NCBI GenBank assembly: GCA_963521405.1 | Contig: CAUQUY010000001.1 | Location: 58,938 to 122,937 of the forward strand | DNA length: 64,000 bases | Source: an uncultured Streptococcus sp. | Lineage (GTDB): Bacteria; Bacillota; Bacilli; Lactobacillales; Aerococcaceae | Direction: 5' to 3' | Part shown: positions 1 to 64,000 of the stretch, piece by piece | Numbering within the stretch: the stretch's first letter is position 1 | How the letters are laid out: every line of letters starts with the position of its first letter | The notes under the pieces: generated by a model | The model's input: only the letters and a program-made list of their open reading frames with translations | Databases searched by the model: none | What the model was told of the DNA's origin: nothing | Program-made: the position numbers and the translations under genes

Positions 1-134
1 CCCTTCATTAGGTTAATCGCACGAGTTCCTTTAATAATGACTAAAATATTATAGAGTATATACCACACAATCAGAATATCAATCAGATTGCGAAAACTCC
101 CCCATGAAAATAAACTGTTCCAATTTATTTGCAT
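1..134 (-). CDS. cdaA: diadenylate cyclase CdaA, N-terminal fragment (gene runs off the left edge)
   Basis: Reverse-strand ATG at 134-132 with a GAGAGG RBS upstream. The translation MQINWNSLFSWGSFRNLIDILIVWYILYNILVIIKGTRAINLMKG matches the conserved N-terminal membrane region of CdaA/DacA (DILxVWYxxY...GT+AxxLxKG). Confidence 0.75.
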   Translation of the reverse strand, partial: MQINWNSLFSWGSFRNLIDILIVWYILYNILVIIKGTRAINLMK

Positions 135-247
135 AAAGTTAACCTCTCTTCCACCAATATGTACCTTTCTATTATAGCACAGATAGGCCCTAAACTAAAA
201 AGTGCACCTTTGAACTGACAAAGAAATTTGAAACTCCATTAAGCCAT

Positions 248-280
248 AAAAAAACGCCTTGCTCACTAAGCAAGACGCTT
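248..280 (-). terminator. rho-independent terminator after the SdpI-like gene
   Basis: The reverse strand reads GCGTCTTGCTTAGTGAGCAAGGCG followed by TTTTTTT. Confidence 0.7.
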
Positions 281-286
281 TAAATC

Positions 287-940
287 TTATGCTGCTTCAA
301 TATTTGCAATGTAGTAAGAATAACCACCCGTCACTGCGATTAAGATAATCATAATCATCGTTGCGACAAGGATGGCAACATTATTTCCCATGAAGATTCC
401 TGTAAGCATCATAAGGATACCTGCCACTACAGAGGCAATCCCGAAGAAACGTTGCGTTTTACGGAAGGCTACGTCATTGTTTTTCAACCATGAAGCACGG
501 AATCCAAAGTGTTTTGAATTCTCTTTAATTTTTGGCGCTAGATTTCCAATAAGGATAAAGAATACCCCTAGAATAAATGTTAGGAAACGGCTCATTTGCG
601 CGCCGACTGTCATCCCGCCTAAGTATAACCAGAATTGGAAGTACGCGATGACGTTCAATAATAGTAAAAGAATCCAGCTAATCGAGCGAGCTGTTCTCAC
701 ATTTCCCCCTGTTAGTTTTGGAGATGAGCTCGCAATACGAATCCCAAACCCAAGAATCGCTACAAGGATTGGGAAAAGAAATATTGAGAATCTGCTTGCT
801 GTTGCCGTCACATTTCCCGCTATGTCCATACGCGATACAATCGTTTCAGGTAAGAACCATACCACAAAGAGTGATACAACGAGTGGTGCGAACATCAATG
901 CGAGATAGGCATATTTTTTAAATTGTTTTACTTGTTCCAT
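287..940 (-). CDS. SdpI/YhfL-family membrane protein (immunity / signal-transduction type)
   Basis: ORF track 287..976, trimmed to the ATG at 940 (MEQVKQFKK), which lies directly after the upstream gene's stop. Multi-TM protein with the SdpI-like block GNLAPKIKENSKHFGFRASW...FRKTQRF. Confidence 0.7.
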   Translation of the reverse strand: MEQVKQFKKYAYLALMFAPLVVSLFVVWFLPETIVSRMDIAGNVTATASRFSIFLFPILVAILGFGIRIASSSPKLTGGNVRTARSISWILLLLLNVIAYFQFWLYLGGMTVGAQMSRFLTFILGVFFILIGNLAPKIKENSKHFGFRASWLKNNDVAFRKTQRFFGIASVVAGILMMLTGIFMGNNVAILVATMIMIILIAVTGGYSYYIANIEAA

Positions 941-941
941 G

Positions 942-1208
942 TTATTTTCCCCCAATAATTTGATTGATCCATACAATCGCTTCGTCCAGTACGGTCAAAT
1001 TCAATTCATAATAAATAAAGTTTTTATAGCGTGTTTCGTAGATTAAATCAGCATTTTTTAGCTTTCTAAGGTGATAGGATAAGGCTTGCGGCGTCATCCC
1101 AATCATCGTGGCAAGGTCACCGGTGTTGGTCTTCCCTTTTCGCAGGATTTCCAAAATCTGGCGACGCGTTTCATCAGAAAGAGCGGCCATTACTTCGTTC
1201 ACTGCCAT
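942..1208 (-). CDS. ArsR/SdpR-family transcriptional repressor
   Basis: 88-aa winged-HTH protein (ALSDETRRQILEILRKGKTNTGDLATMIGMTPQALSYHLRKLKNADLI). Translationally coupled to the SdpI-like gene, the classic sdpR-sdpI arrangement. Confidence 0.8.
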   Translation of the reverse strand: MAVNEVMAALSDETRRQILEILRKGKTNTGDLATMIGMTPQALSYHLRKLKNADLIYETRYKNFIYYELNLTVLDEAIVWINQIIGGK

Positions 1209-1314
1209 GATTTCATCTTCTTTCTATTTAAATTTATCTTTAATTAGAGTATACTCTTGCGATTCGTAAAAAGCAATAGTTATTAAAAAATATTTTTTAA
1301 TAACTTTAGAATCA

Positions 1315-1509
1315 AAAGATGATACCTTCGGTTTCTTACGGATTTTTTCATCATCGCGGTAATGTTGTACCGGTTCAAGCCTTCATCTTTCACCTTCGAA
1401 GCTTCAAACGCGGAGTAAGGGACAATCCCTACTCCGCGTAATTCACATTCGATACCCTTTCACATTACTGCGATGATAGAATCCGTAAGTTCCTTCGGTA
1501 TCATCTTTT
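1315..1509. repeat. type-1 long-hairpin intergenic repeat (MITE-like), copy A
   Basis: The roughly 50-nt arms AAAAGATGATACCTTCGGTTTCTTACGGATTTTTTCATCATCGCGGTAATGT and ACATTACTGCGATGATAGAATCCGTAAGTTCCTTCGGTATCATCTTTT are reverse complements. The core shares GTGAATTAC-[hairpin]-GTTTGAAGCTT with the copies at 13.6, 45.9 and 57.1 kb. Confidence 0.8.
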
Positions 1510-1544
1510 ACATTCGTTCTTCTTCTGAGTGTATTTTACTACCA

Positions 1545-2414
1545 TTAAAGTGCGTCGCTTAAGCGGGCGAACTCTTCAATCGTCAGTGTTTCGGCACGTC
1601 TAGATGGGTCAATACCTGCAGCTTCTAATGCAGCGGCTAAGCTTTCTTTTGTATGGCCATTCCCAACGTAAGCTTTGGCTAAATTATTCCAGAGCGTTTT
1701 ACGACGTTGCACGAAGCTGTTTTTCACGAGCGCGAAGAATTTCGCTTCGTCTTTCACTTCCACGAGTGGGTTTTCGCGACGTTTCAATACTAAAATCGCA
1801 GAATCCACATTCGGAGCTGGATTGAAGACCGTCTTCGGCACGATAAATCCGATACTCGCTTCGCAGAAATATTGAATCGCAATCGTAAGCGATCCGTACG
1901 CCTTCGAATTTGGCTCAGCGGTCATTCGTTGTGCCACTTCTTTTTGCATCATCATCGCAAACCCATCGATTGGCAATTTCGATTCCAATAAGTTCATAAT
2001 GATTGGCGTTGTAATATAGTATGGCAAGTTGGCAACGACTAATAACGGCTCGTTGATGTCAAAATGCTCTCCGATCACTTGCTCTAAGTCGACGTCTAAA
2101 ATGTCGCTATGAACGACCGTTACATTATCGTATGGAGCCAATGTTTCATCGAGCACTGGTAACAAACGACCATCGATTTCAAACGCCAGCACTTGTTTGG
2201 CTTCTCTTGCTAGACGTTCGGTCAATGCACCAATCCCTGGTCCGATTTCAATGACGTTTGTTGTTTTATCGACTCCCGCCACTTCTAGCATACGCGTTAA
2301 AATATTCGGTTCAATCAGGAAGTTTTGCCCTAGACTCTTCTTTACCGTTAGCCCGTGACGTTCCATAATCTCGCGCGTTCTTTTCGGCGTCGCGATATCC
2401 TTTATTTCATTCAT
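1545..2414 (-). CDS. rsmA: 16S rRNA (adenine1518/1519-N6)-dimethyltransferase
   Basis: ORF track 1545..2426. KsgA motifs are present ([29 protein letters not shown]). The start at 2414 (MNEIKD, GAGGA RBS) is preferred over 2426. Confidence 0.9.
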
Positions 2415-2973
2415 GTTTGTCCTCATTTTCTAAGACAGCCTCAAGCGCCGCCCTTAATTGTTCTTCTGTAATACCAAATAATTGTAATCTTTTCGCGAAC
2501 TGTTTTCCATTCGTATGGCCAATTTTTAGAAAATCCGCCACCTTTTGACGTCTCGTTGCTGAATCGGATCGTCCGATAAACCCAAGCGCCATCAGTGTTG
2601 ATTGTGAAATCACTGGCTCTCCTGGTTCTGTTGAAATCTCATGCACCGATTCGAGCGCTCGCTGAATAGATGCGGTACTCGCGTGTTCCACCCCAAGACT
2701 CTTATGATTGTCTTTTCTGACGGCTTCTTCACGTTCGATAAAGGCATGCTTCACGCCAGGTACGCGCTCTTGGATAATATTTCGAATCCGAGTTCCTGGA
2801 TAATCAGGGTCCGTAAATACAATCACTTCACGCGTTTGTAGCGCCTTTTGAATGAGCGCAATTGTTTCTTCGTCAATCGCAGAACCGTTTGTTTCAATCG
2901 TTTCGATATCCGGATAGATTTCTCTCAATCGTCTTGTATCGTCTCGTCCTTCTACGACAATGACTGGATTCAT
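2407..2973 (-). CDS. rnmV: ribonuclease M5 (Toprim domain)
   Basis: ORF track 2407..3045, trimmed to [12 protein letters not shown] at 2973, which abuts the tatD stop. Toprim signature VVEGRDD...FTDPDYPG, and the conserved tatD-rnmV-rsmA synteny. Confidence 0.85.
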
Positions 2974-3752
2974 AGCAAGCCTCTTTCTTCCATGCGGAAT
3001 AGCTTGATGGCATTTTGTGTCGTTTGAGCTGCCACTTCTTCCCAAGAAAGGCCGCGTTCTTTGGCAATCGTTTCAACCACATAGCGCGTATAGCCAGGTT
3101 CGTTTCTCTTTCCACGGTAAGGCACGGGCGCTAAATACGGCGCATCGGTTTCCACTAACATACGGTCGAATGGGACTAATTTTGCACATTCACGGACTTG
3201 CGGTGCATTTTTAAACGTCGTCACACCGCTAAAGGAAATATGCATGCCTAAATCCAAGAAACGCTTCATAAATTCCACGTCCCCATTATAACTATGCATA
3301 ATGCCCCCGATATCTTGAATGCCTTCTTCTTTTAAAATCTTGTAGCAATCTTCAGTCGCATCACGGTTATGAATCACAATCGGTAATTTCATTTCTTTAG
3401 CAATCGCGATTTGGCGACGGAACACCTTATCTTGTTCCTCGGGCGTTGAATCTTTCCAATAATAATCCAGACCCATTTCCCCCATCGCAACCACTTGTGG
3501 ATGCGTCAAGCGTTCCTGTAGCCATTCTTCGATTTCAATATTGTACTGGTAGGCTTCTGTTGGATGCCATCCGATAATCGAAACCACTTCTTTGAACTCT
3601 TCGCTAAGCTCCAGACTACGCGTAATCGTGTCCGTATCGAATCCCACCACCGCAAAGCGCGTTACGGCTAGTTCCTTTGCACGCGCGATGACTTCTTTTT
3701 CTTCACCTTCAAACGCAGATACATTTAAATGCGTATGCGTATCAAAAATCAT
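2970..3752 (-). CDS. tatD: TatD-family metal-dependent DNase/hydrolase (YabD-like)
   Basis: 260 aa with the motifs MIFDTHTHLN, GEMGLDYYW, VIHNRDA and ETDAPYLAP. Confidence 0.9.
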   Translation of the reverse strand: MIFDTHTHLNVSAFEGEEKEVIARAKELAVTRFAVVGFDTDTITRSLELSEEFKEVVSIIGWHPTEAYQYNIEIEEWLQERLTHPQVVAMGEMGLDYYWKDSTPEEQDKVFRRQIAIAKEMKLPIVIHNRDATEDCYKILKEEGIQDIGGIMHSYNGDVEFMKRFLDLGMHISFSGVTTFKNAPQVRECAKLVPFDRMLVETDAPYLAPVPYRGKRNEPGYTRYVVETIAKERGLSWEEVAAQTTQNAIKLFRMEERGLL

Positions 3753-3763
3753 AATTTCGCCTC

Positions 3764-4402
3764 TTATCTTGTTGCGCCATTTAAGAATGGGTTTGTCGCA
3801 ATTTCATCTTTTAGCGTTGTTGGTTCCCCGTGTCCTGGGAAAATCACTGTTTCAGCAGGTAATGGCAATAAATATTTATGGATGCCTTCCATTAACTCTT
3901 TATGGCTTCCGTATGGGAAATCACTACGTCCAACGCTGCCTTTAAACATCACGTCTCCACCAATAACGAATCCATTTTCTCTAAAAATAAAGATGGTTCC
4001 ACCAGGTGAGTGTCCTGGAATATGCGCTAATTCTGGTTCAAAGCTTCCGATTTTCCATTTGCCCATTTCTTTAGGGAAATAACCGTCCGCTGGCTTCACT
4101 GTAATATTTTCGCCAGAGTAGTATGAGCGGTTCAATTCAGGATCGTGTAAGAATACTTTTTCCAACTCGTTCATATACATTGGAATATTGTACTCTTCAC
4201 GAAGCGCGTCAACGGCTCCGATATGGTCTCCGTGCGCATGCGTTAACACAATCGCAACTGGCTTCAATCCTTCTTCTTTAATTAGCTCTTTAATATCCTC
4301 GGCTTGTGCACCTGGGTCAAAAATCACTGTTTCTTTATTCTCATCAATTAAAAAGTAGACATTTTCTTCTAAACGTCCTACTGGAATGCTTAATAACTCC
4401 AT
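3764..4402 (-). CDS. MBL-fold metallo-hydrolase
   Basis: ORF track 3764..4459, trimmed to MELLSIPVG at 4402 (AGGAGG RBS). Carries the THAHGDH metal motif. Confidence 0.8.
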   Translation of the reverse strand: MELLSIPVGRLEENVYFLIDENKETVIFDPGAQAEDIKELIKEEGLKPVAIVLTHAHGDHIGAVDALREEYNIPMYMNELEKVFLHDPELNRSYYSGENITVKPADGYFPKEMGKWKIGSFEPELAHIPGHSPGGTIFIFRENGFVIGGDVMFKGSVGRSDFPYGSHKELMEGIHKYLLPLPAETVIFPGHGEPTTLKDEIATNPFLNGATR

Positions 4403-4498
4403 TTGGTTTCCTCCTTTAGGTCTCTTCTTAACTCTACATAAAATAGTGAGTTCTTGCAATCAAAAAACGCCCAAGCATCGTGCTCGGACGTCTGTTGA

Positions 4499-5008
4499 TT
4501 AATCATTGATTAATTTTTTCAAATCGATGGCTTTGTTTAATGCCGTCATCAACGGAATACCCGCTAATAATACGACGATTTCACCAAAGAATGTTTCACC
4601 ATAGCTTAACCAGAATGGTAATTCTAGCGCTAAGTTCAATTCAATCGCTACTAAGAAAATCATCACACTGAAGACACCTGCTAAAACAAACATACGTGTT
4701 TTAACGTCTTTCACTGATTTGAAGATCAATGCGCTGATAGCGAATGAAACAATAGAATGTCCTAATCCGAATACTAAGTCATACCAACCTAGACCAGACG
4801 CTGACATAAATACTGAATTGACAAGTAATACACCGGCAACCACACCGATTCCGTATTTTTTGTCAAAAGCGAATAAGTGGTTTAGCATTTCTGCGATACG
4901 GAATTGAATATTTCCAAATGACATAAATGCTGTTAATGATGTTACTACCACATATAGCGCTGCGACGATTGCGTTAATAACAATCAATTTTGTTTTTTTA
5001 TTTTGCAT
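4499..5008 (-). CDS. queT: queuosine-precursor transporter QueT (ECF S-component-like)
   Basis: 169-aa multi-TM protein. The N-terminus KLIVINAIVAALYVVVTSLTAFMSFGNIQFRIAEML is typical of the QueT family. Confidence 0.75.
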   Translation of the reverse strand: MQNKKTKLIVINAIVAALYVVVTSLTAFMSFGNIQFRIAEMLNHLFAFDKKYGIGVVAGVLLVNSVFMSASGLGWYDLVFGLGHSIVSFAISALIFKSVKDVKTRMFVLAGVFSVMIFLVAIELNLALELPFWLSYGETFFGEIVVLLAGIPLMTALNKAIDLKKLIND

Positions 5009-5015
5009 GTTACTG

Positions 5016-5060
5016 CCTCCTAGTTTTTTTATTGCGGGATGGTTTCGAACCTCATCGACA
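5016..5060 (-). promoter_or_regulatory. probable preQ1-I riboswitch overlapping the queT RBS
   Basis: The reverse strand reads GAUGAGGUUCGAAACCAUCCCGCAAUAAAAAAACUAGGAGG. A small stem-loop is followed by an A-rich tail running into the SD, resembling the B. subtilis queC preQ1-I aptamer (AGAGGUUCUAGCUACACCCUCUAUAAAAAACUAAGG). The gene context (queT) fits. I could not draw the P1/P2 pairings cleanly by eye. Confidence 0.45.
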
Positions 5061-5118
5061 AAAAAATCGCCACGAGCTATTGTACTACAAACCGTTTCAG
5101 ATTGGTAGTCATAGCATT

Positions 5119-5154
5119 AAAAAATAGAGCAACTGAATGATTTTCCAGTTGCTC
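5119..5154 (-). terminator. rho-independent terminator after the sigma-factor / small-ORF unit
   Basis: The reverse strand reads GAGCAACTGGAAAATCATTCAGTTGCTC followed by TATTTTTT. Confidence 0.75.
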
Positions 5155-5163
5155 CATGCTTTC

Positions 5164-5304
5164 TTACCATTTTTCTCTTCCTACAGGTTCAAATAATGTT
5201 ACCTTTTCGGCTGTAGGTTCTCCCTCATACTCTGCAAACAAGTCTTGAATGGTTACTTCTTCATCCTTACAGTCATCCATTTCGTTCTTTTTTAAATCAT
5301 CCAT
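5164..5304 (-). CDS. 46-aa acidic protein resembling the C-terminal tail of MazE/PemI antitoxins (not in the ORF track, under 60 aa)
   Basis: ATG at 5304 with a GGAGG RBS 7 nt upstream. The translation is MDDLKKNEMDDCKDEEVTIQDLFAEYEGEPTAEKVTLFEPVGREKW. The ending ...EPVGREKW parallels the E. coli MazE C-terminus ...IDWGEPKDKEVW. Confidence 0.45.
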   Translation of the reverse strand: MDDLKKNEMDDCKDEEVTIQDLFAEYEGEPTAEKVTLFEPVGREKW

Positions 5305-5347
5305 TACTCAAACCTCCTTTTTCACCTTTATCTTACCATAAAAGCTA

Positions 5348-5908
5348 TCATCCTTCTCCAATATAGTCTTTGAATTTCTTCTTGCACCGCTTGTGAGCTC
5401 CCTTGATGGACGTGACCGATTTATCGAAATGGTCCGCCATCTCCTCAAAGGTCGCACCGTCCAATACTCCTAAAAACACATCTCTTTCAAAGCGGGAAAG
5501 GTGGTGGAAATATTCCTCCGCCTCTTCATGCAAAAGCACTTGCCGCTCGCACGAATCCACCGATGCCGAGAGTAATGCGAGTTCCGCCTTTTCTCCGCGA
5601 ACGACTAACTCGTGTGGGATAAGCCGCTGCCGGTGTTCCCTACGCAGGCACTCCACCGCTAGATTTTTCAAGCAGCGCTGGTAATAGCCGGCAAATGAGA
5701 CGGCATGATTCTCATCGTACTTATGCACCGCCCGAAGCATCATGATACGGGCTTCCTGCGCAAAATCGTCTTGATCCATTTCATGAAAAAAATAATGGTG
5801 ATGAATGCTCATAATCAATGGGTCAAAACGCCGCAATAATTCGGTGATTGCTTCCTCTTCATCCTCCTTTGCTAAATGGACAACCTCTGCTAACCCTTTG
5901 TCTTCCAT
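5348..5908 (-). CDS. sigma-70-family alternative RNA polymerase sigma factor (regions 2 and 4 only; SigH/ComX-like size)
   Basis: 186 aa. The region-2-like block is DDFAQEARIMMLRAVHKYDENHAVSFAGYYQRCLKN and the region-4 HTH is FERDVFLGVLDGATFEEMADHFDKSVTSIKGAHKRCKKK. Confidence 0.7.
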   Translation of the reverse strand: MEDKGLAEVVHLAKEDEEEAITELLRRFDPLIMSIHHHYFFHEMDQDDFAQEARIMMLRAVHKYDENHAVSFAGYYQRCLKNLAVECLRREHRQRLIPHELVVRGEKAELALLSASVDSCERQVLLHEEAEEYFHHLSRFERDVFLGVLDGATFEEMADHFDKSVTSIKGAHKRCKKKFKDYIGEG

Positions 5909-5958
5909 AATTTATCCTCCTAATTTAGTGTCAGCTCTAGTATATCCGCGTAAATACA

Positions 5959-5994
5959 CAAAAAACCTTGTCTTTCTCATAGAAAAACAAGGTT
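5959..5994 (-). terminator. rho-independent terminator downstream of the ArAE gene
   Basis: The reverse strand reads AACCTTGTTTTTCTATGAGAAAGACAAGGTT followed by TTTTGTG. Confidence 0.65.
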
Positions 5995-6075
5995 AAAGAT
6001 GAATTGTTCGAATCGTTTATTTTAAAAAGCCAACGTCGGATAAATTCCTGCCCCGTATTCAAAGAGCAATAAAGC

Positions 6076-7053
6076 CTATTCCTTTTCTCCGACCTTCTTG
6101 AAATAATGAACGCCATACGTTTGGAAGAAATCGACTTTCAATTGTACAAATCGTTTCAAATCGCGTAATAACTGATACAATTGTGCACGTTTTTCGAATT
6201 CACGACGCGTTTGTGGCAGTGGCCGTTCGCGAAATTGTTCCAACAAATCTTCAATGTCATCGATTAATTGACTCGCTGTATTTTGTTCTGCTAATTGCTG
6301 TGCGGTCTGTTTAAACATCTCCGACAGAATCGCCATCTCTTCTCCGTCCCAGCGGAACTCGTTTAAGTTAGCAGCCATGATTTCCAAGAGCTTGCTTTGA
6401 TCGCGGCGCATTTCAAAATATTGATAATCGTAAGTCACTTCTTTGGTTAAATGATTTTCCTCTTCGAGTCGTACATACGAGCGGGCCTCATTCAGTTTTT
6501 CCTTCAACAACTGAAGCACTTCGCCATCATTTTTTCCATTTCCAATCGTCAGGAATCCTGACATCTTCAAGAGAACTTCACGCATTTTATCTTCAATTTC
6601 TTCTCGGACACGTTCGATTTCTTGGCGATACGACGGCATATACCAGTTCAGTAAAATTGCCACGCCAGCCCCAATGGTGACAAGCAAGAGTTCATTGACG
6701 AAGAGGCTAAAAGTGAGTTGTTGCTGCGTCCAAAGGTGAATCACAAGGACAGTACTCGGAGCCACGCCAATATCCACTTTTAAGAGATACGCTAAAGGAA
6801 TGTAGCAAAGAAGATACAACCCGAAACTCGTCACGTCAAATCCAAAAACAGCGAATATCCCCATTCCGATTACAAGCGCCAAAACGGCTGCCGCGAGCCT
6901 TTGCCCTGTAGCCGCAAGCGAAACTTTCTTCGTATCCATGACACTGAGAATCGCAATAATGGCTGCCGCAGATGGCGTCGTTAAGTTCAGTGCCTGTGCC
7001 ACGAGTAGCGCCACAAACGCCGATACAATGACCTTTGCAATTTTAAGCTTCAT
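6076..7053 (-). CDS. aromatic acid exporter (ArAE_1 / YgaE-like) family membrane protein
   Basis: ORF track 6076..7140, trimmed to MKLKIAKVIV at 7053. An N-terminal multi-TM region is followed by a long coiled cytoplasmic tail, as in the ArAE family. Confidence 0.7.
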   Translation of the reverse strand: MKLKIAKVIVSAFVALLVAQALNLTTPSAAAIIAILSVMDTKKVSLAATGQRLAAAVLALVIGMGIFAVFGFDVTSFGLYLLCYIPLAYLLKVDIGVAPSTVLVIHLWTQQQLTFSLFVNELLLVTIGAGVAILLNWYMPSYRQEIERVREEIEDKMREVLLKMSGFLTIGNGKNDGEVLQLLKEKLNEARSYVRLEEENHLTKEVTYDYQYFEMRRDQSKLLEIMAANLNEFRWDGEEMAILSEMFKQTAQQLAEQNTASQLIDDIEDLLEQFRERPLPQTRREFEKRAQLYQLLRDLKRFVQLKVDFFQTYGVHYFKKVGEKE

Positions 7054-7582
7054 GCCTTTCTCCTTTCGACACTTTGTCTTTTTTGATGCGATGCCCCTCA
7101 AGCGTGAGTAGTGCGCGTTTTCTCTCCACGCCTCCAGCATAGCCTGTTAATGCTCCTGTTGTTGCTACGACACGGTGGCAGGGTACAAAGAGACTGATTG
7201 GATTTCTTCCGATGGCTGTCCCCACCGCACGCGAAGACGTCTTTCGCCCTCGCTTTTCGCCGACACGTTCGGCCACCTCTTTATACGTCCACACGGTTTG
7301 ATAGGGGATTTCTGTTAACACGTCCCACACGGCTTTCTGGAAGGATGTTCCTCCCACGAATGCAATCGGTACGGTCGAAACTACATCGCCTTCTCCTTGG
7401 AAATAGGCTTCAAGCGCCGTTTTCACATTCTTCCACAACGGCAACGAATCGTCCCATACAGGATTCTCCACAAAGGCACATTCGTATTTTTGTCCTTCAA
7501 ACCATAATCCCGTCAACGACTGCCCGTCACTGGATGCAATGATGGTTCCTACTGGTGTTTCTATTCTCGTTAAAACCGCCAT
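7043..7582 (-). CDS. ogt: methylated-DNA--protein-cysteine methyltransferase
   Basis: 179 aa with the active-site motif VPCHRVV and the block TYKEVAERVG...AVGTAIGRNP. Confidence 0.9.
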   Translation of the reverse strand: MAVLTRIETPVGTIIASSDGQSLTGLWFEGQKYECAFVENPVWDDSLPLWKNVKTALEAYFQGEGDVVSTVPIAFVGGTSFQKAVWDVLTEIPYQTVWTYKEVAERVGEKRGRKTSSRAVGTAIGRNPISLFVPCHRVVATTGALTGYAGGVERKRALLTLEGHRIKKDKVSKGERHEA

Positions 7583-7668
7583 GGCGCACTCCCCTCGTTT
7601 TTCATTACAAATCTATTTTTCTATTATATAATATTTTCTATCGAATGAAATAGGAAAGGAGCACTTTC

Positions 7669-8670
7669 ATGCTCATTAACGAAGCCGTTTTACATATTTT
7701 AGATAAAAATTCAGGAAACTTACTCTTATCACAGGCCCCACTACAACTGGGCGATCCATTTCTCATTGAATACATTACGAAACTCGTGGATAAAATCAAA
7801 AAAGGCGACCCGCATATCGGTCAATTAGCTTCTAGCGAACCGCTTCTTGGGTATCTGGCAGACGAAGGGATTTCCTTCTTAGAAAAGACGCAACAGTTAG
7901 CCGATAAGCTCTTTGCTCTGATTGCTCCAGCAGAAGAAATCGGAGCTGCGGACTACTTATTCTTTACAGGAACAAGCGATACAGGCGGCACCCTTTTTGG
8001 GATGATTCGCCTCGATTACAGTTCAAAAGTCACTCACTTTGTCGATTATGAAGGCGAAGCCGTTAGCAATACCATTTTACAAAATCACGCAATCTTGCCA
8101 AATGCGACGCAAAAACCTTCGGAAGCATTTATCGTAGATTTATCGAACGGAAACTACCACTTAATCGAGAAAAAAGTGGTAATCGAAGGCCAAAAGACAG
8201 CTTATTTCTCTGAAAAATTCTTAGAAATCACAGTTCCTGTCACAACGAAAGAACAAATCAAAGAAATCAAAAAAACGGTCACTCATATCGCGAAAAAACA
8301 CGACGAGGAACCGTACAAAGCGCTAGCAACGACGCAACAAGCCATCTTCCACCAACTTGAAGAACAGGACGAAATCGACGCCGCAGCCATCTTCGATAAG
8401 GTGTTCGAGGAAAAACCGCTCGCACGCGAAGCCGCACAGTTAGCCATCACCGAAGAACGCGTTCCAGAAAAAATCGCCGTAACGAACGTGCCAAAATACG
8501 AACGCAAATACAGCAAGCAAAAATTCAAACTCGACAACGGCATCGAAATTACCATTCCAAGTGAAATCTACGAAAACAAGGAAATGGTCGAATTCATCAA
8601 TAATCCAGACGGTTCTGTTTCGGTACTGATCAAAAATATCGAAAGTATTTTAAATAAATTTAATGCGTAG
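7669..8670 (+). CDS. nucleoid-associated protein (NdpA/YejK family, Firmicutes type)
   Basis: 333 aa. The N-terminus MLINEAVLHILDKNSGNLLLSQ is characteristic of this family. Confidence 0.65.
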   Translation: MLINEAVLHILDKNSGNLLLSQAPLQLGDPFLIEYITKLVDKIKKGDPHIGQLASSEPLLGYLADEGISFLEKTQQLADKLFALIAPAEEIGAADYLFFTGTSDTGGTLFGMIRLDYSSKVTHFVDYEGEAVSNTILQNHAILPNATQKPSEAFIVDLSNGNYHLIEKKVVIEGQKTAYFSEKFLEITVPVTTKEQIKEIKKTVTHIAKKHDEEPYKALATTQQAIFHQLEEQDEIDAAAIFDKVFEEKPLAREAAQLAITEERVPEKIAVTNVPKYERKYSKQKFKLDNGIEITIPSEIYENKEMVEFINNPDGSVSVLIKNIESILNKFNA

Positions 8671-8697
8671 TGCGCCCATTCTATTATTATTTCTAAT

Positions 8698-8743
8698 AAA
8701 AAAGCTTTCTACCTCAACTAATCTGAGGCAGAAAGCTTTTTGT
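8698..8743. terminator. bidirectional terminator hairpin
   Basis: AAAAAGCTTTCTACCTCA...TGAGGCAGAAAGCTTTTTG lies between convergent genes. Confidence 0.7.
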
Positions 8744-8745
8744 CA

Positions 8746-9003
8746 TTATTGTCTATTTAAAAACCAAAAAATTCCGAAATACTCCGTATAAAAATACATT
8801 CTAGTAACTGGTTTATTCGAATATAATTTAGCAAGTTTAACTAAAGCAAATGTTACTATCCAATATTGCGCTTGCATATCCTTAGAAAAAACTCCTGAAA
8901 AGAATAGTCCCATTTCTAAACAGAATTGTATCATTAAAGGTTGCCAAACTGTTCTAGATGGTAAATCCTCCCAGAGATATCGCCATAGTTTTTTTAGGAA
9001 CAT
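8746..9003 (-). CDS. hypothetical small membrane protein (85 aa)
   Basis: AT-rich ORF with hydrophobic Trp/Phe-rich segments. No family recognised. Lies immediately downstream of the secreted-protein gene. Confidence 0.45.
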   Translation of the reverse strand: MFLKKLWRYLWEDLPSRTVWQPLMIQFCLEMGLFFSGVFSKDMQAQYWIVTFALVKLAKLYSNKPVTRMYFYTEYFGIFWFLNRQ

Positions 9004-9026
9004 ATTCTTTCATCTCTTTCTTTTTT

Positions 9027-9533
9027 TCACCATTTATTATAAATAGTATATTGCGCACAATAATGAGTGTAATTCGGTAAATAGTATGTTGTAATGATTG
9101 TCTTCATACTTCTTCCGGAAACATAACTTTCTGCTGTATAAACTGTTCCTGCAAAGCTTCCTGGCGCAATCATACCAGCAAACAATGTTGCCCAACTAAT
9201 AACACTTCCTCCTGCATTACCTAAAATAAAAAATACCACTGAAACTACATTATTTCTACTAGAATTCAATACACTTACATTACCTGAAGTGCTTCCTATA
9301 TATCTATAAGGACCATTTTCTTCACCATAATTCCCAACTAACCACTCTTCAGAACCGTCTCCGTTTCCTCCAGGTCTTCCTGGCCACACTCTAAAAGGAA
9401 CAAGGTTAGTTTCTAAATTTTCTGCTGTAAACGTTTGTTTCAACTCTGTGCCTTCAACTGTTGACTTGCTACTCAATAAAAATAAAAGAATAAAACAATT
9501 TAGCATTAGTATAATTTTTTTCATAATTATCAT
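9027..9533 (-). CDS. hypothetical secreted protein (168 aa, signal peptide)
   Basis: N-terminal signal peptide KKIILMLNCFILLFLLSSKSTVEG, then Gly/Ser/Asn-rich mature sequence containing a hydrophobic GNAGGSVISWATLFAGMIAPGSFAG segment. AT-rich codon usage. No family recognised. Confidence 0.55.
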   Translation of the reverse strand: MIIMKKIILMLNCFILLFLLSSKSTVEGTELKQTFTAENLETNLVPFRVWPGRPGGNGDGSEEWLVGNYGEENGPYRYIGSTSGNVSVLNSSRNNVVSVVFFILGNAGGSVISWATLFAGMIAPGSFAGTVYTAESYVSGRSMKTIITTYYLPNYTHYCAQYTIYNKW

Positions 9534-9682
9534 CCCCTATCAATTTAATAAACCACAATGCTAACATTTATTTCCTTCAAGTTAATTTTATCACAAACTT
9601 TTAAAAAAACAATATGCTGATATGTTTTTTTCACTTTTATGGAATAAAAAACTGCTAACCTCCTGTGTTAGCAGTTCCTTGA

Positions 9683-10369
9683 TTATTTAAACTCTTTCCA
9701 ATCCATCTTTGTTAAATCGATGGTATCTTCTTTTTTCAAGCCTAGGTCTTCTAGTTTGAATTGCATTTTTTCAAATTTCAAAGCATTTACTAGCGTCAAC
9801 CCTGCTCCTTTTGGCTCCAGTTTGAACACTTTAGCCTCGCCATTTCCTGTTCCAGACAAGAATTCAACCGTGTAGAGCAATCCGCCTTTGAAGAAACTAA
9901 AGGCACTTCTAGCTCCACCCGCTTCGGCAACGTAACTTTGATGCAAGATTTTTGGAGTCTTTCCATCTAAGTAGTATGCTACTACCGTGAATGGTTGGCC
10001 ATTTGAAGTATGTCCGATAAACAGTTCATCCACACCATCTTCATTGATGTCATAGAATAAATATTGTAGTGACTCTTTTTGTTTATTCAAGCTGTTTGCT
10101 GCCCAATATTGTAGCGGTACATTGAGTTTTTCTGCCACATCCGCGCCTAGTTCTTTGACGGTACGGATATCTTCGAAGACTTTCGCGTATAATTCCTTAT
10201 TATCTGGTTTAGGCGCAACGGTTGTCGTAGTCTGCGTCGTTACTTCTGCCGTGGTTGCTCCTTGCGTCACTTGTGACTTCTCGGCTCCTGAGTCCTTCGT
10301 CTGTCCATTTCCACAAGCACCTAATACAAGTGCTAGTAACGTCATCATTCCTAAGTTGGCTCTTTTCAT
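9683..10369 (-). CDS. hypothetical lipoprotein (228 aa)
   Basis: Lipobox LVLGAC, then a Thr-rich linker (TTAEVTTQTTTTVAPKP) and a globular domain. No family recognised. Confidence 0.6.
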   Translation of the reverse strand: MKRANLGMMTLLALVLGACGNGQTKDSGAEKSQVTQGATTAEVTTQTTTTVAPKPDNKELYAKVFEDIRTVKELGADVAEKLNVPLQYWAANSLNKQKESLQYLFYDINEDGVDELFIGHTSNGQPFTVVAYYLDGKTPKILHQSYVAEAGGARSAFSFFKGGLLYTVEFLSGTGNGEAKVFKLEPKGAGLTLVNALKFEKMQFKLEDLGLKKEDTIDLTKMDWKEFK

Positions 10370-10386
10370 CGTTCTTCCTCCTTTGG

Positions 10387-11100
10387 CTATAACGGCTTCT
10401 TCAATGGAAGACCTGGTTTTCTTGGATACTTATTCGGTGTTTCCTTCGTCTTTAAAATCGTGACAACGTGACGGTTCCCGCCTTCATATGGCAAGTCGAA
10501 AGAGACATCTCCTTCTACTTTCCCGCCAAGAATTGCGATGGCTTTTTTCGCTTCTTCCAACTCCACTTCCGTATGCGCTGCTTTTAACGCGAGGAAATAC
10601 CCCTGTTTTTTCACGAGTGGCATGCAAAATTCGCTCAATACACTAAGTTTGGCAACGGCACGAGCAGTCACCACATCAAACGACGCACGGAAATCTTTAT
10701 TTTGCCCAAAGGTTTCAGCGCGGTCATGGAAACACTGCACGTCTTTTAACCCAAGCGTCTCCACTAATGTATTCAAGAAGGTAATGCGTTTATTCAACGA
10801 ATCCACAATCGTCACCTTCAAGTCTGGAAAGACGATTTTTAGCGGAATACTTGGAAATCCTGCACCCGCACCCACGTCGCAAAGCGTTTGGTCCGTCAAT
10901 TCATGGTGGAATCCAAGCGCCAATGAATCATAGAAATGCTTCAAATACACGCCCTCTTCATCCGTAATCGCCGTCAAGTTCATCTTCTCATTCCATTCCA
11001 CTAATAGATGGAAATATTGGTCGAACTGCTTCTTTTGCACATCTGATAATGTAATCCCATGCACTTCTTGGAGTCTTTGATAAAATTCTTCTGGTTTCAT
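10387..11100 (-). CDS. rsmG: 16S rRNA (guanine527-N7)-methyltransferase
   Basis: 237 aa with the motif [16 protein letters not shown]. Sits in the conserved position after mnmG. Confidence 0.9.
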
Positions 11101-11110
11101 ACGCGCCTCC

Positions 11111-13009
11111 TTATTCTTGCACTTTAGCGATCTTGCCTTGCTCGATATAGACCATCAAGATCGATACGTCTGCTGGGTTCACCCCGCTAATACGGCTCGC
11201 TTGTGCAATTGTTTCTGGTTGAATCAATTTCAAACGTTGACGCGCTTCTGTCGCAAGACCATTAATCGCATCATAGTCGATATTGGCTGGAATACGTTTG
11301 GCTTCCATACGTTTTAATTTCTCCACTTTTTCAATCGCTTTGGCAATATAGCCTTCGTATTTAATCGAGATTTCTACTTGTTCTTTCACTTCACGAGAGA
11401 CTTCTACCGTTTCACCGGCAAAACCTACTAATTCGTCATAGCTTAATTCTGGACGTTTCAACAAATCGCTTAGAAGGATGCCGTCTTTCAATTCCGCAGA
11501 CTCTTTTTCAGCCAAGAACGCTTGTAATTCAGCAGTTGGCTTCAAGCGAATCGATTGCATGCGTTTAATTTCGGCTTTAATCGCTTCTTGTTTTGCTTGG
11601 AAGGCGGCATAACGTTCGTCGTCAATCAGTCCCAGTTCGCGTCCTTTTTCTGTTAAACGTAAATCTGCATTGTCATGACGAAGTAAGAGACGATATTCCG
11701 CACGAGAGGTCAATAGACGGTAAGGTTCTGTCGTTCCTTTTGTGACCAAATCATCCACCAATACGCCGATATACGCATCGCTTCGGCCAAGAATAAATGG
11801 CTCTTCTCCGCGAATCTTACGCACGGCATTAATCCCAGCGTAGAGCCCTTGCCCCGCTGCTTCTTCATATCCACTCGTACCGTTCATTTGTCCGGCAGTG
11901 AATAGGTTTTGGATAAGTTTTGTTTCAAATGTATTCTTCAATTGGTGTGGCACGACCACATCGTACTCGATGGCGTAACCCGTACGCATCATCTCCGCAT
12001 TTTCCAACCCTTCCACGCTACGAATCATCTTGATTTGCACGTCTTCTGGAAGCGAAGTCGACAACCCTTGAATATACACTTCCTCCGTATTTTCCCCTTC
12101 TGGCTCTAAGAAAATTTGGTGACGAGGCTTATCGCTGAAACGAACAATTTTATCTTCAATCGATGGGCAGTAACGCGCGCCGACCCCTTCGACAATCCCT
12201 GTAAACATCGGTGCACGGTGTAAGTTCTCACGAATCGTTTCATGAGTCCCTTCGTTCGTATACGTTAACCAGCAAGGAATTTGGTCGTAGCGGTAGTCTT
12301 CGTCTTTGGATGTAAAACTAAATAAGTTTGGTGTGTCATCCCCTGGTTGAATTTCTGTTTTACTATAATCAATCGATGAGCCTTTGACACGTGGCGGAGT
12401 TCCTGTTTTGAAACGCGCCAATTCGAAGCCTAATTCGAGTAAGTTCTCTGATAATTTAATCGATGGTTGTGAATTATTGGCACCTGATGAATATTTCAAT
12501 TCCCCGATAATAATTTGACCACGAGAAGACGTTCCGGCCGTTAAAACAACCGCTTTTGAACGGTAGATGGCACCTGTATTCGTGATAACCCCTTTACATA
12601 CGCCGTCTTCCACAATCAATTCTTCCGCAATTCCTTGGCGTAAATCCAAGTTTTCTTGCTTCTCGATTGTCTTCTTCATTTCTTGCGCGTATAAATGCTT
12701 ATCCGCTTGCGCACGTAAGGCACGTACTGCAGGGCCTTTCCCAGTGTTCAGCATACGCATTTGAATATACGTTTTGTCGATGTTGCGACCCATCTCGCCC
12801 CCAAGAGCGTCGATTTCACGCACCACAACCCCTTTGGCAGGTCCGCCTACAGATGGGTTACATGGCATGAAGGCCACCATTTCTAAGTTCATTGTCAGTA
12901 ATAATGTTTTTGCGCCCATACGTGCACTTGCTAGCGCCGCTTCACTGCCGGCATGTCCTGCACCGACGACAACTACATCATAATTTCCAGCTTCGTAAGT
13001 TGTTACCAT
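11111..13009 (-). CDS. mnmG: tRNA uridine-5-carboxymethylaminomethyl synthesis enzyme MnmG (GidA)
   Basis: ORF track 11111..13036, trimmed to the ATG at 13009 (AAGGAG RBS). Motifs [27 protein letters not shown]-like ([11 protein letters not shown]) and [13 protein letters not shown]. Confidence 0.95.
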
Positions 13010-13019
13010 AGTCTCTCCT

Positions 13020-13502
13020 TTACTTTCTTTCTCCATAAAATTCTACTTTGTGACTAACATATTCGCCTGCTTCATAGATGAATTTCGCAGAAAAGAACGG
13101 CTCATTCCCTAAAATCCACTCTAGAAAAATGCGGTCCCCTTCCCAAGAAGGTTTACTTAGGATTTCATCATACGGAACCCATTCCAGCGTTCCTTCTGGC
13201 GAATCAATCAACTCTCCTGAAAACTCCGTCACACGAAACACATACGTATACCAATCGTGCCCTGGGGTAAATTCCGGGAAGGTGATGATTCCTTTCATCT
13301 CCATCTTCGTAGCCTGCAGTCCTGTTTCTTCAAAAATCTCACGCACGGCACATTCTTCCGGAGTCTCTGTTGCTTCGAGTTTGCCACCAACGCCAATGTA
13401 CTTACCCTCATGGACATCGTTTGGCTTCTTGTTGCGTAATAACAGTAAAAATTCTTTGCCATTATCGATATAGCAGATTGTTGCTAGCTTCGTCATCAGC
13501 AT
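13020..13502 (-). CDS. NUDIX hydrolase (MutT/8-oxo-dGTPase-like)
   Basis: 160 aa with the Nudix box [26 protein letters not shown]. Confidence 0.85.
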
Positions 13503-13637
13503 TTCCTCCTTGTGCCTTTCGTTGAAAGAGTTATAACTCCAATTCTTTACGGAAGCGCCTGATCCTTGGGAACATCACAGCGCTCGAACGAGGAGCGTTC
13601 ACTCGTTCTTTTTTTCTGTCTTAGCTTAGAGATAAAA

Positions 13638-13809
13638 CGGAAATTCTTTCGGATTCTATATTAGCAGTAATGGGGAATAGCAACCAATGTGAATTACTGA
13701 CTCTAGGGTGTACCCCGTAGAGTCAGTTTGAAGCTTGGTAGGAATTGAGACGTAAGGCTCAATCCGATGCCCCATTACCGCTACTATGAAGATATCCGTA
13801 AAGAATTGA
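13638..13809. repeat. type-1 long-hairpin intergenic repeat, copy B (between mnmE and the NUDIX gene)
   Basis: The arms CGGAAATTCTTTCGGATTCTATATTAGCAGTAATGGGG and CCCCATTACCGCTACTATGAAGATATCCGTAAAGAATTG are complementary. The core is GAATAGCAACCAATGTGAATTAC-[GACTCTAGGG..CCCGTAGAGTC]-GTTTGAAGCTTGG...ATTGAGAC..GGCTCAAT. An extra solo arm fragment CAATTCTTTACGGA sits at about 13541. Confidence 0.8.
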
Positions 13810-13820
13810 AGTTTAATCTC

Positions 13821-15209
13821 TTATTTCCCTAAACAGAACTGGCTGAACAATTGTGTTAACAGCTCGTCTTGAACAGTGTCGCCTGTGATTTCGCCCAAGA
13901 GATCCCAAGCGCGGGTAAAATCGATCTGGATTAAATCGACGGGCATGCCCATATCGACCCCGTTCGCCACTTCTTGCAACGCTTGTTCTGCCTTTTCAAG
14001 AAGCGCAATATGACGCGTGTTCGATAAGTACGTTGCGTCGCGCTCGTTTATTTGCCCTTGGAAGAAGTAATCGGCAATCTTTTCTTCCAATTGGTCGATG
14101 CCCTCTTTCTTCAGCATTGACGTTGTGACAATTTCGCTGTCTGTCGCGAATTCTTTGACCTTGTCCATGTCGATTTTCGTTGGTAGGTCTGTCTTATTTA
14201 ATAAAATAATGCGTTTGAAGTCTTTCGTTTGTTCTAATAAGCGGAGGTCTTCGTCCATCAACTCTTCGCTTTGATTTAAAATCAAGAGCACGAAATCCGC
14301 TTCGTTTAACGCTTTACGGCTTCGTTCTACCCCGATACGTTCAACGACGTCATCTGTTTCACGAATTCCCGCCGTATCAATCAATTGAAGTGGCACGCCA
14401 CGAACATTCACGTACTCTTCGATGGTGTCACGAGTCGTTCCCGCGATATCCGTTACGATGGCTTTTTCTTCTCGTAATAACACGTTCAACAGACTCGATT
14501 TCCCTACGTTTGGACGTCCAACGATAGCTGTCTTCAATCCGTCACGCAAGATTTTCCCTTGGCTTGCCGTGTTTAGCAATGCGCGAATGCCTTGTGAGAC
14601 TTGCTGCGTCTTCTCGCGCAACAGTTGCAAGGTCATTTCTTCCACGTCGTCGTATTCTGGATAGTCGATATTTACTTCCACTTGCGCTAAGGTGTTTAAG
14701 ATTTCTTGTCGTAAATTTTGAATTAACTTCGAGAGTTCTCCGTCGAGTTGGCGCATCGCCATTTGCATCGATTTATCCGTTTTCGCACGAATCAAATCCA
14801 TCACGGCTTCTGCTTGTGACAAGTCAATACGTCCATTCAAGAAGGCGCGTTTTGTAAATTCACCAGGCTCGGCCAGGCGTGCTCCCATGCGAAGAACGAG
14901 TTGTAAGATGCGATTAATCGCCACAATCCCACCGTGACAGTTGATTTCCACAACGTCCTCACGCGTAAAAGTCTTCGGCGCGCGAAGTACCGTAACCATC
15001 ACTTCATCAATCACTTCATCGTTCTTTGGATCCGCGATATGCCCATAGTGAATCGTATGACTTGGCTGTTCTTTTAATCGTTTTTCATTCAATCGATACA
15101 CTTCGTCGGCAATGCGAATCGCATCCTCCCCACTAATACGAACAATCCCGATAGCCCCTTCTCCAGGCGCCGTTGAAATCGCCGCAATGGTATCAAATTC
15201 TGTCTGCAT
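13821..15209 (-). CDS. mnmE: tRNA modification GTPase MnmE (TrmE)
   Basis: ORF track 13821..15284, trimmed to [13 protein letters not shown] at 15209. G-domain motifs [12 protein letters not shown] and DTAGIR, and the C-terminal motif FCLGK. Confidence 0.95.
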
Positions 15210-15466
15210 ACTATCCCTCACTTCCGTTTCATTGCACAAAAAAAGTGCACACTCCACCCCTTCCTCTTCTAGGGTGGCTCGCACTTTGACTGCTAACCGA
15301 TATTCTCAAAGAGATTATACACTATTTTCCTTAGAATTCATAGGCAGAAAGATAGATTGGATAAATTCCCAGCGTTTTTTATTTTCTTTGTAAAATTCTA
15401 TACTTCTCGTTGCACTCTTTCTCAAAACAAGATACAATTTCCCTATGAATAAAAAGGAGGATTCCT

Positions 15467-16633
15467 ATGACAGTAGAACATCCATTTAACAAAATCGTAG
15501 AAGGCATTGGAGTTTCTGATATTCGTCAATTCGACGCAGAAGTTTCTTCGATTCCTGGCATTATCAAATTAACTCTTGGAGAACCAAACTTTGACACACC
15601 TGAGCATATTAAAGAGGCGGCTATCCAAGCGATTAAAGACAACCACTCTCACTACACACCAAACTCAGGGATTCCTGAACTGAGACAAGCTGCGGCTGAG
15701 TATTACAACAAGAAATTTAATTTCAATTACACTGGAGACCAAGTCATCACAACCATCGGAGCCACAGAAGGGATTGCGGCAAGCTTACAAGCCATCTTAA
15801 ACCCTGGAGACACAGTCATCGTGCCAACACCAGTCTTCCCTCTCTACTTGCCAATCACATTGGTAAACCAAGGGAACTTCATTACGGTGGACACAAGTAA
15901 CGACGGCTTTGTTTTAACAGCGGATAAATTACGCGAAACCATCGAAGCAAACCCAGATAAAAACTTCAAAGCGGTGGTTCTTGTATACCCAAGTAACCCG
16001 ACAGGTGTAACTTACTCTAAAGAACAATTAGAAGACTTAGCCGAAGTGATTAAAGAGCACCAACTATGGGCGCTTTGCGATGAAGTCTACGCAGAATTAA
16101 CATACGACAAGACTCACTACTCTCTTGCGAACATCTTGCCTGAACAAACGATTGTCATCACTGGTTTATCAAAATCACACGCAATGACAGGATGGCGTAT
16201 CGGATTCATCTTAGGTCCAACACACTTCATGAACGAAGTCGTAAAAACTCACCAATACATGGTGACAGCTCCAACAAGCTTTGCGCAATACGGAGCGCTT
16301 GCGGCGATGTTACACGGCCAAGATGACTGCGCGAAAATGATGGTGGAATATAGCGAACGTCGTGACTATCTTGCGGCTGAGTTGAAGAAACTTGGCTTCG
16401 AAGTAGCAAGTCCTGACGGTGCATTCTACTTATTCGCGAAAATTCCTGCAAAATGCGGTACTGACTCATGGGCATTCGTTCGTGATCTTGCGCCAAAAGC
16501 AAAAGTAGCGCTTATCCCAGGGGTATCTTTCGGACCTGGTGGCGAAAGCTATGTTCGTTTCAGTTACGCTGCTTCAATGGAAAACTTAAAAGAAGTTGTC
16601 GCTCGTTTAACAACTTACTTAGCAAACATCTAA
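15467..16633 (+). CDS. PLP-dependent class I/II aminotransferase
   Basis: 388 aa with the PLP-lysine context SKSHAMTGWRIG and the motifs LTLGEPNFDTP and YPSNPTG. Confidence 0.85.
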   Translation: MTVEHPFNKIVEGIGVSDIRQFDAEVSSIPGIIKLTLGEPNFDTPEHIKEAAIQAIKDNHSHYTPNSGIPELRQAAAEYYNKKFNFNYTGDQVITTIGATEGIAASLQAILNPGDTVIVPTPVFPLYLPITLVNQGNFITVDTSNDGFVLTADKLRETIEANPDKNFKAVVLVYPSNPTGVTYSKEQLEDLAEVIKEHQLWALCDEVYAELTYDKTHYSLANILPEQTIVITGLSKSHAMTGWRIGFILGPTHFMNEVVKTHQYMVTAPTSFAQYGALAAMLHGQDDCAKMMVEYSERRDYLAAELKKLGFEVASPDGAFYLFAKIPAKCGTDSWAFVRDLAPKAKVALIPGVSFGPGGESYVRFSYAASMENLKEVVARLTTYLANI

Positions 16634-16646
16634 AAATTTGAGAGGC

Positions 16647-16686
16647 AGAACATTCATTACCAAATATGGTAATGAATGTTCTTTTC
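16647..16686 (+). terminator. rho-independent terminator of the aminotransferase gene
   Basis: AGAACATTCATTACCAAATATGGTAATGAATGTTCT followed by TTTC. Confidence 0.75.
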
Positions 16687-16781
16687 ATTGCCCAAACTCA
16701 TATTGTAATAGAGAATTCTTTTTGATAAAATGTGGGCAAATAGCGCAAAAAACACGTCAGAAGAAGAAAGTTGGGAGAAAA

Positions 16782-17599
16782 ATGGGTAATAAATCAGAAG
16801 ATTTAAATCAATTAGTGTTATCAACCTTATCAAAAACGACAAAACTACCTTTTGTGAAGGTTAGTCGTGAGGAATTTCTTAGAAAGGAATTTAAAGGAAG
16901 CGAATATTTAGATATCATTCTAAAAAATGGACCGCATTCCGTTTTTACGCCGGAAGCTTTACGAAAATTATTAATGACACTACGAAGAAAACAGCCTTCA
17001 CGTCTTTTGTGGCTGGATTACCTGCAAATCCGATTACAGCAACTCTTTCTGGAGGAGCAGATATCATTCAGTACTTTGGATTTTCACTTAATCTAGCACA
17101 GCAATTGGCTTATCTATTTGGAGAAGATGAGTTATTTACAGGTGAATTTGATGAATTGCCAGAAGAAGCAAAGGCTCGAATGATTGGTTATTTAGGAATT
17201 ATGCTCGGTGCAGGTGGGGCGGCAGCCTTGATTACAAAAGTTTCAAAAAATATCGCTGAAAAAGTCGGTAAGAAAGTCGTTACTACAGCTCTTACAAAGA
17301 AAATGTGGTATCCGATTATGAAGAAGATTGCTGCCTTTCTCGGCTGGAAGATTACGAAGATGTCTGTCCAAAAGACCGTTACAAAGGTCATCCCGGTCAT
17401 CGGCGGTGTGTTCTCTGGAGGATTGACTTACTACACGTTCAAACCTTCCGCAGAGCGTTTAGCTAATACCTTTGAAAAGTTATTAAAAGGCGAATTTATC
17501 GAAGAAGACGTCTCTATCAATGATCTGTCGGATGATTTTAAAGAGTACTTAGAATCTGATGAAGCCATCATTGACGGTGAATATACTGAAGTTGAATAA
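16782..17599 (+). pseudogene. EcsC-like protein gene split by a 1-nt frameshift at an A-run (about 16964-16967)
   Basis: The frame starting at ATG 16782 (MGNKSEDLNQ...TPEALRK) continues sensibly only in the -1 frame from 16967 (IINDTTKKTAFTSFVAGLPANPITATLSGG...). The two ORF-track entries 16638..17096 and 17009..17599 overlap. One extra A in CGAAAATT would restore a single roughly 272-aa ORF. The EcsC-like call rests on the Gly-rich loop and amphipathic C-terminal pattern and is tentative. Confidence 0.5.
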
Positions 17600-17605
17600 C
17601 AAATA

Positions 17606-17645
17606 AAAGAGCTAAAATTATCATATATGATAATTTTAGCTCTTT
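17606..17645. terminator. bidirectional terminator hairpin between convergent genes
   Basis: AAAGAGCTAAAATTATCATATATGATAATTTTAGCTCTTT is flanked by an A-run and a T-run. Confidence 0.75.
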
Positions 17646-17648
17646 TTC

Positions 17649-18170
17649 TTATTTCCAAATACTGTCGATAAAAGTGTCACGACCTGAAAGTCCGCGGTAA
17701 CGTTTATAGTGTTCTGGGTCCTTCTTGTAGAAATCTTGATGATATTCTTCTGCAGGATAGAACGTGCTTGCAGGCTCGATTTTTGTCACGATATCTTTTT
17801 TGAATCGTCCGCTGGCTTGCAAGGCTGCTTTTGAAGCTTCCGCAATCTTTCTTTGTTCTTCTGAGTGATAGAAGATGACTGGGCGATAGGAATCTCCTCG
17901 GTCCACGAATTGTCCCATTGCATCCGTTGGGTCCGTTTGTTGCCAGTAGACTTCTACGAGTTTTTCATAAGGGAATACTTCTGGGTCGAACGTGATTTGT
18001 ACGGCCTCTGTATGTCCTGTTGTTCCGCTACATACTTCCTTGTATGTCGGATTTTCTTTGTGGCCGCCTGTGTATCCTGAGATTACAGACTCGATTCCTG
18101 GTTGGCTGTCAAATGGCTTCACCATGCACCAGAAACAACCTCCTGCAAATGTAGCAATTTCTTTTGCCAT
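17649..18170 (-). CDS. msrA: peptide-methionine (S)-S-oxide reductase
   Basis: 173 aa with the active-site motif GGCFWC. Confidence 0.92.
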
Positions 18171-18181
18171 GTGTATTCCTC

Positions 18182-19084
18182 CTAGTCTTGTTCCGGGTTC
18201 AACGAAACATCTTCCCCGAAAATACGCATCTTAATCGCGACACCTGTTCTTGTGCCTGCCAATCCACCGAGTCCCGTTTCACGAAGTTCTCGTGGCATTC
18301 TTACCCCGATACTGCGCATCGCTTCAATGGTTTCATCGGCTGGAATCACGTTTGTAATGCCTGCAAGTGCCATATCAGCGGCAATCAACGCATTTCCCGC
18401 GCCAATCGCATTTCGCTTCACGCACGGCACTTCTACAAGACCAGCTACAGGGTCACAAACAAGTCCTAATAAATTCCCAAGCGCTGTCGCAAAGGCTTCG
18501 GAACTCTCTTGTGGGGTTCCACCGGCTGCTTCAACGGCTGCGGCTGCGGCCATCGCACTTGCACTTCCGACTTCGGCTTGGCATCCACCTGTCGCCCCTG
18601 CAATCATCGCGTTATTTGCCACGACCATCCCAAAGGCTGCTGAAGTAAAGAGGAAACGCACTTGTTGTTCATGGTTCAAGTTCATTGTATCGGCAATCGA
18701 GAACACAACGCCGGGCAAGGTTCCACTCGCTCCTGCTGTTGGAGTCGCACACACAAGCCCCATTGCAGCATTGACTTCGTTTGTTCCAAGCGCATATTGT
18801 ACCCCCGCTAGAATACTATCTCCCGACAATGTTTTCCCACGTTCACGATATTTCTTCATCTTCAACGCGTCGCCACCCGTTAAGCCTGTTGGAGAGAACA
18901 CTCCCTCTCCTTCCACGCTTCGTTCAACGGCGTTCTTCATCGTTTGTAAGTTTTTTTCCATTTTCTCCCAGATGTACTCACGACTTTGCTGGGTCATTTC
19001 CATTTCCTGTTCAATCATGATTTCCGAAATGGGCTTCTTTTGTTCTGTTGCTAATGCTACCAATTCTTTAATGGTCGAAAACAT
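18182..19084 (-). CDS. sdaAA: L-serine dehydratase, iron-sulfur-dependent, alpha subunit
   Basis: 300 aa, Gly/Ala-rich SDH_alpha pattern ([26 protein letters not shown]). Confidence 0.88.
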
Positions 19085-19105
19085 TGCAAACTTCCTTCCT
19101 TATCA

Positions 19106-19792
19106 TCACGCAAACATATAGATGTTATGCGTTTTTCTTAATGTTTGTATTTGTTCTTTTAATTCTGGGGATAATAAATCAACAAGCTCATATCCCATCA
19201 TTTGGCTATCTTCTGTCATTTCCACTCGTTGTTTTGAAATGGTCACACCATGCTCCTGTAGTAAATTGTAGAGAACAGGCATTTCCCCGAGAGAAACCAC
19301 TTCAAGTAAAATCGGAAGCGGACCTGATAGTTCCATCTTAAAGCCATCCACCTCAATGTACTTCACTTCCACTGCTCCGCCACCAACAGAGGTCCCAATG
19401 AGGCGAATCGTACGTTTCTCATCGCTCAAGGTCAAATCCGCAGTATTGGCGTGATTCACAGGGCTTGGTTCTTTCCGCTCGACAAATTCAATATGCAACC
19501 CTTGGGATACCGCAATCTCAACGGCACGCGGCACGCGCTCATCATCTGTCGCAAAGCCTAAGATTCCGCTAATAATAGCAAAATCGGTCCCGTGTCCCTT
19601 ATGCGTTTCGGAGAATGACTCATAATAGTCGCATCTCACATTCTTTGGTGTGCCTCCGAATAATTGTCTTGCAAGAGCACCAATCGCAATCGCTCCAGCA
19701 GTATGTGAAGAAGAAGGGCCCACCATAATCGGACCAATAATATCAAAACAGCTCTTATAATTTTGTACTTTATTTCCTTCCATGTCGGCCAT
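19106..19792 (-). CDS. sdaAB: L-serine dehydratase, iron-sulfur-dependent, beta subunit
   Basis: 228 aa. An SDH_beta N-terminus (FDIIGPIMVGPSSSHTAGA) is followed by an ACT-like C-terminus. Confidence 0.88.
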   Translation of the reverse strand: MADMEGNKVQNYKSCFDIIGPIMVGPSSSHTAGAIAIGALARQLFGGTPKNVRCDYYESFSETHKGHGTDFAIISGILGFATDDERVPRAVEIAVSQGLHIEFVERKEPSPVNHANTADLTLSDEKRTIRLIGTSVGGGAVEVKYIEVDGFKMELSGPLPILLEVVSLGEMPVLYNLLQEHGVTISKQRVEMTEDSQMMGYELVDLLSPELKEQIQTLRKTHNIYMFA

Positions 19793-19838
19793 CCTTTCTT
19801 TGCCTTTCTATCGTATCAGTATCCGCCTTTAATGTAAA

Positions 19839-20609
19839 TTATTTTTGGCCGGCCACCCGTATAGCGTATGCATCGAGTAAGATTCGACTGATAACTTGTA
19901 GGGGCAGGCGCGAGCGTACTTCATAGTCTGGGAAATACGAACTTTCAGATTTATAGCCAACAAACGTGATATCACTGAGTCTTGCCAGAGGACTCGCTCC
20001 GTTTGCGGTCAGTAAAATAACGGGAACTTCATTTTGTTGACATACTCTTGCGGCTTCCACTAACTCTTCTGTATGGCCGTTCAATGAAATAATAATCGCC
20101 ACATCTTGGGGTTTTAAACGGTGACTAATCGTTCGGATAATATTTGGATCCACATACTGTTCACAAGTACGTTCTAAAAGGTGCAATTTAATTTCCATTT
20201 CACTGGCAATCATTTCGCTAAGTCCTCGAGAAAATAGATATACTCGTTGTGCCCCAAAAATCGCCTGCACAGCATCCTCAATAGTCTTACTATCTAGTTG
20301 CTCAATGGTTCTACGAACTTCTTGTTCATTTTTCACGACAACCGCTTGAATTTTTTTGTCAACAGCTTCCAAACTGTTGAAGGTTGATAACTCCTCGTTT
20401 GTAAAACGATATTGTTTCTTTAAATCATGTTTAAAACTCGTAAAACCGTCATATCCTAGTTTCTTCATGGTTCGCACAATAGACGCAGTAGAAACATTTG
20501 CATCCTGACTCAACTTCACGATGGAAATAGAAGGGATCTCTTCTAGATGTTCCTCGATATAAGCGAGTAGATATTTTTCCGTATTCGTTAAACCTTGCGT
20601 GTTGAACAT
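19839..20609 (-). CDS. MurR/RpiR-family transcriptional regulator (HTH + SIS)
   Basis: 256 aa. N-terminal HTH (SIVKLSQDANVSTASIVRTMKKLGYDGF) and a C-terminal SIS domain. Confidence 0.85.
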   Translation of the reverse strand: MFNTQGLTNTEKYLLAYIEEHLEEIPSISIVKLSQDANVSTASIVRTMKKLGYDGFTSFKHDLKKQYRFTNEELSTFNSLEAVDKKIQAVVVKNEQEVRRTIEQLDSKTIEDAVQAIFGAQRVYLFSRGLSEMIASEMEIKLHLLERTCEQYVDPNIIRTISHRLKPQDVAIIISLNGHTEELVEAARVCQQNEVPVILLTANGASPLARLSDITFVGYKSESSYFPDYEVRSRLPLQVISRILLDAYAIRVAGQK

Positions 20610-20718
20610 GCGAACTCCTCCATTTTGTAAAGATTTACAAATGTTAACCTCATTTTAGAAAACATTTACAACCTGACGTATGTAATAATAAGTATAGCAA
20701 AAAAAGCTTGGAGGTGAA

Positions 20719-21639
20719 ATGATGATTTATACGTGTACGATGAATTTAGCCATCGATTTGTTCATTAAAACTGCGCAAATGTTGCCGTCTGAAGTGAACC
20801 GAACCGACGAGGCTGTTTACATGCCAAACGGAAAAGGCGTAAACGTCAGCTTCATCTTAAAGGAACTCGGAATTGATAGCACCGCCACAGGTTTTAAAGC
20901 AGGTTTTACTGGCCAATTTATCGAGGAAGAACTGCAAAAGGCAGGCATCCAAACACAATTCGTTACGGTGGACGGAATTACTCGTATCAATGTTTTCACG
21001 CAAGTCGTGGACACAAACGAAGAATTCAAACTCGTTAACCAAGGTCCAAGTGTTACACCCGATCAAGAAGCTTCTCTTCTAGCCATCGTGGAAAACATGA
21101 ATGCCGACGATATTTTGTTTGTTTCTGGAAGTCATCCTGAAGGCATCACGCGTGCCACTTACGAGAACATCGCAAAAGCGTCCGAAGAACGTGGCTTTAA
21201 GTTTATTCTCGACACTTCCGCTCATTTTGTACCGGAACTATTGGGTTACAAACCATATCTCATCAAACCAAACGACGAAGAATTAGCCGAATGGTTTGGA
21301 TTGAAAGACATTAGCCTTGAGGAAATTAAGGACTGCGGTCGTAAACTCCTCGAACAAGGTGCTCAAAACGTCATCGTTTCTTTAGGAGACAAGGGAGCCA
21401 TTCTCTTTACACCAGACGAAACGATTCATGTCACTGCACCAGATGGCGAAGTTGTCAATACTGCCTGTGCAGGAGATACACTACTTGCGACCTTCGTTGG
21501 AAGCAAGTTGCAAGGTTTATCCGATGAAGAAGCACTAATCAAAGCCGTCGCAGCGGGAAGCTCAACCGCATTTAGACCTGGTTTGACAGACTTCAAGGAT
21601 GTTCCTACATTAATGCAACAAATCAAACGAGTATCCTAA
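20719..21639 (+). CDS. PfkB-family hexose-phosphate kinase (1-phosphofructokinase / tagatose-6-phosphate kinase type)
   Basis: 306 aa with the motifs GKGVNVS and NTACAGDTLLA. Located directly upstream of the fructose-type PTS genes. Confidence 0.85.
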   Translation: MMIYTCTMNLAIDLFIKTAQMLPSEVNRTDEAVYMPNGKGVNVSFILKELGIDSTATGFKAGFTGQFIEEELQKAGIQTQFVTVDGITRINVFTQVVDTNEEFKLVNQGPSVTPDQEASLLAIVENMNADDILFVSGSHPEGITRATYENIAKASEERGFKFILDTSAHFVPELLGYKPYLIKPNDEELAEWFGLKDISLEEIKDCGRKLLEQGAQNVIVSLGDKGAILFTPDETIHVTAPDGEVVNTACAGDTLLATFVGSKLQGLSDEEALIKAVAAGSSTAFRPGLTDFKDVPTLMQQIKRVS

Positions 21640-21665
21640 CTCGGAAAAATAAAGGAGGAAAAATA

Positions 21666-23069
21666 ATGACAAAATATGATATTATCGCTGCCACTGGGTG
21701 TCCAACAGGAATTGCGCACACTTACATGGCACAAGAAGCTCTTGAGCAAGCAGCTAAAAAAGCAGGAGTATCGATTAAAGTGGAAACACACGGACAAATC
21801 GGTATCGAAAACGAACTTACTCCAGAAGAAATTGCAAACGCAAAAGCAGTCATCATCGCTGCTGACAAGGATGTTCAGCCACAACGTTTCGTAAACAAAA
21901 AGATTATCGACGTTTCAGTTGGACAAGGAATTAAAAATGCCGACGAATTAGTAGCACAAGCTCTTCGTGGAGAAGGCGTTGTGAAATACCACTCTGACGA
22001 TGCAGCTGTTGAATCTTCACAAGCTCCACAATCTTCTAACGTTGGCAAAAGTTCTATCGGTCGTGAAATCTATAAACACTTGATGAACGGGGTATCTCAC
22101 ATGCTTCCATTCGTTGTTGGTGGTGGGGTGCTTATCGCGATTTCATTTGCCGTATTCGGAATTTACTCATTTGATCCAAATCACGAAACATATAATGCCT
22201 TTTCTGCTCAATTGAAAGAAATTGGTGGTTTAGCAATGGGCTTAATGACTCCAGTTCTAGCAGCCTATATTGCACAAAGTATTGGGAACCGTCCAGCATT
22301 AGTGAGCGGTTTTGTTGCAGGTTTAATGGCAAGTAACGGGGGTGCAGGATTCCTTGGCGGTATCGTCGGTGGTTTCTTCGCAGGTTACTTAGTTGTATTC
22401 TTGGAAAAATTATTTAAAGGACTTCCTAAAACATTAGATGGTCTTAAAGCTATTTTCTTATATCCATTATTAGGTGTATTCATTACTGGTTTATTTATGA
22501 GCGTTATTGTAAGTCCGATGGCTGGTATTAACCAATCATTAATGGACTTCCTAAAAGGATTCCAAGATTCAAACCCTGTTCTTCTTGGTCTTGTTATCGG
22601 ATGTATGTGTGCCTTTGATATGGGTGGCCCAGTGAACAAAGCTGCATATGTTACAGGTACAGTTCTTCTTGGTGAAGGAAATACAGCATTCATGGCTGGG
22701 GTTTCTGCAGCATGTATCGCTCCTCCACTTATCACAACCGTTGCCGTATTATTATTCAAAAACCGTTTCGATACAAACGAACGTAATGCTGGTTTAGTCA
22801 ACTTCATCTTAGGTTCAACTCACATTACTGAAGGGGCTATTCCTTTCGTTGCCAAAGATCCACTTCGCGCAATGCCTTCAATGATGTTAGGTTCTTCAAT
22901 CGCTGCAATCTTAACTTACTTATTCGGCGTACAAGTACCTGCTCCTCACGGTGGTTTCTTAGTATTACCAGTTGTAACACATCCATTCTTATGGGTATTA
23001 GCCATTGCAATTGGTTCTGTTGTCGGCGGTCTTGTTCTTGGAGCAACTCGTAAACCACTTTCTGAATAA
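21666..23069 (+). CDS. PTS fructose-family transporter subunit IIBC
   Basis: 467 aa. N-terminal IIB(Fru) with the motif TGCPTGIAHTYMA, then a multi-TM IIC domain. Confidence 0.9.
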   Translation: MTKYDIIAATGCPTGIAHTYMAQEALEQAAKKAGVSIKVETHGQIGIENELTPEEIANAKAVIIAADKDVQPQRFVNKKIIDVSVGQGIKNADELVAQALRGEGVVKYHSDDAAVESSQAPQSSNVGKSSIGREIYKHLMNGVSHMLPFVVGGGVLIAISFAVFGIYSFDPNHETYNAFSAQLKEIGGLAMGLMTPVLAAYIAQSIGNRPALVSGFVAGLMASNGGAGFLGGIVGGFFAGYLVVFLEKLFKGLPKTLDGLKAIFLYPLLGVFITGLFMSVIVSPMAGINQSLMDFLKGFQDSNPVLLGLVIGCMCAFDMGGPVNKAAYVTGTVLLGEGNTAFMAGVSAACIAPPLITTVAVLLFKNRFDTNERNAGLVNFILGSTHITEGAIPFVAKDPLRAMPSMMLGSSIAAILTYLFGVQVPAPHGGFLVLPVVTHPFLWVLAIAIGSVVGGLVLGATRKPLSE

Positions 23070-23101
23070 TTGACTTTTAGAAAGAACTTAGGAGGTTGAA
23101 A

Positions 23102-23551
23102 ATGTTAATTAGTAAAGAATCTATTTTCTTAAATGAAAACCTTACTTCTCAAGAAGAAGTGTTTCACTTCATCGCACAAAAAGCTGTAGTACTAGGTGTT
23201 TCAGCAGACGAAAATGCCGTGTACAACGGACTTGTAGAACGTGAACAACAAGGGACAACCGGAATGATGGACGGATTTGCGATTCCACATGCGAAATCAA
23301 GTGCCATCACGACTCCAAAAATCGTCATTGTTCGTCTTAGTGATGGAATTGACTGGAACAGCATGGATGGAAAACCAACTTCATTCATCTTCAGCTTATT
23401 AATTCCAGATGGCGAAGCCGGAACAACTCACCTTAAATTATTAGCAACCGTAGCTCGCATGCTCATGAAAGCTGATGTCAAAGAAGCTTTATTAGGCGCT
23501 ACAACTGCTGAACAACTTGAAGAAGTATTAAATAGTCATTTAGCAGGCTAA
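23102..23551 (+). CDS. PTS fructose/mannitol-family subunit IIA
   Basis: ORF track 23096..23551. The ATG at 23102 follows an AGGAGG RBS. Contains the phosphorylatable His context GFAIPHAK. Confidence 0.88.
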   Translation: MLISKESIFLNENLTSQEEVFHFIAQKAVVLGVSADENAVYNGLVEREQQGTTGMMDGFAIPHAKSSAITTPKIVIVRLSDGIDWNSMDGKPTSFIFSLLIPDGEAGTTHLKLLATVARMLMKADVKEALLGATTAEQLEEVLNSHLAG

Positions 23552-23559
23552 CCTATCGC

Positions 23560-23601
23560 CAGGAGAGAAAGCTCAAAAATATTCTCTCCTGGTATTTTTA
23601 T
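23560..23601 (+). terminator. rho-independent terminator of the PTS operon
   Basis: CCAGGAGAGAAAGCTCAAAAATATTCTCTCCTGG followed by TATTTTTA. Confidence 0.8.
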
Positions 23602-23662
23602 TTCATTCCCCAAAAATTCGGTTGAAACTCCGCATAATCTCCCTATTTTTCGCCAAACGCTA

Positions 23663-23715
23663 TTGACGAATGCACTAAAAAATCTTACAATGGTATTAAC
23701 TGGTAGTGACCAGTT
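23663..23715 (+). promoter_or_regulatory. sigma-A-type promoter plus NagR/DasR-like (GntR/HutC) palindromic operator
   Basis: TTGACG (23663-68), a 17-nt spacer, then TACAAT (23686-91). This is immediately followed by the inverted repeat AACTGGTAGTGACCAGTT (23698-23715), which resembles dre sites (ACTGGTCTAGACCACT). Confidence 0.6.
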
Positions 23716-23747
23716 GTGGAAGAGTTTTTACGAAAGGAGGAACCGAT

Positions 23748-24476
23748 ATGGTAGCCAAACCTTCTCCACTTTACTCAACACTGAGTCTAGCGTTGATCGA
23801 CTTCATTAAGACCAAGGGAAAAGCACACGAAAAAATGCTTTCGGAGCGCGAAATTACAAAGGTCTACAATGTCAGTCGCACCACCGTTCGAACAGCGTTG
23901 AAGGAATTGGAGACGCTTGGATATATTTATAAGCGTCATGGAAAAGGCACGTTCATTTCAACGCAATGGAAAGAACGCCAAAACTTGCTGGAAGGCTACA
24001 GTTTCACGGAACAGATGAAGGAACTCGGCAAAGTTCCTTCCACGAAAATTACTTCGCTGGATTGTTACGAAGCCGATGAATTTATCGCTCCACTCGTTGG
24101 AATCGAAGCTGGCGACAAGCTCTTTCGTCTGAAACGCATTCGGTATGCAGATGGCATTCCACTCATGAAAGAAACAACTTTCTTACCATACGATGTCTTC
24201 AAAACCTTAACGAAGACGCAGTTAGAAGGTCAATCTTTATATGAAGTGTTTGCAAATGATTTTCATCAGCAAATCCACTACGCCGACGAAGAATTCTCAG
24301 CGAGCATTCTCTTGCCGGAAGAAGCGGAAGTCTTGGATGTGGATCCGCACAGCGCTTGTTTACGGTTTATGCGAACCACATTAAATCCTGAAAATCGCAT
24401 CATCGAATATACGATTAGTGTTGCCAGAAGCGACCAATTCTTCTACAAAGTAAGACACTATCGCACAAACAACTAA
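23748..24476 (+). CDS. GntR/HutC-family transcriptional regulator (UTRA domain; AgaR/NagR-like)
   Basis: ORF track 23706..24476, trimmed to MVAKPSPLY at 23748 (GGAGG RBS). Has the HTH LSEREITKVYNVSRTTVRTALKELE. Confidence 0.85.
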   Translation: MVAKPSPLYSTLSLALIDFIKTKGKAHEKMLSEREITKVYNVSRTTVRTALKELETLGYIYKRHGKGTFISTQWKERQNLLEGYSFTEQMKELGKVPSTKITSLDCYEADEFIAPLVGIEAGDKLFRLKRIRYADGIPLMKETTFLPYDVFKTLTKTQLEGQSLYEVFANDFHQQIHYADEEFSASILLPEEAEVLDVDPHSACLRFMRTTLNPENRIIEYTISVARSDQFFYKVRHYRTNN

Positions 24477-24496
24477 AAAAATATTTGGAGGGTATT

Positions 24497-25663
24497 ATGT
24501 TTCAATTTTCAACTAGTCAATTAGAAGCGTTATCTGCAGAAATTACAACGCGCGAAATTCGCCAACAACCAGAATTGTGGAAAGAAGCTTTTGATTACTA
24601 CAAAGCAAACTTAGAACGCATCACTGCTTTCTTAGACCGTTTACCAGAAGGAAAACTTCGCGTGATTTTCGCAGGTGCGGGTACATCACAATATGTGGGA
24701 GATACAATTCTTCCTTACTTAAAACGTACGGGAAATGAGGACCGTTTTGATTTCCAATCGGTCGGAACAACAAACCTTGTAAGTAATCCTCATGACTACT
24801 TCAAAGCAGAAATTCCTACAGTGCTTGTTTCATTTGCACGTAGCGGGAACTCACCAGAAAGTCTTGCCAGTGTGCAACTTGGCAAACAAATCGTGCGCGA
24901 ATTCTATCAAATCACCATCACTTGTGCGCCAGAAGGAAAATTAGCCATTGCTGCTAAAGACGACACAAACAACTTACTCTTAATGATGCCAGACCGCTCT
25001 AACGACGCTGGTTTTGCGATGACAGGAAGCTTCACATGTATGACTCTTACAGCGCTTCTTGTATTCGACGAAGCACACTCACTTGAAGAAAAAGAAGGCT
25101 TCGTGAAAGCCATCCGTCAAATGGGTACAAGCGTCCTCGAACGTGAAGACGTGATTCAACATTACGTGAACTTAGACTACAACCGTGTGATTTACTTAGG
25201 TTCTGGTTCACTCAGCGGCCTTACTCGCGAAGTTCAATTGAAGATTCTTGAATTGACTGCTGGACAAATCGCAACAGCATTCGATTCTTCAATGGGATTC
25301 CGTCACGGTCCTAAATCATTTGTAAACGGCTCTTCTCTAGCCTTCGTATTCGTATCGAACGACGACTATACACGTCAATACGACATCGACATCTTAAACG
25401 AATTACACGGCGACCAAATTGCACGCCTTGTTCTTGCGGTTGGAGTGGATGCAGAAAGTGACTTTGAAGGTCTCTCATTCAACTTCGATAAAGAATATCG
25501 TTTCGTTCCAGATGCTTACCTTGCACTTCCATGTGCAATATTTGGACAAACGGTTGCTCTACTTTCTTCTATCAAAGTTGGAAACAAACCAGATACCCCT
25601 TCACCAACAGGTACTGTGAACCGTGTCGTTAAAGGAGTAACGATTCACCCATTAGAAGCATAA
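24497..25663 (+). CDS. agaS: SIS-domain sugar isomerase/deaminase AgaS (galactosamine-6-phosphate to tagatose-6-phosphate)
   Basis: ORF track 24485..25663, start at MFQFSTSQ (24497). Double SIS architecture with the motifs GAGTSQYVG and FARSGNSPES. Confidence 0.8.
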   Translation: MFQFSTSQLEALSAEITTREIRQQPELWKEAFDYYKANLERITAFLDRLPEGKLRVIFAGAGTSQYVGDTILPYLKRTGNEDRFDFQSVGTTNLVSNPHDYFKAEIPTVLVSFARSGNSPESLASVQLGKQIVREFYQITITCAPEGKLAIAAKDDTNNLLLMMPDRSNDAGFAMTGSFTCMTLTALLVFDEAHSLEEKEGFVKAIRQMGTSVLEREDVIQHYVNLDYNRVIYLGSGSLSGLTREVQLKILELTAGQIATAFDSSMGFRHGPKSFVNGSSLAFVFVSNDDYTRQYDIDILNELHGDQIARLVLAVGVDAESDFEGLSFNFDKEYRFVPDAYLALPCAIFGQTVALLSSIKVGNKPDTPSPTGTVNRVVKGVTIHPLEA

Positions 25664-25690
25664 ATAACTTTATTGAAAAGAGATGATCCT

Positions 25691-26845
25691 ATGACAACTT
25701 ATATTTATGCCAAAGCATTTTATTTCGAAGACGAAGTGAAAGGCCCAGGGTACTTACCAATCTTAGACAATGGGACTTTCGGAGCCTTTCAAACTGAAAA
25801 ACCAGAAAGCGGCGCTACTGTAATCGACTACGGCAACTATCAAATTGCCCCAGGTCTTGTAGATACACATATTCATGGATTCAAAGGCGCTGACGTCATG
25901 GATAACGACGTAGAAGCACTTCGTACCATTTCAGAAGGACTTCCTTCCTGCGGGGTTACTTCTTACTTACCAACAACCTTAACCGCATCTCGCGAATTAT
26001 TAGCGGATGTTTGCCAAACAGTCGGCGATAACGCCACAACACTTGGCGGCGCTAAAATCAGAGGGATTTTCCTAGAAGGTCCATTCTTTAGCGAAAAATA
26101 CAAAGGCGCGCAAAACCCTAAATACATGGGCGACCCTAAATCTGAAATCTTGGATGAATGGCAAGAACGCGCTGGCGGTTGGGTGAAGAAAATCGCGATT
26201 GCGCCAGAACGTGAGGGTGCTGTTGATTTCATCAAACACGCGAAAACAAAAGACATCTATGTCGCTCTTGCACATACAGATGCCACTTACGAAGATTGTA
26301 AAAACGCCGTTGAAGCCGGTGCGAATATCTTCGTTCACACTTACAACGGAATGCGCGGCTTACATCACCGCGAACCAGGTGTTGTCGGCGCGGCACTCAC
26401 ATTGCCAAACGTATTCGACGAACTCATCTGCGACGGTCACCACGTCCACCCAGTGAGCGCAAGTATCGTGATGAAATGTTGCGGTCACGACCATGTAGCC
26501 CTTATTACAGACTGCATGCGTGCTGGCGGTATGGGCGAATGCGAATCGATGCTTGGAGAATTCCCTGTTATCGTAAAAGACGGTACGGCTCGCTTGAGGG
26601 ACGGCGGTAGCCTTGCAGGAAGCATCCTAGAACTCATCCAAGGGGTTCAAAACGTTGTAAAATGGGGCATTGCGACTCCACACGAAGCTCTTACAATGGC
26701 CAGCCTTGTTCCTGCAAAATCAGTCGGTATCGACGACGTTTGCGGACGCATCGACCCAGGGTACGCAGCGGACTTCATCGTATTAGACGATGATTTACAA
26801 CTCAAAGCGACTTACTTAGACGGTAAGTCCTATTTCGAAGCTTAA
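25691..26845 (+). CDS. nagA: N-acetylglucosamine/galactosamine-6-phosphate deacetylase
   Basis: ORF track 25673..26845, start at MTTYIYAK (25691). Amidohydrolase motifs VDTHIHG and HTYNGM. Confidence 0.88.
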   Translation: MTTYIYAKAFYFEDEVKGPGYLPILDNGTFGAFQTEKPESGATVIDYGNYQIAPGLVDTHIHGFKGADVMDNDVEALRTISEGLPSCGVTSYLPTTLTASRELLADVCQTVGDNATTLGGAKIRGIFLEGPFFSEKYKGAQNPKYMGDPKSEILDEWQERAGGWVKKIAIAPEREGAVDFIKHAKTKDIYVALAHTDATYEDCKNAVEAGANIFVHTYNGMRGLHHREPGVVGAALTLPNVFDELICDGHHVHPVSASIVMKCCGHDHVALITDCMRAGGMGECESMLGEFPVIVKDGTARLRDGGSLAGSILELIQGVQNVVKWGIATPHEALTMASLVPAKSVGIDDVCGRIDPGYAADFIVLDDDLQLKATYLDGKSYFEA

Positions 26846-26875
26846 TAAAATAAAAACCACTAAAGGAGTGTTATT

Positions 26876-27880
26876 ATGTCAAAATTAGTATTAACAAAAG
26901 GAAAATATGATCACTTAGTCAAACTTTCAAACAAAAACCATGTCATCGGTGCTTTAGCGATTGACCAACGTGGTTCATTGAAAAAAATGATTGCTGCGGG
27001 AAACCCAAACGTTAAAGGTGACGAAGGCATCATCCGCTTCAAAGAATTAATTTCTGAAGAATTAACAAAATACTCTTCTTCAATTCTTTTAGACCCAGAA
27101 TATGGTCTTCCAGCTGCGAAATTACGCCACGAAGACTGCGGACTTTTAATCTCTTACGAAAAAACTGGTTACGACGCAACTGAAATCGGCCGCTTACCAG
27201 ACTTACTTCCAATCTGGTCTGCAAAACGTATTAAAGAATTAGGCGCTGACGCTGTTAAAGTTCTTTTATACTATGATATTGACGAAGATCCAGCCATCAA
27301 CGACATCAAACATGCATGGGTAGAACGTGTTGGTAGCGAATGTGTGGCAGAAGATATTCCATTCTTCTTAGAAATCGTTTCTTACGAAGCAAGTGACGAC
27401 GATGTGAAATCAGCTGCTTACGCTAAAGTTAAACCTCATAAAGTAAACGACGCAATGAAAGTCTTCTCTGACCCACGTTACAACGTTGACGTATTAAAAG
27501 TGGAAGTTCCAGTAAACATGAACTTCGTAGAAGGCTTCACTAAAGAAGGCGTTGAACCTGTTTACACTCGCGAAGAAGCATTACGTTTATTCAAAGAACA
27601 ATCTGAAATCACTGATCTACCATTCATCTTCTTAAGTGCTGGTGTTTCTGCTGAATTATTCCAAGAAACTCTACGCTTTGCTAAAGAAGCTGGTTCTACT
27701 TTCAATGGTGTGTTATGTGGTCGTGCAACATGGAAAGATTCTGTAGCAGTGTTTGCGACTGAAGGGGAAGAAGCTGGTCGTGCGTGGTTGGCAAATCAAG
27801 GACGTAAGAATATCGAGGACCTTAATGTTGTTCTAGATGAAACTGCAACTCCATGGTTAGATCGTGTTGAAGTAAAATAA
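26876..27880 (+). CDS. lacD: tagatose-1,6-bisphosphate aldolase (class I, LacD type)
   Basis: 334 aa. The N-terminus [30 protein letters not shown] is typical of LacD. Confidence 0.88.
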
Positions 27881-27939
27881 TTACATTATTAGTAAAGAGC
27901 GTTGCTCTTAAACACCTGATGTCTGCTGTGTTTTCTTTA

Positions 27940-28070
27940 AATCCTTGCGGATATCTTCATAGTAATAGTGATGAGGCTTTAAAGGGGACGTACGGAATTT
28001 TATTCCTACGTCCCCTATTTCATTTTAATGCAAACTCCCATCACTATTACTATAGAATCCGCAAGATTCT
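27940..28070. repeat. type-1 long-hairpin repeat, short variant (copy C)
   Basis: The arms AATCCTTGCGGATATCTTCATAGTAATAGTGATGAG and CTCCCATCACTATTACTATAGAATCCGCAAGATTC are complementary. The inner hairpin is AGGGGACGTA...TACGTCCCCT. Confidence 0.75.
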
Positions 28071-28156
28071 CCGAAACCACAATAGGTGTTGTTCGCAACG
28101 CTCTACTTTTTTTCTTTTTCTAACCGTGGATTGCAGAGGAAGGGTGAGAGAAGACA

Positions 28157-28193
28157 CAAAAAAAGGCTGGGCGAAAATCGCTCAGCCTTTTTG
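28157..28193. terminator. bidirectional terminator hairpin (lacD / copZ convergent)
   Basis: AAAAAAAGGCTGGGCGAAAATCGCTCAGCCTTTTT. Confidence 0.75.
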
Positions 28194-28200
28194 GGGTTGA

Positions 28201-28398
28201 TTATTTTTTGATGCTGTATTTTGTGCCTTCGAGGGATGCTTGTAATGCGTCTACGCTTGCGTCTCCTTCGACTGTAGCTACTTTGTTTTCTAAGCTGACT
28301 TCAACGTTTGTCACGCCTGGGACGTTTGAGAAGCGTTCTTTCACTGTGTTGGCACATCCTGCGCATTTAATTCCTTCTAAATTGTATTCTTTTTTCAT
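28201..28398 (-). CDS. copZ: copper chaperone CopZ (HMA domain)
   Basis: ORF track 28201..28548, trimmed to MKKEYNLEGIKCAGCANTV at 28398. 65 aa with a CxxC metal site. Confidence 0.85.
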   Translation of the reverse strand: MKKEYNLEGIKCAGCANTVKERFSNVPGVTNVEVSLENKVATVEGDASVDALQASLEGTKYSIKK

Positions 28399-28418
28399 AA
28401 TAAATCTCTCCTTTATAG

Positions 28419-30629
28419 TTATGCTTTCCAGCGTTTTAATCTTAGGGCGTTGAGGACAACGGATACGGAACTGAAGAGTGGTCCGCCAAAGAGGTGAAGA
28501 ACTCCCATCGCAAATGGAATTCCGATTACGTTGTAGGCAAATGCCCAAAATAGATTTTCTTTAATATTACGGATGGTTGCACGGCTAAGTTTTAACATCG
28601 CTGGTACATCCATCAAGTCGCTCTTCATTAAGACGGCGTCTGCAGATTCGATGGCTACGTCTGTTCCGGTACCGATTGCGATACCGACTTGTGCTTGTGC
28701 AAGCGCTGGGGCATCATTGATACCATCACCCACCATCGCCACAATATAGCCTTCTTCTTGTAATTTTGAGACATAATTCGCCTTATCTTGCGGTAAAACT
28801 TCACTAAATACGCGGTCAATCCCCACTTCAGCCGCAATCGCTTGTGCAGTTCGTTCGTGGTCTCCTGTCATCATGGCTACTTGAATGCCCATTTCATGTA
28901 GGGTTTGGATGGCACGTGCGCTGCTTTCTTTAACAGTATCCGCTACAACAATCAAACCTTGTACGGCATCGTTATAGCCGATATAGAGTGGTGTTTTTCC
29001 TTGTTCGGCAAAACGGTTCGCTTTTTCGTTCATCGCCTCATCCACAAGACCATTTTCACGCATCCATTTTTCATTACCAAGGAAGACAAGCGTTTCACCC
29101 ACGTGGCCTTTAATCCCAAAACCAGGAATGGCTTCGAAGTTCGTGACTTCATCAAATGCAGCCCCTTGTTCTTTGGCTTTGGCAACAATCGCTTCGCCAA
29201 GAGGGTGTTCGGATGCTACTTCAAGGCTAGCAGCTAGGCGAATGAGGGCATCTGCATCGGTAGAATCGGCAGTGACCACATCTGTGACAACAGGAGTCCC
29301 GTTTGTAATCGTACCTGTTTTGTCGAAAACAACCATATTCACGTGGTTGGCTTCTTCCAACGCTTCCCCACTCTTAAGAAGGATTCCATTTTCGGCCCCT
29401 TTACCAGTCCCAACCATGATAGCAGTTGGTGTCGCAAGCCCTAACGCACATGGGCAGGCAATGACGAGCACTGAGATGGTAATCGTGAGGGCAAATACCC
29501 ATGATTCTTGTCCAAGGAAATACCAAGCAAGTCCAGAAACAAGAGCCAAGACGATTACGATTGGAACGAATACTCCAGAAACCTTGTCGGCCAGTTTGGC
29601 AATCGGTGCTTTGGATCCTTGTGCTTGTTCGACTAACTGAATGATTTGAGAGAGAGCTGTGTCTTTCCCGATTTTTGTCGCTTTTAGAATGAAGGAACCT
29701 GTCTTGTTTAAACTTGCCCCAATCACTTCATCGCCAACTGATTTCGATACTGGAATACTTTCCCCTGTTAACATCGATTCATCAACGGTTGAGTTTCCTT
29801 CTGTCACGACGCCATCGACTGGAACTTTTTCACCCGGTTTGACACGAATGAGGTCGCCCACTTGCACTTCTTCTACAGGAATTTCTACTTCTTGTCCGTC
29901 GCGTAAAACAGTCGCCATTTTAGGAGCAAGGCCTACGAGCGTTTGAATTGCCATGGATGTTTTCCCTTTTGACACGGCTTCGAAGTATTTTCCAAGTGTG
30001 ATTAAGGTTAAAATAACGCCGGCTGATTCGTAGTAAAGGTTCATCGCAAAATGCGCGTGCCCTTCTAATACGTGGTACGTTCCGTAGAGACTATACAGGA
30101 ACGCAGCGCTTGTTCCAAGCGCGACTAAGCTGTCCATGTTCGGATGTCCTTTTGACAAGGCCTTAAATCCATCCACGAAGAAACGACGTCCAAGCCAGAT
30201 AATTGGGAGAACGAGCGCCAATTGAATCAACGCATAGCTCACAGGGCTTTGCATTGGGCTTAGAAAGGCTGGCATTGGAATTCCAACCATATCGGCCATT
30301 GCGATAAAGAGAAGTGGCACGGCGAAAATCGCTGAAATGGTTAGGTTTCGCTTCATTTCTCTTAAGTGCGCTTCTTTCTTTTCGTTCTTTTCTTCGAGTT
30401 CTTCTTCCACTGATTTGCCACGAGGACGAGCGCTGTATCCCACACCATCGACCACTTTGGCGATGTCTTCAGGGGTCACGCTATCGTTTGCTTCAACGGT
30501 CATGATCTCGGTTGCCAAGTTAACGCTAGCTTTATCAACGCCAGGCATTTTGCTGACGGCATTCTCAATCGTCATGGCACATGAAGCACAACTCATTCCT
30601 TCAATAATGTACTCTTTTTGTTTGCTCAT
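28419..30629 (-). CDS. copA: copper-translocating P1B-type ATPase
   Basis: ORF track 28419..30638, ATG at 30629. N-terminal HMA (GMSCASCA), CPC in the membrane domain, [15 protein letters not shown] and YN in the penultimate helix. The final helix looks shortened (see findings). Confidence 0.9.
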
Positions 30630-30648
30630 TACTTTCACCGCTTTCGTT

Positions 30649-30699
30649 TACATTTGTAATTTACACTGTTAGTTTACACCAGCAATTTACAAATGTCAA
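30649..30699 (-). promoter_or_regulatory. copA promoter with two CopY-type cop boxes (TACAnnTGTA)
   Basis: The reverse strand carries TTGACA (30699-94), a 17-nt spacer and TAAACT (30676-71). A perfect TACAAATGTA box sits at 30649-58 and a near-perfect GACATTTGTA box at 30688-97, overlapping the -35. Confidence 0.7.
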
Positions 30700-30726
30700 C
30701 AAGAAAGCTTAAAAAAATTTTTTGAA

Positions 30727-30765
30727 TAAAAAACTCAAGCCAACAACGATTCTGCCAGCTTGAGT
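30727..30765 (-). terminator. rho-independent terminator after the DUF2185-like gene
   Basis: The reverse strand reads ACTCAAGCTGGCAGAATCGTTGTTGGCTTGAGT followed by TTTTTAT. Confidence 0.7.
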
Positions 30766-30780
30766 TTTGGGATAGTCTAT

Positions 30781-31125
30781 TCAATTTGCTAAAGATAAAA
30801 TTTCTTCTATCGTAGTTTCTCTCTCTTCGACTAAATCGTAAAAGCCAACATGAACACCTTTTTCATATAGCCAACATAAGTCTGTTCCATACGGTGCTTC
30901 GAAAATCTCAAGCATTACTGGAGCAATCTCATAAATTGAATCAGCTCCTAGAATTTTGAAATTAGCTGCATCTGAAAGATACTCTTCATCATCTTCAATG
31001 GATAGTAGATTCCATCCATTCAATGGTGGGGTTATAGATTGATCACGAAAAGTATATCGAATCGGCTTGCCCTCAAGAATATTGTTCGAAACAATAAAAC
31101 CACCAAAATCACTATTATTAATCAT
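30781..31125 (-). CDS. DUF2185 / Imm33-like immunity-type protein (tentative)
   Basis: 114-aa acidic cytoplasmic protein. The pattern FIVSNNILEGKPIRYTFRD....NGWNLLSIEDDEEYLSDAANFKI resembles Imm33/DUF2185 as I remember it. Confidence 0.45.
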   Translation of the reverse strand: MINNSDFGGFIVSNNILEGKPIRYTFRDQSITPPLNGWNLLSIEDDEEYLSDAANFKILGADSIYEIAPVMLEIFEAPYGTDLCWLYEKGVHVGFYDLVEERETTIEEILSLAN

Positions 31126-31178
31126 TGTACGCCTCCATTCAATAAGGAATTAACAACATTGATCAAAAATGAAGTTGA

Positions 31179-31358
31179 TTAACCTCTTAATTTGCCGTTT
31201 TGGCCAAGGTTTTCGGCTTTAATTTCTTGAATAATGATATGAATATGTTCTGTTGGAGCGCCAGTGTGTTTAGAGACCACTTCTGTCACTTCTTTGACAA
31301 GGGCTTCTTTTTGTTCACGGCTTCTTCCTTCGATCATTTCAACATGAATAAATGGCAT
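31179..31358 (-). CDS. 4-oxalocrotonate tautomerase-family enzyme (59 aa; below the ORF-track cut-off)
   Basis: ATG at 31358 with a GGAGGCA RBS. The translation is MPFIHVEMIEGRSREQKEALVKEVTEVVSKHTGAPTEHIHIIIQEIKAENLGQNGKLRG, with the catalytic Pro2 and the typical 4-OT fold sequence. Confidence 0.8.
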   Translation of the reverse strand: MPFIHVEMIEGRSREQKEALVKEVTEVVSKHTGAPTEHIHIIIQEIKAENLGQNGKLRG

Positions 31359-31439
31359 GGTTGTGCCTCCCTTCGCTTAAACTAGTTTATATAGTTGCTC
31401 TTTGGTTCTATTCTACTCCTAATTGGGTGGAAATACTAG

Positions 31440-31712
31440 GTGTGGTGCTGGAAATGCCTCACACCCTGTATAGTTGAACTCGGGCTCACAGGACTGACGT
31501 CCACTTCCCAAACCATACGCACATCGTTTTTAACGATGCTTGCGTTGGTTTGGTCCAGTGGTTCAGTCCTGAGCGTTCGCCCTCATATCCTGTTTTAGTC
31601 GGGTTCGGCTTCGCAGAAATGGCGTGCGTTTCCCCAAACGTACGCACGACTCGTTCCGAGTCCTTTGCGTCGTTCGGGTCCAACGTTCCATTTCTGAGCG
31701 CGAAGCCTCACA
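31440..31712. repeat. type-2 mosaic intergenic repeat array, locus a (inverted orientation; overlaps the folT stop codon)
   Basis: Its reverse complement contains TAGGGTGTGAGGC-TTCGCGCTCAGAAATGGAACGTTGGAC...GAAACGCACGCCATTTCTGCGA...CAGGGTGTGAGGC. The same modules occur at 35.9, 38.5, 39.8 and 48.4 kb. Confidence 0.8.
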
Positions 31713-32247
31713 CCCTATATTTCTCTATTAAAATTTTCATGGTTTTGTTTGAAAAGAGCACGGTGAGGATGGCGGTATTCAATGGGAGCGAGATCATATT
31801 TTTCAGGATTCGCAGTGGCATAAAGGCGGCGAAGGCTTTTTGCGTCATCATATACACCCAGATTGAATTCAGTCCGAGGTTACAGAAGATGGTGACGAGT
31901 AATACTGTCATAAAGATTTGTTCCCATCTGAGTGGTCTCTTATATAAGAAGTATCCGTAGATGAGTCCTCCGACAAGGGCTGTGAATGTGTATCCGATGA
32001 AGAATTGTCCACTCTCTCCACGGAAGAAGTTTCCGAGGATATCGACTAGGATTCCCACAAGTGCTGCACGCCATGGTCCCAGCATCACCCCTGCGATAGC
32101 TGCTCCGATAAACCCAAAGCCGATTTGTACGTAGAGGCCGAATTTAATTGCCGGCAACATTTCCATCACAAGACGAATGGCTACGACCATCGCCATCACT
32201 GTAATATCCAGTGTTCTTTTTCGATTGTATTTCTTTGTATTTTCCAT
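31708..32247 (-). CDS. folT: folate-family ECF transporter S component
   Basis: ORF track 31708..32283, trimmed to MENTKKYN at 32247 (AAGGAG RBS). Multi-TM S-component preceded by a THF riboswitch. Confidence 0.8.
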   Translation of the reverse strand: MENTKKYNRKRTLDITVMAMVVAIRLVMEMLPAIKFGLYVQIGFGFIGAAIAGVMLGPWRAALVGILVDILGNFFRGESGQFFIGYTFTALVGGLIYGYFLYKRPLRWEQIFMTVLLVTIFCNLGLNSIWVYMMTQKAFAAFMPLRILKNMISLPLNTAILTVLFSNKTMKILIEKYRV

Positions 32248-32313
32248 ATTAGCATCTCCTTTAATTGTAAAGAGTTGCTCCATTTAACTACTTCTATTTC
32301 TAGTGTTGTTTAA

Positions 32314-32412
32314 ATGCAGCGAATGCGACTAAATTACCGCAATGTTTCCATTTTCGTCCCAGTGGCAACATTCCATCCGCCGGGCACTTAACGCAATAAA
32401 GTCTACTCTGAT
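32314..32412 (-). promoter_or_regulatory. THF (tetrahydrofolate) riboswitch
   Basis: The reverse strand reads CAGAGUAGACUUUAUUGCGUUAAGUGCCCGGCGGAUGGAAUGUUGCCACUGGGACGAAAAUGGAAACAUUGCGGUAAUUUAGUCGCAUUCGCUG. It carries the conserved THF-I blocks AGAGUAG, GCGUUAAGUG, GGGACG and CGCAUUCGCUG, upstream of folT. Confidence 0.8.
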
Positions 32413-32678
32413 TTTAGGTTCTAGAAAATTTAGTTCCTACTTTCCATGAATCTCCTTTCTTACTCTTGGTTAGAATACCTGTCCTTTCTTGGGACGTCAA
32501 GCAAACTATATTTTTATGCTTTTGAAGGGGCCAAACCTGAATGAAAACTTGCTTCCAATAATTTTCATAACTATTATTAAATATTTCACTTAAAATTTAT
32601 ATAATGGTTAAGATTGATACCGTTTTCGCTAACGTGTATAATATTAATAACTCTCTTTACAAATAGAAAGGTTAGACA

Positions 32679-33527
32679 ATGAGCAATGAACGTTATTTAA
32701 TGATGGAATCCGATATTAAGAGCTTATCGTTTCAACTGGAATCCATCACAAAATCTAAATATGACAGCGACTGGCATAGTACGCTCCATACGCACCCTTT
32801 TACGGAATTATTTTACGTTGTAGACGGAAAAGGCGAGTTTAATATTCAAGGCCAACGTTTTCCTGTAAAAGCAAACGACTTTGTCATTATCAATCCGCAG
32901 GTAGAACATACAGAATTATCTTCTCCAGATGAACCGCTGGAATATATTGTATTAGGCATTAAGGGGCTCTCTTTCTCAAACTTAACACCTGTCTCAGAAG
33001 GTGGACATCCATTTTCATTCTTCAACTTGCGAGATGAGCAAAAAGACATCTTGCGTTATTTGAATGCGATGGTACAAGAGGCCACTTCCCAATCGATGAG
33101 CTACGAATTAGTGTGCCATAACTTATTAGAAATCTTATTAATCAAAATCTTACGTCACCAACACTTCGATCTTGAAGTCGGCAAACAAAGCAAGGCGACA
33201 AAGGATATTTCGTTTATCAAGCACTACTTAGAAACGTACTATCACGAAAGTATTCAGCTAGAAGACCTCGCTTCGATGACGCACTTGAGCCGTTTCTATA
33301 TTTCACACAGCTTTAAGAAAGAAATCGGTATGTCTCCGATGGAATATTTGATTGCTATCCGGATTAAAGAAAGCAAGATTTTACTACGAACAACGAATTA
33401 CTCGATTTCTCAAGTGGCGGATATTGTTGGGTTCACCACTCCAACGTATTTCTCAAAACAATTCCGTAAGAGTACAGGGATTTCGCCAACGGATTATCGG
33501 GAACAATATCAAGGAGTTCAGAAATGA
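32679..33527 (+). CDS. AraC-family transcriptional regulator (cupin + HTH)
   Basis: 282 aa. N-terminal cupin (HTHPFTELFYVVDGKGEF) and a C-terminal AraC HTH (ISQVADIVGFTTPTYFSKQFRKSTGISPTDYR). Confidence 0.88.
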   Translation: MSNERYLMMESDIKSLSFQLESITKSKYDSDWHSTLHTHPFTELFYVVDGKGEFNIQGQRFPVKANDFVIINPQVEHTELSSPDEPLEYIVLGIKGLSFSNLTPVSEGGHPFSFFNLRDEQKDILRYLNAMVQEATSQSMSYELVCHNLLEILLIKILRHQHFDLEVGKQSKATKDISFIKHYLETYYHESIQLEDLASMTHLSRFYISHSFKKEIGMSPMEYLIAIRIKESKILLRTTNYSISQVADIVGFTTPTYFSKQFRKSTGISPTDYREQYQGVQK

Positions 33528-34087
33528 TTCGACAACCTAAGCGCGATGAACGACGACAAATCATCCCTCTGATCGAACTAATTATGCAAGACATGGAACT
33601 GCCGATTCTGGAACACACGAGCTCGGAAATGCTCTACGCGATGCTAGAAGAAGCCATGCTCGACGATCAGTTTCGCTACGGACTTAAGAACACCCTCGTC
33701 TATATTCATGAAGGAAAAGTCGCCGGGGCCATCTTTGGCTACGACGGACACTTAGAAGACGCGATTGACGACCCGTTCCACCGATTGTACGAGGATTACA
33801 ATACCCCGCATCAAATTCCGCTCTACGAGGATAAGGAAACGATGCCTGGTGAATGGTACATCGATATATTAGCGGTCTATCCCGAATATCGTCGTCTTGG
33901 AATCGGCCGTAAATTATTGGTCGAAGTAGAAAACTTAGCACGCCAACAAGGGGCTACAAAAATCGCCCTCAACTGCGAGAAGGACAATACGAAGGCCTAT
34001 CAATTATACGAAAAACTAGGCTACACGCCTGAGAGTGAACGCATCTTAAGCGGTCATCCGTATTACCATATGACGAAAACCTTATAA
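33524..34087 (+). CDS. GNAT-family N-acetyltransferase
   Basis: 187 aa with the acetyl-CoA motif YRRLGIGRKLL. Overlaps the araC-like stop by 4 nt. Confidence 0.85.
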   Translation: MIRQPKRDERRQIIPLIELIMQDMELPILEHTSSEMLYAMLEEAMLDDQFRYGLKNTLVYIHEGKVAGAIFGYDGHLEDAIDDPFHRLYEDYNTPHQIPLYEDKETMPGEWYIDILAVYPEYRRLGIGRKLLVEVENLARQQGATKIALNCEKDNTKAYQLYEKLGYTPESERILSGHPYYHMTKTL

Positions 34088-34171
34088 AAAATCCCACTTT
34101 GGACAAAATCGTTCAAAGAGAGAATTGTTAAAATGTAACTTATATGTTACATTTTGCTTTTTTACAAAACG

Positions 34172-34206
34172 AAAAAGAGACTCGAAATTTCGAGTCTCTT
34201 ATTTTT
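34172..34206. terminator. bidirectional terminator hairpin
   Basis: AAAAAGAGACTCGAAATTTCGAGTCTCTTATTTTT. Confidence 0.8.
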
Positions 34207-34216
34207 GCTTCTATGA

Positions 34217-35839
34217 TTATTTTACAGAGGCTTGACGGAGGTTGATTGTACGTCCGAATGGAAGTACTTCGAATCCGTCTACGTTTTCAGCAAGTAAGTA
34301 GCTTTGGCTTGCTTGGTAGATTGGAGCGATAGCCACATCATCCATCACGATTTTTTCAGCCGCAATCATTTGTTTGTAACGTTCTGCTGGCTTCGTTGCG
34401 TATGTTGTTTTCACTTCAGCAACGGCTTTATCGTAGGCTTCGCTTGAGTAGTTCCCGAAGTTGATTCCTCCACCTGTTACGTATTGTTCTAAGAAGTTTA
34501 CTGGATCTTGATAGTCAGGTGCCCATGTTCCGAAGAAGAAGTCGAAATCATCTGCACGTTGTAATTCAAGACGGTTTTTCAATGGCACTGATTTAATGTT
34601 CAATGTCACGCCTGGTAAGTTCTTTTGGATTTGCGCTTGTAAATATTCGCCAACCACTTTCGCACTACCTGCATCTGACGTTAATAAGGTCACTTCGATT
34701 GTGTCCATCCCTAATTCTTGTTTAGCAAGTGCTAATTCTTTTTGCGCTTCTTCGACATTGTAGGTGAGTAAGTCGCCACGGTCTTCCACATAATCTTTCC
34801 CCGTTTCTGGGTTTTCAGCAAATCCCTTTGGAACAAGACCATTTGAAACGATTGAGCCGTCTTTTAACACGTTGTTTACAAGAGCCGCTTTATCGTAAGC
34901 CATCGCAATCGCACGACGGAAGTGTTTGTTCCCTGTGATTTTGCGTTCTACGTTGAAATTCATGTACCCCATTGTTGCTTTTGGAATAGCGTGATACGTT
35001 GGTTGCGTTTTATATTGATCGACGAATTGTTCGCTGATTGTTGTGTATTGGACTTGTTTTCCGTCAAATAATTGAACAGAAGTCGCTACTTCTTTCGATA
35101 CATTCACAGTAACGTTTTGTAATTGAACGTTTGCTGCATCCCAGTAACCGTCGTTCTTCACAAGTTTCCAAGAAAGTTCAGAACCTGTCCATCCTTCTAA
35201 TTTGAACGGTCCGTTTGTCACGATTGAATCTGCTGAAGAACCGTATCCTTCGCCTTTTTCTTTCGCCACTTTTTCAGATTGTGGTAAGAAACGTGACCCT
35301 GTTAATAATTTTGGTAAATATGGAGCAGGATTTTCAAGCGTGATTTCTAATGTTTTATCATCAATCGCTTTAACCCCTAATTCTTCTGTCGATAATTCGC
35401 CTGAACGAATTTTCTTCGCGTTTTTGAACACATCAGCCGATTGCGCCACGTGTCCTTCTTTAGGGTCTACTAATTTACGGTAAGTGTACACGAAGTCGCC
35501 TGCTGTTACAGGAGTTCCGTCAGACCATTTTGCATCACGTAATTTAAACGTATATACAAGGCCGTCCGCACTCACAGTTGGCTCTTCTGCTGCCATTCCT
35601 AATTCAACTTTATTGTCTTTAGTGACACGATATAATCCTTCAAAAATTTGCCCTAACATATCTGAGCTCGGAACATCATCGTAGTCCGCGCTATCTAATG
35701 TTGCTAACTCTCCGAATGTTGTAATTGTTAAACTTTGTTGATTACCTGATGTCGATGTCGATGTTGAATTGCCACCACATGCAGCCAAACCTAACGAAAC
35801 AAGTAGTGTAGTCATTAATAATTTGGTTGATTTTTTCAT
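34217..35839 (-). CDS. peptide ABC transporter substrate-binding lipoprotein (OppA/family 5 SBP), orphan
   Basis: 540 aa with the lipobox LGLAAC and SBP_bac_5-type sequence. No permease or ATPase genes are adjacent. Confidence 0.85.
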   Translation of the reverse strand: MKKSTKLLMTTLLVSLGLAACGGNSTSTSTSGNQQSLTITTFGELATLDSADYDDVPSSDMLGQIFEGLYRVTKDNKVELGMAAEEPTVSADGLVYTFKLRDAKWSDGTPVTAGDFVYTYRKLVDPKEGHVAQSADVFKNAKKIRSGELSTEELGVKAIDDKTLEITLENPAPYLPKLLTGSRFLPQSEKVAKEKGEGYGSSADSIVTNGPFKLEGWTGSELSWKLVKNDGYWDAANVQLQNVTVNVSKEVATSVQLFDGKQVQYTTISEQFVDQYKTQPTYHAIPKATMGYMNFNVERKITGNKHFRRAIAMAYDKAALVNNVLKDGSIVSNGLVPKGFAENPETGKDYVEDRGDLLTYNVEEAQKELALAKQELGMDTIEVTLLTSDAGSAKVVGEYLQAQIQKNLPGVTLNIKSVPLKNRLELQRADDFDFFFGTWAPDYQDPVNFLEQYVTGGGINFGNYSSEAYDKAVAEVKTTYATKPAERYKQMIAAEKIVMDDVAIAPIYQASQSYLLAENVDGFEVLPFGRTINLRQASVK

Positions 35840-35924
35840 AACAATTCTCCTTTGCTGGTATAATCCATCGCCTATGCGATAGATACATCATAGCATGGAT
35901 ACCCAAACCACCAAAATTTAATGC

Positions 35925-36175
35925 CTAGGATATACAAGGATGCGAGACATCGCGCTCAGAAATGGAACGTTGGACTCGAACGCCGGAAGGAACGTGAAAC
36001 GTTCTGCGGACGTTTGAGGAAACGCACGCCATTTCTGCGATGGCGAGCTCAACTACAGGATGTGAGACAAAAAAGTCAACCACTGCGAAGAGCGCTCAGA
36101 AATGGAACGTTGGACCGGAACACCGGAAGGAACGTGAAACATTCTGCAAAATCCTTCACAGTGCGAAGGATTTGG
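35925..36175. repeat. type-2 mosaic intergenic repeat array, locus b
   Basis: Two units of AGGATG(C/T)GAGAC...GCGCTCAGAAATGGAACGTTGGAC(T/C)(C/G)GAAC(G/A)CCGGAAGGAACGTGAAAC(G/A)TTCTGC. The first continues GGACGTTTGAGGAAACGCACGCCATTTCTGCGATGGCGAGCTCAACTAC. The second ends in the hairpin AAATCCTTCACAGTGCGAAGGATTT. Confidence 0.85.
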
Positions 36176-36333
36176 GTGTGGGCATTACAATTTGCATAAA
36201 AGTATAAATCCCATAAGACATTGCCATATACATTTTTTAAGTTTCGATTCTTACCTCGAGGACCCAACTCCCCCCTTGCCTTTCTCTTCCATCTCCATTA
36301 CCATAGAACTAACAAGAAAAAGGAGTTTTTCAT

Positions 36334-37368
36334 ATGCACAAGAATCGTGTTCGTGGTTATAATAAACGTTTTTATCCCGGGGTGGCCTTAATCGTGGCGG
36401 CTATGCTTTGCCTTGTTTTCGCATTAACAAGACTGAACGTTCCATTATTACAACTACAAAATAAATATTTTAACCTAAAGGACATCACTAAAAATGAAGA
36501 TTCTATCTTAAAGGTCACTGGTATCGACAAGCACTCCGTCCAAAACTCGGACTTTGGAAAATGGTCGCTGTATATCGTCTCTTATTTAGAAAAAGATTCT
36601 CATGGAAACGAAACGACACAATACATCGGGTTAGAATTAGATGAAGAGACCGCCAAACAATTAATCGATAAGAAAAATACCTTAAGAGATCATCCTGAAA
36701 AAGTTGCGGGTACCTTTGTTGAGCCAGAATTTCACGATAAGAAAGTGATGGATTATAGCTATCGTACCCAAGATGCGATGGAAAAATACATCAAAGCCCC
36801 ACTTTCACGTCGTTATCAGAACTATTTATCGATTAAACCAGGAAAGGAAACACAAAAACTATTCCTAATCATCTCTCTCGTCCTCTTCATTCCAGGACTA
36901 GCACTCGTATATTTAGCGGAAAAACATCATCAATTTGCGACGTACTACAATAGTCTATTTGCAGGATATAAGAACACAGAAGCGTTAGTGGAAAGTCATC
37001 CAGAGTTGAAAGGCAAACGTTTATCTACATTATTGAATAAATCCGATTATATCGATGATACCTTAGGAGTGTATATCTATAAAAACTTTTTCTGCTCCAC
37101 TGTAAAAGGCTTAGAGATTTATGATTTAAACAAAACGAAGAGCGTACACCATTTCGAGAAAACATTTTACCCTGAAGAAGGTGGCAGCTTTATGAAGTCG
37201 TACCTTGTGTTCGCAACAAGTGATCCAGACGCCGTGGTTCGAAGTACGAAAGTTCAAATTAAAAATATCGGCGAAGAGACCGATGCACATCTACAGCCAT
37301 TCTTTGACAAATTGCGTCAAGATTTCCCAGCTATTGAGATTGAGGCTAAAAAAGAAAGTAAGAGATAA
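36334..37368 (+). CDS. two-TM membrane protein of unknown function, array paralog 1 (most divergent)
   Basis: 344 aa with an AAGGAG RBS. TM1 is VALIVAAMLCLVFAL and TM2 is LFLIISLVLFIPGLALVYL. The C-terminal blocks YIYKNFF...GLEIYDLNKTK and IKNIGEETDAHLQPFF are shared with paralogs 2-4. Confidence 0.8.
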   Translation: MHKNRVRGYNKRFYPGVALIVAAMLCLVFALTRLNVPLLQLQNKYFNLKDITKNEDSILKVTGIDKHSVQNSDFGKWSLYIVSYLEKDSHGNETTQYIGLELDEETAKQLIDKKNTLRDHPEKVAGTFVEPEFHDKKVMDYSYRTQDAMEKYIKAPLSRRYQNYLSIKPGKETQKLFLIISLVLFIPGLALVYLAEKHHQFATYYNSLFAGYKNTEALVESHPELKGKRLSTLLNKSDYIDDTLGVYIYKNFFCSTVKGLEIYDLNKTKSVHHFEKTFYPEEGGSFMKSYLVFATSDPDAVVRSTKVQIKNIGEETDAHLQPFFDKLRQDFPAIEIEAKKESKR

Positions 37369-37402
37369 GGAGTCCAACAGGATTCCTTATTTTTTTCAAC
37401 AC

Positions 37403-37440
37403 GAAATTATCATATATGATAATTACCATATATGATAATC
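37403..37440. promoter_or_regulatory. palindrome GAAATTATCATATATGATAATT plus an adjacent half-repeat ACCATATATGATAATC, upstream of the paralog-2 promoter
   Basis: A perfect AT-rich inverted repeat. The same sequence AAATTATCATATATGATAATTT forms the loop and top of the terminator at 17615-17636. Confidence 0.35.
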
Positions 37441-37461
37441 TCAGTATTCAAATAAAGTCAC

Positions 37462-37490
37462 TTGCAAAATGCTATTTTCTAGAGTATTAT
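37462..37490 (+). promoter_or_regulatory. putative sigma-A promoter of paralog 2
   Basis: TTGCAA, 17-nt spacer, TATTAT. Confidence 0.55.
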
Positions 37491-37532
37491 AGCTGTATTA
37501 TATATATATTATTGAAAATAGGTTTATATCAT

Positions 37533-38537
37533 ATGACAGAAAATCGTAATCACGGCTTTAGAATTCGTTTTTACTTCGGACTTATTTTAATTATTGCCGC
37601 TTGCGTCGTCGGATTTTTCAACTTCCAAAAACCAGACGCTAAAAAAATCTATGAAGACGGAAAAGCTCTTCCCTTCAGTTCAAGCAATGACGATAAAGAA
37701 TCAGCTCTAAAAATTACGGATATCTCAAAAGAGCCTGTTATCGAAGTAGATAAAGGAAAAACATATATCTACATTGTTGAATATGAAAAAGCAGGTACTT
37801 CAAAAGGAAAAGAACCTGGTTATATCGGTCTTGAATTAACAAAAGAAGATGCTGCAAAATTAGTCGCAAAAGCTGATACAATGCAAGACAATCCAGAATA
37901 TGTTTACGGTACAATCATTTATTCATACCGTAATAAACATGCGATTCAAAACTACAGCGACTTAATTACTCAAGCGTTCAAAAACTATAACCTTCTACAA
38001 GCTGGTGCAGACACACAATTCTACTTCTCTCAAACAGAAGCTAGCTCTGCAAAAAAAGGTGGATTAATGGTTGCGGCAGGTCTTACACTCGCAGGGCTTG
38101 TATTTATCGGTTTAGCGTTCTTGAAACGTAAAAAAGTTGGTGCGGCTTACGACGAAATGTACGCTGCTTACCCAGAATTACGTGGCAACTTAGATTTACT
38201 ACGTACAAACGCTACTTATGCGGATGACGAAACATATGTATACATCTACAAAAACCACTTCTTCACTACTTGGAGCGGCTTAGAAGTATACGACTTAACA
38301 AAAGCAAAACGCGTTTACCACTATCAGTTATCACACAAGAGATACGGAATTACAACGAACATTGAATCATTCCTAATCTTCTTGTCAGACGACAGATCAT
38401 ACAAAGGTAAGAAAAAGAAAATTGAAATTAAGAACGTCGGTGAAGAAACAGATGACTTCTTACAACCATTCTTCCGTGCAGTTGCCCAAGAATTCCCTGA
38501 CACAGCTGTGGGGTATGAAAATAATAGACCTTTCTAG
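37533..38537 (+). CDS. two-TM membrane protein of unknown function, array paralog 2
   Basis: ORF track 37416..38537, trimmed to MTENRNHGFRIRFYFG at 37533, which matches the paralog-3 N-terminus. 334 aa, ending GYENNRPF. Confidence 0.85.
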   Translation: MTENRNHGFRIRFYFGLILIIAACVVGFFNFQKPDAKKIYEDGKALPFSSSNDDKESALKITDISKEPVIEVDKGKTYIYIVEYEKAGTSKGKEPGYIGLELTKEDAAKLVAKADTMQDNPEYVYGTIIYSYRNKHAIQNYSDLITQAFKNYNLLQAGADTQFYFSQTEASSAKKGGLMVAAGLTLAGLVFIGLAFLKRKKVGAAYDEMYAAYPELRGNLDLLRTNATYADDETYVYIYKNHFFTTWSGLEVYDLTKAKRVYHYQLSHKRYGITTNIESFLIFLSDDRSYKGKKKKIEIKNVGEETDDFLQPFFRAVAQEFPDTAVGYENNRPF

Positions 38538-38680
38538 GATGTGAGAAAAAGCGTTCAGAGGCGATGACGGTTCGCAGTTTAGCCGTAAGCGGTCTGAAAG
38601 ACCGTGCGGACTAAACTCGAAAGGCTTGAGCCTCTGCTTTTTCGAGCTCAACTTCACAGGATGTGAGACATCGCTCACCT
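38535..38680. repeat. type-2 mosaic repeat, locus c (starts with the TAG stop codon of paralog 2)
   Basis: TAGGATGTGAGAAAAAGCG...GACCGTGCGGAC...GAAAGGCTTGAGCCTCTGCTTTTTCGAGCTCAACTTCACAGGATGTGAGACATCGCTCAC. The GACCGTGCGGAC/GAAAGGCTTGAG(C/T)CTCTGCTTTT module recurs at 48.5 kb. Confidence 0.8.
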
Positions 38681-38703
38681 AAACAAAATAACAGACACCA
38701 TAA

Positions 38704-38730
38704 AGGACTCGCACTGCGAGTCCTTTTTTA
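38704..38730 (+). terminator. rho-independent terminator after paralog 2 and its repeat
   Basis: AGGACTCGCACTGCGAGTCCT followed by TTTTTA. Confidence 0.8.
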
Positions 38731-38753
38731 GTTCATTTTCATTAAGAATCAAC

Positions 38754-38782
38754 TTGCAAAAAATCATTATCTAGAGTACTGT
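38754..38782 (+). promoter_or_regulatory. putative sigma-A promoter of paralog 3
   Basis: TTGCAA, 17-nt spacer, TACTGT. The spacer (..ATTATCTAGAG) parallels the paralog-2 promoter spacer (..TATTTTCTAGAG). Confidence 0.5.
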
Positions 38783-38820
38783 TAATTTAATCAATATTAT
38801 TGCAAAGGAGTTTTTATTTT

Positions 38821-39831
38821 ATGACAGAAAATCGTAACCACGGTTTTAATATCCGTTTTTATTTCGGAGTAATTTTATTAATTGTAGCTGCCGTCCTTGC
38901 TTTCTTCGCTCTCAAGAAAGTAGACGTTGACACATTGGTAAAGGACAATAAATTCTTTACTCACTATTCTTCAAAGGATGGCGATCAACTAGCTGTCAAA
39001 ATCACACAAATTACAGCTAACCCTGTAATTACCGTGGATAATGGAAATTCATACGTATACATTATTGAGTATGAAGATGAAGGTAAAGAGGCAAACGGCC
39101 AAAAAAAATACGCTTATGTAGGTCTTGAACTCGATAAAGAGACTGCTCAAAAATTAGTCGCAAAGAATAGTACTTTACCAGATAACCCTGAGATAATGGC
39201 CGTTACCCTTGTGGACTCTTCTAGAAACAAAGGAGCTATTCGAAACTACGACGACCTTATGCTCAATGGTTTCAAGAGCTATAATTTAATTGAACAAGAG
39301 ATTGAATATAGAGACTACTTATCTATCTCTGACAAATCATCTACTCAAAAAACTCAATTAATCATCGCTGCTGGTCTTACACTCGCAGGTCTTGTATTTA
39401 TCGGTTTAGCGTTCTGGAAACGTAAAAAAGTTAGTGCGGCTTACGATGAAATTTACGCTGCTTACCCAGAATTACGTGACAACTTGGATTTATTAAAAAC
39501 AAATGCAACTTATGTCGACGATGAAATGTTTGTATACATCTACAAAAACCACTTCTTCACTACTTGGAGCGGCTTAGAAGTATACGACATTACAAAAGCA
39601 AATCGAGTTTACCACTATCAAGTAACACACAAGAAATATGGAGTGACAACAAATATTGACTCATTCCTCATCTTCTTATCAGATGACAAATCATACCGTG
39701 GTAAGAAAACGAAGATTGCTATCCATAATATTGGGGAAGAAACCGATGACTTCTTACAATCATTCTTCCACACTGTAGCCCAAGAATTCCCTAACGTAGC
39801 AGTAGGATATGAAAATAATAGACCATTCTAG
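38821..39831 (+). CDS. two-TM membrane protein of unknown function, array paralog 3
   Basis: ORF track 38800..39831, trimmed to MTENRNHGFNIRFYFG at 38821. 336 aa. The TM2 and C-terminal half is nearly identical to paralog 2, even at the nucleotide level. Confidence 0.85.
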   Translation: MTENRNHGFNIRFYFGVILLIVAAVLAFFALKKVDVDTLVKDNKFFTHYSSKDGDQLAVKITQITANPVITVDNGNSYVYIIEYEDEGKEANGQKKYAYVGLELDKETAQKLVAKNSTLPDNPEIMAVTLVDSSRNKGAIRNYDDLMLNGFKSYNLIEQEIEYRDYLSISDKSSTQKTQLIIAAGLTLAGLVFIGLAFWKRKKVSAAYDEIYAAYPELRDNLDLLKTNATYVDDEMFVYIYKNHFFTTWSGLEVYDITKANRVYHYQVTHKKYGVTTNIDSFLIFLSDDKSYRGKKTKIAIHNIGEETDDFLQSFFHTVAQEFPNVAVGYENNRPF

Positions 39832-40135
39832 GATGTGAGACATCGCGCTCAGAAATGGAACGTTGGAAAATCCTTCACAGTGCGAAGGATTTGAAACAAA
39901 AGAAAAGGAACGTGAAACGTTCTGCGGACGTTTCGGGAAACGCACGCCATTTCTGCGATGGCGAGCTCGACTTCACAAGGATGTGAGCCCGAGCTCGACT
40001 AGGCAGAAAGACAGAAGCTAAGAATGACTTCACAGTGTGAAGTCATTCTGCTTCGTAGTCTTTCGTCCGCAAAGTTTATTAGACATTCTTGAATCACGAG
40101 TGATGAAAAGAATGTCAATAAACCACTGCGCTGAT
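39829..40135. repeat. type-2 mosaic repeat array, locus d (starts with the TAG stop of paralog 3)
   Basis: TAGGATGTGAGACATCGCGCTCAGAAATGGAACGTTGGAAAATCCTTCACAGTGCGAAGGATTT...GGAACGTGAAACGTTCTGCGGACGTTTCGGGAAACGCACGCCATTTCTGCGATGGCGAGCTCGACTTCACAAGGATGTGAGCCCGAGCTCGAC, then the TAGGCAGAAAGAC module (40000-40135), which is shared almost verbatim with 41358-41490. Confidence 0.85.
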
Positions 40136-40215
40136 GTGGCTGCGTATAATTATGAAGAGGTATCCCGAGAGCAAGTGGTTTCTGCGCTCTCCCCTTCTCC
40201 AGTACTAAACCCACC

Positions 40216-40247
40216 AAACCGACTCGCAATGCGGGTCGGTTTTTTTA
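40216..40247 (+). terminator. rho-independent terminator after paralog 3 and its repeats
   Basis: AAACCGACTCGCAATGCGGGTCGGT followed by TTTTTTT. Confidence 0.8.
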
Positions 40248-40292
40248 TATGCAAATCCAATAAATTCTCTCCATTAAAGTGAAAAATTTATT

Positions 40293-40321
40293 TTGCAGTT
40301 CAAAATTATTTGTGGTATATT
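40293..40321 (+). promoter_or_regulatory. putative sigma-A promoter of paralog 4
   Basis: TTGCAG, 17-nt spacer, TATATT. Confidence 0.55.
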
Positions 40322-40358
40322 ATATCTATCATATAACCCACTTTAAAGGAGAATAATC

Positions 40359-41360
40359 ATGACTGAAAAACGCAGTACTAAAACCATTATTGGCTTAATC
40401 ATCGCTGGAGTTCTTGCTATTATCGTTGCTCTTGGCGCTCTAGGATTCTTCCAGTTCTACCAAACTGCTGACAATTTATACAAACAAGGTAACGTCTTCG
40501 GTGAAGTACCAATGAAAGACGGAGCTTACACTGCTGTTAAGATTACTGGTTATGCCAAAAATCCTATTGCTACAATCGATGGAGGCACAAAATTATACTT
40601 AATCGAGTTTTCTAAAACAGATACAGATGATTTTGGTTATGCAAGTATTGAAGTCAAAGACGGCGATAAATTAATTGATAAATTAAACGCTGCCGATGAT
40701 CTTGTAGAAAACCCTGTTATCGTTGCTGCTAAAATCCGTAAATCCGGTGCAGACGGTGCCGTCCGTAACTATACTATTGAATTTAAAGATACAATTAGCG
40801 AAAACGAAACAATTTCAAAACTAGCCGAAACTGAATACTATGCTTCTGTTTACGAATTTGACAAAGACCGTCAATTCTCATATATCATTGCTGGTATCGC
40901 TGGTATTATTGCTCTAGTATTCTTCTACAGTGCTTTCGCAACACGTAAGAGCGAAGACAAAGCGTACAACGAATTATACAGTGCTTATCCAGAATTAAAC
41001 TACTCTATGGATTCTGTATTAGAAGATGCTACTTATGTTGATAACCAATTAGGAATCGTTTTATACAAACACCACCTACTTGCGACATACAAGAATTTCC
41101 AAGTATACGACTTAACAAAAGCTGAGCGTATCTACCACTACATCTACACTCAAAAATCTTACGGAATGACGGTTAGCCGTACTTCACAATTAATGGTGAT
41201 TACAAACGACAAATCATACCGTAGAAAAAAAACTGGCCTTGTGATTAACAACGTCGGTGACGAAACAGATGACTTACTACAACCATTCTTCTACGCAGTA
41301 AGCCAAGAATTCCCAGACATCCTATTAGGATTCGAAAACAAAAGCAAGAGACCGTTTTAG
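40359..41360 (+). CDS. two-TM membrane protein of unknown function, array paralog 4
   Basis: 333 aa with an AAGGAG RBS. Same architecture as the others. C-terminal blocks YSAYPEL, QVYDLTKAERIYHY, NNVGDETDDLLQPFF and SQEFPD, ending GFENKSKRPF. Confidence 0.85.
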   Translation: MTEKRSTKTIIGLIIAGVLAIIVALGALGFFQFYQTADNLYKQGNVFGEVPMKDGAYTAVKITGYAKNPIATIDGGTKLYLIEFSKTDTDDFGYASIEVKDGDKLIDKLNAADDLVENPVIVAAKIRKSGADGAVRNYTIEFKDTISENETISKLAETEYYASVYEFDKDRQFSYIIAGIAGIIALVFFYSAFATRKSEDKAYNELYSAYPELNYSMDSVLEDATYVDNQLGIVLYKHHLLATYKNFQVYDLTKAERIYHYIYTQKSYGMTVSRTSQLMVITNDKSYRRKKTGLVINNVGDETDDLLQPFFYAVSQEFPDILLGFENKSKRPF

Positions 41361-41490
41361 GCAGAAAGACAGAATCCAAGAATGATTTCACAGTGTGAAG
41401 TCATTCTGCTTCGTAGTCTTTCGCCCGCAAAGTTTATTAGGCATTCTTGAATCACGAGTGATGAAAAGAATGTCAATAAACCACTGCGTT
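41358..41490. repeat. type-2 repeat, TAGGCAGAAAGAC module (starts with the TAG stop of paralog 4)
   Basis: TAGGCAGAAAGACAGAATCCAAGAATGATTTCACAGTGTGAAGTCATTCTGCTTCGTAGTCTTTCGCCCGCAAAGTTTATTAGGCATTCTTGAATCACGAGTGATGAAAAGAATGTCAATAAACCACTGCG. Only a handful of substitutions separate it from 40000-40130. Confidence 0.85.
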
Positions 41491-41533
41491 GAAGTGTTTA
41501 GCTCAACTCCCCGTCTTCAAAACTAAATAAACC

Positions 41534-41571
41534 AAAAAAGAACCGCCATTTTCTCTATGGCGGTTCTTTTG
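41534..41571. terminator. bidirectional terminator hairpin (paralog 4 / FNT gene convergent)
   Basis: AAAAAAGAACCGCCATTTTCTCTATGGCGGTTCTTTTG. Confidence 0.8.
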
Positions 41572-41592
41572 CTTTACAATATTCATTTTTGA

Positions 41593-42393
41593 TTAATCAA
41601 CATATGAAGTTTTTGTACGGTTTAAGAATGCATAAGCTAACCCGATTAAGATTCCTCCACCAATCCAGTTCCCAACAAATGATACTGACCAATGACGAAT
41701 AATATTTAGCCAATTCAAGGCATCGATTGAGTTTCCAACGGGTGAGAATTTCACGATAGAGAACGATGCAAAATTCGCCACTACGTGTTCATTTACTAGG
41801 TAAACGAACATAAAAATTGCAGAAATAACAATCCATAATTTTGCTTCTTCACTCTTGATTAAAATGAATGAAAGAATCGCAACGTTAACAAAGACATTTG
41901 CTAAAATACCTTCTAATAAAATTAGTTCGTTTGAACGAGACAATTTCAATTCAGCAACTTTTGCTATGAATTCATTGACAGTGATTCCGTTAAATGCTGA
42001 ACTATTTGCGAATAACGCTCCTATAAACATGGCCCCAACTAAATTAAATAGCGTACAATAGAATAAAATAGCAATTGCTTTAGACCATTTAATATGCTTT
42101 TGATAAGCTCCCGCTGTTAAGAACATCATATTTGAAGTAGCTAACTCTCCATTTAAAAATACAACATAAACTAATCCCCAAGTGAAGATAAATGCAAAAG
42201 TAAATCTACTTAGCGCAGGGTTTAATCCAGCTATAATTTGTGCTGCATGAGCTCCTGCAGCTGTACTCATCGTTAAAAATGCACCTGCAAACATTGAACG
42301 TAGTGCATAACGCATTTTACTCTCGTCAAAAAGTGCCTCCTTTTTTTGACATGCTTTTTCAAGTTTTGTATTGAACTCACTCGTGTGTTCCAT
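41593..42393 (-). CDS. formate/nitrite transporter (FNT) family protein
   Basis: 266 aa, six-TM FNT pattern (FAGAFLTMSTAAG, NGELATSNMMF, NWIGGGILIGLAY). Confidence 0.85.
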   Translation of the reverse strand: MEHTSEFNTKLEKACQKKEALFDESKMRYALRSMFAGAFLTMSTAAGAHAAQIIAGLNPALSRFTFAFIFTWGLVYVVFLNGELATSNMMFLTAGAYQKHIKWSKAIAILFYCTLFNLVGAMFIGALFANSSAFNGITVNEFIAKVAELKLSRSNELILLEGILANVFVNVAILSFILIKSEEAKLWIVISAIFMFVYLVNEHVVANFASFSIVKFSPVGNSIDALNWLNIIRHWSVSFVGNWIGGGILIGLAYAFLNRTKTSYVD

Positions 42394-42544
42394 AACATTC
42401 CTCCTAAAAATTAATTACACTTTAGTATACCATTTTTATCACAAATGCAAAGTCTTTTCTATTGTTTTTGGCAAAAAGTCCTTTACAAGTTTTATGAAGA
42501 TTGTTAGAATGAGGGCTGATTAAAATAGCCTAAAGGAGATTCTC

Positions 42545-42943
42545 ATGAAAAAAATTATTGGAATTTTGGCGACTGCACTCTTCTTAACAGCGTGTGGACA
42601 AGCCCCAACGACAACAACGACTACGGAAACAACCACTGCAACAACTGCAGCGCAATCGACAACAGCGACACTCAACATCACAAAAGACGGACAAGCCATT
42701 GAAGGTAGCCCGTTCACCCTTACCTTCAAAGAAGGCGATAATCTTCTAGACGTGATGAAAGCACAACTAAAAATCGTTGAGAAAGACGGCTTTATCTCTT
42801 CTATTAACGGTGTGGAACAAGTCCCAGCCGAAAACAAATACTGGTTATTCGACGTGAACGGTACGATGAGCCCTGTCGGTGCAAAAGAAGTCATCCTAAA
42901 AGCAGGCGACGTCATCGACTGGAAACTCAATAAACTTCAATAG
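42545..42943 (+). CDS. DUF4430-domain lipoprotein (transcobalamin-like fold family)
   Basis: 132 aa with the lipobox FLTAC, a Thr-rich linker and the block GFISSINGVEQVPAENKYWLFDVNG...GAKEVILKAGDVIDWKL, typical of DUF4430. Confidence 0.7.
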   Translation: MKKIIGILATALFLTACGQAPTTTTTTETTTATTAAQSTTATLNITKDGQAIEGSPFTLTFKEGDNLLDVMKAQLKIVEKDGFISSINGVEQVPAENKYWLFDVNGTMSPVGAKEVILKAGDVIDWKLNKLQ

Positions 42944-42947
42944 TCCG

Positions 42948-43472
42948 ATGGTCAATTCAACTAAAAAAATCACCCTTATCGCCCTACTATCAGCCTTTTG
43001 CGTGATTGGAAGACTTGGACTTCTCTCACTTCCAAATGTTCAACCGATTACCGTTGTGGTCATTTGGATTACGCTAGAGCTTGGCCTTTTGTACGGTGTT
43101 GCTATTGGGAGCATCTCCATGTTGATTTCCAACCTTTTAGTAGGAATGGGGCCGTGGACGCTCTATCAGATGATTAGTTTTGCCCTCGTCTGCACTTGTG
43201 CATTGCTTCTTCGTCCGTTGTGGAGAAAAAGAAAACAATTCCCGCGCCTAGCTTGGATTCTTTTTCCAATCTTTGCAGGACTTATGGGCTACTTATATGG
43301 CTTTATTATCTCGATTTTCTGGGTATACAGCATGCCCGGTCTGAACTTCTGGATTTACTACTTAAACGGCGTTCTATTCGATACGTACCACGCCATCGGA
43401 AATGTCGTATTCTGGATCTTATTGATTCCACTGTTCGAGAAACTAAATCCATTCAAAATGCTACAAAAATAA
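42948..43472 (+). CDS. ECF-transporter S-component-like membrane protein (usual partner of DUF4430 genes)
   Basis: 174 aa, 5-6 TM helices. Starts 5 nt after the DUF4430 gene. Confidence 0.55.
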   Translation: MVNSTKKITLIALLSAFCVIGRLGLLSLPNVQPITVVVIWITLELGLLYGVAIGSISMLISNLLVGMGPWTLYQMISFALVCTCALLLRPLWRKRKQFPRLAWILFPIFAGLMGYLYGFIISIFWVYSMPGLNFWIYYLNGVLFDTYHAIGNVVFWILLIPLFEKLNPFKMLQK

Positions 43473-43544
43473 AAACAGACTTAAAATCTCCCTTGTAAAA
43501 GGTTGGTTTTAAGTCTGTTTTTTTCTTTATAAATGATGATTTAA

Positions 43545-43585
43545 AATCTTTACGGATATCTTCATAGTAGGGATCATAAGGAACG
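43545..43585. repeat. type-1 repeat, solo arm fragment
   Basis: AATCTTTACGGATATCTTCATAGTAGGGATCATAAGGAACG matches the arm consensus (..ACGGATATCTTCATAGTAG..) of copies B and C. Confidence 0.65.
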
Positions 43586-43589
43586 CTTA

Positions 43590-44618
43590 TTAATTCTTTT
43601 CCGGATTTCGAATAAATTCCCAAATCTTAGACACGTCGTCTAAACTCCTTGACACTTTTGTATTGACATCCACTGTCCCTTCTGCGTCATAAACATTGTG
43701 CACTCCGTACAGAACAATTTCATTTTTTGTATTTACATATACTAATTTTAGATTGATAACCCTGTCTTCTTTCGAGTCTCCTGGATAATTAACGAACAGC
43801 ACCTGTTTGATATCTTTAGGATAATGATTATAGAGCTGCTCTATCTTCGAATCATCCTTATCAAACTTTACTCCGGTCCCTGCATAATACGAGATCGTAT
43901 TATTCTCAAGAAGCACGGTATTTGCTATATCTTTTTGCAAATTGATTTGTAGCTTTGGAGCCATCTTAACGATACCCTTAGTATTCCAAAGATATACAAC
44001 ATCCTGTTTATCAATAAAATAGCTACCTTGAATATCTTTCACATTATCCATTATCTTTGTAAATTCCCCGTCATACTGCTTAAAATAAACAGTTCCGTCC
44101 TTCGTTAACGCAAAAAATCTCCAAGCTGAATCTCCCATCGATGATACTTTGACGACATCTTTAACATCTTCAATTTTCGTTAATTCTTTGAAATCTTTGT
44201 CGAATCCATTATATGGTTTTATCCCATAAGCATACAAGTAACCATCCTTATCAACTGCTAAGAGTCCCATTTGAGTTCCGGATGCCATAACGATATTGCT
44301 ACCGATTTTTTTCGGTTCGCCACCTTCTCCGATATACAAATCGTTATTATTATCAATCCAAACTTCTGAAGATACTACTTGTTTCACATTTTCAATATAT
44401 TTCGTTAGAGATTCGGTAAATTTATCGTAATTCTCCATTTGAACGCCTCTACCAATATAATAGACGTTCCCTTTATTAGACAGTACCTTTATTCCCTGGG
44501 ATGTTAAATCATACTGTGCGACTTCTTCTGCTCCAAGGTTTCCACATGCAGCAAAAATAACTACACACACCAACACTAGAAGCATCCCTAATAATCTTTT
44601 TGTTTTTTTCATTGTCAT
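43590..44618 (-). CDS. hypothetical lipoprotein with repeated beta-strand motifs (beta-propeller/RCC1-like appearance)
   Basis: 342 aa with the lipobox IFAACG and recurring motifs (AVDKDGYLYAYG, ALTKDGTVYF, DKQDVVYLW, NNDLYIG). AT-rich. Confidence 0.6.
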   Translation of the reverse strand: MTMKKTKRLLGMLLVLVCVVIFAACGNLGAEEVAQYDLTSQGIKVLSNKGNVYYIGRGVQMENYDKFTESLTKYIENVKQVVSSEVWIDNNNDLYIGEGGEPKKIGSNIVMASGTQMGLLAVDKDGYLYAYGIKPYNGFDKDFKELTKIEDVKDVVKVSSMGDSAWRFFALTKDGTVYFKQYDGEFTKIMDNVKDIQGSYFIDKQDVVYLWNTKGIVKMAPKLQINLQKDIANTVLLENNTISYYAGTGVKFDKDDSKIEQLYNHYPKDIKQVLFVNYPGDSKEDRVINLKLVYVNTKNEIVLYGVHNVYDAEGTVDVNTKVSRSLDDVSKIWEFIRNPEKN

Positions 44619-44651
44619 ACTTCTTTTTGATAATTTTCAAATGACGATTAC

Positions 44652-45698
44652 TTATTTTAGTTGATAATTCAATATATCTTTTTCTAATTTTTGGATAGGG
44701 TACTGCGCCTTCAACTTTATTTTTTGATTGTTACATCCAGCGTAGCCTTGCACGACATCCACTTGTGGAATGACCACCCAATCTCCAAGAACTTCTTGCG
44801 CGCCTTCTGTGTTTTCATCCAAAATGCACACGAAACGGTATTCTCTTTCGTGTTGCCACTCTTTGAATTTTGCAAAGGTCGCCTTAATATAGAAATTCAG
44901 ATTCGAATACGAGAATTGATTGCTATTGCTTCTCGTGTTCGGACGTTTATCAATATATTCCACCGGGCCGTATACACAAAGGCCATCTACCTTCAAGGAA
45001 TGGATTTTATCCAAAAGACTCGTATACGAATACTCCAGCGCATAACCCGCGTGGCTATTGGCGTAATAAGACCACATTAAAATATTATCTGCGGCGTGCG
45101 TAAAGCAAAACACACGGAAGAAATCCATCATCGAATGGCCGTCCGCGTAGTAGCAATTACAGTCAAACGGGTCGTTGAAATGCTTCGGATGACTAAACGA
45201 CACATTCCCTTCCACCACCTGATACGGATTCTTCTCAATCGTTTCCTTGGCATAGTACTTCACAAAAACTTGTCGTTCTTCTCGAATCGCTGCTTCTGCC
45301 TTTTTAAAATACGTCTCAACGTCTTCTTTAAATACCCCTTGAAACTGTTCGACTAACTGATCTGGTGCTAAAAATCCAAGTCTGATATTCTTCGCGAGCT
45401 GGTCATTGAACTCTTTATCCGCCTTTTCTACGTCAAACCCTTGCGGAATCTTCGTATTCGCATTTTGAATATACACAATCTTTTTACACTCTAGGTCAGC
45501 CGGTTCTTTCGTCGGTTGTTTAAACAGCGACACAAACACTTTCTCTTTTGTTTTGCGGTTGGCTACTAAAAAACAATTACTATCTAAGAAGGATTCCACC
45601 AAGCGGTACTCTTTATGCGTTTGTAAAAATGTCGCCTTAGCAATCAAATAACGATACAGCTCGATGTCCTCTTTTAAAATGATTTTCAACAACCCCAC
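44652..45698 (-). CDS. DUF2971-domain protein with an extra roughly 160-aa N-terminal region
   Basis: 348 aa. DUF2971-type blocks FSHPKHFNDPFDC, FCFTHAADNILMWSYYANSHAGYALEY and FAKFKEWQHEREYRFV. Confidence 0.7.
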   Translation of the reverse strand: MGLLKIILKEDIELYRYLIAKATFLQTHKEYRLVESFLDSNCFLVANRKTKEKVFVSLFKQPTKEPADLECKKIVYIQNANTKIPQGFDVEKADKEFNDQLAKNIRLGFLAPDQLVEQFQGVFKEDVETYFKKAEAAIREERQVFVKYYAKETIEKNPYQVVEGNVSFSHPKHFNDPFDCNCYYADGHSMMDFFRVFCFTHAADNILMWSYYANSHAGYALEYSYTSLLDKIHSLKVDGLCVYGPVEYIDKRPNTRSNSNQFSYSNLNFYIKATFAKFKEWQHEREYRFVCILDENTEGAQEVLGDWVVIPQVDVVQGYAGCNNQKIKLKAQYPIQKLEKDILNYQLK

Positions 45699-45865
45699 CT
45701 CCTCACTGAAAGTATATCATTTCTTTCTATCGGTTTAAACATTCTCATAAACTATGCACAAAACTCCCCAAAGTCCCGAGCACCTTTCCCTTCACGAAAA
45801 GAAGACTCATTTTTATAAACATGCAAAAGAGGCACTCCTCTTTTTAGTATGCTCATAAAAAATGG

Positions 45866-46048
45866 TCTATCTGGAAGATTCCCGGATTCCATAATAGTCG
45901 TATTGGGGAAGTGCAACCAATGTGAATTACTGACTCTGGAAATTCATTTCCTAGAGGCAGTTTGAAGCTTGGTAGGATTGGAGACCTTGGCTCAATCCGG
46001 TGCCCCATTATGACTATTATGAAGACATCCGAGGAATCTGAAAGATAG
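45866..46048. repeat. type-1 long-hairpin intergenic repeat, copy E
   Basis: The arms TCTATCTGGAAGATTCCCGGATTCCATAATAGTCGTATTGGGG and CCCCATTATGACTATTATGAAGACATCCGAGGAATCTGAAAGATAGA are complementary. The core is GAAGTGCAACCAATGTGAATTACTGACTCTGG...CTAGAGGCAGTTTGAAGCTTGGTAGG... Confidence 0.8.
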
Positions 46049-46119
46049 ACGCAAGTCTACTTTTATTATTTTTAGCACTTTCAGCACACAAAAAAAGGAG
46101 GGGTTGCCCCCTCCTTTGA

Positions 46120-47493
46120 TTAGTCATTATCTTCATAGGTTTCGTCTGTTTCGCCTTCTTCAGCACGAATCTGCTCGAGTTCTTCCTCAGAAAGTTTTAT
46201 GACATGGATCTTACGAATACGATCATTCTCGGTTTCTGTCGGTTGTAACAGATACCCTTCGAATCTCACTTTCACTACCTCATCATCATCTGGGAAGTAG
46301 CCAAGCTTCTCGATAATTGCACCCGCCATTGTGTCCACTTCATCAGACTCTAATGACGTTTGATAAATTTGATTGAATCGGTCGAGCGACATTCCGGCAT
46401 CAATCACCGAATTGTTTTCGTCGATCTCTACGACTTCTTTTTCTTCTTCGTCGTACTCGTCTTCGATATCTCCGACGATTTCTTCAATCAAGTCTTCTAA
46501 TGTAACAATCCCTTCAACCCCGCCGTATTCATCTTTCAATACCGCTAAGTGTTGACGAGTTTTTCTAAATTCTACTAATAAATCATCCACGAAAATCGTT
46601 GATGGTACGAATACTGGCTCATGCGCTAGGGCACGTAAGTCAATATTGTCGAATCCTTGCTCTTTTGCAGCACGGAAAACATCTTTTACGTGAATTACTC
46701 CGATTACTTTATCCTTATCTTCTTCGTAAAGAGGAAGACGAGAATAAGAACAGTTCAAGATGGTCTCTAAGTTCTCTGCTAAATCGTCATCCACGTCGAG
46801 CATTAATGTATCTGTACGTGGAACCATCACTTCACGTGCTAGTTTTGTATCTAGAGAAAGCACCCCTTGCATCATCGCAAACTCGGAAATATCAATCGCT
46901 CCGTCGTTACGACTGTTAGCAAGTAAAGACTTCATCTCGCTTCGTGTTAATTTTTCTTCTACTCGTGTAAATTCAATCGGTGTAATTCGTTTTAATAACC
47001 CTGTTGAGAACGTCAAAATCCATACGAATGGTTTTGAGATCTTTTTGACAAACAAAATAATTCCTGCAGTATTTAATGCAATCGGTTCTGCCACTTGCAA
47101 CGCCACTTGTTTTGGATATAATTCCCCGAAAACTAAAGTGAGGTATGATAGAACGACCGTCACAATAATTAATGCTAATGTTTCAGCTCCAGGAATGTTG
47201 CCTAATAATGGTTGAATTCGTGAAGAGAAACTTGTTGCGGCAGACGCACTCGAGAAGAATCCTGCGAATGTAATCGCTACTTGAATCGTTGCGAGAAACT
47301 CATCCGAATTCTCTAACAAGCGCATTACCTTAATCGCTTTTCTATCTCCTTCTTGCGCTCTTTGTGCCATTTTCCCTTGGTTGATAGACACGAACGCAAT
47401 CTCCGCTGCGGCAAAAAATGCATTTAATGCAGTTAATAATACAATGATTAAGATCTGGACTCCCAGCGAACTCCCATCTGAATCAGCTGTCAT
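46120..47493 (-). CDS. hemolysin-family / CNNM (DUF21-CBS-CorC_HlyC) membrane protein
   Basis: 457 aa. An N-terminal DUF21 TM domain is followed by a CBS pair, a CorC_HlyC domain and an acidic tail. Confidence 0.85.
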   Translation of the reverse strand: MTADSDGSSLGVQILIIVLLTALNAFFAAAEIAFVSINQGKMAQRAQEGDRKAIKVMRLLENSDEFLATIQVAITFAGFFSSASAATSFSSRIQPLLGNIPGAETLALIIVTVVLSYLTLVFGELYPKQVALQVAEPIALNTAGIILFVKKISKPFVWILTFSTGLLKRITPIEFTRVEEKLTRSEMKSLLANSRNDGAIDISEFAMMQGVLSLDTKLAREVMVPRTDTLMLDVDDDLAENLETILNCSYSRLPLYEEDKDKVIGVIHVKDVFRAAKEQGFDNIDLRALAHEPVFVPSTIFVDDLLVEFRKTRQHLAVLKDEYGGVEGIVTLEDLIEEIVGDIEDEYDEEEKEVVEIDENNSVIDAGMSLDRFNQIYQTSLESDEVDTMAGAIIEKLGYFPDDDEVVKVRFEGYLLQPTETENDRIRKIHVIKLSEEELEQIRAEEGETDETYEDND

Positions 47494-47743
47494 AATTTTG
47501 TTAACCCCTTTTAACTATAGATTTTACCTATTCTATGAATGGTATAGAGATATCATATCAGTTTTTTTTGAAAAATCAAGATTTTCCCCTGTTTTGTAAT
47601 GGTTCTTTAATGTTTAAAGCCCTTTCTAATGCATTTTCCAGAAAGATTCTTTTCGTTTTCTAATCATTTCCTAACTTTTCTAGTTACAATTTCGCCAAAA
47701 AGTGGTACTATTGTAGTGAAACCAATCTCAAGGAGGAATGAGT

Positions 47744-48382
47744 ATGTTATTAAAATCTCTTGTAGTTCCAAAAAAGAGTCTAACGGTCGTTAAAGAATCA
47801 TGCACGTTAGAAGAAGCGATTAAGATTTTAGAAGAATCAGGATACCGTTGTGTGCCTGTATTAGATGAAACGGAAACGTTCTTTAGAGGAAACATTTATA
47901 AAATGCATATCTATCGCCACAAAGCAAACGGTGGAGATATGAGTCTTCCAGTAACTCATTTAATTAAAAACTCGACTAAATTCATCAGCGTGGATAGCTC
48001 TTTCTTCAAAGTGTTCTTCACGATTAAAGAATTACCTTACATTGCCGTATTAGATAAACAACAACGTTTCTACGGAATTTTAACGCACAACAGTTTATTG
48101 TCAATGTTACAAGAATCTTGGAATGTGAAGAGTGGATCTTATGTTTTAACCATTATTTCTGGTGGTGAAAAAGGCGCCCTTGCGAATATCTCTAAAGTAA
48201 TCAACAAGTACGCTTCTATCGCCAACGTAATGACCATCGATACCCAACAAGATAAAAGCTTACGCCGTATCTTGGTGACATTGCCAGCAGGCGTGTCAAA
48301 AGATACTTTACACCAAATCGTCGACAGCCTTGAAAAGAAAGACTACTCTGTTGCGGAAGTGGAAGATTTACAAAACACATAG
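47744..48382 (+). CDS. CBS-domain protein with a C-terminal ACT-like domain
   Basis: ORF track 47738..48382. The ATG at 47744 is better spaced from the AAGGAGG RBS. Two CBS-type repeats, then a small regulatory-like domain. Confidence 0.6.
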   Translation: MLLKSLVVPKKSLTVVKESCTLEEAIKILEESGYRCVPVLDETETFFRGNIYKMHIYRHKANGGDMSLPVTHLIKNSTKFISVDSSFFKVFFTIKELPYIAVLDKQQRFYGILTHNSLLSMLQESWNVKSGSYVLTIISGGEKGALANISKVINKYASIANVMTIDTQQDKSLRRILVTLPAGVSKDTLHQIVDSLEKKDYSVAEVEDLQNT

Positions 48383-48625
48383 GATACGAGACCGAGCGCT
48401 CAGAAATGGAACGTTGGACCGGAACGCCGGAAGGAACGTGAAACGTTCTGCGGACGTTTCGGGAAACGCACGCCATTTCTGCGAGGTCGAGTTCAACTTC
48501 ATAGGCAGAAAGACCGTGCGGACAAAGCAAGAAAGGCTTGAGTCTCTGCTTTTGCGAACTCAACTACTAGGATACGAGACCGAACTCAACTTCACAGGCA
48601 GAAAGACAGAACACAAAAAACCAGC
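48380..48625. repeat. type-2 mosaic repeat array, locus f (starts with the TAG stop of the CBS gene)
   Basis: TAGGATACGAGACCGAGCGCTCAGAAATGGAACGTTGGACCGGAACGCCGGAAGGAACGTGAAACGTTCTGCGGACGTTTCGGGAAACGCACGCCATTTCTGCGAGGTCGAGTTCAACTTCATAGGCAGAAAGACCGTGCGGAC...GAAAGGCTTGAGTCTCTGCTTTTGCGAACTCAACTACTAGGATACGAGACCGAACTCAACTTCACAGGCAGAAAGACAGAAC. Confidence 0.85.
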
Positions 48626-48664
48626 ACACCAGCCTTCAGCTAGTGTGCTGTTCTTTTTTCTTTC

Positions 48665-49561
48665 TTATCGAACCACTGAACGTGCCATACGAGCTACTGT
48701 ATGACGAATTCCTCGAATCGCAACTGACAATGCGTAAATATTTTCCACTGTCGCTAAACCGCCGTATCCCGCGTCCCCGATATGTTGAATATCCACACCA
48801 GCCACTTTATTACGGATAGCAATTTGTTCGATGACTTCTCTTGAAGAACCTTCTTGGCTTGTTCCGATTGCAGAAAGCACGAGTGCATCGTTGGCATGCG
48901 CCACTTTCACAATTTCCACCAATTCTGCGTCTGTAAACCCTGGCACCGTTCCAACCGCTGGAACAAGAATCACATCGGCCCCTGCTTTAATGAAACGTTT
49001 CGCGATATCCACGTTCATCACAGGTTCCTTCGAGCCTGCTCCGTGCATCTTCCCAGCGATCACAAGCCCTGAATAGTGTTGTTTCACCATGGCGAGTGAC
49101 GCTTCAATCGTTTCATTCGTTACCCCTGTCCCTGGATTTCCGGTTAAGCAGATGAAATCAAGACCGAGTTCTTCCGCACGTTTCACGGTTTCCACCGTAC
49201 ATTGACGCCCTGGTGAGATTTCGATACGTGTTTCTAGCATTTCTGCATTCATGTCCACTGGCTCCAAGTTCGCCCCGATTGGCAACCCACTCAGTTCTTT
49301 CGCACGTTGGACTGGGTTTTCACTTTCTTCAGTACCGTAAATCAGTGGATCAATACAGTCAAATCCGTTCAAGAGCACCATGTCTCCGCCGAACGCCTTT
49401 GCGATTTCTGCGTTAGATAATTCATACAGAAACGTTGGTCGTGAGCATCCCGTTTCACAGCACACCGTTCTTCCTTCTGCGGCTTCAATCGCCTTTTTCA
49501 ATTCTTTTCCGGTCATTTTTCTGAAATCACTGGCCGCACAATTTAACAATCGTTTACTCAT
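48665..49561 (-). CDS. hypothetical TIM-barrel-like protein, last gene of the glycosylasparaginase PTS operon
   Basis: 298 aa. Alternating beta/alpha pattern with Gly-rich loops (LTGNPGTGV, VIAGKMHGAG, ILVPAVGTVPG). Start overlaps the cutC stop. No characterised family recognised. Confidence 0.6.
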   Translation of the reverse strand: MSKRLLNCAASDFRKMTGKELKKAIEAAEGRTVCCETGCSRPTFLYELSNAEIAKAFGGDMVLLNGFDCIDPLIYGTEESENPVQRAKELSGLPIGANLEPVDMNAEMLETRIEISPGRQCTVETVKRAEELGLDFICLTGNPGTGVTNETIEASLAMVKQHYSGLVIAGKMHGAGSKEPVMNVDIAKRFIKAGADVILVPAVGTVPGFTDAELVEIVKVAHANDALVLSAIGTSQEGSSREVIEQIAIRNKVAGVDIQHIGDAGYGGLATVENIYALSVAIRGIRHTVARMARSVVR

Positions 49562-50307
49562 TTCGTTTCCTCCTGTCCACGAACAAGCGCCACTACTTCT
49601 TTCAACAACGCTTCATCCGTCTGTTCGTAATCTCCATTTTCATGATAGGCATAGCTGAGCCCCTCGCCTGCAGTCGTCGGATCCGTCTCCCACGTCTTAA
49701 ACGTTCCATGGATTTGCGAAATCCCCGTCTCCTGCATTAAGTGCTGCACATTTTCTTTGGTAACACCGCCGCCACAAAGCAGTTTAATCTGACTTCCGTA
49801 GCGAGCCTGCAAGTCTTTTAAGAGCGGAATTCCTTTTTCAATGTGCGCCTGTTGTCCCCCTGTTAAAATGCGCGTGCATCCAAGTTTGATTAAGCCCTCG
49901 ATGGCACTCTCCACATCCGGCACAAGGTCAAACGCCTTATGGAACACACTCTCGGCATGATATTTCTGACACAACTCAATCATCTGCTTCGTACGGTTCC
50001 AGTCAATCGTCCGGTCTTCTAATAAAAATCCAAACGCTAACCCTTTCGCACCCGCTTCTAATAAAAGTTTTGCATCGATGAGCATGCTCTCGAATTCTTC
50101 CTTCGTGTAACAAAATCCTGCGCCACGAGGACGAACCATGCACACAATCGGAAGGCTCACTCCAGAATCGAGCACTTTTTGCAAGATGCCGATACTTGGC
50201 GTTAATCCTCCTAAGAAAAGCGCGCTATTCAATTCAATGCGGTCAGCACCAGCACGCTCTGCAATCTGGCAGTCTGCGATGCTTCCAGCACATACTTCTA
50301 CTGTCAT
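49558..50307 (-). CDS. cutC: CutC-family protein
   Basis: 249 aa with the CutC motifs VEVCAGS, AGADRIELNSAL..GGLTPS and GGGV. Confidence 0.8.
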   Translation of the reverse strand: MTVEVCAGSIADCQIAERAGADRIELNSALFLGGLTPSIGILQKVLDSGVSLPIVCMVRPRGAGFCYTKEEFESMLIDAKLLLEAGAKGLAFGFLLEDRTIDWNRTKQMIELCQKYHAESVFHKAFDLVPDVESAIEGLIKLGCTRILTGGQQAHIEKGIPLLKDLQARYGSQIKLLCGGGVTKENVQHLMQETGISQIHGTFKTWETDPTTAGEGLSYAYHENGDYEQTDEALLKEVVALVRGQEETK

Positions 50308-51440
50308 AACGTCCCTTCTTTCATGCGCGACAATGCGAGTAGCGCTAATCCGTAAATAATCGTATCTGTTTCTAAGTCTTTAATCCCAATCCATTCGTTT
50401 GGCAAATGCGCAATATCTCTTTGCCCTGGGAAACTTGGCCCATACGCAATGATATTTGGAATGATTTTGGCATAGGTTCCACCCGTTGTCGTCACTGGAA
50501 CGCTATCGCTCTGCGTGATATCCGTGTACACCTTTTGCAAGGCTTGCACGTAGGCGGAATCCTTGTCATAGAGCACTGGGTCCCAATGCGAAATCACGTC
50601 TAGCACGCCACCTTCTGGTACATGCATATTGATTTTCTCAACCAACTCGTCTTTTGTGCAACTTGCTGGATAGCACATCGTCCATTCAACATAATGACGA
50701 CCGTCTTCGAGTCCAAACGTTTCGCCGCGCAGTTGCATCATCCCGAAGTCACTATCTTCATAGGCGATGCCCAATTCTTCCCCGCGATGATTTGTATGGA
50801 GAAGTTTTTCGTTGGCAAATGTATACAATCCGGACACTTTATCAAATGGTACAGACAATCTTACTCTGAGACGACCGCGTTCTCCGTAGACGACTGGCCA
50901 TTTACAGTCTGGCGTCCATCCAAATGTTGGTGGCACTTCTTTTGTTAAATAGTGCTTCACGCATCCAAATCCTGTCTCTTCATTCGTCCCAAAAACAATC
51001 CGCACCGGTCGATCAAAGGTCACACCTCTTTCCTTCAACACGTATAGCGCATAAAGGTTCGATAGAATTGGCCCTTTGTTATCCAATGTCCCGCGTCCGT
51101 AGAGTCTTCCGTCACGAACGGTAAGGGCTAACGCTGGAGAAATCCATCCTTCTCCAAGCGGCATCACATCCACGTGACCAAAGATGCCATAGTACGCGCC
51201 ATCTGGTCGGTCTTCTCCGTACTGCGCGTATCCAATCTTGTTATCGATATTCTTCGTTTGAAATCCAAGTTCACTGGCAATCGCAAGCACTTCGTCGAGC
51301 GCTTGTCTAGGTCCCTTTCCGAACGGAGCGCCTTCTTCTGCTTCTCCTCGAATACTTGGGATAGCGACCATCCGTCTAAGCCCTTCAAACAGTGCGGGTT
51401 GAATACCTCTCAACTCCACAATCCATTCTTCTTGATTCAT
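50304..51440 (-). CDS. M20-family metallopeptidase (dipeptidase, PepV/Sapep-like)
   Basis: 378 aa with the motifs GHVDVMP, RGTLDNKGP and GTNEETG. Confidence 0.8.
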   Translation of the reverse strand: MNQEEWIVELRGIQPALFEGLRRMVAIPSIRGEAEEGAPFGKGPRQALDEVLAIASELGFQTKNIDNKIGYAQYGEDRPDGAYYGIFGHVDVMPLGEGWISPALALTVRDGRLYGRGTLDNKGPILSNLYALYVLKERGVTFDRPVRIVFGTNEETGFGCVKHYLTKEVPPTFGWTPDCKWPVVYGERGRLRVRLSVPFDKVSGLYTFANEKLLHTNHRGEELGIAYEDSDFGMMQLRGETFGLEDGRHYVEWTMCYPASCTKDELVEKINMHVPEGGVLDVISHWDPVLYDKDSAYVQALQKVYTDITQSDSVPVTTTGGTYAKIIPNIIAYGPSFPGQRDIAHLPNEWIGIKDLETDTIIYGLALLALSRMKEGTL

Positions 51441-52399
51441 TCTTTGACCTCCAACGGCTTCATGCGCTCTTCTAAATACGCTTCAAGCCATTCCTTTGTC
51501 GCTAATTCATGTCTCATCGTGCCATCACTTTGCGGATGCACACGGAATACCGTTGGCGCTAGCGTACTTGTAGCAACGACAAATGAGAAGTTCTCGATAT
51601 TAGAAGCTGCCCCAAAGTCTCCTTTGGCATTTATGGCCACTACAGAAATATCGCCTGCTTCACCACGCGTTCTCTTCAATCGTTCTGCAAGCTCACTCAC
51701 GGCTTTCTCACACGCCTTTTGTGGACTGAGGCCTTCTTTCATCAGACGAACGATTTCATATGAAATTACGCCCTTCATCAAATCCTCGCCTAGACCTGTT
51801 GCTGTGGCGCCACCAATCGTGCTATCGACATATAATCCAGAACCGATAAATGGAGAGTCCCCGACACGCCCTGGTTTCTTCATAAAGAGTCCACTCGTTG
51901 AGGTCCCTGCGACCATATCTCCAGATGCGTCCAATCCCACCATACCGACCGTATCATGTCCGGCATACGGTGTGAGCCGTTCGCGTTCAATGTCTTTTAA
52001 TCGGTTATGGAAATGAATCTTCGCACGGTCCGTGAGCATGTCTTTTTCTTCGAAATGATGAGCCTTCGCAAAGGCTGCTGCCCCTTCTCCGACCAGCACA
52101 TTATTCACCTTATAAGCGCTTAAGACACGCGCCACCGAGATTGGATTAGCGAACTGTTTCAACGCGCAAACCGCTCCGAAATCAAACGTCGATCCATCTA
52201 AATAAGCGGCATCTAGCTCCACTTCCATCTCTTTGTTTGGAAGTCCGCCATATCCAACAGATTTAAAGTAAGGGAAGTCCTCCACTTCTTTAATCGAGCC
52301 ATAAATGGCATCTCCTGCAGTTCCGCCCGCTTCTAAATTCGGGGTCACCTTCTGGATTCCTTCGAGCGCCATTCGCCATGTCGCAATCATACCCCACAT
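51437..52399 (-). CDS. Ntn-hydrolase asparaginase, glycosylasparaginase-like (N4-(beta-N-acetylglucosaminyl)-L-asparaginase)
   Basis: 320 aa. The N-terminal IATWRMALEG resembles the (S/N)TW motif of glycosylasparaginases. Autoprocessing and nucleophile site HDTVGMVGLD. Confidence 0.75.
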   Translation of the reverse strand: MWGMIATWRMALEGIQKVTPNLEAGGTAGDAIYGSIKEVEDFPYFKSVGYGGLPNKEMEVELDAAYLDGSTFDFGAVCALKQFANPISVARVLSAYKVNNVLVGEGAAAFAKAHHFEEKDMLTDRAKIHFHNRLKDIERERLTPYAGHDTVGMVGLDASGDMVAGTSTSGLFMKKPGRVGDSPFIGSGLYVDSTIGGATATGLGEDLMKGVISYEIVRLMKEGLSPQKACEKAVSELAERLKRTRGEAGDISVVAINAKGDFGAASNIENFSFVVATSTLAPTVFRVHPQSDGTMRHELATKEWLEAYLEERMKPLEVKE

Positions 52400-52414
52400 T
52401 CTCTGTCACCTCTT

Positions 52415-52918
52415 TTACTGAAATCGTTGTTCACTTTCGTCTTTGGTTCCGCTAATAATCGCAACGGCTCCGCCTAATGCTTCGCGTAAGCCCACGCCGC
52501 CTTTTTTCGGCATTTCTAGCATGACGACTTTATCTTTATAGGCTGCGATGGTGTCTTCATTCTCTTTCGAACAAATGACGTAAGACTTACAGTCGGTTTG
52601 TTCTTGAATGGCTAACGCAATTTCTGCCGCCATTTGCGCATAAGTTCCATAGTTAAAACATGGTCCTGCAAACAGTACCTCCGCTTTCGTCTTCAAAATC
52701 AGATTTTTGATTTTATGAATCACTTCTTCTTTATGCGCTTGGAAATAATCTGGACCACAATAAATCGTCGCAAGCGCTGTGAGTCCTGCTTTTTCGAAGT
52801 CTTCTTTGAACATTAAATAAGAACCAACCCCACCTTTTTCAAGGCCTAATTCTGTATCGCCACGTTCCTTTCCGCCGAATCCAGCTTGAACTTGGTCGAA
52901 TAATAATAGTGTTCTCAT
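52415..52918 (-). CDS. GrdB-N-terminal-domain-like protein (glycine/sarcosine/betaine reductase component B family, no selenocysteine region)
   Basis: ORF track 52415..52951, trimmed to MRTLLLFDQVQAGFGGKERGD at 52918. This resembles the GrdB N-terminus (..INQFFAGIGGEEKAD..). 167 aa. Confidence 0.5.
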   Translation of the reverse strand: MRTLLLFDQVQAGFGGKERGDTELGLEKGGVGSYLMFKEDFEKAGLTALATIYCGPDYFQAHKEEVIHKIKNLILKTKAEVLFAGPCFNYGTYAQMAAEIALAIQEQTDCKSYVICSKENEDTIAAYKDKVVMLEMPKKGGVGLREALGGAVAIISGTKDESEQRFQ

Positions 52919-53006
52919 CTGTTCACCCCTTTCTATGTAAAAAGGTGGCATCCGTCATCGCATGCCACCCGAAGTTTTGACACTTGTGACTTACGTAGTT
53001 GTCATT

Positions 53007-54359
53007 TTATAAGTCATCAAATGATAAGTCGTTTAAGTCAACGTCGTCTAATTCATCACCTGTTAACATGCTAGTGCCCTCTTCTTCTTTCAAGTATTGT
53101 TTATCCAATGCTTTGAAGAATGGGAAGTAGATCAAGCAACCTAAGATAATCAAGAAGATTTGGAAGAATCCGGCTACGATACTACCTGTTGACAACCATC
53201 CTGAGAAGAAGAAAGGCGTTGTCCATGGAAGTGAAGCCCCTGTTGTATAAGGGATAATTCCCCACATTGTTGCAAGAGTTGCTAAAGTAATATTTACAAG
53301 TGGTGTTAATAAGAATGGAATCACGATAATTGGGTTTAATACCACTGGTAAACCGAATGTAACCATTTCGTTGATACCGAAAATACCAGGGATTAAAGCT
53401 AATCGACCGAGTTTCTTCATTCGTTCTGATTTCGCAAGGAAGACCATTAAGAATACTAGAGATAATGTACTACCTCCACCACCGAAGTTACCGAAGAAGT
53501 CTCCGAAAGGTCCAGTGAAGATGTTTGGTAATGGTTGTCCAGCTTTAAACGCTTCCAAGTTTTCGTTTGTTAAAATTAAGTGGATTGGGTTGAAGACTGT
53601 ATTTGTTACAGCTGGCCCGTTAATACCGAAGAACCAGAAGAGTGTTGATAGGAATTGATACAATGGTTCGAAGAAGACGCTTTGACCGAATCCCATCAAT
53701 GGAGCTTGTAATACTTTATAAATAAATGTTTGTGCGTATTGGAATTCTGTTAATGAGAAGATGAGATAGATTGCAAATGCAAAGAACATCGCAAACGCAC
53801 TAGGAATTAAAGCTGCAAATGAATGGTAAACTGCTGGTGGCACTGCATCAGGCAATTTGATAACCCATCCTTTTTTCTGAATCGTTACGAAGATTTTCAC
53901 TGACACAATCGCAGTAATCATCGCTAAGAACACCCCTGCAGAACCAAGGTTTGAGAATGCAAATCCACTAAACGCTTTACCTGCTTCATTCACAAATTTT
54001 GGGTGCACTTTTGGAGTCATGATAAGGTAGCAGACAAGTGATAATACTCCCCCTGCAATGGCATCACTTTCTAATTGTTTAGCATATGAATACCCAATAC
54101 CAACGGCTCCTAAAACCGCTAAAATACTAAATGTAGAGTCAATCACGGCATCCATTGAGTTTTCCCAACCCTTGCCGAAGAATTGCGCCATAAAATCGCT
54201 ATACCCTGGCACTGGGAAGTTCGCAATAACAAGGAAAATGGACGCTACGATAATTAATGGTGTACCGACTAAGAACCCGTCACGAATCGCAATCAGCACC
54301 TTATTCGTGCTGAGACGTTCTGCCACGCGGCCCATCGTGCTTTCTAAACCTGCAAACAT
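53007..54359 (-). CDS. PTS lactose/cellobiose-family subunit IIC
   Basis: 450-aa multi-TM protein with an N-terminus typical of PTS EIIC type 3 (AERLSTNKVLIAIRDGF). Confidence 0.88.
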   Translation of the reverse strand: MFAGLESTMGRVAERLSTNKVLIAIRDGFLVGTPLIIVASIFLVIANFPVPGYSDFMAQFFGKGWENSMDAVIDSTFSILAVLGAVGIGYSYAKQLESDAIAGGVLSLVCYLIMTPKVHPKFVNEAGKAFSGFAFSNLGSAGVFLAMITAIVSVKIFVTIQKKGWVIKLPDAVPPAVYHSFAALIPSAFAMFFAFAIYLIFSLTEFQYAQTFIYKVLQAPLMGFGQSVFFEPLYQFLSTLFWFFGINGPAVTNTVFNPIHLILTNENLEAFKAGQPLPNIFTGPFGDFFGNFGGGGSTLSLVFLMVFLAKSERMKKLGRLALIPGIFGINEMVTFGLPVVLNPIIVIPFLLTPLVNITLATLATMWGIIPYTTGASLPWTTPFFFSGWLSTGSIVAGFFQIFLIILGCLIYFPFFKALDKQYLKEEEGTSMLTGDELDDVDLNDLSFDDL

Positions 54360-54371
54360 TGTACTAACCTC

Positions 54372-54698
54372 CTATTGTTCTTTTTTAGATTTTAATAATT
54401 GAATGGCACGTTTCAAGATACGTTCGCCATCTGCATTTCCGTAGTCTTCAAGATTGATGACATCGACAGGAACTCCAAGTGGATCATATTTTTCGTGAAC
54501 CGCATTGAATTTGAATTTCACTTGAGGTCCTAACAAGATTACGTCTGGATGGTATTGCTCGTAAATCGCATCGATATTGCGGTCTGGAAACGCTTTAATT
54601 TCTAGCGGCAAATTATGCTTATCTGCCACGTCTTGCATTCTGCTGGCCACTAGACTGGTTGACATCCCCGCACTACAAAATAGATAAATTCTTTTCAT
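54372..54698 (-). CDS. PTS lactose/cellobiose-family subunit IIB
   Basis: 108 aa with the active-site Cys context KRIYLFCSAGMSTS. Confidence 0.88.
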   Translation of the reverse strand: MKRIYLFCSAGMSTSLVASRMQDVADKHNLPLEIKAFPDRNIDAIYEQYHPDVILLGPQVKFKFNAVHEKYDPLGVPVDVINLEDYGNADGERILKRAIQLLKSKKEQ

Positions 54699-54719
54699 TT
54701 TCTTTTCCTCCTTCCGTTT

Positions 54720-55037
54720 CTATTTAATACTTTCAATCCGTTCATAAAGGGCGATAATTTCTTCTGCTGTGATTTTAAGAAATTCCGCATTCATCAATTG
54801 GTCTTCCGCATGCACGAGTAAGAGCGATAATTGCACTGGCTCACCGGATGTTTCTTGTTGCAATAACCCGAAGTGTGCTTCATGCCCTTCTGCATGATAT
54901 TTATCCCCTTCTTCAATGCATCGACGCGCTTCTTCAAAATGACCTAGCCGCGCTTCTTGCACCGCCTCCATAAAACAGGATTTTGCTGCCCCTAATGCGC
55001 TAATCATCTTAAAACACACTAGCTCAATGCCTTCCAT
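54720..55037 (-). CDS. PTS lactose/cellobiose-family subunit IIA
   Basis: 105 aa, helical IIA(Lac/Cel) pattern (AKSCFMEAVQEARLGHFEEA...LLLVHAEDQLM). Confidence 0.85.
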   Translation of the reverse strand: MEGIELVCFKMISALGAAKSCFMEAVQEARLGHFEEARRCIEEGDKYHAEGHEAHFGLLQQETSGEPVQLSLLLVHAEDQLMNAEFLKITAEEIIALYERIESIK

Positions 55038-55053
55038 ACTATTTCCTCCTTCC

Positions 55054-56946
55054 TTATCGAATCTCCTGAATAAACGACTCTACATTTTTTGCTTCTAATA
55101 AAAACATCATTTTGTCCGGGGAGTCTAATTGCTTCCCGAGCCATCTTAAGAAGAGTTGCATGAATTCCATATCCTCTTCCTTCAACGCGAGCAAGATGAC
55201 CAGTTTCACTGGGAAATGATTCCACTGAATCGGCTCTCTTAATACCGCGATTGAAATCATCGACCGGTTGCTAGATGGATGCAACGGATGCGGAATCGCA
55301 ATCGAATAATCAAAATCCGTCGAAGAGAGACTTTCGCGTTTCATGACCGAGTCTAAAAAGTCTTCTGTCACAATGCCCGCTTCTTCTAAGCGGGAACCCA
55401 TTTGCATTAGGATTTCTTCTCGGCTAGTAGCCTCTACGTCTGCATAGAAGAAATCTTCATCCATTAACTGACCAATTTGCGTATGAATCGTTTCACTCAT
55501 CTTCTGCGTTTCTAACGTATTCATCACTCGAATCAGTTGAATCTCGTCTTGCGTATTAAAAAATAGTCCTAATCGAACGACCGGAATCGTAACTGGTGGT
55601 TCCTTTTGCTCGAAGGTGATGAGTAAATCGGCCTCGTAAAACTCCGTCACACCTGTAGTGAATGTCGCTTCCTCTGCTACAAAATCCAAGCGATGTTGGA
55701 ACTGCTCTTTCAATCGTTCCACACTTCCAGCAATCAATGGATATTGCGTATTGGCGATAAGGACCGCGCTTAGTTTCGCGTTTGTCGCTCCTTGCATATA
55801 CGCTGCTCCAATATGCAGTGCCAAAAATCCAATTTCCTCTTCGGTAATTTGGCATTGCAGCTCGTTCATCAAATACTGACTCACGGAAACGGCCGTATCA
55901 AACACTAGCGGATATTGTCGTTTAAAGGTTTGCACATAATGATTAGGTAGGCTTAAGTTCATCTGCACTCGTTCGAGTAAGCCTTGCAAGTGCAACTGGA
56001 ATCGCACCTTGAATTCCTTTTGATCCACAAACGAGATGCCCATCCACTGGAAGAGTCGTTCATCAATCGAGTTGGTTAGTTCTTCTAGTCGGATCGTTTT
56101 TCCTTTGAAATGAACTTCTGATTGAAAGGCATTTGAATTATGATACGCCTTTAAGAGTTTTGCATAGGAAAGAATTTCTCCTTCCGAAATCTCTTTATCG
56201 CCTAGAATTTCTTTAAAAATCGAACGAACAATCGTAGCTTCAACCTCTAAATCAAGGCCTTCTGCACTGCCTTCTTGTACCGTTTGTCCTAGTTTTACTC
56301 GTTGCAACACCAGGCCTAAATGTAACAATAGAAACGGCATGAGCGTTTTACGAATCGAATAGCGATATTCTTTTAATTTCGCCCAAATAATCGCCTCTAA
56401 TTGCTCCATATCCAACTCCGGATACACATTCATGAGCTCTGAGCTATTCAAGAAGTCTTCGTTTAATTCTTTTTTCAGTAGTTCCCTGTATAATTTTCGC
56501 TTGCTGGCTTCTGGCCCTTCTAATACAAGCGCCCCATTCTTCGTCACGAGTTCCAGACCATCGTATTCTTCCAATTGTTGTTGGACACGAATGCGGTCTA
56601 TATCAAACGTTTTAGCGCTTACAAAACATTGTTCACAAAAAGCTTCTATGGAAACGCCCTCCCCATTGAACAGGAGTTGCTTCAGCAAGTTGGCGCTTCT
56701 TTCTGCGCTATCTTGTGGCGCTCTTAGTAATCCTTCTGGGTCTGCATATCGATTTTGTTGGAAAGCCACGAGGTGATATCCTTTTTGACGATCCGCTTGA
56801 ATGATATGCGGCATTTCTCGATTAATTTGTTCGATATCGGAACGCACTGTTCTTGCGCTGACGCCGAGGCAGGAAGCTAATTCGCGTCCTTTGATCCATT
56901 CTTGGCGTGCAAGTAAGTGCAACAGTTGTTGGTGTCGTTGCTTCAT
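55054..56946 (-). CDS. PRD-domain transcriptional activator (HTH - PRD - PRD - EIIB-like - EIIA(Mtl)-like; LicR/MtlR class)
   Basis: ORF track 55054..56961, trimmed to MKQRHQQLLHLL at 56946 (GGAGGG RBS). N-terminal HTH (GRELASCLGVSARTVRSDI) and a C-terminal EIIA-type His context IAIPHP. Confidence 0.85.
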   Translation of the reverse strand: MKQRHQQLLHLLARQEWIKGRELASCLGVSARTVRSDIEQINREMPHIIQADRQKGYHLVAFQQNRYADPEGLLRAPQDSAERSANLLKQLLFNGEGVSIEAFCEQCFVSAKTFDIDRIRVQQQLEEYDGLELVTKNGALVLEGPEASKRKLYRELLKKELNEDFLNSSELMNVYPELDMEQLEAIIWAKLKEYRYSIRKTLMPFLLLHLGLVLQRVKLGQTVQEGSAEGLDLEVEATIVRSIFKEILGDKEISEGEILSYAKLLKAYHNSNAFQSEVHFKGKTIRLEELTNSIDERLFQWMGISFVDQKEFKVRFQLHLQGLLERVQMNLSLPNHYVQTFKRQYPLVFDTAVSVSQYLMNELQCQITEEEIGFLALHIGAAYMQGATNAKLSAVLIANTQYPLIAGSVERLKEQFQHRLDFVAEEATFTTGVTEFYEADLLITFEQKEPPVTIPVVRLGLFFNTQDEIQLIRVMNTLETQKMSETIHTQIGQLMDEDFFYADVEATSREEILMQMGSRLEEAGIVTEDFLDSVMKRESLSSTDFDYSIAIPHPLHPSSNRSMISIAVLREPIQWNHFPVKLVILLALKEEDMEFMQLFLRWLGKQLDSPDKMMFLLEAKNVESFIQEIR

Positions 56947-57106
56947 AAAACATCCCTCCACCCTAATTTGACTATAGCAGATTCTTTGATTCCATTATAC
57001 CTAAAATCTTTTCCTATTGTTAGGCAATTTTTAGTACCTTTTTGAAACATTTCGTAATTTTTCTTACTTTTTGACCGAATTTGGATGATTGGTGTGCTAA
57101 GAAAGA

Positions 57107-57299
57107 AAAAGATGTCTCTTCGATTGAAAAGTTTCTAATAGTAGCTGTAATAGGGCACCGGCTTGAGCCGAAGTCTCAAGCTCTTTCAAGATTCAAACGA
57201 CCTCTAGAAAATGACTTTTCAAGAGGTCGTAATTCACTTTGAATGCTATTCCCTATTACTGCTACTATGGAACTTTTCAACTCTTTCGAGACATCTTTT
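57107..57299. repeat. type-1 long-hairpin intergenic repeat, copy F (inverted relative to copy B)
   Basis: The arms AAAAGATGTCTCTTCGATTGAAAAGTTTCTAATAGTAGCTGTAATAGGG and CCCTATTACTGCTACTATGGAACTTTTCAACTCTTTCGAGACATCTTTT are complementary. The reverse-complemented core is GAATAGCATTCAAAGTGAATTAC-[GACCTCTTGAAAAG..CTAGAGGTC]-GTTTGAATCTTG...CTTGAGAC..GGCTCAAG. Confidence 0.8.
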
Positions 57300-57379
57300 T
57301 CCACTGCGCTATCAAAATTCAGTCAACAAGAAAATTACGAATAATTTCAGTCGGTAGGACCGGAACAACATGGTTCGGT

Positions 57380-57470
57380 GCAGTAATAACGGCACTCCCT
57401 CTAATTCACATTTAATACTATCCCCCATTACTGCTATTATAGAATCCGAAGAACGCTTCGAAATTACATT
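57380..57470. repeat. type-1 repeat, truncated copy G
   Basis: CAGTAATAACGGCAC...AATTCACATT...CCCCATTACTGCTATTATAGAATCCGAAG retains the core motif and one complete arm. Confidence 0.6.
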
Positions 57471-57595
57471 ACCTAAACAATTTCCCTTTAGCACACAACA
57501 GCAAAATGAGTGAATAAGAAAATTACGAATAGTTTCAGCGGTGGGACGGGAAGGACAGGGTGTGTGCTGCGACGGATTGTGCTAAAAATTGGGCA

Positions 57596-57621
57596 ACAAA
57601 AAAGGCACCGAAATCGGTGCC
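57596..57621 (-). terminator. rho-independent terminator of the tRNA pair
   Basis: The reverse strand reads GGCACCGATTTCGGTGCC followed by TTTTTTGTTG. Confidence 0.85.
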
Positions 57622-57628
57622 TGTAGGA

Positions 57629-57700
57629 CTGGGGTAGCTGGATTCGAACCAACGAATGACGGAGTCAAAGTCCGTTGCCTTACCGCTTGGCTATACCCCA
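57629..57700 (-). tRNA. tRNA-Gln (anticodon UUG)
   Basis: The reverse strand reads TGGGGTATAGCCAAGCGGTAAGGCAACGGACTTTGACTCCGTCATTCGTTGGTTCGAATCCAGCTACCCCAG. It folds as a cloverleaf with anticodon loop CTTTGAC and T-loop GGTTCGAATCC. No CCA is encoded. Confidence 0.92.
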
Positions 57701-57701
57701 A

Positions 57702-57785
57702 TGGTGGAGGGGGGCAGATTCGAACTGCCGAACCCGAAGGAGCGGATTTACAGTCCGCCGCGTTTAGCCACTTCGCTACCCCTCC
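57702..57785 (-). tRNA. tRNA-Tyr (anticodon GUA), long variable arm, CCA encoded
   Basis: The reverse strand reads GGAGGGGTAGCGAAGTGGCTAAACGCGGCGGACTGTAAATCCGCTCCTTCGGGTTCGGCAGTTCGAATCTGCCCCCCTCCACCA. Confidence 0.92.
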
Positions 57786-57813
57786 AGCAAATATTAAAAT
57801 TTCGTACTCAGAT

Positions 57814-57842
57814 ATCTTACAATAGTTTGAAATAGAATGCAA
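57814..57842 (-). promoter_or_regulatory. putative sigma-A promoter of the tRNA-Tyr/tRNA-Gln unit
   Basis: The reverse strand carries TTGCAT (57842-37), a 17-nt spacer and TAAGAT (57819-14), about 30 nt upstream of the tRNA-Tyr 5' end. Confidence 0.55.
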
Positions 57843-57852
57843 GGATTTTACC

Positions 57853-57898
57853 GCAAAAACATAAAGAATCTAGTCAGGTTAGTGGCTAGATTCTTTAT
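57853..57898 (-). terminator. rho-independent terminator of the helicase gene
   Basis: The reverse strand reads ATAAAGAATCTAGCCACTAACCTGACTAGATTCTTTAT followed by GTTTTTG. Confidence 0.8.
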
Positions 57899-57901
57899 GA
57901 G

Positions 57902-60592
57902 TTATTTTAATTTAGAGGTCACTTTCTTCTTCGAGAAGGTGCGCTCTTGTTTATTTCCTAAAGCGTTCAGACGGGCATCTAGGAGAATGTGACGGCCCTC
58001 TACGCTTCGGGTGTAGATGATTTCGTATGAGCCGATGTATTTTTCGATATTAGCGACAAAGACCATGACGTCTTCTTTTCGTTTATCAAACATGCTTGGG
58101 ACGGCAAAATATTTCGTTTGGTCATTGACCCAAGTCGTGGCTCTTAGAATATAGCGCTGGTTCTCGATTGGAGCAAAGAATTCCGATAACGCCTGTGCAA
58201 AAATTTCTTTTTCGCGCAATGTGCCACCCTTTAGATAAGTGGCGGTTTGAATCGAATTCTTATCACCGCGAACGACTCTGGCCTTGCAGTTTTGTGTCTG
58301 CAAATGTCCTGACGCAAGTAAGGCTTTTCGGACGGCTTCGGCAAAGAGTTCGAGGCGTTTATACGGGCTCTTGTATAGGAAATATCTTAACCAGACGATA
58401 TTTAATGCGATAAGCGACAGGATAAACACTGGATATAAGAGTTGGGACGGTCCGTTCGCAAAATCGAGAATAATGTAGACAATCAGTTCCGTCAGTGCGA
58501 TTGCTTGTGCATAGGTTAGAATTTTCCGTGCATCTGTCAGAAGAACGGTTGGCAAGAATGTCTTGTCCACTGCAACTTCATTAGAGACTTCCATGTCTTC
58601 TAGAAGCGGAAGGGATTCATTCCAGCGCTTCTTCAACTTTTCGCGGTTACGCGAGCGTTCGATGGTTTCTTGATTGAGCTTTGTTAAATCCTTCTTCGTA
58701 AACTTAATCGTTCCAAGGTCTAATCGATCTACGCCTGATTCAATCGTGTTTTCATTATAGTGTAATCCTAAGAACTGCTTCATGCGGCGCTGTAATAATT
58801 CCATATCCGGACTATCGATTCCCACAGCAACTTCTTCGTCTTCTTTCTTCTTGAAGAGTTTTTTCTCCGCAAGATTAATCGACACAAGATGCCAAACGCT
58901 ACTTGTCTTCTCTGGATTTTCAGGCCAAATACGAATCGCGCGACCTCGCATCTGATTGCTGAGCATGAAACTTCCGACAAAGCTAGCGAGAATCAATGAG
59001 TTCACACATGGCGCATCCCATCCTTCGCCGAGGAGAGATTTTGTTCCAATCACGACATGAATGTGTCCTTCTTGGAAGAGCTGCGTCACGGCGCTAACTA
59101 AATCATGTTGCGAACCTACTAAACGCACCTTCACATAGTCCTTCTCGCCAAGTTGCCCCACTGGTTGGAAGGTAATCTTGTCCGGGCCAAAAATAGCCTC
59201 TAGACGAGGTTTTACAGCTGTTGGAATAATTACGAGGCTTCCTGTTAAAACGGCCACAGGAACGTCTAATTGCTGCTCCACAAGCTCTCTACGAAGCACT
59301 TCGAAGTACGGTAATACGCCCAGTTGGCTATATTGAACTTCTGGATTTCCTAAGTGCACCTCAAAGTCCTTTCGAATGAAGTCGGTTAGAATCAACTGTC
59401 TCAATTCGCTGCCTAATGTTTCGTATTCCGCCTTGAAAATGTCTCGGACCGCGTTTAATTTTCCAAGAGATTGATTTAACAGTTGGTCGAGTTGTTTATT
59501 GCGAAGTAACTGCACTTGTTTACGGTCAATTAAGCCGATCGATTTCAACTCATGCTTCAATTCTTTACAGTCTTCTTCGGATAAATCATACCAATGCGGC
59601 ACGTCGAATAACATTCCCTGTAAGAGGATTTCAAACCACGCCAAGTCAAATGTTGGAAGCAGGCTTGCCCCCAGTAATTGTTGGAAATGTTTCGGAAACT
59701 CGATGCCTTTATGTCGTAGGAAAATCAGTGTTGCCGAAAGATACTTCGGTTCGTTTAAGAGTTCATCTTCTGAGATCGTTCCATCGAGCGCGCGGCTAGT
59801 TCTTACCGCCTCACAAAACATCGAATCAGACGATAAATTTTTCAAGAAGGCTCTCTTCTGCGTAGAAAACTGATCGAGTTGTTTCTCCTCTTCCTTCGTT
59901 GGGAAAGAGAAATACACATAGTCCTGGTGCGGACATAAACTGCCCTCTTTAACGAGCTCTGGAACAGTAATTTCTTCATCAATTTCCCCACACATGGCCA
60001 CATAACGCTCCCAAAGTGCAGGCTCCCCTTCATATGGAGGTGTTGCCGTCAGCGAAATCACACTGATGTCCGCAAAGGATTTACGGAAGGTTTCTAGACT
60101 CTTCCACCATTCATTTCGCAAGTGATGACACTCATCGAGGCACAATGTTCCAAGATTTGCTTCCTTAAAGAGCTTAATAATATCCACGTCTTTAAAATCA
60201 AAGTGCTCGTTCTCGACCACATCATCCGTATCCTCGACTTCCGCATCGCCCTCCAGACGATTGATGGCACTGTGCAAGGCTTGATACGTCGCAACAGTGA
60301 TGGTTTTTGGCTGCTTCAGATTTTGCGAAATCATTTCATCGGCTAGACTCGCATCATCCAAAAACGCCTCACGAATACGGTCCACCCACTGCTGGCGAAT
60401 CGTCACGGTCGGCACTAAAATAAGCGCTGGATTACTATTGCGACGGATAAATTCAATTCCTAGCGTCGTTTTCCCAGAACCTGGAGCCGCCACCAAATGA
60501 ATATGGCCATCCGCCATAATCGTATCGCTCTTTTCTAAAATGCGCTTTTGGTACTGTCGCCACTCGCCTTTAAAAGCTAGATGCTCTAACAT
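57902..60592 (-). CDS. SF2 (DEAD/DEAH, ResIII-type) helicase with a long inter-lobe insertion and a C-terminal two-TM domain
   Basis: 896 aa. Motif I is AAPGSGKT, motif II LDECHHL, motif III LTATPP, and motifs V-VI are GTKSLLGEGWDAP...QMRGRAIR. Roughly 300 aa lie between the RecA lobes. Two hydrophobic helices (ILTYAQAIALTELIVYIILDF and LLYPVFILSLIALNIVWLRYFL) precede a roughly 170-aa C-terminal domain. Confidence 0.85.
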   Translation of the reverse strand: MLEHLAFKGEWRQYQKRILEKSDTIMADGHIHLVAAPGSGKTTLGIEFIRRNSNPALILVPTVTIRQQWVDRIREAFLDDASLADEMISQNLKQPKTITVATYQALHSAINRLEGDAEVEDTDDVVENEHFDFKDVDIIKLFKEANLGTLCLDECHHLRNEWWKSLETFRKSFADISVISLTATPPYEGEPALWERYVAMCGEIDEEITVPELVKEGSLCPHQDYVYFSFPTKEEEKQLDQFSTQKRAFLKNLSSDSMFCEAVRTSRALDGTISEDELLNEPKYLSATLIFLRHKGIEFPKHFQQLLGASLLPTFDLAWFEILLQGMLFDVPHWYDLSEEDCKELKHELKSIGLIDRKQVQLLRNKQLDQLLNQSLGKLNAVRDIFKAEYETLGSELRQLILTDFIRKDFEVHLGNPEVQYSQLGVLPYFEVLRRELVEQQLDVPVAVLTGSLVIIPTAVKPRLEAIFGPDKITFQPVGQLGEKDYVKVRLVGSQHDLVSAVTQLFQEGHIHVVIGTKSLLGEGWDAPCVNSLILASFVGSFMLSNQMRGRAIRIWPENPEKTSSVWHLVSINLAEKKLFKKKEDEEVAVGIDSPDMELLQRRMKQFLGLHYNENTIESGVDRLDLGTIKFTKKDLTKLNQETIERSRNREKLKKRWNESLPLLEDMEVSNEVAVDKTFLPTVLLTDARKILTYAQAIALTELIVYIILDFANGPSQLLYPVFILSLIALNIVWLRYFLYKSPYKRLELFAEAVRKALLASGHLQTQNCKARVVRGDKNSIQTATYLKGGTLREKEIFAQALSEFFAPIENQRYILRATTWVNDQTKYFAVPSMFDKRKEDVMVFVANIEKYIGSYEIIYTRSVEGRHILLDARLNALGNKQERTFSKKKVTSKLK

Positions 60593-60706
60593 CAGGCTCC
60601 TCCTCTCCCTTCGAATCTTCTCTCTTATTTTATCACTCTTCCCTTATCAATAAAAGAAAGCGTGCCAAGACTTTTAAGTTTCTAAAACTATTTACCTTCT
60701 TAAAGC

Positions 60707-60775
60707 TAAAAAACTCCTAGAGTTGATTACGAAGAATCCACGGATTCGAAGTAATCATTCCACCTCTAGGAGTTT
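60707..60775 (-). terminator. long hairpin terminator after the chorismate mutase gene
   Basis: The reverse strand reads ACTCCTAGAGG...CTCTAGGAGT followed by TTTTTAG. Confidence 0.65.
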
Positions 60776-60780
60776 CATTT

Positions 60781-61047
60781 TTATGCTTCTATTTGTTTTT
60801 GTTGATAGTCCTTTGAAACTTTCATCAAAGTCTCGTACGCTTCTGCCAACTCTTCTTTCAATGTGGCATCTTTCAAGTATGACTGCACCTTGGCAATCAC
60901 TTCTTTCTCGCGACTGGCATCTAAAATCGCGATACCATTTACTTTTTTAATACGAGCGACATCGACAACGACTTGCATGCGGCGTTCAAAGAGCTCCACA
61001 ATCTCGCGGTCGATGGCATCAATTTCTGCGCGTTGTTTTTCTAACAC
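60781..61047 (-). CDS. chorismate mutase (AroQ class, stand-alone)
   Basis: 88 aa. QRAEIDAIDREIVELFERRMQVVVDVARIK is the classic CM_2 helix. Confidence 0.85.
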   Translation of the reverse strand: MLEKQRAEIDAIDREIVELFERRMQVVVDVARIKKVNGIAILDASREKEVIAKVQSYLKDATLKEELAEAYETLMKVSKDYQQKQIEA

Positions 61048-61064
61048 TCGATTTCCTCCTACTG

Positions 61065-62537
61065 TTAAATTCCAAAGAAGACGCCTAATGGGTAGCCTAC
61101 AATAATCGCACTAGCAGCGCTAAGTAGGAATAGGCCTCCTCCGTATACAAAGGCATCTTTTGCATTCGTCCAACCTGAGCCGACCGAAATCGCCACATAC
61201 GGCATGCTTGGTGGTGTCATAAAGGCAAGACTCGCCATGAATCCAATTAAGCAGGCAATCGTTCCCGCTTGGACGTCGACTGAACCTGTCGCATAGACGG
61301 TCGTTAATACGGTTGTGACTACTGATACGGTTACTAAGTTTGAAGAGACATTCGTTTGTAATCCTGCCCAAAGGACGAAGATGATCACGACAAGAATTGG
61401 AGCGAGTGTCGCAAACACCGGTACGAGTGAGCTTTCAAGAAGTCCGATGACTCCTAATTCCGGTTTTGTGACAAGAGTTCCCATGCTTAAAGTGGCGCCT
61501 ACCAAGAACATACTTGGCCAATACACACCTTTTTGAAGCCCTTCTTGAATCGATAAGAGTGGTTTCCCGTCAAAGGACAGAATCGCCATCACGATGACTC
61601 CAATCATCGGTGGAAATGCCATCCCAGCCGTTTTTAGGAAGGCTGCGACGTCTGGTAAGAATCCTCCTACGAGTTCTGGTAGCACCCATAATAAAACGAC
61701 GCCCATGAAGATGAATACTGTCGCGGTTTCGCGTTTTGATTTGGCTGGAAGTGCTTCAAGCGATTCGAGTGGTTTCATTTCCACGTTTGACAAATCCACT
61801 CTCCAAACGGTTCTAAGCACACCCCACATCGAGATAAAGAGCACGAGTCCGGCTGGAATTCCAATCATCATATAGTGCGCGTTGGAAATCGCAATTCCTG
61901 TGGCATTCTTGTAAAGCGCCATAGCCGTCACAGAGAAGACGTGGTTGATTGGCGTCATCGCTGTCCCAATCGCTACTGTTGCAAAAAGTACGATAAGGAG
62001 CACCGAAGCCTGTCTATCGCCTTTTTTCAAACCGAGAACAGCCATGATTTCCTCGTAAATCGGGAAGACGATCATAAAGAGAATCGTCGGCGAAATAAAG
62101 AGGCTAATGGCAAGAACGCTGGCGTAAAAAGCCCCGATAAAATGCCATGGAGACTTTCCTGCAAAGGAGCTGCCGAGTGCACGCGCGACGAAACGTCTAA
62201 GTGCAGGCGTTTGTTCCAAAGCGTAAGTCATTAAGAATGTAAATAATAGGAAGACAAAGGTTGTATTCCCAAACGACAGGCTAAAAATCTGTCCATAGTT
62301 GACGCCTGGAAGCATCCCGATTCCTAACATCACATAGCAGAGAACGCTTGGCCAGTCCGTTGCGACAAAGAGCCAAAGTAATAGACTGCTAAAGAAGATG
62401 GATAGGATGGAAATTGTTGGTGCTTCAAGCCCAAATAATGATTGTTGTGTAATGGTTAAAAATCCGCTCGTTCCCATGAGAACAGAGCTGAGTGCAACGA
62501 TGGATAGTTGCAACTTGGTCCATGTTTTTCCTTTCAT
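61065..62537 (-). CDS. anion permease (DASS/SLC13 - ArsB/NhaD superfamily)
   Basis: 490 aa, about 12 or more TM segments. Duplicated hairpin-like motifs (GTAMTPINHVF and FMTPPSMPYVA) are typical of the ion-transporter superfamily. Confidence 0.6.
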   Translation of the reverse strand: MKGKTWTKLQLSIVALSSVLMGTSGFLTITQQSLFGLEAPTISILSIFFSSLLLWLFVATDWPSVLCYVMLGIGMLPGVNYGQIFSLSFGNTTFVFLLFTFLMTYALEQTPALRRFVARALGSSFAGKSPWHFIGAFYASVLAISLFISPTILFMIVFPIYEEIMAVLGLKKGDRQASVLLIVLFATVAIGTAMTPINHVFSVTAMALYKNATGIAISNAHYMMIGIPAGLVLFISMWGVLRTVWRVDLSNVEMKPLESLEALPAKSKRETATVFIFMGVVLLWVLPELVGGFLPDVAAFLKTAGMAFPPMIGVIVMAILSFDGKPLLSIQEGLQKGVYWPSMFLVGATLSMGTLVTKPELGVIGLLESSLVPVFATLAPILVVIIFVLWAGLQTNVSSNLVTVSVVTTVLTTVYATGSVDVQAGTIACLIGFMASLAFMTPPSMPYVAISVGSGWTNAKDAFVYGGGLFLLSAASAIIVGYPLGVFFGI

Positions 62538-62689
62538 TGGTTCACCTCATTCTTATCTATCCTACCTCATTTTTTAGCAGATTGCTATTGGAAATAAAGA
62601 GTTTCTGCAAATTTATAAGCAGTTTTCTACTATTATATAGAAGAAATTTTCCTCAAAACAAAAAGCCGGGCACGAAGCCCGACTCTGGA

Positions 62690-63307
62690 TTAATGTTCTA
62701 ATTTTAAGGTTTGCGCTAAACGTTTGTACATTAACATCGCAAGTACGCTATTTAGGCCGAACTTCACGATATTAAATGGAAGTAATGCGAATGCCATTAA
62801 TGATCCTAAGTCTGTTACCAATGGGTTTAATGCATGTGCTGCGGCAACGATTTTTTCCATTGGGAAGTTCATCGCTGTTGCATAAAGTGGGAACATCACG
62901 AAGTAGTTCGCTGTCAGTAACACCACTGTCGCTGAAATCGTACCGATGACTAAGCTGATTACCGCTGATTTGAAATTACGGCGACGTTGATAGTAAAGCA
63001 CTGCTGGTAACATAAAGCTTAAGCTACCGATTAAGTTCACTGTCTCTCCGATTCCAAAGGTCATTGATCCATTATAGAAGAAGTTTAGCAATACTTTAAT
63101 GAGCGCAATCAAGCTTCCGTGCAATGGTCCAAGAAGATATCCACCCAGCAATACTGGTAAATCCGAGAAGTCGAGCTTCACGAATGTTGGGATAAACGGT
63201 ACGTTGAATGACAACAGCATTAACACGGTACTAATCGCACCAAAAACTCCTACTAGAACAATTTTTTTAGCCGATGTTCTGTTCGACTTTCTTACATTTG
63301 TACTCAT
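62690..63307 (-). CDS. ribU: riboflavin ECF transporter S component
   Basis: ORF track 62690..63343, trimmed to MSTNVRKSN at 63307 (GAAGGAGG RBS). Multi-TM S component preceded by an FMN riboswitch. Confidence 0.8.
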   Translation of the reverse strand: MSTNVRKSNRTSAKKIVLVGVFGAISTVLMLLSFNVPFIPTFVKLDFSDLPVLLGGYLLGPLHGSLIALIKVLLNFFYNGSMTFGIGETVNLIGSLSFMLPAVLYYQRRRNFKSAVISLVIGTISATVVLLTANYFVMFPLYATAMNFPMEKIVAAAHALNPLVTDLGSLMAFALLPFNIVKFGLNSVLAMLMYKRLAQTLKLEH

Positions 63308-63362
63308 GGTACGTCCTCCTTCATAGGGCGAAGGAAATTGCACTGTTTCTCAGTTTCAAAGA

Positions 63363-63399
63363 AAAAAGCAGCATTGAAATGGACCTTTCAATACTGCTC
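63363..63399 (-). terminator. terminator hairpin forming the FMN riboswitch expression platform
   Basis: The reverse strand reads GAGCAGTATTGAAAGGTCCATTTCAATGCTGC followed by TTTTTTC. It lies between the aptamer and the ribU RBS. Confidence 0.75.
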
Positions 63400-63427
63400 G
63401 TCAAATAGACTTGTTGAAATAGTGCCA

Positions 63428-63533
63428 TTTTCTCACATCTAGACTATACTATCGGTTCTGGAATTGCACCAGATCATGCCAATCGGCTCGTGGACTATAC
63501 CACCGGTCAGGAATTTCACCTTGCCCCGAAAAT
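63428..63533 (-). promoter_or_regulatory. FMN riboswitch (RFN element)
   Basis: The reverse strand reads UUUCGGGGCAAGGUGAAAUUCCUGACCGGUGGUAUAGUCCACGAGCCGAUUGGCAUGAUCUGGUGCAAUUCCAGAACCGAUAGUAUAGUCUAGAUGUGAGAAA. It matches the conserved RFN blocks (GGGGCAGGGUGAAAUUCC, ACCGGCGGUA, GGUG.AAUUCC, GCCGACAGUAUAGUCUGGAUG.GAGA). Confidence 0.9.
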
Positions 63534-63675
63534 GTTATTTATGTTTGTATTGTAGCACCTCACCACCACTTAGGCAATCTCTCTGCCTCAAAAAGGTGAT
63601 TTTATGCTGTTTCTCTAATAAAAAAACTTGGATGACGTTTATTATCATCCAAGTCCTGCTATTTGATTGATAAAA

Positions 63676-64000
63676 TTATTTCTTTTCTTCTTTTTGCTCA
63701 ACAAATCCAAGGCGTTCAATGTTTTCTTTAGATGCTGAAAAACTTACTTTATCATCTTTCTTAATCAGTGCGACATCCATTGTTTCATATAAACTTGGCG
63801 CTTTTGCACGACTTTCTGAGTCATCCAATTTGAACTTCTTCATGTCTATTTCAACAGTGAATGCTATTTCTTTTTCACCATCTACGGAAGTAACTTTTAC
63901 GCCCTCTGTAGCTTTCATTTGATTCACGATTTCATCTCTTCTTTGACGTGCTGCTGTTGCATATTCTGGAACACCTGATAAACGTACTACTACATCGGTT
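63676..64000 (-). CDS. hypothetical protein, C-terminal part (ORF remains open to the right window edge)
   Basis: The ORF-track 'M' at 63927 is a GTG. The same frame stays open to position 64000 (..TDVVVRLSGVPEYATAARQRRDEIVNQMKATEGVKV..). No family recognised. Confidence 0.5.
   Translation of the reverse strand, partial: TDVVVRLSGVPEYATAARQRRDEIVNQMKATEGVKVTSVDGEKEIAFTVEIDMKKFKLDDSESRAKAPSLYETMDVALIKKDDKVSFSASKENIERLGFVEQKEEKK

Follow-up and report, generated by a model that had tools for sequence, protein, structure and literature searches.

Two-TM-plus-PHb families have been suggested to cap membrane transporters or pores (PMC2817789), and the bPH_2 proteins DdE and DdF are needed for leaderless bacteriocin export (PMC8657885). 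The bPH_2 proteins, which include YdbS/YdbT of B. subtilis and DdE/DdF of E. faecalis, consist of a TM hairpin, a predicted cytoplasmic PH-like β-sandwich, and a C-terminal helix. The same plan is predicted for the family to which the four proteins (par1–par4) encoded in the window, i.e. the 64,000-nucleotide stretch of DNA analyzed here, belong, and both groups occur in Firmicutes. However, no match was obtained between the par proteins and the bPH Pfam families even at E ≤ 1, and the par proteins differ from YdbS and DdE (141–159 aa) in carrying a ~135-aa ectodomain inserted in the hairpin loop; only the short forms of the family (~190 aa) share the layout of these two proteins. The par family also lacks the ydbS-ydbT-type gene pair and any linkage to bacteriocin or ABC transporter genes. 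Polymorphic surface and immunity arrays of Firmicutes, for example those beside type VII secretion toxins, are composed of tandem same-strand paralogs with copy-number change between strains, mosaic alleles, and recombination between copies. The par array would be comparable to such arrays in all of these features, but no toxin or secretion genes are present in the flanks examined, each gene has its own terminator with three recognizable promoters in the array, and the proteins have no relation to known immunity families.

The four paralogs form a tandem array on a Granulicatella (adiacens-group) chromosome and are transcribed separately. The ORFs of par1 (36334..37368, 344 aa), par2 (37533..38537, 334 aa), par3 (38821..39831, 336 aa), and par4 (40359..41360, 333 aa) all lie on the forward strand and coincide exactly with those listed in an earlier sequence-only reading, whose proposal that they are true paralogs of a single architecture was borne out. 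The most diverged is par1, with 26–36% identity to par2–par4. For par2, an alternative upstream ATG at 37416 is also readable, but a start at 37533 agrees better with the orthologues and with the family profile. The promoters of TTGCA(A/G)-17-TAnnnT type claimed for paralogs 2–4 were present as forward-strand sequence matches at all three sites: TTGCAA-17-TATTAT for par2 (37462..37490), TTGCAA-17-TACTGT for par3 (38754..38782), and TTGCAG-17-TATATT with an extended −10 TG for par4 (40293..40321), of which the par2 and par3 sites have ACTTGCAAAA...TCTAGAGTA in common. No recognizable sigma-70 promoter was detected within 120 nt upstream of par1. A strong hairpin with a U-run was located 3′ of all four genes, including par1. 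The par1 hairpin (37364..37397, + strand, −15.6 kcal/mol, z −6.5) overlaps the TAA stop and is followed by seven U; those on the same strand after par2 (38702..38726, −16.7 kcal/mol) and closing the par3 unit (40216..40242, −18.4 kcal/mol) are followed by a U-run and by seven U, respectively. A bidirectional terminator (41536..41570, −21.4 kcal/mol) is common to par4 and an FNT transporter gene that converges on it. With a terminator on each gene and a recognizable promoter on three, the suggestion of independent transcription units was upheld.

Each protein is predicted to have a cytoplasmic N-terminus, TM1, a ~135-aa extracytoplasmic domain, TM2, and a ~130-aa cytoplasmic C-terminal domain. 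The two TM segments that had been claimed were recovered as hydrophobic stretches at about residues 8–37 and 171–200 of every protein, and as helices 9–31 (TM1) and 172–212 (TM2 plus a long helix) in the AlphaFold model of par2, where the ectodomain spans about 34–171 and the PH-like domain about 221–320 (full-length pLDDT 86.3). The positive-inside rule favored the N-in/C-in orientation in 35 of 43 family members, the signal being weak when the four window proteins are taken alone. The N-terminus bears a short conserved cytoplasmic motif (M-T/K-E-x-R-N-x-G), and TM2 runs on into a long helix containing a nearly invariant YPEL motif. The conserved blocks reported earlier (AAYPEL, YIYKNHFF..GLEVYDLTKA, NVGEETDD.LQPFF, and QEFP) were present, with par1 as an outlier that has a 10-residue insertion in AAY..PEL and lacks the GYENNRPF ending.

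The C-terminal domain (pLDDT 88.9, pTM 0.81) was modeled as a ~110-aa β-sandwich capped by a C-terminal helix, and appears to be PH-like. Its top Foldseek matches were all of the PH superfold, the best being the eukaryotic Pob3/SSRP1 middle domain and the FERM F3 domain of SNX17 (prob 0.91–0.95 for Pob3/SSRP1; best matches with about 93–102 aligned columns and RMSD 3.9–4.7 Å). At 10–18% identity this is a likeness at the fold level only, and Foldseek gave no significant match to a solved structure (E 0.015 or worse, TM-scores about 0.4). For the ectodomain, the element order b1-b2-b3-a-b4-a-b5 in the model, with the second helix between b4 and b5, and weak matches to SSB and AB5-toxin B subunits point to an OB-like β-barrel topology. 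No conserved residues of catalytic type were seen in the family, so that binding or scaffolding is likelier than enzymatic activity. The ectodomains are acidic (median pI 4.8), which is weak evidence because many surface proteins of Gram-positive bacteria have acidic ectodomains.

The sequence-only reading had been unable to place the proteins by eye in a characterized family. They do miss every Pfam cut-off, and the DUF6709 model was not reached even at E ≤ 1; hence they form a divergent branch, which profile comparison assigns to the uncharacterized DUF6709 superfamily (PF20456) as its Granulicatella/Streptococcus branch. An exhaustive HMM search of 1.84 billion representatives, clustered at 50% identity, gave 181 from Streptococcus, Aerococcaceae, Clostridia, and Granulicatella. 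One of them, P0155, matches DUF6709 along its whole length with a score above the cut-off (43.5 bits vs. 27), and hhalign matched a Granulicatella-only profile to the P0155 group at 99.95% over 307 columns (E = 4.7e-38). Furthermore, the family member of S. minor carries the NCBI name “DUF6709 family protein”. DUF6709 and the window proteins share the N-terminal motif, TM1, ectodomain, TM2, YPEL helix, and β-rich C-terminal domain, as well as an FP.I..G ending, whereas 2–5 tandem copies with ectodomain cassette exchange have not been described for DUF6709. No match to a characterized housekeeping family was found, and no papers were found on DUF6709 or PF20456, of which no member has been studied. 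Natural short forms are common in the family and match profile positions 2–35 and 159–316 alone. Since exactly the ectodomain is missing from them, the ancestral core is taken to be the TM hairpin with the PH-like domain, which makes the ectodomain an inserted, exchangeable module.

The claim of a mosaic relationship between par2 and par3 proved correct. Their ectodomains are 45% identical in amino acids and 56% in nucleotides, compared with 81% and 84% for TM2 and the C-terminus, and synonymous pS is 0.06–0.18 at alignment columns 181–240 vs. 0.7–0.86 in the ectodomain. Divergence along the genes is thus non-uniform, and the collapse of synonymous divergence in the C-terminal half indicates gene conversion. 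A candidate conversion tract of 300 nt (86% identity, locally 93–95%) pairs 38046..38345 of par2 with 39340..39639 of par3, both on the forward strand, and extends over TM2 and about the N-terminal half of the C-terminal domain. Among codons for identical amino acids, 32 of 60 are identical in the ectodomain vs. 102 of 131 in the C-terminal half (Fisher p = 0.001), and the longest identical-codon run is also significant (p = 0.02). These synonymous-site tests, together with the recombinant alleles P0015 and P0005 in the population, sustain the proposed recombination. Diversification of the ectodomain was confirmed in so far as this domain is variable, but it reflects relaxed constraint and cassette exchange, positive selection being unsupported (ectodomain omega 0.1–0.57). 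Since all regions have dN/dS below 1, and local omega above 1 rests on tiny counts, neither positive selection nor an arms race is demonstrated.

In Granulicatella the array occupies a constant slot between an OppA-like (SBP5) gene and the FNT transporter gene, and the flanking proteins are mostly 95–100% identical (SBP5 93–100% in most loci). The four-gene form is not invariant among relatives: copy number ranges from 2 to 5, a few of these calls possibly being affected by assembly as many genomes are MAGs, and some copies look like pseudogenes. The compared genomes represent different species, so part of this variation is between species. At 60% identity there are 8 ectodomain classes vs. 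3 C-terminal classes, in agreement with the earlier picture of a variable outside and conserved inside, and three ectodomain classes were found on single C-terminal classes. In par4, the C-terminus keeps 91–98% identity, but the ectodomain shows 64–66%, 82–85%, or 98%. The par3 gene of locus L027 has dS of 2.83 in the ectodomain vs. 0.12 in the C-terminal part, and par1 of L019 exhibits the inverse pattern. Exchange breakpoints coincide with domain borders. Across strains, the outer domain is exchanged and diversified, and the inner domain is nearly constant.

This variation pattern is real and interesting in a family that is catalogued (DUF6709-like) but uncharacterized. The likeliest role, put forward tentatively, is that the par proteins serve in recognition or protection at the envelope, as polymorphic modules built on a conserved PH-like core anchored in the membrane. 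They probably act alone, because no conserved partner gene exists: the family genes are solitary or tandem, L043 also having a tandem pair, and seven contexts in different taxa have no common neighbor. Nor was a bacteriocin, ABC-transporter, or toxin gene consistently adjacent across the contexts examined. Several relatives lie within housekeeping operons, such as a solitary Granulicatella relative between purK and purL; other solitary relatives are located upstream of uvrC and in the interval from an ATP-cone gene to a GTPase/RNase HII pair. Such housekeeping surroundings are as compatible with a general cellular role as with a protective one, and it is conceivable, though somewhat doubtful, that the family serves envelope biogenesis, membrane organization, or another housekeeping or structural task, the variants of its loosely constrained ectodomain having no ligand-specific role and arising by neutral drift and by ordinary homologous recombination between tandem duplicates. 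The omega values below 1, the conserved chromosomal slot, and the absence of mobile or defence context agree with this, but a patchy distribution (only the 181 clusters), 2–5 copies with apparent pseudogenes, and deep ectodomain classes with breakpoints exactly at domain borders between 95–100% identical flanks do not; the modular pairing of one C-terminal class with three ectodomain classes likewise sits poorly with pure drift.

The array could alternatively be a set of transmembrane sensors, an idea also raised by the sequence-only reading, in which a ligand on the ectodomain signals through TM2 and the long helix to the PH-like domain and an unlinked cytoplasmic regulator or enzyme. The continuous helix 172–212, the YPEL motif, the conserved cytoplasmic domain, and the equally conserved N-terminal motif would fit this, as would the sharing of a single conserved output by several variable inputs. 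We consider this unlikely, given that no kinase, cyclase, anti-sigma, DNA-binding, or other recognizable output domain and no conserved regulator gene nearby were found, and that the common short forms suggest a core working with no external input. The phage-related roles raised by the sequence-only reading, variable receptors or decoys and superinfection-exclusion or abortive-infection effectors, would suit a hypervariable predicted surface domain, a changing copy number, and the presence, 2–4 kb downstream of the array, of a variable region that contains DUF2971 and paralogous genes for lipoproteins. They are nonetheless distinctly improbable and found no backing: PADLOC gave no match at the locus, PHROG no meaningful match, tblastn against 50,697 phage records and 72,556 plasmids no homologue, and BFVD no fold at E ≤ 0.001, while no integrase, prophage genes, or mobile context occur near the array, all genomes have it in one fixed slot, and its relatives are surrounded by housekeeping genes. 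Under the recognition or protection reading, each ectodomain variant would bind a different extracellular or envelope-borne ligand, the leading candidates being membrane-active peptides, for instance bacteriocins of the oral community. The invariant PH-like unit would carry out one common membrane-proximal task and may oligomerize under the membrane, by analogy with what has been proposed for YdbS/YdbT and DdE/DdF in the export of, or resistance to, peptides.

The array evolves in three modes: tandem duplication and loss give 2–5 copies, entire ectodomain cassettes are replaced at breakpoints that match the domain boundaries, and gene conversion homogenizes TM2 and the C-terminal part between neighbors. 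The ends of the genes carry dispersed mosaic repeats, which may be a recombination substrate. As had been claimed, repeats start in the TAG stop codons of par2–par4, but they belong to two families, not one: Type A follows par2 (38536..38680) and par3 (39830..39995), and Type B follows par4 (41358..41496). A second Type B repeat of 139 nt at 40000..40138 is 95% identical to the latter, so that par4 is bracketed by a direct-repeat pair. Type A also occurs upstream of par1 (35932..36190) as two sub-copies 140 nt apart, and all of these repeats are on the forward strand. An AT-rich palindrome or hairpin with TTATCATATATGATAA and TTACCATATATGATAA was additionally observed at 37403..37442.

Four open reading frames on the forward strand were found at exactly the positions where the sequence-only reading had placed a tandem array, namely par1 (36334–37368, 344 aa), par2 (37533–38537, 334 aa), par3 (38821–39831, 336 aa), and par4 (40359–41360, 333 aa). 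The array is real and beyond chance, and the evolutionary reading attached to it was largely right. The four proteins are alignable end to end, and hydropathy places two hydrophobic segments in each, at residues of about 8–37 and 171–200. Par2 and par3 form the closest pair and par1 is the outlier, which shares 26–36% identity with the other three, contains a 10-residue insertion within the AAY..PEL block, and is missing the GYENNRPF ending. The earlier claim of one promoter per gene held for three of them, since sites resembling a TTGCA(A/G)-17-TAnnnT promoter were located for par2 (37462–37490), par3 (38754–38782), and par4 (40293–40321, with an extended −10 TG), while par1 carries no such site within 120 nt upstream. 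A strong hairpin followed by a U-run lies 3′ of all four genes (z-scores −4.6 to −7.1), including that of par1 (37364–37397), which was overlooked by a simple terminator scan. This suggests, by sequence, that par1–par4 are four monocistronic, independently transcribed units. An exact 16-bp palindrome, TTATCATATATGATAA, was also detected upstream of the par2 promoter (37403–37442), where a second copy differs by one mismatch; four matches were observed against a mean of 0.48 and a maximum of 3 in shuffled sequences, none of which reached 4. It recurs exactly at 17618, where it forms the tip of a long hairpin, a bidirectional terminator (17600–17650) between convergent genes. The palindrome was therefore rejected as a shared operator, and a common regulator is unsupported.

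In par2, par3, and par4 a repeat starts within the TAG stop codon, as had been noticed, but these repeats are of two kinds rather than one. Type A, an intergenic mosaic repeat of the hairpin modules AGGATGTGAGACATCGC, GCTCAGAAATGGAACGTTGGA, GAACGTGAAACGTTC, and AAAATCCTTCACAGTGCGAAGGATTTG, lies upstream of par1 (35932–36190), after par2 (38536–38680), and after par3 (39830–39995). Type A modules also occur outside the array at 31.7 kb (31679–31716, reverse strand) and 48.4 kb (48398–48418, forward strand), and type A is therefore a dispersed intergenic repeat family concentrated around the array, which may be a BOX/REP-like element of Granulicatella. Type B follows par4; its two 139-nt copies (40000–40138 and 41358–41496) are 95% identical direct repeats that flank par4 together with its promoter and carry the palindrome AGAATGACTTCACAGTGTGAAGTCATTCT. 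Such a pair could mediate excision or duplication of par4. A scan of the array and its repeats against Rfam gave no RNA family.

Direct family assignment of par1–par4 failed, as nothing above threshold was obtained with Pfam, NCBIfam, PADLOC, or PHROGs. The Pfam family DUF6709 (PF20456; gathering cut-off 27 bits) was unmatched by all four proteins even at E ≤ 1, and by a C-terminal crop of par2. A word-indexed search with the array proteins gave 29 clusters, all unnamed, and the same type of search with a broad alignment was dominated by close relatives. When 1.84 billion representatives were searched exhaustively with a profile, 181 proteins scored E ≤ 1e-3, 98 of them E ≤ 1e-10; they comprise full-length forms of 300–350 aa, short forms of ~190 aa, and one tandem double of the short form. 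A DUF6709 link appeared in 8 of the 49 diverse members scanned against Pfam, and 11 of 33 C-terminal crops matched this family at E ≤ 1. One homolog was P0155, a protein of a Clostridiaceae bacterium, which scored 43.5 bits against DUF6709 over profile positions 7–337 of 339 and was reached by the Granulicatella profile at E = 6.2e-7. Alignment of the Granulicatella-only profile with the group containing P0155 using hhalign gave 99.95% and E = 4.7e-38 over 307 of 334 columns. In addition, the Streptococcus minor member is named "DUF6709 family protein" by NCBI. On this profile evidence we assign the window proteins to a divergent branch of the DUF6709 superfamily; its architecture, two TM helices around an ectodomain followed by a C-terminal domain, is shared according to hydropathy, the AlphaFold model, and the end-to-end alignment. 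A literature search on DUF6709 found no publication on the family. Since it is already catalogued, as an uncharacterized DUF, the array is not categorically new. The label "TPM domain-containing protein" on one UniRef relative was rejected, as no Pfam TPM match was obtained for the members scanned (E ≤ 0.01) and no TPM structure by Foldseek.

The short forms match profile positions 2–35 and 159–316 only. Three of them (P0057, P0061, and P0119) keep the N-terminal motif, TM1, TM2, and the C-terminal domain, and precisely the ectodomain is missing, which argues that the ectodomain is an optional insert in a TM hairpin. An AlphaFold2 model of par2 constructed from a 15-sequence alignment (mean pLDDT 86.3) consists of a helix at 9–31 corresponding to TM1, a mixed domain at 36–166 with the order β-β-β-helix-β-helix-β, a continuous helix at 172–212 that comprises TM2 and a cytoplasmic extension with the YPEL motif, and seven strands at 229–299 followed by a capping helix at 303–320. 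The DSSP order of the ectodomain was E56–64, (70–72), E77–85, E95–102, H104–111, E122–130, H141–151, and E159–166; in a five-stranded OB barrel the order is β1-β2-β3-helix-β4-β5. Prediction of the C-terminal domain by itself, with 33 sequences (pLDDT 88.9, pTM 0.81), gave strands at 27–97 and then a helix at 101–118. Its best PDB matches by Foldseek were all of the PH superfold, namely the middle domains of Pob3/SSRP1 (probability 0.91–0.95, RMSD of about 4–5 Å over about 95 columns) and the FERM-F3 domain of SNX17, although the E-values of these matches were 0.015 or worse and their TM-scores about 0.4; PHb structures were absent among the best 50. Searching PDB with the whole protein gave weak OB-fold matches to SSB and to PltB and SubB (E 0.16–0.6, TMt 0.33–0.42), the latter type being B subunits of AB5 toxins. 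This whole-protein search was uninformative as a fold guide because of the flexible domain arrangement, and the C-terminal domain alone gave cleaner matches. The OB-fold matches were attributed to the ectodomain on two grounds, strand order and elimination, as the C-terminal search had given PH matches instead. The models thus suggest a protein that is OB-like outside and PH-like inside, which is a resemblance at the level of fold and not homology. A profile search of PDB sequences returned only TM-helix noise. Across 43 family members, the positive-inside rule favors an N-in/C-in topology in 35 (K+R averages 6.35 inside vs 3.77 outside), though its signal is weak when the four window proteins are taken by themselves. 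Conserved residues of a catalytic type are not apparent; the invariant positions are mostly aromatic or structural, together with an N-x-G-x-x-T-D loop.

The par2/par3 pair is a mosaic, as had been read from the sequence. The ectodomains share 45% amino acid and 56% nucleotide identity, whereas TM2 and the C-terminus share 81% and 84%. Because the drop in divergence affects synonymous sites (pS of 0.06–0.18 at alignment columns 181–240 vs 0.7–0.86 in the ectodomain), it indicates recombination or gene conversion in the C-terminal half rather than purifying selection alone. Codon tests bear this reading out: codons for the same amino acid are identical at 32 of 60 positions in the ectodomain against 102 of 131 in the C-terminal half (Fisher p = 0.001), and the longest stretch without a differing codon spans 22 codons (permutation p = 0.02; p = 0.07 for the C-terminal half alone). 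Recombinant metagenomic alleles agree with it as well, one (P0015) joining a par3-type ectodomain to a par2-type C-terminus and another (P0005) a par2-type ectodomain to a par3-type C-terminus.

Genome scanning yielded 37 loci, all from Granulicatella or from MAGs and isolates that are 90–99% identical to it under other genus labels. All Granulicatella loci have the same flanking frame, with AraC, GNAT, and OppA-like SBP genes on one side and FNT, DUF4430, ECF S-component, lipoprotein, and DUF2971 genes on the other within about 4 kb. In every case the array sits between the genes for the SBP and the FNT transporter, and the flanking proteins are mostly 95–100% identical. An invariant four-gene array in all relatives was not seen; copy number varied from 2 (G. 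adiacens 20925_1_19) through 3 (par1, par2, and par4) and 4 to 5, with the additional copy between the SBP gene and par1, and some copies are apparently broken. In the par4 slot, ectodomain identity is 64–66%, 82–85%, or 98% with a C-terminus at 91–98%. In two loci (L027 and L028) the par3 slot combines a novel ectodomain (dS 2.83) with a 97% identical par3 C-terminus (dS 0.12), and par1 of another locus (L019) is the inverse, with an ectodomain at 96% and a C-terminus at 56%. In sliding windows the breakpoints fall at the borders of TM1 and TM2. Among 76 unique genes, the ectodomains fall into 18, 11, 10, and 8 classes at 90, 80, 70, and 60% identity, and the C-termini into 9, 8, 6, and 3; two of the C-terminal classes each carry three ectodomain classes. 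Within a chromosomal slot that stays fixed, the array has evolved through duplication and loss of copies, exchange of cassettes, and gene conversion, and its proteins have a modular design of an optional ectodomain and a conserved core. The idea of a conserved inside and a diversified outside stood insofar as the ectodomain varies more and has the higher dN/dS (0.1–0.57 vs 0.03–0.23). Both ranges are below 1, and where local values in par2 exceed 1 the underlying counts are small, for example 6 nonsynonymous against 0 synonymous. Positive selection is therefore unsupported, as no robust ω > 1 was obtained in pairwise or sliding-window comparisons.

Downstream of the array, the formate/nitrite transporter FNT (41593–42393, reverse strand) and the DUF4430 protein (42545–42943, forward strand) each occur in two allele classes across Granulicatella genomes (98–99% vs 72–77% and 96–100% vs 82–85% amino acid identity, respectively) with neighbors at 93–100%, so mosaic recombination reaches beyond the array. 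A second variable spot lies at 43590–45698 and involves loci L005, L007, L013, L021, L024, and L033. It contains a gene for a 342-aa lipoprotein without a Pfam match and a DUF2971 gene; the lipoprotein gene is missing in some genomes, and elsewhere DUF2971 is followed by one or two further paralogs at about 47% identity. The sequence and gene order of the Granulicatella locus recur, at 90–99% identity, in loci L003, L036 (Carnobacterium maltaromaticum 757_CMAL), L016, and L027 (Streptococcus sp. 263_SSPC) and in many MAGs labeled Streptococcus or Carnobacterium. These labels are probably wrong owing to mis-binning, contamination, or misidentification. One MAG (DRR214961_bin.31) holds two complete arrays (L013 and L021) with the same flanks and different alleles, probably two strains mixed in one bin rather than a true second locus.

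Relatives were identified in Streptococcus hillyeri, S. caledonicus, S. oricebi, S. dentiloxodontae, S. macacae, S. minor, S. oriscaviae, S. acidominimus, and S. gordonii, in an Aerococcaceae MAG and a Clostridiaceae isolate, and as two further solitary Granulicatella paralogs. Of these, S. gordonii has a single copy and is amenable to genetic work. In layout, the closest characterized analogs are bPH_2 proteins (YdbS/YdbT and DdE/DdF). Oligomeric PH rings of such two-TM-plus-PHb proteins were proposed by Xu et al. to cap membrane transporters or pores (PMC2817789), and DdE and DdF are needed for export of the leaderless bacteriocin EntDD14 (PMC8657885). The short forms resemble bPH_2 proteins in having, by predicted topology, two TM helices directly before the PH-like domain, whereas the long forms carry the ectodomain between them. 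Unlike bPH_2 proteins, the family matches no bPH Pfam model at E up to 1, DUF6585 and DUF7270 being the only recurring weak matches in the same scans, and neither the window flanks nor seven contexts in other taxa contain a ydbS/ydbT-like pair or a bacteriocin/ABC export linkage. The array also differs from polymorphic toxin-immunity arrays in having no toxin or secretion-system genes within about 4 kb on either side.

Several variable outer domains on one constant inner domain point to recognition of diverse external ligands, and the likeness in layout to two-TM-plus-PHb proteins leads us to favor, tentatively, a role as polymorphic proteins that recognize membrane-active peptides or protect against them. 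The variable ectodomains would recognize the ligands and feed this into a single common membrane-proximal function. In the seven contexts in other taxa the gene is solitary, except for a tandem pair in one (L043), and no neighbor genes are common between taxa; among its positions are those between purK and purL, upstream of uvrC, beside a TetR gene, and between ATP-cone and GTPase genes. The proteins may hence work without a dedicated partner gene. Among the alternatives, a loosely constrained housekeeping membrane protein is the least doubtful, though still unlikely, and a signaling sensor whose partner is unlinked seems improbable to us. The phage-related speculations of the sequence-only reading, a receptor decoy, superinfection exclusion, or an Abi-like effector, lost ground. 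PADLOC gave 0 matches, PHROGs nothing below E = 0.04, and the viral fold library BFVD nothing at E ≤ 0.001, and tblastn searches of 50,697 phage and 72,556 plasmid records detected no homolog, so that carriage by phages or plasmids was rejected and a phage-related role seems the least likely of the alternatives.

The role in recognition or protection might be extended to a broader, rather speculative proposal, for which the chances seem low, that DUF6709-like proteins are an unrecognized class of Gram-positive envelope receptors or immunity proteins, in which exchangeable extracellular cassettes of OB-like fold would be specific for different bacteriocins, toxins, or phages and a conserved PH-like ring anchored in the membrane would provide the common protective or export function. 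If so, the Granulicatella array would be a recombining specificity library with a logic like that of polymorphic immunity islands and a new fold combination. As a common oral commensal that can also cause endocarditis, Granulicatella lives in a community in which bacteriocins and phages abound. A chromosomal hot spot in which predicted surface cassettes are shuffled on a constant cytoplasmic module is a candidate factor in competition between strains or in their susceptibility. It also gives a first evolutionary and structural handle on DUF6709, which occurs in S. gordonii and other streptococci, and the short and long forms, allele classes, and domain boundaries make its function directly testable.

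Elsewhere in the window, a pair of ORFs of 152 aa and 196 aa that overlap in different frames at 16638–17599 on the forward strand looks like a single gene broken by a frameshift, and may reflect a pseudogene or a sequencing error. Rfam located, all on the reverse strand, a THF riboswitch (32315–32412) directly upstream of the flanking AraC/GNAT genes of the array, two tRNA genes (57629–57785), and an FMN riboswitch (63423–63537).
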